Shown here: positions 1 to 7,995 of the stretch, one piece after another | How the letters are laid out: the number at the start of each line of letters is the position of its first letter | Numbering within the stretch: the first letter of the stretch is position 1 | Notes under the pieces: generated by a model | Told to the model about the DNA's origin: nothing | What the model saw: the letters and a program-made list of their open reading frames with translations, nothing else | Databases searched by the model: none | Made by a program: the position numbers and the translations under genes | From: a virus | Reading direction: 5' to 3' (one strand) | UHGV virus genome: UHGV-1440563 | DNA: 7,995 nucleotides

Positions 1-30
1 AAAATTTGGTTCGCACAATGACGTTATGCT

Positions 31-71
31 AAAAAGGCCGCTGCGGGATTCGATTTTCGCAACGGCCTTTT
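31..71. terminator. Bidirectional intrinsic-terminator-like hairpin: stem 36-45 GGCCGCTGCG pairs with 58-67 CGCAACGGCC (one C.A mismatch), 12-nt loop, flanked by AAAAA (31-35) and TTTT (68-71)
   Basis: Read directly from sequence. On the minus strand it lies about 70 nt downstream of the stop of the 77-aa ORF. Confidence 0.45.
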
Positions 72-101
72 CAACATAACGAGTCGTACATTATGCGCAC
101 C
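69..101 (-). other. dif-like XerC/XerD recombination site. Minus strand reads GGTGCGCATAA (XerC arm, identical to E. coli dif), TGTACGACTCG (11-nt central region), TTATGTTGAAA (XerD-like arm, 9 of 11 match to TTATGTTAAAT)
   Basis: Reverse complement of 69-101 compared with the E. coli dif consensus GGTGCGCATAA-TGTATA-TTATGTTAAAT recalled from memory. The arms match but the spacer is 11 nt instead of 6. Confidence 0.5.
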
Positions 102-139
102 AATGGTAAGGATGGCGGGAACTGGCGTTACCGGTGCCG

Positions 140-373
140 TCATTGGTCACAGACCGTAATCCACTGGCCCAGGACGTCTTTCAGGCAATGTTGGCATAAA
201 TCCAGTTTTAAGCGATTACTGTCACCAAAAATTGAACCGTATCCAGCTAAGTGATTAACAGACAGAAACTCATTGAACTCAATGTCATCTACCACCGTCT
301 TCGCATGGCGACCACAGCGATCGCAGGTCTTCGCACATAACATTACAGTATCGCTGGATGTGAAAAATTGCAT
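140..373 (-). CDS. Hypothetical 77-aa protein with zinc-ribbon-like Cys pairs (CDRC ... CQHC, about 40 residues apart); function unknown
   Basis: Strong Shine-Dalgarno (GAGGAGA, 5-6 nt before the ATG at 373) seen on the minus strand. Two CxxC pairs in the translation. Terminator-like hairpin downstream. No family recognised. Confidence 0.5.
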   Translation of the reverse strand: MQFFTSSDTVMLCAKTCDRCGRHAKTVVDDIEFNEFLSVNHLAGYGSIFGDSNRLKLDLCQHCLKDVLGQWITVCDQ

Positions 374-490
374 TTTATCTCCTCGTAATGCTGCCGCGCC
401 GAATCAGCAATAACGCTAAAAAAACAGAATTGTTCGGCTTGGCCAACCCCTGACACTAACAAAAGCAAGTTTTGTCATTGTCCGGGGTTA

Positions 491-799
491 TCATATAAAC
501 CAATAGACCGTCCTTACGCCATTCTGGTTATCAATAACATAGCCGCATTGTTTCCTTAAAAATTCTTCTGCTAAATCAATGGCTTTTACAGAAATCTCAT
601 AAGAAGGAAGTAAAGTGTATCCTTTCCCTTCACTGGCAGCTGCTTTGATCGCATCCAGAGTATTATCAATCAGTAACAGAGCAAGTGATGCTTCATTTAC
701 CTGAGCCGAAGAACTTCTGGCTGCAAGTGTCATTGTTTTTGCTTCTTCCGCTGTAATCGTTCGTTCTGCCAGAGCAGATAAAATCCCATAAGAATCCAT
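491..799 (-). CDS. Hypothetical 102-aa protein, Ala/Leu-rich and predicted helical; function unknown
   Basis: ORF begins 20 nt downstream (minus strand) of the hairpin that follows gIV. Weak SD (TGGGGT). Same strand as the phage genes. No family recognised. Confidence 0.45.
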   Translation of the reverse strand: MDSYGILSALAERTITAEEAKTMTLAARSSSAQVNEASLALLLIDNTLDAIKAAASEGKGYTLLPSYEISVKAIDLAEEFLRKQCGYVIDNQNGVRTVYWFI

Positions 800-819
800 T
801 AGTTACCCCAATCAATAAT

Positions 820-879
820 GTCCATTTGATGGATAGCGAGCAGGGCTCACGCACCTACCCGCTATCCATCAAAGTGGAC
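820..879 (-). other. Long imperfect hairpin: 19-bp stem (820-838 pairs with 860-879, one bulged nucleotide) and 21-nt loop, straddling the gIV stop codon. Candidate packaging signal or regulatory hairpin; no T-tract follows on the viral strand
   Basis: Inverted repeat GTCCATTTGATGGATAGCG / CGCTATCCATCAAAGTGGAC read directly. In Ff phages the packaging-signal hairpin sits immediately after gene IV. Confidence 0.4.
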
Positions 880-2134
880 GAATGATATGTGCTGTAAGCA
901 AAATATACATAATACGCTGTTCATTGCTGTCTGCCTTGCTACTGAAAATCCAGCCTATAAGAGGAATTTTACTTATAACTGGAACTGAACGCTCGGCATT
1001 GCTGAACGATGAATCGATAAGCCCCCCCAATAACAACGTCTGACCATCCTTAATCTGGACTGTCGTCTGAATCTGGCGCTGATTAGTAATAATATCGGAT
1101 GCCTGATCATCATTGCTGATTGAATCAGCGCGAGTGTCGATAGTCAGAACTAGTTGCCCGTTACCCATGACAACAGGCGTTACCTTGAGAGAAACGCCAA
1201 CATCATGACGCTCGATAGTCTGAAACGGATTATTTACCCCGGCAGATTCGCCCGTTACCTTTCCGGTGATAAACGGCACATTCTTACCTACGGAAATGTA
1301 ACCAGTCTGACCAGACTGAGTAAGAATACGCGGCGTTGAAATCACCTTAGAGCGTGAATTACTCTGGACAGCACGCAGAGACAGCGCCAACACGTTACCA
1401 TCAAAAATACCAAAAGAACCGCCCGCCGTAGAAAGAGCACTACCCAGTGCAGAAGTATTAAAGCCCCCCGCAACCTTATGACCGGATGCAGAACCTGCCG
1501 CAAACGATAAATCAACGCCATCAGACAAGCTGGTTTCAAACATCAGCGACTGAATGAGAACCTGATCGCGGGCAACATCCACAGAATTGATAAAATCGGA
1601 CAGAACCGGCAGCAGCTCGTCAGGCGCAGAAACAATCAGCGAGTTATTGCCTGGATAATCCACGACATTACCACCACCATTAGAATCAAGATAAATTTTA
1701 ATCAGTTGCTGAACATCGGACGATCTAACTTTTGTCAGCTTAAAATTTCTGACCGTAAGCGCCACAGGTACTGGCTGGTAAGATGGCTCAGAAGGAAAAG
1801 TATCATAAGACTGGTTATCAGAATCATCGGAATCCGAAACCATCTGTGAAGGTAATTTAGACGGCAAAGAGACTACCGCAGGATTGCCAGAAAGCATGAC
1901 AAAACCGTTAGCATTCAGAACAGACTTAAAGAAATCATCAATATTTGTTGGATTAACATCAGCATTAAATACGGTTACGTTTCCTTTAATATCAGGATTA
2001 ACAATAACAGGCTTGCCAGTTTTTGAAGAATACCACTGAACAAATGAGCGAACAGATGAATTATTTAAATTAACAGTTTCAGCAGAAACGCAGAATGAAC
2101 AGGCAAATAAAAAAGCAACAATAACAGAGCGCAT
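869..2134 (-). CDS. IV: pIV secretin (phage export channel), with N-terminal signal peptide
   Basis: Translation aligns along its length with M13 pIV, including near-identical C-terminal secretin blocks (VPFITGKVTGESAGVNNPFQTIER, LLLGGL, SKIPLIG). Start moved to the ATG at 2134 (MRSVIVAFLF...) which has an AGGAG SD; the track ORF extends 31 codons further upstream. Confidence 0.9.
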   Translation of the reverse strand: MRSVIVAFLFACSFCVSAETVNLNNSSVRSFVQWYSSKTGKPVIVNPDIKGNVTVFNADVNPTNIDDFFKSVLNANGFVMLSGNPAVVSLPSKLPSQMVSDSDDSDNQSYDTFPSEPSYQPVPVALTVRNFKLTKVRSSDVQQLIKIYLDSNGGGNVVDYPGNNSLIVSAPDELLPVLSDFINSVDVARDQVLIQSLMFETSLSDGVDLSFAAGSASGHKVAGGFNTSALGSALSTAGGSFGIFDGNVLALSLRAVQSNSRSKVISTPRILTQSGQTGYISVGKNVPFITGKVTGESAGVNNPFQTIERHDVGVSLKVTPVVMGNGQLVLTIDTRADSISNDDQASDIITNQRQIQTTVQIKDGQTLLLGGLIDSSFSNAERSVPVISKIPLIGWIFSSKADSNEQRIMYILLTAHIIRPL

Positions 2135-2141
2135 AATAATA

Positions 2142-2516
2142 TTACTCCTGACAGGTAACAGTCTGTAAATAACGGCCTTTTCTAATAACAACACGACAGG
2201 CATCTTTAATATCAACGGAATAACCATCTTTAATCAAATCAAAATACTGATATTTCATGCCTTTTGCATCAACAAACGTAACGGAAACGTCAAAGCCAAG
2301 TTGTGAAAAAGAATTAATAGAAAGTCGGGGTAAGTCACTGGACGAATCAGGCGTTACCGCCCTCGCCTGTTCAGCATAAGCAGATTTAATAGCTGAGATT
2401 TCATCAACATTCTTTCCAGACTGGAGCCAGAAACCAAACGCAAGCCCCAGCGCCAAAAAAGAAAGCATTAATATAAGACGGTTCGATTTGCGAAAATAAA
2501 TTTTAGTGAGGCGCAT
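2142..2516 (-). CDS. XI: pXI, in-frame internal restart product of gene I (C-terminal 124 aa)
   Basis: Internal Met at residue 241 of pI (MRLTKIYFRK) aligns with the M13 pXI start (MKLTKIYLKK). No convincing SD at proper spacing, so called by homology of position only. Confidence 0.5.
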   Translation of the reverse strand: MRLTKIYFRKSNRLILMLSFLALGLAFGFWLQSGKNVDEISAIKSAYAEQARAVTPDSSSDLPRLSINSFSQLGFDVSVTFVDAKGMKYQYFDLIKDGYSVDIKDACRVVIRKGRYLQTVTCQE

Positions 2517-3236
2517 ATAATAACTAAATCCTCTGTGAACAGAAAATTGACCGTGCGTGATAAATGGTGGCAAAAGCGAAAATGCGCCATGAGGATAATT
2601 ATCTGTGAACGCTTGTTTGGTATTGTAAGCAGAATAAAGAGATTTTCCTGTATATATCCATTTATCAACAGTGATTGAATTAACATTATCACCATATTTG
2701 ACAATGCCAAAGTGTACCTTTGGTAAAGAAAATCTCGCCCCTGAAACCAAATTCATAATGGAGCCAACAAAAGGAATGTTTAATTTATCTGAACGGCGAC
2801 AATAAACAACATGCTCAGCAAGCGCCAGACGAGCTTGCTTATCCATTATCGAAATATCCTGAATCAAAAATATAATATCCCAGCCTAATTTTCTGGCATG
2901 TAAAAACCAGTCAATAACAGGTTGTCTGTCTTTATCACCCCATGAGCGGGAATTAAACCAAGTACCACATTCATCAAGTACAAGGAGGCCATTACGGGAT
3001 TCATCGTAAGATGTATTCCCAGTACCAATAGCAAGTAAATCATTTAATGAAGGCTTGTCAGGAATGCGAATAACGCGCGTTTTTTTCGCATAACGCCCAA
3101 CCATAGGCATATTATGCAATTTAAGATCAAGATTAGTGGCAACAGGACAACCCTTAGCAAGTCTTTCCTGTATTCTGGAAACACTAACAAGTGTCTTGCC
3201 TGAGCCTAATTTGCCTGTTACTACATAAACCGCCAT
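2142..3236 (-). CDS. I: pI assembly ATPase (Zot-like, P-loop NTPase)
   Basis: N-terminus MAVYVVTGKLGSGKTLVSV matches M13 pI MAVYFVTGKLGSGKTLVSV (Walker A motif). Collinear similarity continues through LLVLDECGTWFN and HARKLGWDIIFL. The ATG directly abuts the pVI stop. Confidence 0.92.
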   Translation of the reverse strand: MAVYVVTGKLGSGKTLVSVSRIQERLAKGCPVATNLDLKLHNMPMVGRYAKKTRVIRIPDKPSLNDLLAIGTGNTSYDESRNGLLVLDECGTWFNSRSWGDKDRQPVIDWFLHARKLGWDIIFLIQDISIMDKQARLALAEHVVYCRRSDKLNIPFVGSIMNLVSGARFSLPKVHFGIVKYGDNVNSITVDKWIYTGKSLYSAYNTKQAFTDNYPHGAFSLLPPFITHGQFSVHRGFSYYMRLTKIYFRKSNRLILMLSFLALGLAFGFWLQSGKNVDEISAIKSAYAEQARAVTPDSSSDLPRLSINSFSQLGFDVSVTFVDAKGMKYQYFDLIKDGYSVDIKDACRVVIRKGRYLQTVTCQE

Positions 3237-3581
3237 TTAAATCACCCTGTTTGCATAATCAAGAAATTTTTGTTTTAAATCGAAAACAAAAACACTGATA
3301 CGAGTAACCATAATAACGTTAACACACGCCTGAAAATGGTCAGGCAATACAGACGCCATTAAATGGGAGAAATCAGCAGGTAAACCGTTATACATGACCT
3401 CAGCAAGGTACTGCATTAAAAGCGTAACAGTTGTTGTAATTAATGCGACCAATGCAAAGGCGATTAATCCTGTTCTGGTAGCAAGTCGAGCTAAAAAACT
3501 CGCCACATAGCCAATAAACAAAGGAACAAGACCAATAAGAAAACGCAACAATGCAGGAATACCTAATAATAAAGGCATCAC
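3237..3581 (-). CDS. VI: pVI minor coat protein (virion tip, membrane-embedded)
   Basis: [14 protein letters not shown]... aligns with M13 pVI MPVLLGIPLLLRF... and shares the C-terminal block FVFDLKQK vs FIFDVKQK. The ATG overlaps the pIII stop (ATGA); the second Met at 3578 may be the true start. Confidence 0.88.
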
Positions 3582-4855
3582 TCACCCCCTTTGCGAAGCA
3601 ATGAAGTTAAAGAAGTAAAGACATACCAGAACGTAAGGCAATAAAAAACCCATGAAAGAACATCTTTAATAGTCAGTAATTTATCGCAACCAATATCAAT
3701 CTGATAAACCTCTCCGGGAAAAATAATAAAATCAGAGCAGCCGTTACCATTGGGTAAATTAGGCAGCATAGCACCTTTATTTAAAAATGCTTCCCATAAA
3801 GCACCGTGAGAATCCTTTTCAATTCCCAATTCAGAATCAGCCAAAGTAGAAGCGCCATCTAATTCAGAGTCGCCCTTTCCATAACGAGAATCACCACCTG
3901 AAGGGTCAGCAAAACGGCCAGCCCCCCGCGTAAGATTGTTAATGGAATCGTCAAGACGATTTATATTATTCCTGGTTTGTTCATCGGCATTTTTTTTATC
4001 ATCTGATGAAGTGTCTTTCTCCGTTAATTTATCATGAATATCGCTGGCTATTTTGGGTGAAGCACCTTCGATCGCAGACTGAATATCACCTTTAGAAAGA
4101 CTGGAACCACTAGAGCCACCGCCAGAACTACCGCCAGAGCCACCGCCAGAACTACCGCCAGAACTACCGCCAGAGCCACCGCCAGAACTACCGCCAGAAC
4201 TACCGCCGCCAGACTCACCACCACCGGACTCACCACCGCCATTTTGGGGGGTTGAGGGTTTATCAGAGGGGTCAGCTACAGCACCTGTAGGCTTCCATGT
4301 TGCAGCGCAAACAGTACCATCACCCTGACAAACAATGACACCAGTAGCCTCATATTCACAGCCGTTATAGTAGATATAGCGACCACCATCATATGAATCA
4401 ACATTATTAAATACACCTTCTTCTGGCGGCTTCGCTTCACAAATTTCTTCTGGTGTCGGGTCAGTAGGTTTTTCATCAGGAACAGAACGCTGAATATTAC
4501 CAACAATATAAGCCGTTAAAGACCAATATTTATCCTTCTGCCCTGGTGAATCGCTGTAAGTACAATCACCAGTAAAAACAAGACGGAATTCAGAATCAGG
4601 CCAGATACCCTCATAAGTTGGTTTAACCCGAGTAAATACACTCTGAGCACTGGATTTAGCACCCTGACAAGCGGAGGCCTGCATAGCAGCATCAATATAG
4701 TAAACCGTTGTCTTAGAGCCATCCTGATTGGTTATTTGCTTACTTTCAGCGTAGGCAGAACTTTGATAAGTGGATTTAGTAATGCTTTCCCATGACTCAG
4801 CATGTGAAAAAGGAGAAATGAGGACAGCGGAAAGAATTAATATTTTCCTTTTCAT
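3578..4855 (-). CDS. III: pIII adsorption (attachment) protein: signal peptide, divergent N-terminal receptor-binding region, Gly/Ser linker, conserved C-terminal membrane anchor
   Basis: Start set at the internal ATG 4855 ([19 protein letters not shown], compare M13 MKKLLFAIPLVVPFYSHS). Gly/Ser-rich linker. C-terminus NKGAM...NGNG...IGCDKL...FWYVFTS resembles the M13 pIII C-terminal domain. Confidence 0.88.
4100..4240 (-). repeat. Tandem short-period repeats encoding the Gly/Ser-rich pIII interdomain linker (GGGES / GGSS / GGGS units)
   Basis: Reiterated accgccaga(a/g)c units visible on the plus strand; the translation is 47 residues of G, S and E. Confidence 0.85.
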
Positions 4856-4865
4856 AGTAACCCGC

Positions 4866-4891
4866 TTTAATAAAGGGGCAACGAGTGCCCC
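4866..4891 (-). terminator. Intrinsic terminator between gVIII and gIII: stem GGGGCA / TGCCCC (4875-4880 and 4886-4891), 5-nt loop, then TTTATTAAA on the viral strand
   Basis: Read directly. Position corresponds to the terminator that follows gene VIII in Ff phages. Confidence 0.6.
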
Positions 4892-4901
4892 TGAGTGAAA
4901 T

Positions 4902-5144
4902 TCAAACCGCTTTTGAAGAGAATTTTTTGAAAATACGAATGGCAAGCCCAGCGCCAACCACAGCCACAACAACAGGCCATACTTTACCAATGAGATCATT
5001 TGCCTGAGTCAACAAAGCATCCATTGCCTGGCCTGCATAATCAGTACCACCTGTAGCGCCTTCAGCCGCAAAAGAACTTGCAGAAATAAAAAGCGCAGTT
5101 GAAGCCAGAGCAACTTTATATTTAACAGTAGACAGAATTTTCAT
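4902..5144 (-). CDS. VIII: pVIII major coat protein precursor (signal peptide cleaved after SFA; 54-aa mature protein)
   Basis: The ...SFAAEG... cleavage region matches M13, and the basic C-terminus [11 protein letters not shown] matches M13 KLFKKFTSKAS. GGAG SD 9 nt upstream. Confidence 0.92.
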
Positions 5145-5163
5145 AGGAATAACTCCATTAAGG

Positions 5164-5259
5164 TTACATTAATCGGTCAGAAAATGATTTAAATGAACCG
5201 ACCGCATAGAAAAGGGCAAAACCAAAGGTATAAGCCCCGAAGAAATAAACGATATACAT
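5164..5259 (-). CDS. IX: pIX minor coat protein (31 aa)
   Basis: Hand translation MYIVYFFGAYTFGFALFYAVGSFKSFSDRLM resembles M13 pIX (MSVLVYSFASFVLGW...FTRLME). Start overlaps the pVII stop (TAATG). It is the C-terminal part of track ORF 5164-5388. Confidence 0.7.
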   Translation of the reverse strand: MYIVYFFGAYTFGFALFYAVGSFKSFSDRLM

Positions 5260-5345
5260 TAACGAAAGACCCCCGCAGTAATCGCGCCGAGGCCAAAAGA
5301 AATAACGATGCCAGACGCTATCAAAATTTGAATAACATCGTCCAT
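5259..5345 (-). CDS. VII: pVII minor coat protein (28 aa)
   Basis: Not in the ORF track; found by reading the minus strand. MDDVIQILIASGIVISFGLGAITAGVFR resembles M13 pVII (...ISVVLCFALGIIAGGQR). The ATG lies 2 nt after the gV stop, in the expected position. Confidence 0.7.
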   Translation of the reverse strand: MDDVIQILIASGIVISFGLGAITAGVFR

Positions 5346-5347
5346 AT

Positions 5348-5665
5348 TTAACCTTTGATCTCTGCGATGCCACCATCGGAAGAAACATTATAAGTTACAC
5401 CTTCCCTACCCTCCATTGACCACGCACGGACATAGACAGGAATTTGAACTAATTTCCCAATGAAAGCATTCGCCTGGTTCATTAGACCTGCGTTAACGAG
5501 AGCCTGAGAAACTCGAATAATAATTTGATCCTGCTTTGTACCACCAAAACCATCAGGTATTTCAAGGCCAATACCAATTTCATTATAATAGCCCTGACCA
5601 TTAACTTTATTACGTTGGCGGGCTCCCAACATTTTACCCTTAACGAAAAGACCATAATTAGACAT
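5348..5665 (-). CDS. V: Putative ssDNA-binding protein in the gene V position; only weak resemblance to Ff pV
   Basis: Called mainly on synteny (between gII and gVII) and a good SD (AAGGAAAG). Local motif GQGYYNEI vs M13 GKPYSLNEQ. At 105 aa it is longer than Ff pV. Confidence 0.55.
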   Translation of the reverse strand: MSNYGLFVKGKMLGARQRNKVNGQGYYNEIGIGLEIPDGFGGTKQDQIIIRVSQALVNAGLMNQANAFIGKLVQIPVYVRAWSMEGREGVTYNVSSDGGIAEIKG

Positions 5666-5676
5666 ATTACTTTCCT

Positions 5677-5991
5677 TTAATGCCAGCTACTGGCGTGCGA
5701 AATACGGTTGTAATCGAAAATAAAACCTTTCTCATAAATCCATAAGGGGATTTCCGCTGGCTTGGCTTCCAGCGTTCTTATTAGCGGAACAACGTTATTA
5801 GAGTCTGGTGAATCACAATAGAAATTAATATCGATACCGAACGAAAGCAATTCTCTTCTATGGCGATAAAAAGTGTTATGAGGTAACATTTCTTTCATGT
5901 TAGCCCCTTGTTTCCAAAGTAAATAAGTTGACTGTATTTTTCTTGGCAGTTTCGTTATTTTTTCATCACTTAAAATAGCATTCTGATTCAT
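5677..5991 (-). CDS. X: pX, in-frame internal restart within gene II (C-terminal 104 aa)
   Basis: Internal ATG at 5991 preceded by GGGAGA SD. MNQNAILSDEK... aligns with the M13 pX start MNIYDDSAVLDA... Confidence 0.6.
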   Translation of the reverse strand: MNQNAILSDEKITKLPRKIQSTYLLWKQGANMKEMLPHNTFYRHRRELLSFGIDINFYCDSPDSNNVVPLIRTLEAKPAEIPLWIYEKGFIFDYNRISHASSWH

Positions 5992-6729
5992 TTCTATTCT
6001 CCCTACATATTCAGAGAATAATTGACGTGGTGTTTTCATATTCCAGTTAGCGCCAAGCGTTAAATTTAAATCAATAAGCTCAGTTGTTCTTAATGTTAAT
6101 TCAATACGTAATTTATCTTTCGTCCAGTCCAGTAACCCGGCTCGTACAAACTCTTCGGCTATCTGGTGCCCTTTTTTACCAGAAACGTGTTCATCATATT
6201 TTGAATAAAATTTCAGACTCCATCGACGGGAGTTTTTACCTAAATAAACTGTACCGCCTTTCCCACATGCGCGACCATGGCGTGTTTTAGCTTTAAATTC
6301 GGCGGCATAAAGCCATGATCTGACATTTTCCAGCGTAGATAATGAATACATGTAATTAATGTCAACACGTGAAATTTTATACTGACCTGCCATAACGGCT
6401 TTATAAGACGCTAAATCATGAGGAATATTCAATAAGGATAAAATCCTGGCATAGACCGTCAACATGAGCCCTTGTATATCATCCGACCCAACAACAGAAT
6501 GCCCCTGCAGAAACTTGGAAGGATTACCATCAATGTACAAATGTGTCGCTTTACCTTCGCCATTAGATCCTATCGATCGTACTTTCATCGTTGCTTCATG
6601 CGAGCCGCGAACAGTCAGTCGCTTAACGGTTTCCCACTCAATTGCACCGTCAGCATCAACGCTGACAACACTCCCCGCCGGAAGCGGTTTGTGTGTGCAA
6701 GGGAAAATCCCGGTAAGCCAATCGATCAC
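5677..6729 (-). CDS. II: pII rolling-circle replication initiator (nickase)
   Basis: Collinear similarity to M13 pII (LQGHSVVGSDD vs LQGHNVFGTTD; NNVVPLIRT vs NNVVPLVRF). Preferred start is GTG at 6729 (V-I-D-W, compare M13 M-I-D-M) with GAGGA SD 7 nt upstream. The track ORF starts at an upstream GTG (6771) that has no SD. Confidence 0.85.
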   Translation of the reverse strand: MIDWLTGIFPCTHKPLPAGSVVSVDADGAIEWETVKRLTVRGSHEATMKVRSIGSNGEGKATHLYIDGNPSKFLQGHSVVGSDDIQGLMLTVYARILSLLNIPHDLASYKAVMAGQYKISRVDINYMYSLSTLENVRSWLYAAEFKAKTRHGRACGKGGTVYLGKNSRRWSLKFYSKYDEHVSGKKGHQIAEEFVRAGLLDWTKDKLRIELTLRTTELIDLNLTLGANWNMKTPRQLFSEYVGRIEMNQNAILSDEKITKLPRKIQSTYLLWKQGANMKEMLPHNTFYRHRRELLSFGIDINFYCDSPDSNNVVPLIRTLEAKPAEIPLWIYEKGFIFDYNRISHASSWH

Positions 6730-6771
6730 GAATAAATCCTCAAAATTGCAAAAATGACGACTTACTAACAC

Positions 6772-6857
6772 ATGAGTTCAGTAGTTCATTAGTGTTTAAA
6801 CATTACACCAGTGAGCTAGTGAGTTCAAGAGGCTTGGATGATATGAGTTCATGAGCA
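6772..6857. promoter_or_regulatory. Direct-repeat array in the divergent gII / RHH-ORF control region: (A/G)TGAGTTCA at 6772-6780, 6819-6827, 6843-6851, plus degenerate copies (GTAGTTCA 6781-6788, GTGAGCT 6811-6817, ATGAGCA 6851-6857)
   Basis: Read directly. Three exact 8-mers within 80 bp in the gII upstream region; candidate operator or origin-associated binding sites. Confidence 0.45.
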
Positions 6858-6898
6858 TGTATACTCACTTCAAATATTGCATTGAACGAGCGTAAAAA

Positions 6899-7081
6899 AT
6901 GGCAAAGCGCACGACTTATAACGTGACGGAAGAAAGAAAAATGAAACTAGAACGACTGGCTATAAATGCCAGTGTAAAACTAGGAAAAACAATTACATGG
7001 ACAGAGATTTTAGGTTATCTGATTGATAACTACTCTAAAGATGCAGCAGAAGATCTCATGTCTGCCAAACAAAAGGATTAA
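6899..7081 (+). CDS. Small (60 aa) putative ribbon-helix-helix (CopG/Arc-like) DNA-binding protein
   Basis: Pattern of short polar/hydrophobic strand (TTYNVT), helix (EERKMKLERLAINA), Gly-containing turn and second helix (ITWTEILGYLIDNY) resembles CopG-type RHH repressors. Only a weak SD. Divergent from gII, with the repeat array between them. Confidence 0.5.
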   Translation: MAKRTTYNVTEERKMKLERLAINASVKLGKTITWTEILGYLIDNYSKDAAEDLMSAKQKD

Positions 7082-7135
7082 GTACCACGAATGGTACAAA
7101 CGTGCAGTATTACCTACACTGCACGTTCTTTTTTG
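7082..7135 (+). terminator. Tandem hairpins after the 60-aa ORF: GTACCA-cgaa-TGGTAC (7082-7097), then a perfect 9-bp stem ACGTGCAGT / ACTGCACGT (7100-7108 and 7118-7126) followed by TCTTTTTT (intrinsic terminator)
   Basis: Read directly. GC-containing perfect stem plus T-run immediately 3' of the stop codon at 7079-7081. Confidence 0.65.
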
Positions 7136-7180
7136 TGCAAATTATAAGCAGCAAGGACGTTAACGAAAAGAAAACTAGTA

Positions 7181-7209
7181 TCGACATTCGAAATGTTAAC
7201 TATTATTAA
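7181..7209 (+). promoter_or_regulatory. Possible sigma70-type promoter for the Doc-like gene (-35 TCGACA 7181-7186, 17-nt spacer, -10 TATTAA 7204-7209); GTTAAC palindromes at 7160-7165 and 7195-7200
   Basis: Hexamer inspection only; both hexamers are imperfect. Confidence 0.25.
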
Positions 7210-7233
7210 CAAATAGAGTAATGGAAGAATATA

Positions 7234-7968
7234 ATGATCACTATAGAAGAAGCAACATCGGTCCATGAATATTTAACAAATTACTATCAAAACTCTGATG
7301 ATCCTATCTCTCCTCCGGGAATAAAAAACATAGAGCTTTTAGAGTCTGCCATAGCAAGACCTTTTATGACCATGAACAGAAAGGATGTCTATCCAGATGA
7401 TTTAGATAAAGCCGCAGCTCTATTTCATGGTGTCATATCCAACCACTGTTTCCATAATGGTAATAAAAGAACAGCACTTCTACTAACCATGTGCTTTTTA
7501 GACCGAGCTGGATATTGGCTGGATAAGTGTGATGACCTGCAACTCTTTGAATTTACAAGAAGTGTTGCGGCACATGAGATATGTAAAAATAGAATTGATG
7601 AAATAAAAACAATCAAGGCATTTTTCCGAAGTAATTCACGGAAGAAAAAAATCACAGATGAACAATTGAGTTTTATTGCATTAAGCAGGCATCTAACCAA
7701 CGCAGGTTTCAATATAGAAGACGATGGTGACTATTACTCTATCTTTAAAAATAATAAAAGATATACAAAAATAATAAAAAAAGGCGCATCAGGACATGAA
7801 AAATACGATCCACAATACATAAAATCCCTTAGAAAAAGATTGCTTCTTACCCCGAAGTATGGATGGGATAGCATAAGGTTTTATCAATTATATTCATCAT
7901 TGACGGAAAACATTGGTGAATTATTACGTTTACGTGGAGAGGTAATGGACTGGCTTGCAAAAATATAA
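7234..7968 (+). CDS. Doc/Fic-family protein (death-on-curing-like toxin domain, residues about 1-125) fused to an unassigned Lys-rich C-terminal region of about 120 aa
   Basis: Motif HCFHNGNKR (residues 71-79, nt 7444-7470) fits the Doc signature HxFx(D/N)(A/G)NKR. The surrounding region aligns with P1 Doc as I recall it (...PGI.N.ELLESAIARP..., NKRTALL..., ...AAHEI). GGAAG SD 6 nt upstream. Confidence 0.8.
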   Translation: MITIEEATSVHEYLTNYYQNSDDPISPPGIKNIELLESAIARPFMTMNRKDVYPDDLDKAAALFHGVISNHCFHNGNKRTALLLTMCFLDRAGYWLDKCDDLQLFEFTRSVAAHEICKNRIDEIKTIKAFFRSNSRKKKITDEQLSFIALSRHLTNAGFNIEDDGDYYSIFKNNKRYTKIIKKGASGHEKYDPQYIKSLRKRLLLTPKYGWDSIRFYQLYSSLTENIGELLRLRGEVMDWLAKI

Positions 7969-7995
7969 TTAAAAAATTTGTTTGGTAGCTGGATA

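Follow-up and report, generated by a model that had tools for sequence, protein, structure and literature searches.

Genetic Organization of the Locus

The stretch of DNA analysed here (hereafter the window) is the whole of a 7,995-bp metagenome contig, ERZ1741957 NODE_1047, which was assembled at 2.7x coverage, corresponds to about one genome unit of a filamentous phage and contains no host flank. It carries phage genes on the minus strand, an accessory block in the opposite orientation that lies beside the hairpin in the circular map and, close to the first letter, a pair of sequences that resemble the chromosomal dif site:

6-103, minus (phage-sense) strand, putative complete folded attP(+) hairpin (predicted fold: XerC-arm stem, bulged centre, XerD-arm stem, and tip)
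8-34, plus strand, attP2-like inverted partner, found by the site scan and conserved together with 69-101 in all relatives
8-18, plus strand, XerC-arm-like GGTTCGCACAA
19-23, plus strand, 5-nt central region TGACG
24-34, plus strand, XerD-arm-like TTATGCTAAAA
35-68, hairpin tip, a G+C-rich 10-bp stem (36-45/58-67) with one G-T pair and a 12-nt loop (46-57)
69-101, minus strand, attP1-like site, found by the arm/spacer scan and present at every host-proximal and tandem junction in lysogens
69-79, minus strand, XerD arm TTATGTTGAAA
80-90, minus strand, 11-nt central region TGTACGACTCG
91-101, minus strand, XerC arm GGTGCGCATAA
102-127, minus strand, phage sequence beside the XerC arm, which adjoins the regenerated dif in lysogens and is conserved with YpfΦ
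140-373 and 491-799, minus strand, two small phage ORFs of 77 and 102 aa
869-2134, minus strand, gIV secretin
2142-3236, minus strand, gI (Zot family)
3237-3581, minus strand, gVI
3578-4855, minus strand, gIII
4902-5144, minus strand, gVIII
5259-5345, minus strand, gVII
5348-5665, minus strand, gV
5677-6729, minus strand, gII
6899-7968, plus strand, accessory block
6899-7081, plus strand, 60-aa ORF
7234-7968, plus strand, Fic/Doc-family cargo gene

The phage is a composite of IKe-like morphogenesis genes, YpfΦ/CUS-1-like replication genes and a YpfΦ/CUS-1 attachment module. Its assembly genes share 51-69% amino acid identity with those of IKe, gIV being 69% identical to the IKe secretin, and gI declines in similarity from IKe (66%) through I2-2 (63%) and If1 (55%) to Ff (fd, M13, f1; 53%); against the Yersinia pestis YpfΦ locus, gII and gV are 86% and 94% identical at the amino acid level. 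Identity with CUS-1/YpfΦ itself was considered and rejected, as the hairpin module and gII-gV alone align to the Y. pestis locus; membership of YpfΦ/CUS-1 entails ~99% nucleotide identity over a 7.1-kb core, a level that this phage does not reach. A distinct set of 119 complete E. coli genomes contains the YpfΦ-type core (99.7% identical).

The description of the UPφ viruses (UPφ901; Shapiro & Putonti 2020) includes ~66-70% amino acid identity to IKe and I2-2, identity to YpfΦ above 85% in gII and gV only, a g3p with GGGES repeats, two novel ORFs after gIV, reverse-oriented accessory ORFs beside dif and tandem copies at dif in E. coli, Salmonella, Klebsiella, Citrobacter, and Y. enterocolitica (PMC7307601). 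Judged against this published description, the present phage appears to be of the UPφ type: it shares the IKe/I2-2-like core, the YpfΦ-like gII and gV, the GGGES g3p and the tandem copies integrated at dif, and its ORFs at 140-799 match the two novel UPφ genes, which lie in a region that is intergenic in IKe (PMC7307601). It differs from that description in carrying a Fic/Doc cargo gene. A Pfam scan of the ten largest ORFs, with the 60-aa ORF and gVII covered through PHROGs or their translations, found no integrase.

The Gly/Ser-rich GGGES/GGS repeat tract of gIII (3578-4855, minus strand) changes in length among copies that are otherwise 99% identical, with products of 415-434 aa (the ORF in the window spans 473 aa, or 425 aa from the signal-peptide start). 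The slot between the conserved 60-aa ORF and the hairpin holds variable cargo, which here is a 244-aa Fic/Doc-family protein with no obvious antitoxin and with weak PADLOC matches to the candidate defence families PDC-S23 and PDC-M59B, and which in other E. coli copies is STM4504/CBY_0614, a PD-(D/E)XK nuclease or hypothetical genes. The public collection contains the identical Fic/Doc protein in 480 blocks.

The minus strand is rich in T (33.7%), as are the viral strands of Ff phages, a composition consistent with the coding-sense minus strand being the one that is packaged. Positions 1-68, which a preliminary description of this DNA had taken as possible host sequence, belong to the phage hairpin module and lie 3' of the cargo gene in every relative; they can be assigned to the phage because a circular 7,938-bp Salmonella enterica record is 99-100% identical to the window with an identical module and because the contig is of unit length without host flank. 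The opposite end of the window is less regular: its last 12-16 nt (7980-7995, …TTTGTTTGGTAGCTGGATA) are unlike all relatives, in which the sequence runs on into the hairpin module (TTTGGTTCGCACAATGACG…), and they found no match among complete E. coli genomes, viral contigs or loci with the identical Fic protein. Since the window is an entire metagenome contig of 2.7x coverage, these nucleotides are probably a ragged assembly end.

An Inverted Pair of dif-like Sites

A scan of both strands for XerC/XerD sites (at most two mismatches per arm and a spacer of 4-13 nt) returned two sites in the whole window, 8-34 on the plus strand and 69-101 on the minus strand, which are inverted with respect to one another and 34 nt apart. 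The resemblance of 69-101 to dif had been pointed out in the preliminary description, and each of its particulars is confirmed: the XerC arm GGTGCGCATAA is identical to that of E. coli dif, the XerD arm TTATGTTGAAA agrees with it in 9 of 11 nucleotides and 11 nt separate the two arms. The same XerC arm is found in the dif of both E. coli K-12 and Y. pestis (GGTGCGCATAATGTATATTATGTTAAAT, PMC2731167), and the central region has TGTA in common with TGTATA of dif at its XerC side, the remainder being unrelated. That description overlooked the partner at 8-34 and with it the folded single-strand architecture, as well as the earlier published accounts of such sites and of the UPφ group.

Windows simulated under a first-order Markov model contained a mean of 0.0115 such sites, with any site at all in 23 of 2,000, which places the arm similarity well above chance. 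That the resemblance is a fortuitous feature of a transcription terminator might be argued from the hairpin tip, where a G+C-rich stem is followed by T-runs, on both strands, between convergent genes; yet two sites are present where 0.0115 are expected, they are conserved across genera and they fall exactly at prophage junctions, so that a chance origin is barely credible and is refuted by the junction analysis below. Short repeats around the site carry no comparable signal. An 8-bp inverted repeat that had been reported at 99-106/140-147 proves to be 7 bp long (99-105/141-147), position 140 being T rather than C, and is one among several short repeats at chance level; an 8-nt inverted match between 16-23 and 138-145 is likewise at about chance level.

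Predicted Folding of the Phage-Sense Strand

When the minus strand of positions 1-110 is folded as single-stranded DNA, it is predicted to form a single long hairpin (6-103; -31.1 kcal/mol, z = -7.1), in which each arm of 69-101 pairs with its counterpart in 8-34, XerC with XerC-like and XerD with XerD-like, and 8-34 supplies the lower strand of the stem. The plus strand of the same region folds at -26.0 kcal/mol. The phage-sense strand is the more stable because its arm mismatches are G-T wobbles, which become A-C mismatches on the plus strand, and it folds more stably than its complement in 12 of the 13 module variants described below; in the remaining variant, L005, the folding energy has no strand asymmetry, which counts against a folded substrate.

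In this predicted fold, the two central regions face one another with 11 nt on the top strand and 5 nt on the bottom strand. Pairing of the lower region, CGTCA, with the two ends of the upper region (TG...CG) is possible and would leave ~5-7 upper-strand nucleotides bulged out. Because the stem pairs and the surplus upper-strand nucleotides are bulged, a near-canonical spacing of the arms would arise in the folded form alone, and the 11-nt spacer is thereby explained by the folded single-strand architecture with the partner at 8-34.

The tip of this hairpin (35-68), which has T-runs on both strands, corresponds to the terminator hairpin that the preliminary description had placed at 36-67. The hairpin itself stands, as the tip of the 6-103 fold; its reading as a terminator found no echo in a terminator and promoter scan of positions 1-500, which called nothing, and we infer at most that the tip may double as a bidirectional terminator. 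An Rfam search gave no match to any family.

Conservation and Covariation of the Hairpin Module

When one genome per species was scanned for the exact pattern, the site with its 11-nt spacer turned up in five records, namely Y. pestis, Phytobacter, Erwinia tracheiphila, Enterobacter adelaidei and a contaminated metagenome-assembled genome (MAG). The last is a contig binned as Candidatus Nanosynbacter that carries this enterobacterial phage (98% identical over 4.5 kb) with an E. coli-like hipA-side flank; its presence in that bin is almost certainly contamination. Adding relatives from viral contigs and plasmids brought the number of distinct modules to 13, and a covariance model added further ones, including a diverged module in a metagenomic inovirus (L039, 32-125 and 8519-8612) whose gI is 67% identical, whose genome is apparently circular by terminal repeat and whose central region reads TGTGCCACACG. 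Because this inovirus also carries it, the module is common to at least four backbone lineages. The same model found the module absent from IKe, I2-2, If1, Ff, and more distant relatives, and for the four named phages this absence fits their non-integrating lifestyle. In E. coli, 236 of 5,426 complete genomes (~4%) contain the module.

YpfΦ/CUS-1-type phages with the same hairpin module were also seen outside the chromosome, tandemly integrated in a Klebsiella pneumoniae IncFIB/HI1B plasmid and as a 9,565-bp free circle in E. coli, the latter with a central region that differs by one base (TGTGCGACTCG) and a different loop.

The distribution of variation within the module follows the predicted structure. 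The upper arms are invariant across modules except for one XerD-arm base each in L005 and L039, the lower arms have a few variable positions, the upper central region keeps TGT next to the XerC arm and CG next to the XerD arm in every module and the lower central region is CGTCA throughout, with CGTTA in L039 only. Most of the variation lies in the predicted bulge (ACGACT, CAACG, CCACGT, GCGACT, AGCACG, GCCACA, and CATACG) and in the terminal loop, whose sequence differs among relatives. L039 has four compensatory pair changes, one of them within the XerD-arm stem (T-A to A-T); compensatory changes are seen in its tip stem. In the tested structure 99.3% of cells were paired, compared with 28-51% when the partner was slid, and none of 500 shuffles reached the observed values, figures that are to be read with all compensatory changes coming from the single lineage L039 and with a structure derived from the same sequences.

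Prophage Topology and the Point of Crossover

The position of the site in integrated copies of the phage was read from lysogens. In E. coli KFu015, a canonical dif adjoins the prophage, and the layout runs from dif through three tandem copies (period 7,974 bp) to hipA; the 33-nt site occurs at both internal junctions and at the hipA junction, and at the far end the phage sequence runs through GGTGCGCATAA-TGTATA-TTATGTTAAAT into host DNA, which is an intact dif. Ten further lysogen loci with the identical Fic protein have the same topology in several host contexts, with the 33-nt site at every junction between copies and at the host junction on the XerC-arm side, which in E. coli is the hipA side. 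Thus, the second dif-like site that might have been expected to mark the other prophage end is in lysogens a regenerated canonical dif, and the proposal in the preliminary description of an attP, or prophage/host junction, of a Xer-exploiting phage gains support from the lysogen junctions and the circular episome.

Its alternative proposal of a dimer-resolution site is not borne out. A cer/psi-like site that keeps the replicative form monomeric would be in keeping with the presence of XerC and XerD arms in a phage that replicates as a small circle; its arms would be expected 6-8 bp apart, as in dif and in the resolution sites (cer/psi) named in that description, rather than 11 nt, the true dif lies at the other prophage end and in more than 10 lysogens the site is where crossover with the chromosomal dif took place. 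We therefore regard a resolution function as very improbable.

Three single lysogens with non-E. coli flanks (L009, L011, and L012) narrow the crossover further. Their host-proximal site starts AGTGCGCATAA, whereas the regenerated dif and the circular form start GGTGCGCATAA, a split that confines the crossover to the stretch from arm position 1 to central position 5, an interval consistent with XerC cleavage at the arm/central boundary. On the simplest reading of this junction asymmetry, the A at arm position 1 would have come from the host dif (the list in PMC2731167 does not include a Salmonella dif sequence). The host-proximal site of L013 likewise starts AGTGCGCATAA. This locus is a heterologous tandem (2802-2894 and 10746-10839) of two related phages that differ in cargo and in central region (TGTACGACTCG and TGTCAACGCG) and that integrated successively at the same dif; in it, the XerC arm from one phage continues into the other phage's central region, TGTCAACGCG, as a second integration into a regenerated dif would produce. 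Among the junctions examined, none joined a host arm to TGACG, the product expected from integration of the plus-strand hairpin.

Whether the window's own copy of the site derives from a free circular genome or from the junction between two copies in a tandem prophage that the assembler collapsed is a question of physical source that leaves function unaffected and is compatible with a folded attP. Collapse is quite possible, though we do not favour it: the unit-length 2.7x metagenome contig without host flank is in keeping with it, arrays are common and their junctions read the same as the circular form; on the other side, a circular episome of the same phage exists.

The comparisons brought other elements to light. 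Directly on the XerD side of dif in KFu015 (L001, 1-3954) are two adjacent site-specific integrase genes and a large hypothetical gene, which suggests another island abutting the terminus site. In a further E. coli locus (L016, 10999-14065), an extra insert separates the prophage from hipA. It codes for a TolA-domain protein, contains a 315-aa ORF and has GGTGCGCATAA-TGTGTTGA-ACATGTTAAAT, with an 8-nt spacer, at its boundary; it has the look of another type of Xer-exploiting element that has stacked at the same dif. A 385-kb record labelled "plasmid unnamed1" (NZ_CP141085.1) contains hipBA, tam, uxaB, and a tandem prophage at dif and appears to be a piece of the chromosome terminus. The E. coli IncF plasmid pMS20659 (L099, 4341-6091) has a truncated hairpin that corresponds to window positions 6-78, cut inside the XerD arm; it adjoins an STM4504-family cargo gene, with no phage genes, and lies ~1.6 kb from a dif-like site, GGTGCACATAA-TCTATC-TTATGTTAAAT. 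This arrangement recurs in ~66 further plasmid records, on many conjugative plasmids of E. coli, Klebsiella, and Enterobacter, and may be a prophage relic or a phage-less mini-element.

A Folded Attachment Site as the Probable Substrate for Integration

The analysis establishes the sequence of the site, the pairing of its two halves, the conservation of the module with some covariation, the topology of the prophages and the interval of crossover. From these we conclude, with a probability of roughly 0.8, that 69-101 forms one half, the attP1-like one, of a folded attP(+) of the CTXφ type in a filamentous phage of the UPφ type. The module of YpfΦ is 96% identical to positions 6-127 of the window, and on this ground the mechanism described for CTXφ and YpfΦ is assigned to the present site, where it probably operates too. 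By analogy with CTXφ, the binding and cleavage by XerC and XerD, the identity of the packaged strand, the single-stranded substrate, catalysis by XerC alone and resolution of the junction by replication would all apply to this phage.

On this analogy, 69-101 in the packaged phage-sense single strand (minus) would pair with the inverted attP2-like sequence at 8-34, producing duplex XerC and XerD arms that are 5 nt apart on the lower strand, with the extra nucleotides of the upper central region bulged. Host XerC and XerD would bind this stem and synapse it with chromosomal dif, and XerC would cut after GGTGCGCATAA and exchange one pair of strands, the minus strand of 69-101 being the one that is cut and exchanged; homology with dif on the XerC side of the central region, TGT(A), may stabilise the exchange, and no second exchange would be expected because the XerD side lacks homology to dif. 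The resulting pseudo-Holliday junction would then give rise to a prophage through replication. The entire hairpin region, by now double-stranded, would come to lie at the XerC-side host junction, where its 11-bp spacer would render it inert, and an intact dif composed of the phage XerC arm, the host central region and the host XerD arm would be regenerated at the other end. Tandem arrays would arise by renewed integration into this dif, and their copy-copy junctions recreate the attP sequence and may thus permit rolling-circle production of new genomes.

The junctions themselves do not discriminate between this folded route and a VGJφ-type attP, in which the 33-bp duplex of the replicative form would recombine with dif and the partner would be incidental (e.g., part of a terminator), because recombination of the duplex at the XerC side would yield exactly the junctions seen. 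Superinfecting YpfΦ, moreover, reportedly inserts between resident copies, at a copy-copy junction described as an "imperfect dif site" (PMC4266046), an event that the CTXφ model does not predict and that counts against a folded attP and in favour of the duplex. We nevertheless consider a duplex attP unlikely. Relative to the spacing in dif (6 bp) or VGJφ (7 bp), its 11-bp spacer would turn the arms out of register by roughly half a turn of the helix; the corresponding CTXφ attP1, with 12 bp, is reported to be unsuitable for Xer recombination as duplex (PMC4246890), and the partner is conserved as well as the site itself and covaries with it in L039. A related possibility is that, once integrated, the duplex 33-bp junction with its 11-bp spacer is still a usable XerCD target, perhaps with a host or phage co-factor, which would explain the superinfection by YpfΦ between resident copies and, if true, would extend the known spacing tolerance of Xer recombination; we think this quite unlikely. 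A milder proposal is that the ~120-nt hairpin module may be an exchangeable cassette that has moved between unrelated inovirus backbones and that may survive with cargo genes as a phage-less mini-element on IncF plasmids.

Relation to Known Xer-Exploiting Elements

A site of this kind, with essentially the same sequence, has already been described for YpfΦ/CUS-1 (PMC3089051, PMC4266046, PMC4246890), and the phage group has already been described as UPφ (PMC7307601); our modest addition is that UPφ carries a YpfΦ-type folded attP within a shared block of attP, cargo, regulator, gII, and gV. The current understanding of Xer-exploiting elements is unchanged. The site does offer an explanation of how an otherwise IKe/Ff-like phage can persist stably as a prophage, and be inherited vertically, at the terminus of replication in E. 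coli, Salmonella, Klebsiella-group, and Yersinia hosts, and the 33-nt site with its partner provides a marker by which prophages can be delimited, tandem copies counted and the cargo slot found. It also bears on the UPφ description, which calls the element a copy of dif, mentions no attP, hairpin or central region and reports that the tandem repeats match "just the first fifteen bases" of dif (PMC7307601). Those fifteen bases are GGTGCGCATAA followed by TGTA of the 69-101 site, so that the description is corrected to a probable folded CTXφ-type attP, rather than "a copy of dif", with the dif at the prophage end as a recombinant product.

The closest mechanistic counterpart is the cholera-toxin phage of Vibrio cholerae, CTXφ, whose attP1 (AGTGCGTATTA-TGTGGCGCGGCA-TTATGTTGAGG, 12-nt spacer) and attP2 (AATGCGTATTA-TACGCCA-TTATGTTACGG, with a spacer given as 5-7 nt) are inverted and fold in the (+) single strand into the true substrate (Val et al. 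2005, reviewed in PMC3089051, PMC4246890). [quoted passage not shown] The present module has the sequence features of a CTXφ-type attP(+), comprising inverted sites, their spacers, a predicted fold, XerC-side homology, the topology at dif and the lack of a recombinase. In both systems, two inverted dif-like sites are present, the XerC arm of attP1 is identical to that of the host dif, the attP1 spacer is over-long (12 nt in CTXφ and 11 nt here) and that of attP2 short (5-7 nt and 5 nt), the XerD arm starts TTATGTTGA, TGT homology with dif is confined to the XerC side, a phage integrase is absent and integration at dif regenerates dif at one end and gives tandem arrays. The two differ in that the arms of this phage are fitted to the dif of Enterobacterales, in the distance between the sites (34 nt here, ~90 bp in CTXφ) and the size of the hairpin (~98 nt here, ~150 nt in CTXφ) and in the IKe/Ff-like backbone with its own secretin.

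The relationship with YpfΦ of Y. pestis and CUS-1 of E. coli O18:K1:H7 is closer in the attachment site and more distant elsewhere. The attP of both has been credited with "features for direct ssDNA integration" (PMC3089051), and YpfΦ has inverted XerC/XerD binding sites, a regenerated dif and tandem arrays of 2-4 copies (PMC4266046). Its hairpin module in the Y. pestis locus (L003) is the one that is 96% identical over window positions 6-127, whereas no relationship exists between the morphogenesis genes at the nucleotide level, the two secretins share 27% identity and the cargo differs. VGJφ, which integrates reversibly through a single duplex site with a 7-bp spacer, and TLCφ, which has a degenerate XerD arm and in which XerD performs the first exchange (PMC4246890), resemble the present phage in relying on XerCD, rather than on an integrase encoded by the phage, to integrate at dif. 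Both lack an inverted partner site; the present site, with its 11-nt spacer and inverted partner, departs from the single duplex site of the VGJφ type and most closely resembles the folded attP(+) of CTXφ and YpfΦ.

What the first reader, a model, noticed from the sequence alone, without database searches (positions are those of the whole stretch)
140..799. Two-gene accessory module (102-aa helical protein and 77-aa zinc-ribbon protein) occupying the post-gIV intergenic position
Ff phages have non-coding origin and packaging DNA after gene IV. Here two same-strand ORFs follow, each with its own SD, closed by a terminator and then the dif-like site. The 77-aa protein has CxxC...CxxC spacing typical of a zinc ribbon. 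Neither protein resembles any family I recognise. Pair size and arrangement are compatible with a small toxin-antitoxin, regulatory or anti-defence module.
Basis: partly seen in the sequence, partly recalled or inferred. Interest (0 to 1): 0.6.

Follow-up and report, generated by a model that had tools for sequence, protein, structure and literature searches.

The report
Two unlinked cargo genes in inovirus
The two small genes after gene IV are real, selected accessory genes of a CUS-1/YpfPhi-type filamentous prophage, already noted in the literature as unknown ORFs; they are not an obligate pair, and the 77-aa one is a free-standing copy of a large uncharacterised zinc-finger domain that elsewhere is attached to antitoxin modules.

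Summary
ORF102 (799..491, minus strand) and ORF77 (373..140, minus strand) are real genes. Each has its own Shine-Dalgarno sequence, and both are under purifying selection (dN/dS 0.16 and 0.08-0.11). The window is one unit of a dif-integrating CUS-1/YpfPhi-type inovirus. The two ORFs fill the cargo slot between gIV and attP. A published review describes two function-unknown ORFs there (YPO2280a/YPO2281 homologs), where CTXphi carries ctxAB.

They are not a conserved module. A sister Salmonella phage keeps ORF102 without ORF77. At least two other inovirus lineages, and several plasmids, carry ORF77 homologs without ORF102. ORF102 is restricted to this lineage and its predicted fold is uncertain.

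ORF77 is a confident treble-clef CxxC...CxxC zinc domain (pLDDT 91) with no Pfam model and no similar solved structure. Its family has 1,238 cluster representatives and is strongly acidic. In other proteins the domain is fused to Xre/MbcA/ParS or TacA antitoxin domains, or is encoded directly after a complete Xre-type antitoxin gene.

The most likely role is a small protein-binding modulator linked to toxin-antitoxin modules. This is inferred, not shown.

The parts
491..799 (-). ORF102: 102-aa acidic protein (pI 4.7), restricted to this phage lineage. The N-terminal ~35 residues vary; the C-terminal half is conserved (FLRKxCGYVIDNQNGVRTxYWFI is invariant).
140..373 (-). ORF77: 77-aa acidic (pI 5.4) treble-clef-like zinc-finger protein with CxxC (17-20) and CxxC (60-63). 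It is a free-standing member of a large uncurated domain family.
   Evidence: phrog_5435, 4.5e-46; 1238 cluster representatives at E<=1e-3; pLDDT 91.4; no similar solved structure; dN/dS 0.08-0.11.
806..810 (-). Shine-Dalgarno-like TGGGG, 6 nt upstream of the ORF102 ATG.
   Evidence: Read from the sequence.
379..384 (-). Strong Shine-Dalgarno GAGGAG, 5 nt upstream of the ORF77 ATG.
   Evidence: Read from the sequence.
444..490 (-). RNA hairpin starting directly after the ORF102 stop codon, in the 117-bp spacer between the two ORFs. A U7 run follows about 20 nt later. Possible attenuator or transcript-stabilising element.
   Evidence: -40.5 kcal/mol for the spacer, z -3.5. Not called as a terminator.
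820..879 (-). Long perfect-stem hairpin overlapping the gIV stop codon, with no T-run. Candidate packaging signal, in the same position as the Ff packaging signal.
   Evidence: I2; ssDNA -26.3 kcal/mol, z -7.6. The function is inferred from position only.
6..103 (-). Forked ssDNA hairpin: a CTXphi-type folded attP(+). It pairs dif-like site A (69-101, minus strand: GGTGCGCATAA-TGTACGACTCG-TTATGTTGAAA) with dif-like site B (8-34, plus strand: GGTTCGCACAA-TGACG-TTATGCTAAAA).
   Evidence: I1; z -5.6. The review describes inverted XerC/XerD sites in the packaged YpfPhi genome.
869..2227 (-). gIV secretin, the last morphogenesis gene. It marks the upstream edge of the cargo slot (RefSeq annotates a 421-aa version).
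   Evidence: PF00263 Secretin in the relatives.

Best explanation
SHOWN: The window is one unit of a dif-integrating filamentous prophage of the CUS-1/YpfPhi type. ORF102 and ORF77 are two real, independently inherited accessory genes. They occupy the variable cargo slot between the secretin gene gIV (plus a packaging-signal-like hairpin) and the folded attP. ORF77 is a stand-alone copy of a widespread, uncurated, strongly acidic treble-clef zinc-finger domain. Other members of that family are fused N-terminally to toxin-binding antitoxin domains (Xre/MbcA/ParS_C, TacA-like), or are encoded immediately downstream of a complete Xre-HTH + Xre/MbcA/ParS_C antitoxin gene. INFERRED: ORF77 acts by protein-protein binding, not DNA binding, as a small modulator that plugs into toxin-antitoxin or abortive-infection type modules of the host or of co-resident elements. 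The phage carries it as a fitness or persistence gene, not as part of virion production. ORF102 is a separate, fast-diverging accessory protein of this lineage alone. Its possibly winged-helix-like C-terminal half hints at a nucleic-acid- or protein-docking role, but that is unresolved. Both genes are probably expressed by read-through from the morphogenesis operon, with a hairpin between them tuning ORF77 levels. My confidence in the anatomy and independence part is about 0.9, and in the proposed mode of action of ORF77 about 0.3.
For: Phage identity and slot: the gene order is gII-gV-gVIII-gIII-gVI-gI-gIV-ORF102-ORF77. The prophage sits in tandem copies next to hipBA in E. coli. An identical 7,938-bp circular replicative form exists in Salmonella. 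dif or attP lies just downstream in the relatives. The review describes two unknown ORFs next to attR at the ctxAB position. Real genes: dN/dS is 0.16 and 0.08-0.11. Independence. ORF102 occurs alone in L002-4 and L088-89. ORF77 occurs alone in L010, L014, L092-94, the plasmid contigs L005-8, and plasmids. Family size and fusions: 1238 representatives. Of 34 long members, 7 carry PF09722, 1 carries TacA1 and 2 carry DUF4926. A complete Xre antitoxin gene lies directly upstream in L029, L030 and L037, with homologous upstream genes in L036 and L042. The fusions lack a canonical toxin gene next to them. Fold: pLDDT 91.4, with a zinc knuckle followed by CxxC at a helix N-terminus. Acidic domain: median pI 4.56, and 96% of 57 members are below pI 7. 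Contexts rich in mobile-element and defence genes.
Against: No experiment exists for any family member that I could find. Most family members have no fixed neighbour, so the antitoxin link rests on a minority: 7+1 of 34 long forms and 5 of about 56 genome loci. ORF77 lacks the C-terminal extensions seen in the antitoxin-linked members. Acidity argues against DNA binding but does not prove protein binding. The equivalence to YPO2280a/YPO2281 is inferred from position, phage type and the review's description. I could not align against those sequences. The ORF102 model is only moderately confident, being built from 4 sequences.
Confidence: 0.5

Rival explanations
1. ORF102 and ORF77 are a genuine type II toxin-antitoxin pair. 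ORF102 is the upstream antitoxin and ORF77 the downstream zinc-finger toxin, and together they stabilise the prophage or episome.
For: The gene order and sizes are canonical. ORF77-family genes occupy the toxin position after complete Xre/MbcA/ParS antitoxin genes in L029, L030 and L037, with no RES toxin present. The fusion proteins lack a separate toxin gene, so the zinc domain could itself be the effector. Many invariant polar residues (D18, E32, E35, Y45, S47, D51, Q61, H62) are compatible with an active or binding site. The pair is always together in the 49 E. coli genomes that carry it.
Against: ORF77 homologs sit alone after gIV in other inoviruses and on plasmids. ORF102 sits alone in the sister Salmonella phage. 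The genes are 117 bp apart with a hairpin between them and separate SDs. ORF102 shows no similarity to the Xre-type antitoxins or to any antitoxin family. An unneutralised toxin would be odd in inoviruses that carry ORF77 alone.
Confidence: 0.12
2. ORF77 is a zinc-finger DNA-binding transcription factor. In the fusions the domain replaces the HTH of Xre-type antitoxins. In the phage it regulates phage or host genes.
For: In the fusions the domain takes the N-terminal place normally held by the Xre-like HTH. On Proteus plasmids the homolog is divergent from a SIR2-family gene, a typical regulator layout. The weak fold neighbours are nucleic-acid-binding zinc modules such as eS26, eS21 and the PARP zinc fingers.
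Confidence: 0.18
3. One or both proteins are phage-encoded accessory factors for Xer-mediated integration or excision at dif, functionally like XafT of TLCphi. That would explain the conserved position directly next to attP.
For: ORF77 homologs are the last gene before dif or attP in several inovirus lineages whose secretins are only 23-29% identical. The review notes unexplained differences in YpfPhi integration behaviour.
Against: Most of the ORF77 family is in non-inovirus contexts. The sister phage integrates at dif without ORF77. Neither protein matches the XafT domain family (DUF3653, as I recall it) or any recombinase-associated domain; no such family appears among the Pfam hits at E<=1.
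Confidence: 0.07
4. They are host-directed fitness or virulence factors, the functional counterpart of ctxAB at the same slot. They would contribute to the modest in vivo advantage reported for YpfPhi and CUS-1.
For: The position is the same as ctxAB, and the whole phage is reported to give an in vivo fitness benefit. The pair is at least 99.4% conserved in the E. coli genomes that carry it, most of them human isolates.
Against: Neither sequence shows an obvious signal peptide or transmembrane segment; both are hydrophilic and acidic (GRAVY -0.03 and 0.11). The ORF77 family is spread through environmental Betaproteobacteria and phages with no link to pathogenesis.
Confidence: 0.08

Closest known systems
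YPO2280a / YPO2281 of Yersinia pestis YpfPhi and their homologs in E. coli CUS-1
   Same: Two ORFs with no predictable function lie after the secretion module and immediately next to attR/dif, in a dif-integrating inovirus that forms tandem arrays (review). The window has this layout. Its ~7.1-kb conserved block plus a variable attL-side segment also matches the review's description.
   Different: I could not align against the Y. pestis or CUS-1 sequences themselves, so identity is inferred. This window's attL-side cargo is a 244-aa Fic/Doc protein, not the orf1/orf1a or YPO2271/2272 genes named in the review.
ctxAB cargo slot of CTXphi
   Same: Accessory genes lie between the assembly/secretion genes and the Xer-dependent attachment site, and the attP is a folded hairpin of two inverted dif-like sites.
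   Different: There is no similarity to cholera toxin. The proteins are small, acidic and cytoplasmic-looking, with no evidence of secretion.
Xre/MbcA/ParS antitoxins paired with RES/MbcT/ParT toxins (COG5642-COG5654)
   Same: ORF77-family domains are fused to PF09722, or encoded right after a complete Xre-HTH + PF09722 gene. In the canonical operon that is the toxin's position (the usual COG5642-RES operon pairing is described; the antitoxin-first gene order is from my own knowledge).
   Different: ORF77 itself has no PF09722 domain and no such neighbour. It is not a RES or ADP-ribosyltransferase domain. No RES gene accompanies the family members I examined.
MqsA (YgiT) N-terminal zinc-binding antitoxin domain
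   Same: It is a small CxxC...CxxC zinc module found in an antitoxin.
Accessory TA and superinfection-exclusion genes of other inoviruses (e.g. PfiAT of Pf4; survey by Roux et al. 2019)
   Same: Inoviruses commonly carry small accessory genes, including type II TA pairs and exclusion factors. This window also carries a Fic/Doc-family gene.
   Different: ORF102 and ORF77 match none of the known toxin, antitoxin or defence models and are not a conserved pair.

Membership tests
Type II toxin-antitoxin pair | The two genes co-occur as a conserved unit wherever either is found | tested here: not met
   ORF102 occurs without ORF77 in L002-4 and L088-89. ORF77 homologs occur without ORF102 in L005-8, L010, L014, L092-94 and about 100 other loci.
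Type II toxin-antitoxin pair | Tight operon: overlapping or closely spaced co-oriented genes | tested here: inconclusive
   The genes are co-oriented with no promoter detected between them. But a 117-bp spacer with a strong hairpin separates them, and each has its own SD.
Type II toxin-antitoxin pair | At least one partner belongs to a recognised toxin or antitoxin family | tested here: not met
   Pfam, NCBIfam and PADLOC give nothing significant for either protein. Only other members of the ORF77 family carry antitoxin domains.
Type II toxin-antitoxin pair | One product is toxic and the other neutralises it by direct binding | not testable with these tools
   This needs expression and interaction experiments. 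No multimer structure prediction was available.
Zinc ribbon / treble-clef zinc finger | Four conserved Zn ligands arranged as CxxC...CxxC | tested here: met
   C17, C20, C60 and C63 are present. All four Cys are invariant in 34 long members. In 57 short members three are invariant and C17 is conserved in at least 90%. One exception: C17 is Ser in P0018.
Zinc ribbon / treble-clef zinc finger | First ligand pair on a beta-hairpin knuckle and second pair at the N-terminus of a helix (treble clef), rather than two knuckles (classical ribbon) | tested here: met
   The AF2 model (pLDDT 91.4) has E14-16/E23-25 flanking C17-C20, and C60-C63 opening helix 61-71. Its weak fold neighbours are treble-clef modules such as RING, FYVE, C1 and the PARP zinc fingers. 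I could not inspect the coordinates.
Zinc ribbon / treble-clef zinc finger | Binds zinc | not testable with these tools
   Needs metal analysis of purified protein.
MqsA/YgiT-type zinc antitoxin domain | Sequence-profile or fold similarity to the MqsA N-terminal domain | tested here: not met
RES/MbcT/ParT toxin (usual partner of Xre/MbcA/ParS antitoxins) | RES or ADP-ribosyltransferase-like domain of about 160 aa | tested here: not met
   ORF77 is 77 aa, has no RES hit at E<=1, and has a zinc-finger fold.
YPO2280a/YPO2281-type inovirus ORFs (YpfPhi/CUS-1) | The last two ORFs between the pIV secretin gene and attR/dif of a dif-integrating, tandem-forming inovirus of Enterobacterales | tested here: met
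   matched against the description.
YPO2280a/YPO2281-type inovirus ORFs (YpfPhi/CUS-1) | Sequence identity to the named Y. pestis and CUS-1 ORFs | not tested
   No Y. pestis or CUS-1 record was reachable. The only support is that both exact proteins are listed by UniRef for 19-20 Enterobacterales taxa.
Winged-helix DNA-binding domain (for ORF102) | H-S-H-H-S-S topology with significant structural similarity to winged-helix proteins | tested here: inconclusive
Known anti-phage defence system component | Match to a PADLOC model | tested here: not met
   One search gives nothing for ORF102 and only a chance-level Cas8b hit (E 0.023) for ORF77.
Xer activation factor (XafT-like) | XafT-type HTH domain (DUF3653, as I recall it) | tested here: not met
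   No such family appears among the Pfam hits at E<=1 for either protein.

The most novel reading that the evidence does not exclude
The ORF77-type zinc finger is a new effector (toxin-like) or anti-antitoxin domain whose natural partner is the Xre/MbcA/ParS_C toxin-binding domain. It would define an unrecognised branch of type II TA or fused-TA systems with over 1,000 sequence clusters. Filamentous phages, including the plague-associated YpfPhi lineage, would have captured the free domain to manipulate host TA or abortive-infection modules.
Probability: 0.15. Interest if true: 0.7.

Novelty: new member of a known kind. Interest (0 to 1): 0.42.

Why it matters
These appear to be the two ORFs that the YpfPhi review singles out as function-unknown, saying that identifying their functions could give important insight into what the phage does. 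YpfPhi is stably integrated in the third-pandemic Y. pestis lineage. CUS-1 is found in a high-virulence E. coli K1 clone. Showing that the two genes are separable redirects experiments away from a "pair" model. Showing that one belongs to a very large, structurally novel, antitoxin-associated zinc-finger family gives a concrete, testable lead. It also flags an uncurated domain family of over 1,200 clusters that deserves a profile model and a structure.

Tried and rejected
- Pfam, NCBIfam and PADLOC scans of both proteins gave only chance-level hits.
- tblastn against deposited phage genomes found no match for either protein, although both match PHROG families.
- Sequence search against PDB chains found only trivial C2H2-knuckle similarity for ORF77. 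For ORF102 it found a non-significant match (E 0.26) to a 'PAAR repeat-containing protein' chain (6drh_B), which I dismissed.
- A second, profile-based homolog search for ORF102 found nothing new.
- I considered an MqsA-like zinc antitoxin domain and rejected it.
- I considered ORF102 as an Xre/MbcA/ParS-type antitoxin and rejected it.
- The Rfam scan of 1-950 returned only sub-threshold matches to generic hairpins.
- Clustering of neighbours found no universal partner for the ORF77 family. The only cross-lineage recurrences were the inovirus genes gIV and Zot.
- The first related-loci scan with the 57-sequence alignment failed for lack of a conserved stretch. I repeated it with the 7-sequence alignment.
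- Literature searches for YPO2281, and for zinc/antitoxin/DUF2384/COG5642, found no characterisation. Gonzalez et al. 2002 is not held in the library.

Full report
**What the window is.** All long ORFs on the minus strand form a complete inovirus: gII, gV, gVIII, gIII, gVI, gI (Zot-like) and gIV (secretin), followed by the two ORFs in question. On the plus strand are a 60-aa protein divergent from gII and a 244-aa Fic/Doc-family protein. In E. coli KFu015 the same DNA is present as three tandem copies of a ~7,974-bp unit next to hipBA, the chromosomal terminus/dif region. In Salmonella it exists as a 7,938-bp circular 'plasmid' with identical ORF102 and ORF77. That circle is the replicative form, and it confirms the circular order gIV -> ORF102 -> ORF77 -> attP <- Doc <- p60 -> gII. 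This is the biology described for YpfPhi of Yersinia pestis and CUS-1 of E. coli K1: dif integration, tandem arrays and an extrachromosomal form. A review states that these phages carry two ORFs with no predictable function (YPO2280a and YPO2281, and their CUS-1 homologs) immediately next to attR, where CTXphi carries ctxAB. I could not align against those named sequences, so the equivalence is an inference from position, phage type and the review's description. It is a strong one.

**Checking the observation.** ORF102 is at 799..491 and ORF77 at 373..140, both on the minus strand. ORF102 is preceded by TGGGG six bases upstream. ORF77 is preceded by GAGGAG five bases upstream (sequence). Both are real genes. 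Against a 61%-identical ortholog ORF102 has dN/dS 0.16. Against 79%- and 71%-identical homologs ORF77 has dN/dS 0.11 and 0.075, which is in the range of the phage's core genes. Both match PHROG families of unknown function. Both exact sequences are seen on at least 1,000 contigs. The pair is present in 49 of 5,426 complete E. coli genomes, always together, at 99.4% identity or more, with a median of two copies and up to 16 per genome.

**The 'terminator' and the region after gIV.** On the packaged strand, bases 6-103 fold into one long forked hairpin. It pairs a dif-like site on the minus strand (69-101) with a second, inverted one on the plus strand (8-34), at -33.7 kcal/mol and z -5.6. This is a CTXphi-type folded attP, as the review proposes for YpfPhi. 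A simple consensus scan finds no intrinsic terminator and no sigma-70 promoter anywhere in 1-950. The two ORFs are therefore probably read through from the morphogenesis operon. The idea that coding DNA has replaced the Ff-type non-coding region is only half right. A strong hairpin with no T-run (820-879, z -7.6) sits exactly at the gIV stop, where Ff has its packaging signal.

**The two genes are not a module.**
- A sister Salmonella inovirus has core proteins 80-95% identical to the window's. It keeps an ORF102 ortholog (60-61% identity) right after gIV but has no ORF77. Its dif site lies 419 bp further on.
- ORF77 homologs of 56-79% identity sit directly after gIV in Phytobacter and Klebsiella inoviruses (L010, L014) whose secretins are only 23-29% identical to the window's, and also in L092 and L093. 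L094 carries an ORF77 homolog (57%) as well. None of these has ORF102. In L010 a perfect dif follows 39 bp later.
- ORF77 homologs also occur on plasmid-like contigs, on small Proteus and Providencia plasmids next to a SIR2-family gene, and in many chromosomal and viral loci.
- ORF102 has a synonymous divergence of 1.56 against 0.40 for the adjacent gIV, so it has a different history from its neighbour.
- Within the window the genes are 117 bp apart, with a strong RNA hairpin directly after the ORF102 stop codon.

**The family's link to antitoxins.** Of the top 146 relatives, 67 are stand-alone proteins of 100 aa or fewer and 34 are 150 aa or longer. Among those 34, seven carry a C-terminal Xre/MbcA/ParS toxin-binding antitoxin domain (PF09722, best E 3e-18). 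One carries a TacA-like antitoxin domain and two carry DUF4926. Where context was available, these fusions have no conventional toxin gene beside them. Independently, in Hydrogenophaga and Polaromonas loci, a complete Xre-HTH + PF09722 antitoxin gene lies directly upstream of, and co-oriented with, an ORF77-family gene. In the canonical COG5642-RES operon that position belongs to the toxin. Two different arrangements, fusion in one order and adjacency in the other, point to a functional and probably physical link between this zinc finger and the antitoxin-type domain. The domain core is strongly acidic across the family: median pI 4.56, net charge about -5, and 96% of members below pI 7. That argues against a DNA-binding role and for protein binding. 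Otherwise the family's neighbours are heterogeneous and rich in mobile-element and defence genes (transposases, TniQ, integrases, SIR2, STAND NTPases, HicA, AbiEi, Lar). The only neighbours that recur across lineages are the inovirus genes gIV and Zot.

**Most likely mechanism.** Shown: there are two independent, selected cargo genes in the gIV-attP slot of a CUS-1/YpfPhi-type phage, and ORF77 is a free-standing member of a large antitoxin-associated zinc-finger family. Inferred: ORF77 works by binding a protein partner of the toxin-antitoxin or abortive-infection type, modulating such systems in the host or in co-resident elements. It would serve phage persistence rather than virion production, and ORF102 would act separately. 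I put about 0.9 on the anatomy and about 0.3 on this mode of action. The rivals are:
- a true ORF102/ORF77 toxin-antitoxin pair (0.12), disfavoured by their separability and by inoviruses that carry ORF77 alone;
- a DNA-binding regulator (0.18), disfavoured by the acidity;
- a Xer accessory factor (0.07), suggested by the position next to attP but disfavoured by the family's wide non-inovirus distribution;
- a host-directed virulence or fitness factor (0.08).

**Novelty and verdict.** The existence of these two ORFs, and their unknown status, is already in the literature. Accessory genes in this slot, and TA-type cargo in inoviruses, are known kinds. New here, as far as I could find, are three points. 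The two genes are independent. ORF77 recurs after gIV in divergent inoviruses. ORF77 belongs to a very large, structurally unmatched zinc-finger family wired to Xre/MbcA/ParS and TacA antitoxin modules. That is a useful lead, not a discovery of a new kind of system. Interest is moderate.

Noticed in passing
window 6-103 (dif-like sites at 8-34 on the plus strand and 69-101 on the minus strand): Two inverted dif-like sites fold, on the packaged strand, into a forked hairpin with paired XerC and XerD arms and a bulged central region (-33.7 kcal/mol, z -5.6). This is a CTXphi-type attP(+), not merely a terminator.
   Followed up: partly
window 820-879: A roughly 28-bp-stem hairpin overlaps the gIV stop codon (z -7.6) and has no T-run. 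It is a candidate packaging signal, at the same relative position as in Ff phages.
   Followed up: partly
window 7234-7968 (plus strand) and 6899-7081 (plus strand): The 244-aa protein has a Fic/Doc domain only in residues 3-89, a long C-terminal extension, and no obvious Phd-type antitoxin. The gene is missing from all window-type IMG/VR relatives, whereas the 60-aa protein upstream is present in most of them. Doc is therefore variable attL-side cargo, and p60 is probably the phage regulator rather than its antitoxin.
   Followed up: partly
L069 386-703; L070 2807-3142; proteins P0005, P0024 and many members of cluster 1: There are in-frame chimeras of the gII N-terminus (43-83 aa) with the C-terminal part of ORF102 or ORF77. 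They come from prophage derivatives in which every gene from gV to gIV is deleted. They are seen in many independent assemblies (P0024 alone stands for 70 sequences). They could be decayed prophages or miniphage-like deletion derivatives.
   Followed up: partly
window 24-143 (minus strand): A 39-aa ORF starts with an ATGA overlap on the ORF77 stop codon and runs through the attP sites. Frameshifted or extended ORF77 variants (P0014, P0020) read into the same DNA. It is probably not a gene, but the overlap is of the type seen in translational coupling.
   Followed up: no
L009 (JARKOR010000214.1): A contig labelled as a Candidatus Nanosynbacter MAG carries this phage with gIV-ORF77 at 99-100% protein identity (gIII 95%). 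This is almost certainly a binning or contamination artefact.
   Followed up: no
NZ_CP092647.1 (E. coli EC5502): This genome has 16-17 copies of the region, against a median of 2. It is an unusually large amplification of the prophage.
   Followed up: no
L005 3962-5156 (also L006-L008): The plasmid-borne ORF77 homolog P0018 has Ser in place of the first zinc-ligand Cys. It is followed by a 77-88-aa coiled-coil-like ORF whose longest reading overlaps its stop codon, and then by a GNAT acetyltransferase. The contig also carries ParM/StbA, ParB, YubE, a DNA methylase and UmuDC-like genes.
   Followed up: partly
L072 (Proteus terrae pZF2-7kb) 2142-5202; also L012: On small Proteus and Providencia plasmids the ORF77 homolog (about 55% identity) is divergently adjacent to an ~845-aa SIR2-family gene, next to a RelE/ParE TA pair.
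   Followed up: no
window 7975-7995 compared with 1-21: The right end of the window diverges from the start of the unit just after AAAATTTG, immediately before the first dif-like arm. The window therefore seems to end at a prophage junction rather than inside a perfect tandem repeat.
   Followed up: no
proteins P0029-P0162: Thirteen of the top 146 ORF77-family members carry a short conserved motif, HGGEFP (often as FDPxRHGGEFP), shortly after the zinc domain. Some of these proteins end soon after it. ORF77 lacks the motif.
   Followed up: no
L092 3996-8641: One 13-kb viral contig combines gII and gV that are 86-94% identical to the window's with a secretin only 29% identical. It is either a mosaic inovirus or two different inoviruses side by side.
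   Followed up: no

Follow-up and report, generated by a model that had tools for sequence, protein, structure and literature searches.

Gene III of the phage examined here very probably codes for g3p (pIII), the protein by which a UPΦ-type filamentous phage adsorbs to its host and caps its virion. The protein has the architecture of the IKe attachment protein, and its receptors are most likely TolA as co-receptor and a conjugative pilus as primary receptor. By all the sequence and structure criteria tested, this g3p belongs to the IKe/I2-2-type G3P family. Publications or catalogues (Pfam, PHROGs, NCBI) already cover the family itself, both of its N-terminal domains, the group of phages and the polymorphism of the linker. 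The addition made by the present analysis is modest and concerns the pilus-binding domain (PBD), which appears from the sequences compared to be the fastest-diverging, recombinationally swapped module of the g3p family.

The stretch of DNA analysed (the window; 7,995 nt, UHGV virus genome UHGV-1440563) is a complete dif-integrating inovirus of approximately 8 kb. Its core genes all lie on the minus strand, and a 60-aa ORF and a gene for a Doc/Fic toxin are accessory ORFs on the plus strand:

5677-6771, minus strand: gene for pII
5348-5665, minus strand: gene for pV
5259-5345, minus strand: gene for pVII
4902-5144, minus strand: gene for pVIII
3578-4855, minus strand: gene III, encoding the attachment protein g3p (pIII), an intact ORF of 425 aa followed by TGA
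3237-3578, minus strand: gene for pVI
2142-3236, minus strand: gene for pI
869-2134, minus strand: gene for pIV

The products pVII, pVIII, pIII, pVI, pI and pIV are 50-73% identical to those of IKe/I2-2. The remaining core proteins, pII and pV, show 56% and 40% identity, respectively, to their I2-2 counterparts and are not IKe-like; pV matches PF17426. Two further ORFs (140-373 and 491-799) recur in every copy, and their only matches are to families of unknown function. A search of 5,426 complete E. coli genomes found prophages about 99% identical to the window in 47, and the DNA encoding the PBD, at 98.7-100% identity, in 48. The scan of a collection with one genome per species returned only four loci. 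In UM146, such a prophage adjoins hipBA in the dif region, with the junction at window positions 87-109. Strain KFu015 carries three prophage copies in tandem, and a related phage is present as a free circle of 7,938 bp in a Salmonella isolate. Two inverted dif-like sites with diverged arms, at 8-34 and 75-101, were spotted by eye; an exact E. coli dif was not found in the window within three mismatches. Accessory cargo varies among the prophage copies, the Doc/Fic toxin gene of the window phage standing in contrast to three ORFs in UM146.

These properties fit the UPΦ viruses as described in PMC7307601. Shapiro and Putonti (2020) reported them as dif-integrating, tandemly repeated relatives of the Lineavirus phages IKe and I2-2, with hosts among E. 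coli, Salmonella, Klebsiella, Y. enterocolitica and C. koseri, two novel ORFs where IKe is intergenic, and variable accessory ORFs in reverse orientation (PMC7307601). The window phage shares with them the tandem integration in the dif region, the IKe/I2-2-like core, the two extra ORFs, the reverse accessory ORFs, the repeat variation in g3p and a spread over E. coli, Salmonella, C. koseri and Y. enterocolitica as hosts. The dif-side site in UM146 had raised the suspicion that the phage was CUS-1/YpfΦ. This identity was rejected, as the structural genes of the window are IKe/I2-2-like and UPΦ differs from YpfΦ, with under 20-30% identity outside genes II and V, where it exceeds 85% (PMC7307601).

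The location of pIII at 3578-4855, proposed from the letters of the DNA before any comparison, was borne out; the gene is an intact minus-strand ORF of 425 aa. Its start and stop are the same as those of the "attachment protein" annotated in the ~99%-identical E. coli prophages, and phrog_4150 matches the protein over its full length (E 4.8e-273). NCBIfam lacks a model for it, and just one record, a JGI/ENA contig of 7,995 bp, contains the exact g3p sequence, so that the window makes up the entire contig. Two features flank the gene:

3578-3581, minus strand: TGATG, where the stop of gene III and the ATG of gene VI overlap at a shared base (3578), seen in the sequence and in the annotation of identical prophages
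4868-4892, minus strand: GC-rich hairpin followed by UUUAUU in the gap between genes VIII and III, a candidate attenuating terminator on weak evidence

The TGATG overlap suggests translational coupling of genes III and VI. The hairpin has a 7-bp stem and a predicted energy of -12.1 kcal/mol, marginally better than that of shuffled sequence (z = -1.3), and a stem-loop is annotated in IKe at the matching position between genes VIII and III. A scan of 3400-5200 for consensus terminators flagged a sole terminator-like site, which lies inside gene VIII, and left the 4868-4892 hairpin unflagged. No promoter was found in the same interval, and no Rfam family reached threshold in the window.

The protein can be divided into the following parts, all encoded on the minus strand:

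4799-4855, minus strand: signal peptide, residues 1-19, aligning with the annotated 19-aa sig_peptide of IKe
4481-4798, minus strand: PBD of the IKe type, residues 20-125, from Pfam, PDB and the structural model
4448-4480, minus strand: Pro/Glu-rich connector of 11 residues (126-136), read from the sequence and distinct from a Gly linker
4277-4447, minus strand: TolA-binding domain (TBD), residues 137-193, homologous to Ff N1, from Pfam, PDB and BLASTP
4100-4240, minus strand: Gly/Ser/Glu linker, residues 206-252 (47 aa), an uninterrupted G/S/E run of hypervariable length
3581-4099, minus strand: C-terminal domain (virion cap and membrane insertion), residues 253-425, by homology to IKe and M13
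3596-3658, minus strand: hydrophobic membrane anchor of 21 residues (400-420), followed by RKGGE, from the sequence, a helix predicted by AlphaFold2 at 396-424 and alignment with the M13 anchor

The signal peptide is canonical, with MKRK, a hydrophobic core and SHA before the E at which the mature protein would begin, the cleavage site being placed by homology. The sequence-only reading had likened it to that of M13, a similarity that is not significant (BLASTP, E 0.43); it aligns with that of IKe. The PBD is recognised by PF21443 ("G3P, pilus binding domain") at residues 22-125 with E 9.1e-25, above the curated cut-off, and by 4EO0 in a PDB sequence search at residues 20-128 (E 1.2e-25). The TBD is matched in the same kind of search by 4EO1 at residues 130-195 (E 3.8e-25) and by the fd/M13 N1 structures at 137-193 (1fgp, E 1e-10; 1tol, E 1.6e-14), and PF05357 (Phage_Coat_A) covers residues 135-176 with E 8.8e-6 (25.8 bits against a cut-off of 20.8 bits). 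The entries 4EO0 and 4EO1 are the two solved domains of IKe G3P and occur in the same order in the window g3p. The Pro/Glu-rich connector is also present in IKe, I2-2 and PEar. As the sequence-only reading had it, the protein carries a single Gly/Ser linker of 47 residues, and no second Gly-rich linker was found in g3p; a perfect tandem repeat, 36 nt x2.5 (or 12 nt x7.5), underlies it at 4118-4207. The f1 pIII chain of the cryo-EM structure 8b3o matches residues 359-422 of the C-terminal domain (E 8e-5). Eight cysteines are conserved in an alignment of 28 homologues, C63 invariantly, C98 nearly so, and C139, C166, C176, C183, C373 and C390 invariantly. The last six are presumably the equivalents of the fd pairs C7-C36, C46-C53 and C354-C371.

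An AlphaFold2 model of g3p was built on a 28-sequence alignment and compared with the PDB by Foldseek. The pLDDT values were 87-95 for the PBD, 75-87 for the TBD and below 50 for the linker, and the C-terminal domain, modelled as a monomer, was of low confidence. The top match of the PBD was 4EO0 (E 9.4e-13, target-normalised TM 0.95, rmsd 1.1 Å, 45% identity), and the TBD matched the N1 structures of fd, M13 and IF1 (1tol, 1fgp, 2x9a) with probability 1.0. The fd N2 structure (9g8e) did not match the g3p model (probability 0.44, TM 0.31). Structure prediction therefore yields the 4EO0 fold for the PBD and the N1 fold for the TBD, both at home in known attachment proteins, and no N2.

Alignment with other attachment proteins places g3p next to those of IKe and I2-2. 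The BLASTP match to IKe extends over the full length with 50% identity (E 1e-135), and I2-2 is 54.8% identical by tblastn and about 50% over the full length. Domain order and number, the single Gly-rich linker and the cysteine pattern are the same in all three proteins. The degree of conservation differs among the modules: the TBD is 72-77% identical to the IKe/I2-2 TBDs and the last 70 residues 66-69% (31% to M13), the C-terminal domain as a whole is 52% identical to that of IKe (22% to M13), and the PBD is 44-45% identical to those of IKe and I2-2, which share 91% identity with one another. The linker consists of Gly, Ser and Glu in the window g3p and of Gly, Thr, Asp and Ser in IKe/I2-2. 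The phages also differ in lifestyle, the window phage being temperate (Xer/dif) and IKe and I2-2 non-integrating. What had been taken from the sequence for a divergent receptor-binding region is in fact the known IKe/I2-2 arrangement, a PF21443 PBD followed by a TolA-binding domain of the N1 type.

The window g3p and the pIII of the Ff phages (M13, fd, f1) have in common a signal peptide, an N1-type domain, a tether rich in Gly and, at the C-terminus, a cap and anchor, including the cysteine pair (C373 and C390 in g3p) and the membrane anchor. They differ in domain order, as the N1-type domain is second in g3p and first in Ff pIII, and in the number of Gly-rich linkers, one in g3p and two in Ff pIII. 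The N2 domain, with which Ff phages bind the F pilus, has no counterpart in g3p by sequence or fold, and the fold of the N-terminal PBD is unrelated to Ff. BLASTP against M13 pIII returned only two significant segments. One of them joins residues 359-421 to M13 358-420 (35% identity, E 3e-12), in agreement with the M13-like C-terminal domain seen in the sequence-only reading. The other joins residues 137-191 to M13 23-79, that is N1, with 51% identity and E 1e-12 (45-51% to M13 N1 for the TBD). If1 G3P, which is specific for the IncI1 pilus, has the Ff domain order, with two linkers that flank a large, unrelated region for pilus binding. BLASTP aligns it with g3p only in the N1-type domain, with 31% identity and E 1e-6, and in the C-terminal part (30%, E 4e-11).

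These comparisons bear on the reading of gene III as an Ff-like pIII whose whole N-terminal region of about 200 residues is novel and whose pilus receptor and co-receptor are both unlike those of Ff. Residues 20-128 gave no significant BLASTP match to M13 pIII, and to that extent, together with the presence of one Gly linker only, the reading is supported and the claimed dissimilarity to M13 stands. It fails for residues 137-191, which align with N1, so that close alignment with M13 N1/N2, the outcome that would speak against novelty, is found for one of the two domains. Moreover, both N-terminal domains match the solved IKe domains (E around 1e-25), the PBD fold is backed by the model, and the TBD is the best conserved module of g3p. 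We consider this reading, which the alignments contradict, highly improbable.

No UPΦ protein varies more than g3p, for which 229 genomes yielded 95 variants that differ mostly in the number of "GGGES" repeats (PMC7307601). A similar picture emerges from a cluster of 682 g3p members at 90% identity, which spans E. coli, Salmonella and Citrobacter: among the members sampled, linker length is 25-64 residues, with 0-6 substitutions in the remainder of the protein. The sole peculiarity of the window allele is that its expanded linker unit is a 12-residue sequence as opposed to the GGGES of UPΦ g3p. The linker would serve as a flexible tether only, its length drifting by repeat slippage.

Variation of another kind is seen among 55 more distant homologues, whose identity to the window g3p is 21-58% in the PBD, 57-96% in the TBD and 59-100% in the last 70 residues. 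Judged by these sequences, the PBD is by far the most divergent module of g3p and the TBD the best conserved. At least eight PBD sequence types, with 13-58% mutual identity, occur on otherwise conserved g3p proteins, and several homologues are mosaic. One of them (P0053) combines a TBD 97% identical to that of I2-2 and a C-terminal domain 99% identical to that of another homologue (P0026) with a PBD only 25-28% identical to either. Two others (P0023 and P0051) have a TBD 88% identical to the window and a PBD just 28-32% identical, and a fourth (P0015) joins a window-like PBD (85%) and C-terminal domain (91-100%) to an IKe-like TBD (68%). The mosaic structure of these four proteins indicates that the PBD behaves like a swappable cassette. 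We tentatively propose, as a possibility that falls somewhat short of an even chance, that the PBD is an exchangeable specificity cassette and that the UPΦ type binds a pilus other than the N and I2 pili of IKe, possibly one new to filamentous phages.

The domain architecture of g3p comes directly from the comparisons above, and for its mode of action we infer a scheme carried over by analogy from IKe and the Ff phages. Sec would export the protein, whose C-terminal helix would hold it in the inner membrane, and g3p together with pVI would cap the end of the virion that is last to emerge from the cell. When the virion meets a new host, the N-terminal PBD would bind the tip of a retractile pilus of the conjugative type, and retraction of the pilus would take the TBD to the periplasmic TolA domain III. 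The TBD would probably be exposed at all times, as in IKe, because there is no N2 to mask it. The IKe domains reportedly fold independently, with a TolA site that is always exposed and binds weakly (Jakob et al. 2012, Mol Microbiol). The C-terminal domain would then drive membrane insertion and uncoating.

Since the TBD is conserved, the co-receptor is most likely unchanged and TolA, as in Ff. The case for binding of TolA-III lies in the 72-77% identity of the TBD to IKe/I2-2, the 51% identity to M13 N1 and the four invariant TBD cysteines. The primary receptor should differ from that of Ff, because the PBD is unrelated to the F-pilus-binding N2. The expectation voiced in the sequence-only reading, that host receptors would be unlike those of Ff, is thus supported for the pilus and unsupported for the co-receptor. 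With a PBD only about 45% identical to that of IKe, the primary receptor is probably a conjugative pilus other than the N and I2 pili used by IKe.

The architecture proposed here would also be compatible with a PBD that keeps the IKe/I2-2 specificity for IncN/IncI2 pili, which would make the phage a temperate IKe. The shared PBD fold and the 44-45% identity to IKe/I2-2 speak for such a view, as does the fact that IKe uses IncN/IncI2 pilus tips, its listed hosts carrying IncN or IncI2 plasmids (PMC7911639 Table 1). Nevertheless, the IKe and I2-2 PBDs are nearly the same sequence, from which the window PBD is equally far removed, and a UPΦ901 filtrate gave neither plaques nor integration on the I2-2 host JE-1 (PMC7307601). 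The authors of that work had guessed at IncI pili; their filtrates infected neither three IncI-bearing strains nor JE-1 (PMC7307601), and our literature search found no follow-up on the UPΦ receptor. Plasmid content offers a weak argument in the same direction, given that a prophage outlives a plasmid: in five sampled prophage-bearing E. coli, a small sample, the plasmids were of the IncF, IncHI2, IncC and IncQ1 types, with none of the MPF_I, IncN or IncI2 type among the first two of each strain. The Salmonella isolate with the free circular phage also carries an IncI1/B/O MPF_I plasmid, and the baseline for IncI1-type pilN is 732 of 5,426 genomes (13.5%). Taken as a whole, retention of the IncN/IncI2 specificity seems unlikely to us, though it deserves to be kept in mind.

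The failure of new infections in the laboratory, along with the premature stop in gene III of one UPΦ genome (PMC7307601), could also be read as a sign that the prophage is cryptic and gene III a remnant in decay that has lost its role in infection. Such decay is very unlikely in view of the intact ORF, the conservation of all structural cysteines and the 0-6 substitutions outside the linker in the sampled members of the 682-member cluster. A free circular replicative form exists, the tandem arrays are typical of active Xer-integrating phages, and UPΦ virions were found in filtrates, their release being shown by PCR (PMC7307601).

Some 1% of the complete E. coli genomes carry UPΦ prophages, as do numerous Salmonella, and the sole published guess at their receptor, IncI pili, failed experimentally. 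IncN/IncI2 specificity should not be assumed for g3p of the UPΦ type either. The probable conservation of TolA recognition, alongside a PBD diverged to about 45% from IKe, shows which domain to swap or probe, and what chiefly merits interest is the pilus bound by the UPΦ-type PBD. If the PBD is an exchangeable specificity cassette and the UPΦ type binds a pilus other than those of IKe, the failed infections on IncI hosts would be explained, and PBD typing could predict which plasmid-bearing bacteria each phage attacks.

The replication genes of the virus have a different affinity from the rest of its core. The pII and pV products (window 5348-6771, minus strand) share 56% and 40% identity, respectively, with those of I2-2 but are essentially unrelated to their IKe counterparts (no hit, or E above 1e-6), whereas the structural and assembly genes are equally similar to both phages. 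This pattern points to a module exchange. The window differs from IKe in another respect, as two conserved reading frames occupy the place of the IKe intergenic/origin region:

140-373, minus strand, conserved ORF of 77 aa (phrog_5435)
491-799, minus strand, conserved ORF of 102 aa (phrog_4115)

Both match solely PHROG families of unknown function, and they are the 'novel genes' of the published UPΦ viruses (Shapiro & Putonti 2020, PMC7307601).

The candidate attP contains an inverted pair of dif-like sites separated by a GC-rich hairpin:

8-34, dif-like site
75-101, dif-like site

The reverse complement of window 75-101 starts with GGTGCGCATAATGTA, a perfect XerC arm, and the junction of the UM146 prophage maps to window 87-109. 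With up to three mismatches allowed, the window contains no match to the E. coli dif sequence itself. The paired sites with their hairpin look like the attP of CTXΦ and YpfΦ, folded in single-stranded DNA. About 70 conjugative plasmids from Klebsiella, E. coli, Enterobacter and Pantoea match window 6-127 at 87-97% identity, in segments without any annotated feature; this shared stretch may be what is left of a Xer site, or else a common attP-like module.

The prophage forms tandem arrays in E. coli KFu015, with three full copies (locus L006, 1-19985), and in E. coli EC5502 (NZ_CP092647.1), where 15-17 separate places match it. In E. coli KE48, a copy resides in a 385-kb plasmid, not in the chromosome (NZ_CP141085.1, 352300-359301).

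The E. coli protein P0056 (508 aa), annotated as a secretin, joins the PF21443 pilus-binding domain to secretin domains; it is probably a chimera that arose in assembly or annotation across a tandem junction; similarity between pIV and pIII has also been remarked upon in the PEar paper. A g3p with 95% identity was located on a contig of 25 kb (locus L009, 8001-9215; JARKOR010000214.1) from a metagenome bin named 'Candidatus Nanosynbacter', almost certainly an enterobacterial prophage misplaced by a binning error.

Two reading frames run on the plus strand:

6899-7081, plus strand, 60-aa ORF upstream of the toxin gene
7234-7968, plus strand, Doc/Fic 'death-on-curing' toxin of 244 aa, cargo gene (TIGR01550, phrog_18015)

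TIGR01550 covers toxin residues 3-116, followed by an extension of about 125 aa, and no Phd-type antitoxin is recognisable. UM146 carries three unrelated ORFs at the position of the toxin. The 60-aa ORF is retained in both cargo variants, which makes a role as a regulator of the phage likelier than one as a dedicated antitoxin.

Follow-up and report, generated by a model that had tools for sequence, protein, structure and literature searches.

Immunity regions of related filamentous phages

In CTXphi, an inovirus that integrates at dif, a small regulator gene (rstR) lies divergent from the replication gene (rstA), with the intergenic region ig-2 between them. Lux assays have shown that rstR alleles, three small ones (180-204 bp) among them, act as allele-specific repressors, each on its cognate ig-2 promoter (PMC11509585). 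The regulator of YpfPhi/CUS-1, YPO2273, has been described as an RstR homologue of unproven function (PMC4266046). RstR-ET and classical RstR of the CTXphi family, as well as YPO2273, are HTH proteins of the Cro/CI type. UPphi-type prophages occupy dif in E. coli, Salmonella, Klebsiella and Citrobacter, with hundreds of genomes carrying one; in their description the dif-adjacent ORFs were left as 'hypothetical' and the control region was not discussed (PMC7307601). In the literature that we searched, ribbon-helix-helix (RHH) proteins of filamentous phages receive passing mentions only, and no paper linking RstR with the ribbon-helix-helix fold was found. RHH proteins contact DNA as dimers, by means of an antiparallel beta-ribbon inserted in the major groove. 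One of them, MetJ, binds operators made of 2-5 tandem 8-bp pseudo-palindromic met boxes, with one dimer per unit and cooperatively. Rolling-circle origins, for their part, often carry Rep-binding repeats, as is the case in the Ff phages.

The DNA analysed here (a stretch of 7,995 nucleotides, hereafter the window) resembles the CTXphi region in three respects: the inovirus integrates at dif and has a small regulator gene divergent from that for replication; regulator-specific sites lie in the intergenic region, where they overlap the predicted promoter of the replication gene; and regulator and intergenic region are swapped as a cassette among related phages, which would give heteroimmunity. 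It differs in the nature of the regulator, which is RHH-like and 60 aa long, in its putative operators, which are tandem 8-bp units whereas HTH-type regions carry long palindromes, and in the LexA box. A LexA-box-like site was sought in the intergenic region and none was found, and LexA co-regulation as in CTXphi was accordingly rejected. We propose that the TGAGTTCA repeats located between the two divergent genes are probably the operator array of an immunity/replication-control switch, in an RstR-like region, bound by the 60-aa RHH repressor.

A UPphi-type prophage and the probable start of gII

A UPphi-type filamentous prophage of E. coli, integrated at dif, makes up the window, and its gene layout fits the 'UPphi' prophages of Shapiro and Putonti (PMC7307601). 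A copy 99.7% identical to it is found in complete E. coli genomes, flanked by the ydeT fimbrial pseudogene and hipA; these flanks are the dif region. The inovirus gene set is complete and lies entirely on the minus strand (gII, gV, gVIII, gIII, gVI, gI, which is Zot-like, and gIV, a secretin), with the following features around the control region:

5677-6729, minus strand: gII, rolling-circle replication initiator (Phage_CRI, E 9e-70; G2P_X_C, E 2.5e-29) and predicted controlled gene
6727-6741, minus strand: probable true start of gII, GTG at 6729 to 6727 with Shine-Dalgarno GAGGA at 6741 to 6737, from the gene call and alignments
6899-7081, plus strand: 60-aa ORF, predicted ribbon-helix-helix repressor (phrog_2503), in the position held by rstR in CTXphi and YPO2273 in YpfPhi
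7099-7127, plus strand: hairpin
7234-7968, plus strand: Doc/Fic-family gene

The pII protein is 56% identical to that of I2-2 gII. The mechanical ORF start of gII is GTG 6771; GTG 6729, preceded 7 nt upstream by GAGGA, is far likelier, and gII very probably starts there. Three observations lead to this position: the PGAP gene call is 1053 bp long, the alignment with I2-2 and YpfPhi-type pII begins at residue 15, and the YpfPhi-type gII of prophage L011 has an ATG at the homologous position. With this start, the intergenic region spans 6730-6898 (169 bp) and the first repeat is found 44 bp upstream of gII.

Two other parts of the window deserve mention. The Doc/Fic protein has 244 aa, with a Fic domain at residues 3-89 and no domain match in the remainder; among 5426 complete E. 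coli genomes, only 4 carry its gene, which has no adjoining Phd-type antitoxin gene. A sigma-70-like site (11/12, 7206-7235) precedes it, with a -10 that overlaps the Doc/Fic start codon within the palindrome TATAATGATCACTATA. Within gIII, at about 4050-4250, there is a dense coding repeat, with 8 copies of CCGCCAGA in 100 bp (plus strand), corresponding to the glycine/serine-rich linker of the attachment protein. The gIII linker region is reported to vary more than any other part of the UPphi phage (PMC7307601).

Tandem 8-bp units at three sites

The three exact copies of an 8-mer preceded by A or G, from which the original prediction had set out, are all found: TGAGTTCA occurs on the plus strand at 6773-6780, 6820-6827 and 6844-6851, preceded by A, G and A, respectively. 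Counted over the whole window the 8-mer is enriched, with 4 copies against 0.33 expected, a number reached in none of 200 shuffles. The fourth copy (274-281, minus strand, with a TGAGTTT 9 bp further on) was considered as a further site and discarded: it codes for E-F-N-E-F in the ORF at 140-373 and is probably a coding coincidence. We also applied a stricter test that corrects for the post hoc choice of the 8-mer, in which some 8-mer with at least three non-overlapping copies within 100 bp appeared in 17 of 1000 dinucleotide shuffles (1.7%). The density of the cluster is therefore significant, as had been claimed, but not overwhelming once this choice is corrected for, and the case for operators depends on the comparison across phages.

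The intergenic region, when matched against itself, shows a sole peak at lag 8 (z = 4.4), and every exact TGAGTTCA in it pairs with an adjoining 8-bp unit in tandem, giving a site of 16 bp. The neighbouring units are GTAGTTCA at 6781, TGAGCTAG at 6812, TGAGCATG at 6852 and TATACTCA at 6860. This changes the meaning of the degenerate copies that had been noticed in the region: neighbouring units do exist, yet none is within one mismatch of the 8-mer, and they are best described as units lying in phase next to the exact copies. Taken singly, the degenerate halves of the sites are close to random. The three sites are:

6773-6788, plus strand: site A, TGAGTTCA followed by GTAGTTCA; 44-59 nt upstream of the gII start codon and downstream of the predicted gII promoter
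6812-6827, plus strand: site B, TGAGCTAG followed by TGAGTTCA; overlies both the -35 hexamer and the spacer in the predicted promoter of gII
6844-6867, plus strand: site C, TGAGTTCA followed by TGAGCATG (two-unit core, 6844-6859) and then by TATACTCA

Within site C, TGAGCATGTATACTCA (6852-6867) forms a TGAG-N8-CTCA palindrome. An equivalent of site A, with 2-3 units, is present in all nine distinct relatives with the 60-aa ORF. In site B the second unit is invariant across relatives, while the first is degenerate and varies in orientation. The spacing from B to C is 24-25 bp in all relatives, and the sequence between sites diverges freely. The term 'direct repeats' used in the original prediction is correct only in part, as the orientation of the units flips among relatives between TGAGTTCA and its reverse complement, TGAACTCA.

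Predicted promoters overlap the units

Two promoters can be predicted in the intergenic region, facing opposite genes:

6800-6828, minus strand: predicted gII promoter, with -35 TTGAAC at 6828 to 6823, a 17-bp spacer and -10 TAATGT at 6805 to 6800
6860-6865, plus strand: predicted -10 (TATACT) for transcription of the 60-aa ORF, whose ATG follows 33 nt later

The -10 of gII in the window is weak (3 of 6 consensus positions) and was missed by a consensus promoter scan. All nine TGAGTTCA-type loci examined show, at a corresponding place, a TTGAAC-17/18-TAnnnT arrangement facing the replication gene. On the regulator strand, TATACT, TATAAT or TAGAAT lies directly 3' of site C (9/9 loci), so that site C abuts and overlaps the predicted -10 of the regulator's own promoter; no conserved -35 for this promoter was found among the nine loci compared. 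In all nine, the units overlap conserved predicted promoter elements on both strands.

The repeats travel with the regulator

Two proteins had been put forward as possible ligands of the repeats: the RHH protein, for autoregulation and control of gII, and pII, at a plus-strand origin. These options can be told apart through phages in which the two proteins are found in other combinations. In 116 complete E. coli genomes (UTI89 and NC101 among them) only the ends of the query were matched, i.e.: the 5' end of gII and the hairpin, and an HTH regulator is annotated under the match in every record of this class among the matches listed. Two YpfPhi/CUS-1-type prophages that we examined (L011 and L012) show what happens in between: their pII is 86% identical to that of the window and the hairpin is conserved, and an HTH_3 protein of 148-150 aa takes the place of the 60-aa ORF. 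TGAGTTCA was not found within one mismatch in the intergenic regions of these two prophages, which bear unrelated inverted repeats. The repeats are also absent from I2-2.

The reverse combination exists too. Homologues of the 60-aa ORF with 57-86% identity were found in L007, L008-L010, L014, L016, L018 and L020, from hosts that include Providencia, an Enterobacteriaceae cluster and Scandinavium, and from metagenomes. Most of these homologues adjoin replication proteins without significant similarity to the pII of the window and another, in L006, adjoins a Rep_trans protein. All these loci retain TGAGTTCA/TGAACTCA units at sites A, B and C, the same three positions upstream of the replication gene. 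A scan of a contig set with one genome per species yielded only 4 loci. The periodicity follows the same pattern: lag-8 z scores are 2.1-6.0 in 12 of 13 intergenic regions beside enterobacterial-type family members (the remaining one, I2-2, gives 1.2), and 0.0 and 0.6 in two HTH-type intergenic regions. The repeats are hence absent next to an 86% identical pII and present next to unrelated Rep proteins: they are conserved at three fixed positions and travel with the 60-aa protein, not with pII.

These data bear on a further explanation, that the 8-mers arise by chance or from redundancy of promoter elements, or are sites for a host factor, and do not serve a phage protein. The 1.7% of shuffles with a three-copy cluster, the TTGAAC-like -35 sequence contained in the unit and the binding of RovA to the equivalent promoter region of YpfPhi (PMC4266046) all speak for it. 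Nevertheless, the units are exactly conserved at three positions while flanks diverge, next to regulators with identities down to about 57%; the sequence of the unit changes with the beta-strand of the regulator (see below); and no LexA box is present. We consider this explanation extremely unlikely.

Hairpin blocks follow the pII type

If the repeats do not follow pII, another element does:

7096-7128, minus strand: invariant hairpin block with stem AACGTGCAGT / ACTGCACGTT, candidate pII-cognate element (origin), outside the operator array and present only with the same pII type

This 33-nt block has a 12-bp stem and a 5-nt loop, and folds as DNA with -12.4 kcal/mol (z = -3.5). Except for the loop, it is invariant in UPphi, YpfPhi-type phages, I2-2 and an I2-2-like contig, in which the flanks differ, and it is limited to loci with the window's pII type, whichever their regulator. 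It lies about 230 bp from the repeats, beyond the regulator gene, and is the only pII-type-specific hairpin. Its loop, GGTAATAC, may resemble the T/AATA nick context of f1 and pT181. We rejected a simple terminator role for the hairpin (7099-7127) downstream of the regulator gene, since relatives keep the stem-loop unchanged but not the T-run that termination would require.

Phages with a second pII type (371-381 aa) have their own conserved block, containing GTGTCACAGAACCCCGAAC, just downstream of the regulator gene and independently of the type of operator; this block is absent from the window. The two hairpin blocks are mutually exclusive, each located 18-45 nt downstream of the regulator gene, and follow the two pII types exactly. 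The second block (TAAAGTTCGGGTGTCACAGAACCCCGAACCGCTTCGCGG) forms an imperfect hairpin, 18-45 nt past the stop codon of the regulator, and was observed in L008-L010, L014, L016, L021, L022 and L025; among the loci whose replication genes were compared it is specific to phages with the 371-381-aa pII, and it is also present in If1 (L025).

The pII-cognate element is thus more likely to be the hairpin at 7096-7128 than the repeats, and both hairpin blocks would be origins. As for the repeats being iterons, or pII-binding sites at a plus-strand origin, their location just upstream of gII, shared with the plus-strand origin of the Ff phages (f1/M13), and the frequency of Rep-binding repeats at rolling-circle origins speak for this proposal of the original prediction. 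It does not withstand the comparison: the repeats are missing with pII proteins that are 86% (YpfPhi/CUS-1-type) and 56% (I2-2) identical, they are kept beside unrelated Rep proteins, including one of the Rep_trans type, and it is the two exclusive hairpin blocks that track the two pII types, a clear difference from the Ff origin. That pII reads the repeats is therefore a most improbable option.

A small RHH-like protein whose beta-strand co-varies with the units

The 60-aa protein models as an RHH-like strand-helix-helix fold of about 45 residues: a single-chain AlphaFold model (pLDDT 81.6) shows an extended N-terminus and two helices. Sequence searches were far less informative. None of 15 family members matched Pfam even at E <= 10, MetJ models included; the 60-aa protein had no match in NCBIfam and no RHH-protein match in a PDB sequence search, and Foldseek returned nothing. 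Its sole match in sequence libraries is phrog_2503, annotated as 'unknown function'. A profile search for relatives gave 63 representatives, and wherever the genomic context of a family member could be established, its gene and the replication gene of an inovirus are divergent.

Close relatives share an unchanged N-terminal strand, KRTTYNVTE, and the form KR(T/A/K)TYN(V/I)TE is kept in all TGAGTTCA loci. More distant members have other strands and other units:

L022: strand RTTVSVT, 8-bp tandem unit GTTACTCA
L021: strand RTTMAIV, 8-bp units of ATGC/ATAC type
L019 and I2-2: strand RTTASIT, 8-bp units of GTATAC type

The sequence of the unit changes along with the predicted DNA-reading beta-strand. 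The rule of tandem 8-bp units is not universal in the family, since Vibrio members (L024 and L026) show GCATGC palindromes in their intergenic regions and no lag-8 signal. Altogether, co-occurrence and co-variation, the overlap with predicted promoters and the RHH-fold model lend comparative support to the repeats being sites for the RHH protein.

An RHH protein could bind such sites for other purposes. One is that the Doc/Fic toxin encoded downstream (7234-7968) has the 60-aa protein as its antitoxin, with the repeats as the autoregulatory operator of a TA pair. Yet among 48 E. coli genomes bearing an RHH-type region Doc was seen in just 4, the downstream genes of relatives are diverse or absent, 152 bp and a hairpin separate the 60-aa ORF from the Doc gene, the protein has no extra C-terminal segment for toxin binding, and site B overlaps a predicted promoter that faces gII; we regard this option as highly unlikely. 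Another is that the array is a centromere-like or copy-number site for an episomal replicative form, bound by the RHH protein in the manner of ParG/omega arrays. Here, no partition ATPase gene is found in the window or in related loci, the sites coincide with predicted promoter elements and there are only 6-7 units, so that a partition site seems scarcely more than a slim prospect.

A proposed operator mechanism

Returning to a repressor with its operators, we infer from these observations binding, its stoichiometry, the positions of the promoters and the direction of regulation. One RHH dimer would read one pseudo-palindromic 8-bp unit (TGA-GT-TCA), and adjoining dimers would bind cooperatively where two or three units stand in tandem. 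At site B (6812-6827), bound repressor would cover the -35 and spacer of the gII promoter and block gII transcription; site A (6773-6788), between the gII promoter and gII, would strengthen the block; and site C (6844-6867), abutting the -10 of the repressor's own promoter, would provide negative autoregulation. Such control would be ordinary, a small repressor and an operator array acting on the replication gene of an integrating inovirus, although exerted by an uncharacterised protein family.

MetJ provides an analogy, with window sites that are 16-24 bp of tandem 8-bp TGAnnTCA units, in register. The similarity stops there: the met-box unit is AGACGTCT whereas that of the window is TGAGTTCA, and MetJ is larger, needs S-adenosylmethionine and has no detectable sequence relationship to the 60-aa protein. 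Omega of pSM19035 (PDB 2bnw) binds 7-bp heptads in the same cooperative way, one dimer per unit, and CopG of pMV158 uses a 13-bp element; both come from other hosts and replicons and lack detectable sequence similarity, yet the orientation-free reading of short units that we propose may be analogous to that of omega.

If assigned, the repressor and its operators would explain the low replication of UPphi-type phages in lysogens, how the coexistence of UPphi with YpfPhi/CUS-1 could come about through heteroimmunity in spite of their common gII/gV, and the structural nature of the small rstR alleles in CTXphi-family phages. They would also offer a testable recognition series, with one scaffold, differing beta-strand residues and differing 8-bp units, and an operator separated from the likely origin hairpin, which would be useful for phagemid or reporter tools derived from these phages.

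The regulator family in other phages

The 60-aa protein is 40.7% identical (E 4e-6) to the 'environmental' RstR of CTXphi/pre-CTXphi, a name given from position and annotation only, and this RstR belongs to the same PHROG (phrog_2503, E 2e-23), as do the other Vibrio members; GCATGC palindromes are seen in its intergenic region too. No homology was found between the 60-aa protein and the HTH-type RstR or YPO2273. We also compared the experimentally tested small rstR alleles with the family through their primer sequences (PMC11509585): only the primer-encoded termini of rstR6 (MKKKYTSLRV... and ...KTDLKR) are similar, which is insufficient for membership.

Extending the reading of the window to the whole family, we lean slightly towards phrog_2503 being an unrecognised RHH family that provides many inoviruses of enterobacteria and Vibrio with their immunity repressor. 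Its members would read 8-bp arrays whatever the orientation of the units, and one or two residues of the beta-strand (Y-N versus V-S, M-A or A-S) would determine specificity; the exchange of RHH and HTH cassettes on a constant module of pII and hairpin origin would give rise to heteroimmune lineages such as UPphi and YpfPhi. The family may include the 'environmental' rstR of CTXphi and cryptic ORFs in the 'intergenic regions' of I2-2 and If1.

Some records of family members have peculiarities. In I2-2 (L002, NC_001332; 2918 to 2720, minus strand), the 60-aa ORF homologue is unannotated in the 'intergenic region' and has one frameshift after ...VTWTD; its counterpart in the I2-2-like contig L019 (P0117) is intact and 65 aa long. 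In the I2-2 record, moreover, the conserved hairpin contains an additional A that is seen in no relative. Both the frameshift and the extra A could be old sequencing errors. If1 (L025, NC_001954) has an intact, unannotated 62-aa family member in its 'major intergenic region' (locus 1495-1683, plus strand; phrog_2503 E 5e-27). Immediately upstream of this regulator, at about 1190-1415 (plus strand), there is an IS200-type Y1 transposase remnant (Pfam E 4e-22), and 'ORF348' (locus 1-762, minus strand) is an IS605 OrfB/TnpB (E 2e-33), indicating that an IS200/IS605 insertion stands between the regulator gene and the remaining control region.

Rearranged copies are also seen in E. coli. Strain LSN03-016011/A (L013, 1-2250) has tandem or partial prophages, with the regulator gene duplicated and a truncated gII between both copies, and strain EC5502 has 15 matching places in one genome, with scrambled variants of the 60-aa protein (P0060 and P0069).

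Follow-up and report, generated by a model that had tools for sequence, protein, structure and literature searches.

An RHH-Like Candidate Repressor Encoded Opposite the Replication Gene of a UPφ-Type Filamentous Prophage

Genes and Features of the Locus

The stretch of DNA analysed here, hereafter the window, comprises 7,995 nucleotides of the virus genome UHGV-1440563 and carries a replication gene (gII), a divergent open reading frame of 60 codons (ORF60), two adjacent hairpins (hp1 and hp2), and a gene for a Doc/Fic-like protein (Table 1). The assignment of gII is based on matches to the Pfam families Phage_CRI (9e-70) and G2P_X_C (2.5e-29), and the start that is consistent with the family is the GTG at 6729. 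The downstream neighbor had been called Doc-like from its sequence, and it deserves this name, as evidenced by matches to Pfam Fic (4e-14) and TIGR01550 DOC_P1 (1e-13) and by an intact HCFHNGNKR motif.

Table 1. Coordinates of the features discussed in the text (positions in the window).
Feature	Position (strand)	Description
gII	5677..6729 (-)	Rolling-circle replication initiator, presumed target of repression
Control region gII/ORF60	6730..6898	169-bp spacer; contains the candidate operators, and two promoter-like sites arranged back to back
Box cluster 1	6773..6789	TGAGTTCA g TAGTTCA; over the predicted start of gII transcription, immediately past the leftward -10
gII promoter-like site	6800..6828 (-)	TTGAAC 6828-6823, 17-nt spacer, TAATGT 6805-6800; predicted from sequence
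Box cluster 2	6812..6827	TGAGCTAG TGAGTTCA; overlaps the gII promoter-like site (leftward) at its -35 and spacer
ORF60 promoter-like site	6838..6865 (+)	ATGATA, 16-nt spacer, TATACT; -10 ends 34 nt before the ATG
Box cluster 3	6844..6859	TGAGTTCA TGAGCATG; occupies the spacer within the promoter-like site of ORF60 (rightward)
ORF60	6899..7081 (+)	ATG 6899 to TAA 7081; 60-aa RHH-like protein, candidate immunity/replication repressor
hp1	7082..7097	GTACCA cgaa TGGTAC; candidate repeat for binding of the gII protein, corresponding to hairpin E of Ff
hp2	7099..7127	AACGTGCAGT attacctac ACTGCACGTT; candidate nick-site hairpin, gII-sense strand; with the T-run a possible ORF60 terminator
T-run	7128..7135 (+)	CTTTTTTG after hp2; gives the look of an intrinsic terminator in this phage
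Start of swappable cargo module	7136..7233	Weak promoter-like TCGACA-17-TATTAA (by eye) and Doc ribosome-binding site
Doc/Fic-like toxin gene	7234..7968 (+)	244 aa; cargo, outside the ORF60 regulatory cassette

ORF60 exists as the earlier note had described it, with 60 amino acids and divergent from gII, and all of the features named there are present in the sequence. The codon changes that separate it from its relatives are mainly synonymous (synonymous to nonsynonymous, 24:6, 24:6, 29:13, and 25:11); because of these ratios and of its conservation, ORF60 is taken to be a real gene, and a spurious reading frame is ruled out on the same grounds. Its product is identical to WP_001335098.1 and to phrog_2503, and at least 1000 contigs, from E. 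coli, Salmonella, Klebsiella, and related bacteria, encode the identical protein, whose current label is "hypothetical." A search for the family yielded 77 representative clusters. Among 5426 complete E. coli genomes, 48 contain ORF60 together with the spacer and the hairpins; a locus search with an alignment of close ORF60 relatives returned only 4 loci, all near-identical, and blastn of positions 6700-7995 against phage records gave no match.

The element that carries these genes is a tandem prophage adjoining hipBA and matches the published description of UPφ (PMC7307601). ORF60 is the "h3" of UPφ phages, that is, the same gene in the same prophage group as h3 of UPφ901 (Shapiro & Putonti 2020). 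Whereas h3 occurs in 221 of 229 UPφ prophages, h4/h5 occur in about 56, and the paper that defined UPφ assigned no function to any ORF in reverse orientation (PMC7307601); the repressor, operator, and origin readings of the h3 region proposed below are new. UPφ prophages are enriched in urinary isolates, and the assignment of a repressor provides a testable handle for inducing or curing them.

Predicted Fold of the ORF60 Protein

The earlier note ascribed to ORF60 the strand, helix, glycine turn, and helix of CopG/Arc-type repressors. In the AF2 model (pLDDT 95.6), residues 1-10 are extended and are followed by helices at 11-28 and 34-59, which corresponds to the RHH topology of an N-terminal strand position and two helices in a domain of about 45 aa. 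No strand is assigned by DSSP in the modeled monomer, as is expected if the ribbon forms between subunits. The model thus supports an RHH-like fold; however, the canonical G-x-S/T/N turn is absent and is replaced by a variant, an inter-helix loop of five residues (G-K-T-I-T, from G29) that leads into W34-T35-E36, with the family consensus G-x-x-(I/V)-x-W-(T/S)-(D/E). In comparison with CopG and other RHH proteins, this loop is longer and contains a conserved Trp, and helix 2 is long (26 residues). The protein ends at residue 60, one residue after helix 2, and so has no C-terminal tail beyond it. In the role proposed below, ORF60 would form a small RHH-like dimer in which the N-terminal strand K3-R4-T5-T6-Y7-N8-V9-T10 reads DNA.

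Profile searches, which had been proposed as a check of the fold, returned weak matches only. Searches of Pfam, NCBIfam, and PADLOC with ORF60 gave no match, which sets it apart from RHH repressors such as CopG, Arc, Mnt, MetJ, and omega in that it has no significant match to a Pfam RHH family. ParG was matched weakly by 7 of 61 family members (best E = 0.019), and a profile search of the PDB with the family yielded TTHA0139 (E = 0.007) and ParG (0.19), both weak. TTHA0139, the top PDB sequence match, is a fragment without a Pfam match, for which no describing paper was found. A Foldseek search of the PDB with the ORF60 model produced no significant match.

Control Region and Candidate Operators

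The repeats that had been reported at 6772-6898 are real: TGAGTTCA occurs three times in the spacer between gII and ORF60, and the whole window contains 4 copies against 0.33 expected. Each of the three copies in the spacer belongs to one of three clusters of two 8-bp boxes of the form TGAnnTCA, to which the ORF60 protein would bind; such tandem palindromic boxes recall the met-boxes of MetJ. The box of cluster 1 is kept in five other loci (L007, L009, L014, L018, and L021), though the flanks diverge, and cluster 2 becomes a perfect 16-bp palindrome, TGAACTCATGAGTTCA, in L021 and L023.

Both promoter-like sites of the spacer are weak matches to consensus (3/6 for the leftward -10, TAATGT, and 4/6 for the rightward -35), and the leftward site is absent from the output of an automatic promoter scan. 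Elements of both sites are conserved: the arrangement TTGAAC-N17-TAnnnT is found in 7 of 7 loci with the ORF60 type, and a rightward -10 (TATACT, TATAAT, or TAGAAT) lies at the same place in all seven. The distances between the three boxes (about 46-53 and 24 bp) are preserved in these loci, as is the overlap of the boxes with both promoter-like sites, and the accompanying gII proteins are of three unrelated types, with 95%, about 30%, and 26% identity to that of the window. Conversely, where the family member has diverged, as in I2-2, VAI1, Dulem 53, and V. cyclitrophicus, other repeats replace the TGAnnTCA boxes. A further locus, L029, combines a gII that is 87% identical to the window gII and the same hp2 with an XRE-type HTH regulator in the place of ORF60, and has no TGAnnTCA boxes. 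For comparison, the gII of I2-2 is 57% identical to that of the window.

These candidate operators thus overlap the promoter-like site of the replication gene and, as judged by sequence comparison, change together with the repressor allele. The possibility that the TGAGTTCA repeats are binding sites of the gII protein was considered and rejected, given that they accompany gII proteins of three unrelated types and are gone in L029, whose gII is closely similar. Across these loci, the comparison shows the putative repressor, its boxes, and the promoter-like sites to be a self-contained cassette of about 350 bp that is swapped among inoviruses with different replication genes.

Comparison with RstR and CopG

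In every locus examined (15+), including VAI1, pre-CTX, Dulem 52/53/55/56, D_HF5_61, phages of V. cyclitrophicus, and enterobacterial prophages, the ORF60-family gene and gII or RstA are divergent, with about 130-195 bp between them. The Vibrio homologues are annotated as RstR, annotations that are themselves position-based. ORF60 is 41-42% identical to the "environmental" RstR proteins (CTXφ IB1617, pre-CTX 17449, and VAI1), which are true homologues, and the BFVD model of one CTXφ RstR (C9E7D4) superposes on the ORF60 model with a TM score of 0.89 at 1.0 Å. The RstR proteins of the El Tor, classical, and Calcutta types are HTH (Cro/cI-type) proteins of about 110 aa, and because of this fold they are regarded as analogues rather than homologues of ORF60. 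The name RstR in filamentous phages therefore stands for no fewer than two folds, HTH and RHH-like, which are unrelated and used interchangeably.

The likeness to the RstR of CTXφ and pre-CTXφ extends to where the gene lies and how it is oriented with respect to the replication initiator, and to the exchangeability of the allele with its intergenic cassette; moreover, CTXφ and the ORF60 prophage both integrate at dif in tandem arrays. The repeats of VAI1 and pre-CTX are of the type TGCATGC, unlike the TGAnnTCA boxes of ORF60. Another allele, rstR6, is 192 bp long (PMC11509585), and the termini derived from its primers (MKKKYTSLRV... and ...KTDLKR) fit the ORF60 family; from these termini, the sole basis for the assignment, we infer that rstR6 belongs to it. 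Eight rstR alleles, rstR6 included, have been reported collectively to exert homotypic repression of the ig-2 promoter (PMC11509585).

CopG (RepA) of plasmid pMV158 resembles ORF60 in size (about 45-60 aa) and in its strand-helix-helix order, and it controls the gene for a rolling-circle initiator together with its own, which is the role proposed here for ORF60. The strand of CopG reads KRLTITL, and the N-terminal K-R-x-T-x-(T/N) of ORF60 resembles it. Unlike ORF60, which is divergent from the rep gene, CopG lies upstream of rep in the same operon. ORF60 most likely corresponds to CTXφ RstR in position and function, and to plasmid CopG in mechanism. The suggestion that ORF60 is a phage repressor and controls gII by way of the repeats beside it fits this comparative evidence, namely its position opposite the replication gene and the RstR-annotated homologues in Vibrio, and it fits the co-inheritance of boxes and promoter-like sites with the ORF60 protein.

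A different role for an RHH-like protein at repeats would be that of a centromere-binding protein similar to ParG or omega, or of an accessory factor of the origin, with the repeats aiding maintenance or replication of the replicative form instead of repression. This is very unlikely: the 8-kb genome has no ParA-type partner, the boxes fall on promoter elements that are conserved for both divergent genes, and the boxes go with ORF60 and not with the replication gene or the type of origin. Furthermore, ORF60 occupies the position of RstR and of the XRE repressor in sister phages.

Hairpins Downstream of ORF60

The earlier note placed a strong terminator at 7100-7135 that would insulate ORF60 from the Doc-like gene. 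The hairpin and the T-run are real, whereas the notion of an insulating terminator needs revision, as the T-run is not conserved and the hairpin follows the type of gII. The stem of hp2 (7099-7108 with 7118-7127) consists of 10 perfect base pairs, 5 of them G-C, around a loop of 9 nt; an automatic terminator scan missed it because that scan allows loops of at most 8 nt. With CUUUUUUG after the stem, hp2 has the stem-loop and U-run of an intrinsic terminator, with a loop longer than typical. Together, hp1 and hp2 fold as RNA with -21.3 kcal/mol (z = -3.9), and as single-stranded DNA of the viral strand with -15.8 kcal/mol (z = -4.7), a value equaled in 0 of 200 shuffles.

One interpretation would make hp2 and the T-run (7099-7135) an ordinary intrinsic terminator that follows ORF60 and shields the cargo, with the origin elsewhere in the intergenic DNA. 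In addition to the stem, the U-run, and the RNA fold, this is favored by UPφ variants with other cargo, which keep a U-rich tract, by Dulem 53, which has TTTTTTG, and by the failure to find the Ff nick consensus in the window. However, the T-run is variable or missing in relatives (TCTTTATTG, TCTTTTCTG, TCCAGATTTG, CACCCCGCC, and CGCTTCGCG): it is missing after the same hairpin in I2-2 (CACCCCGCC) and in Brenneria/Phytobacter (CCAGATTTG), and also in all enterobacterial If1-type loci (CGCTTCGCG), which have a different conserved hairpin at the place of hp2. The type of hairpin tracks gII and not ORF60; the hairpin of the window recurs in I2-2 and in L029, both of which have the same gII type, and in L029 it persists where an HTH gene replaces ORF60. 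In Dulem 52 and D_HF5_61, an Ff-type nick hairpin, CTCTTTAATAGTCCAC, lies at this place on the gII-sense (rep-sense) strand, and in Dulem 55/56 the element follows a second ORF, not the ORF60 homologue. Finally, a second, covarying hairpin always precedes hp2. The terminator interpretation is therefore considered unlikely, though by no means negligible.

The covariation of hp1 is visible in L029, which has the compensatory variant GTCTCA ggaa TGAGAC, and in the If1-type set, where 96% of cells pair (20-36% in slid controls) and 6 of 7 pairs have changed on both sides. As a general observation, conserved palindromes display such "covariation" alike, be they hairpins or double-stranded protein sites.

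Because the hairpin follows the type of gII, has no conserved T-run after it, and is represented by Ff-type nick hairpins in relatives, hp2 is instead read as part of an origin. The two hairpins (7082-7127) are probably the core of the (+)-strand origin and less likely primarily a terminator; termination at hp2 in this phage is possible, but it is not the conserved function. Judging from the sequence, the region displays the architecture of an Ff-type origin, a nick-type hairpin with an adjacent inverted repeat that is specific to the type of initiator, and the gII protein would recognize both elements, as with hairpins D and E of Ff. The plus-strand origin of Ff (f1/M13) likewise lies upstream of gII on the viral strand, and its D/E pair likewise consists of a hairpin with a larger loop directly adjoined by a short-loop inverted repeat. 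In Ff, an A/T-rich enhancer lies between the origin and gII; here, unlike in Ff, a candidate repressor gene does. The sequences of hp1 and hp2 also differ from the Ff origin: a search of the window for the Ff nick consensus (TTCTTTAATAGTGGAC) and for gpII repeats found none on the gII-sense strand, and the junction of loop and arm in hp2 (TAATACTGCAC) agrees with that of Ff (TAATAGTGGAC) in only 9 of 11 positions, so that the nick site here is a candidate. A 10-nt identity with the f1 nick hairpin, CACGTTCTTT, was dismissed as chance, being on the wrong strand and not kept in I2-2 or Brenneria. A search of positions 6600-7400 against Rfam returned nothing at E up to 1. The T-run of this phage may add partial termination to the proposed origin function.

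The Doc-Like Gene as Cargo

Similarity to other UPφ prophages stops at about 7141-7155, right after hp2, and unrelated cargo follows an identical ORF60 elsewhere. Of the 5426 complete E. coli genomes, only 5 contain the Doc module, whereas 48 contain ORF60. The comparison shows the Doc-like gene to be accessory cargo, evidently inserted just past the candidate origin, and not the partner of ORF60; the repressor and origin assignments would also explain why such cargo is exchanged at a fixed point. A high-scoring promoter-like sequence at 7206-7235 (TTAACA-18-TATAAT) was discarded, since its -10 contains the Doc ATG and so cannot serve the Doc start.

It had also been proposed that ORF60 acts in trans as an antitoxin of the Doc-like toxin or serves as its dedicated transcriptional regulator, and the arrangement does recall Phd-Doc of P1: ORF60 is followed, after 152 nt, by a toxin gene of the Doc family whose HxFxNGNKR motif is intact. 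This proposal does not survive the comparison and is deemed extremely improbable. With the genome counts given above, about 90% of ORF60-bearing E. coli prophages are without Doc; h3 is core among UPφ prophages, whereas h4/h5 are variable; and the ORF60 family also occurs in phages without any Doc. The gap of 152 nt holds a hairpin element and a recombination breakpoint. The protein itself is unlike Phd: it has no Phd/YefM similarity and, as it stops with helix 2, no toxin-binding tail.

Proposed Role and Exchange of the Cassette

Taken together, ORF60 probably acts as the immunity/replication repressor in a filamentous prophage of the UPφ type, which integrates at dif and is widespread in E. 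coli, with the hairpins as its origin and the Doc-like gene as cargo; the probability of this joint reading is put at roughly 0.65. The bound repressor would cover the -35 and spacer of the gII promoter at cluster 2 and the gII transcription start at cluster 1, and would fill the spacer of its own promoter at cluster 3. As the boxes thus lie on both promoters, binding would shut down gII and autoregulate ORF60, and the shutdown of gII would stop rolling-circle replication and virion production.

A more tentative extension, which is doubtful as a whole, views the cassette as mobile immunity that has been inactivated in the ancestry of classical non-lysogenic phages, with the origin hairpin as a leaky terminator. 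The cassette would hop between inoviruses whose initiators and origins are unrelated, and would each time insert between gII and the origin hairpins. The nick hairpin may at the same time terminate transcription incompletely, and Doc-type cargo would then be expressed by read-through from the autoregulated repressor promoter only. The classical laboratory phages, which are non-lysogenic, may have arisen through inactivation of the cassette in temperate ancestors that integrated at dif. A relation of I2-2 and If1 to temperate ancestors is suggested by the repressor assignment: the I2-2 homologue of ORF60 carries a 1-nt frameshift, and in If1 an IS200/IS605 insertion severs the homologue from its control region.

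ORF60 as a probable small repressor opposite the replication gene

Among the roles that the earlier note proposed for ORF60, that of a phage repressor controlling gII, the replication initiator gene, through the adjacent repeats is the best supported, as suggested by synteny, by boxes lying over promoter-like sites, and by a regulator swap in the prophage L029; on this reading, ORF60 would be an uncharacterised member of the small repressors that temperate filamentous phages encode opposite their replication gene. It is transcribed divergently from gII, with 169 bp between the two, taking the gII start as GTG 6729, which is consistent with the family and is the RefSeq choice. Its exact protein is found on at least 1000 contigs, and codon differences from relatives of 78–88% protein identity are mainly synonymous (synonymous:nonsynonymous 24:6, 24:6, 29:13, and 25:11), so that comparative sequence evidence shows a true gene under purifying selection and bears out the small divergent ORF noticed earlier. 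The window belongs to the UPφ group of E. coli filamentous prophages (Shapiro & Putonti 2020, PMC7307601), in which ORF60 is h3, judged by position; among UPφ prophages h3 occurs in 221/229, h4 in 56, and h5 in 57, and these authors assigned no function to the reverse-orientation ORFs h3–h5 (PMC7307601).

Scans of Pfam, NCBIfam, and PADLOC gave no match to ORF60, and its PHROGs assignment is phrog_2503, function unknown; an exhaustive profile search collects a family of 77 representative clusters with members of about 55–90 aa. The AlphaFold2 model, with the family alignment as input (pLDDT 95.6), consists of extended residues 1–10, a helix at 11–28, a 5-residue loop, and a helix at 34–59. Foldseek found no significant match to this model in the PDB, and the best named match among predicted viral structures is "RstR [CTXφ]" (TM 0.89, 1.0 Å). 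Of the RHH-type pattern claimed beforehand, the model has an extended N-terminus and the two helices, with a longer loop, G-x-x-Φ-x-W-(T/S)-(D/E), in place of the canonical G-x-S/T/N turn. The profile search yielded weak profile-sequence matches, to TTHA0139 (E = 0.007) and ParG. The predicted helix layout, these weak matches, and the variant turn therefore give good but not conclusive support for an RHH-like protein.

Coordinates of the main features in the window
Feature	Position	Strand	Remark
dif-like site, GGTGCGCATAA-TGTACGACTCG-TTATGTTGAAA	69-101	-	between h1/h2 genes and cargo
h1/h2, UPφ-specific genes	491-799, 140-373		
Long imperfect hairpin, AACCCCGGACAATGACAAAA...TTTTGTTAGTGTCAGGGGTT	~435-480	-	between h1/h2
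Hairpin, 11-bp stem, GATGGATAGCG...CGCTATCCATC	828-870	-	begins at gIV stop codon
gII	6729-5677	-	
TGAnnTCA clusters 1, 2, 3	6773-6789, 6812-6827, 6844-6859		two boxes each, in spacer
ORF60	6899-7081	+	60 aa
hp1, GTACCA cgaa TGGTAC	7082-7097		directly after ORF60 stop codon
hp2	7099-7127		one base after hp1; then CTTTTTTG
Doc-like gene	7234-7968		

Homologues of ORF60 are recovered by tblastn in Vibrio VAI1/VAI2 ("RstR-like"), the CTXφ/RS1 "environmental RstR" (IB1617), pre-CTX 17449 (rstR), V. cyclitrophicus inoviruses, the saliva inoviruses Dulem 52–56 and D_HF5_61, and, unannotated, If1 and I2-2; in every locus examined, the family gene and the replication initiator are divergently transcribed. 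The VAI "RstR" annotation itself derives from the environmental RstR, through similarity and shared synteny (PMC7412436). Eight rstR alleles were cloned in a 2024 study, and the set, taken together, is reported to show homotypic repression of ig-2 promoters (PMC11509585). One of them, rstR6, is 192 bp long, with primers encoding MKKKYTSLRV... and ...KTDLKR (PMC11509585), and these termini fit the ORF60 family (e.g., the V. cyclitrophicus protein MTQKYTSLRV...); judged by the primer-encoded termini, a family member has probably already been tested as a repressor.

Operator-like boxes in the control region

The spacer between gII and ORF60 carries 8-bp TGAnnTCA boxes in three clusters of two, in agreement with the repeats noticed beside gII; TGAGTTCA occurs three times there and four times in the whole window, versus 0.33 expected. 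Among loci whose ORF60 homologue is 78–98% identical, gII falls into three unrelated types (Brenneria 95% identical to the window, L014/L018/L021 If1-type at ~30% local identity, and Scandinavium a third), and the three boxes are kept in all of them at a constant spacing of about 46–53 and 24 bp, the middle box of L021 being a perfect palindrome, TGAACTCATGAGTTCA. In 7/7 loci, cluster 2 lies over a leftward TTGAAC-N17-TAnnnT, and cluster 3 occupies the spacer ahead of a rightward TATACT/TATAAT/TAGAAT, 27–34 nt 5' of the ATG (again 7/7). Diverged family members are accompanied by other repeats: GTATAC-type instead in I2-2 (38% identity), TGCATGC-type in VAI1/pre-CTX, and AATGAA-type in Dulem 53. 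Tandem 8-bp palindromic boxes are the sites of RHH repressors such as MetJ, which the TGAnnTCA boxes resemble. ORF60 bound to them would block both promoter and start site of gII, and would also autoregulate its own gene.

The fourth exact TGAGTTCA (274–281, minus strand) lies within a 77-aa h-gene, at a distance from the control region; this copy is most simply put down to chance, although it could be a distal operator.

Two hairpins as a probable replication origin

The earlier note placed a strong terminator after ORF60, insulating the Doc-like gene. The hairpin and T-run are indeed present, hp2 with CTTTTTTG being far more stable than shuffled sequence, yet an origin is the better reading of them. 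In relatives, the two-hairpin layout recurs behind the ORF60 homologue, or where the small operon of that homologue ends, and hp2 types track gII types: the window type is present in I2-2 and L029, and a second, GTTCGGG tgtcacagaa CCCCGAAC, in If1, L014–L023, and Dulem 53/55/56, where gII is 53–86% identical to that of If1. In Dulem 52 and D_HF5_61, the same place holds, on the rep-sense strand, GTGGACT-CTCTTTAATA-GTCCAC followed by CTCTTGT, which is the Ff nick-site hairpin. Pairing of hp1 is kept despite sequence change (GTCTCA/TGAGAC in L029); for the If1-type set, pairing holds in 96% of cells versus 20–36% in slid controls, and 6/7 pairs are altered on both sides. Moreover, I2-2 and Brenneria have the same hairpin with no T-run behind it, enterobacterial loci with the If1-type hairpin lack the T-run as well, and hp1 plus hp2 fold as viral-strand ssDNA with z = -4.7. 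The layout of hp2/hp1 is also that of Ff hairpins D and E upstream of gII, where an inverted repeat with a short loop comes immediately after the nick hairpin. Taken together, these sequence comparisons and the Ff analogy make a plus-strand origin core the most likely role of hp1 and hp2; the T-run may add some termination in the window phage, and perhaps some insulation of Doc.

A further motif, CACGTTCTTT (7122–7131), identical over 10 nt to the f1 nick-site hairpin, lies on the plus strand, opposite to gII; as an f1-like nick site it was dismissed as coincidence, because it is on the wrong strand and not conserved in I2-2 or Brenneria.

The Doc-like gene as cargo

A role for ORF60 as antitoxin or regulator of the Doc-like gene, as was also proposed, is not supported. 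Of 5426 complete E. coli genomes, 48 carry the spacer, ORF60, and hairpins (6772–7140), and 5 carry the Doc module (7160–7970). In UPφ variants, similarity stops about 15–25 nt or less after hp2, and the genes downstream vary by locus (a hypothetical gene together with one of the STM4504/CBY_0614 family, zinc-ribbon proteins, or an adhesin-like gene). ORF60 itself has no tail past helix 2 and no Phd similarity. An antitoxin role is therefore very improbable, and these comparisons show Doc to be cargo.

The Doc-like protein has 244 aa, with a Doc domain at about residues 3–120 (HCFHNGNKR motif intact) and an unassigned extension of about 120 aa at the C-terminus; it has no neighbouring gene of Phd type, and weak PADLOC matches are to the candidate defence families PDC-S23 and PDC-M59B. 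The strongest promoter-like match of the region, TTAACA-18-TATAAT (7206–7235, 11/12), is ruled out for this start codon because its -10 overlaps the ATG; expression would have to come from a weaker upstream TCGACA-17-TATTAA or from ORF60 read-through.

Exchange and possible decay of the regulatory cassette

L029 is another dif/hipA prophage (E. coli IAL7250, NZ_CM130729, 1832–3570) with gII 87% identical to that of the window and cargo common to NCTC9104. At the ORF60 position it encodes a 148-aa XRE-type HTH protein (Pfam HTH_3; weak Phage_CI_repr match), and its spacer has no TGAnnTCA box; by this comparison, regulator and spacer form an exchangeable immunity-type cassette, like the CTXφ rstR/ig-2 alleles. 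Since gII of UPφ901 and Ypfφ are >85% identical (PMC7307601), L029 may be a CUSφ/Ypfφ-like prophage. The Scandinavium MAG locus L009 (3800–4360) has an 88% identical ORF60 homologue with the same boxes and neither hairpin type after it. The protein encoded upstream has 388 aa and resembles gII of neither the window nor If1 to any detectable degree, so that the cassette occurs here in a third replication background.

Both classical non-integrating phages carry a compromised copy. The I2-2 "intergenic region" (NC_001332, 2918–2720, minus strand) contains a homologue interrupted by one surplus A (AAA instead of the expected AA); removing this base restores ...TWTDSLNYVIENYTELAEKKMIKELKKKGGV, colinear with the intact relative P0138. 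The hp2 hairpin of the window comes next, here lacking the T-run. The interruption reflects either a genuine pseudogene or an error in the 1992 sequencing. The If1 "major intergenic region" (NC_001954, record 4834–7463) holds an intact 63–67-aa homologue, directly upstream of which an IS200/IS605 element (Y1_Tnp + OrfB_IS605; the old "ORF348" is TnpB/OrfB_IS605) abuts its start and parts it from the homologue of gII, "ORF320"; the annotation as deposited is out of date. These copies fit a repressor role and the idea that I2-2 descended from an integrating ancestor (PMC7307601).

Genome layout

All core inovirus genes are on the minus strand (gII, gV, gVIII, gIII, gVI, gI, gIV). The closest classical phages are I2-2 and IKe (~67–68% nucleotide identity), and E. 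coli chromosomes match the entire window at >99% identity, in tandem copies adjoining hipBA, i.e., dif. The dif-like site, with a perfect XerC arm, a 9/11 XerD arm, and a central region of 11 nt versus 6, is presumably the attP for XerCD integration beside hipBA. The hairpin at the gIV stop codon occupies the position of the annotated "morphogenetic signal" in I2-2 and is therefore a probable packaging signal, and the hairpin between h1 and h2 might serve as minus-strand origin or as terminator.
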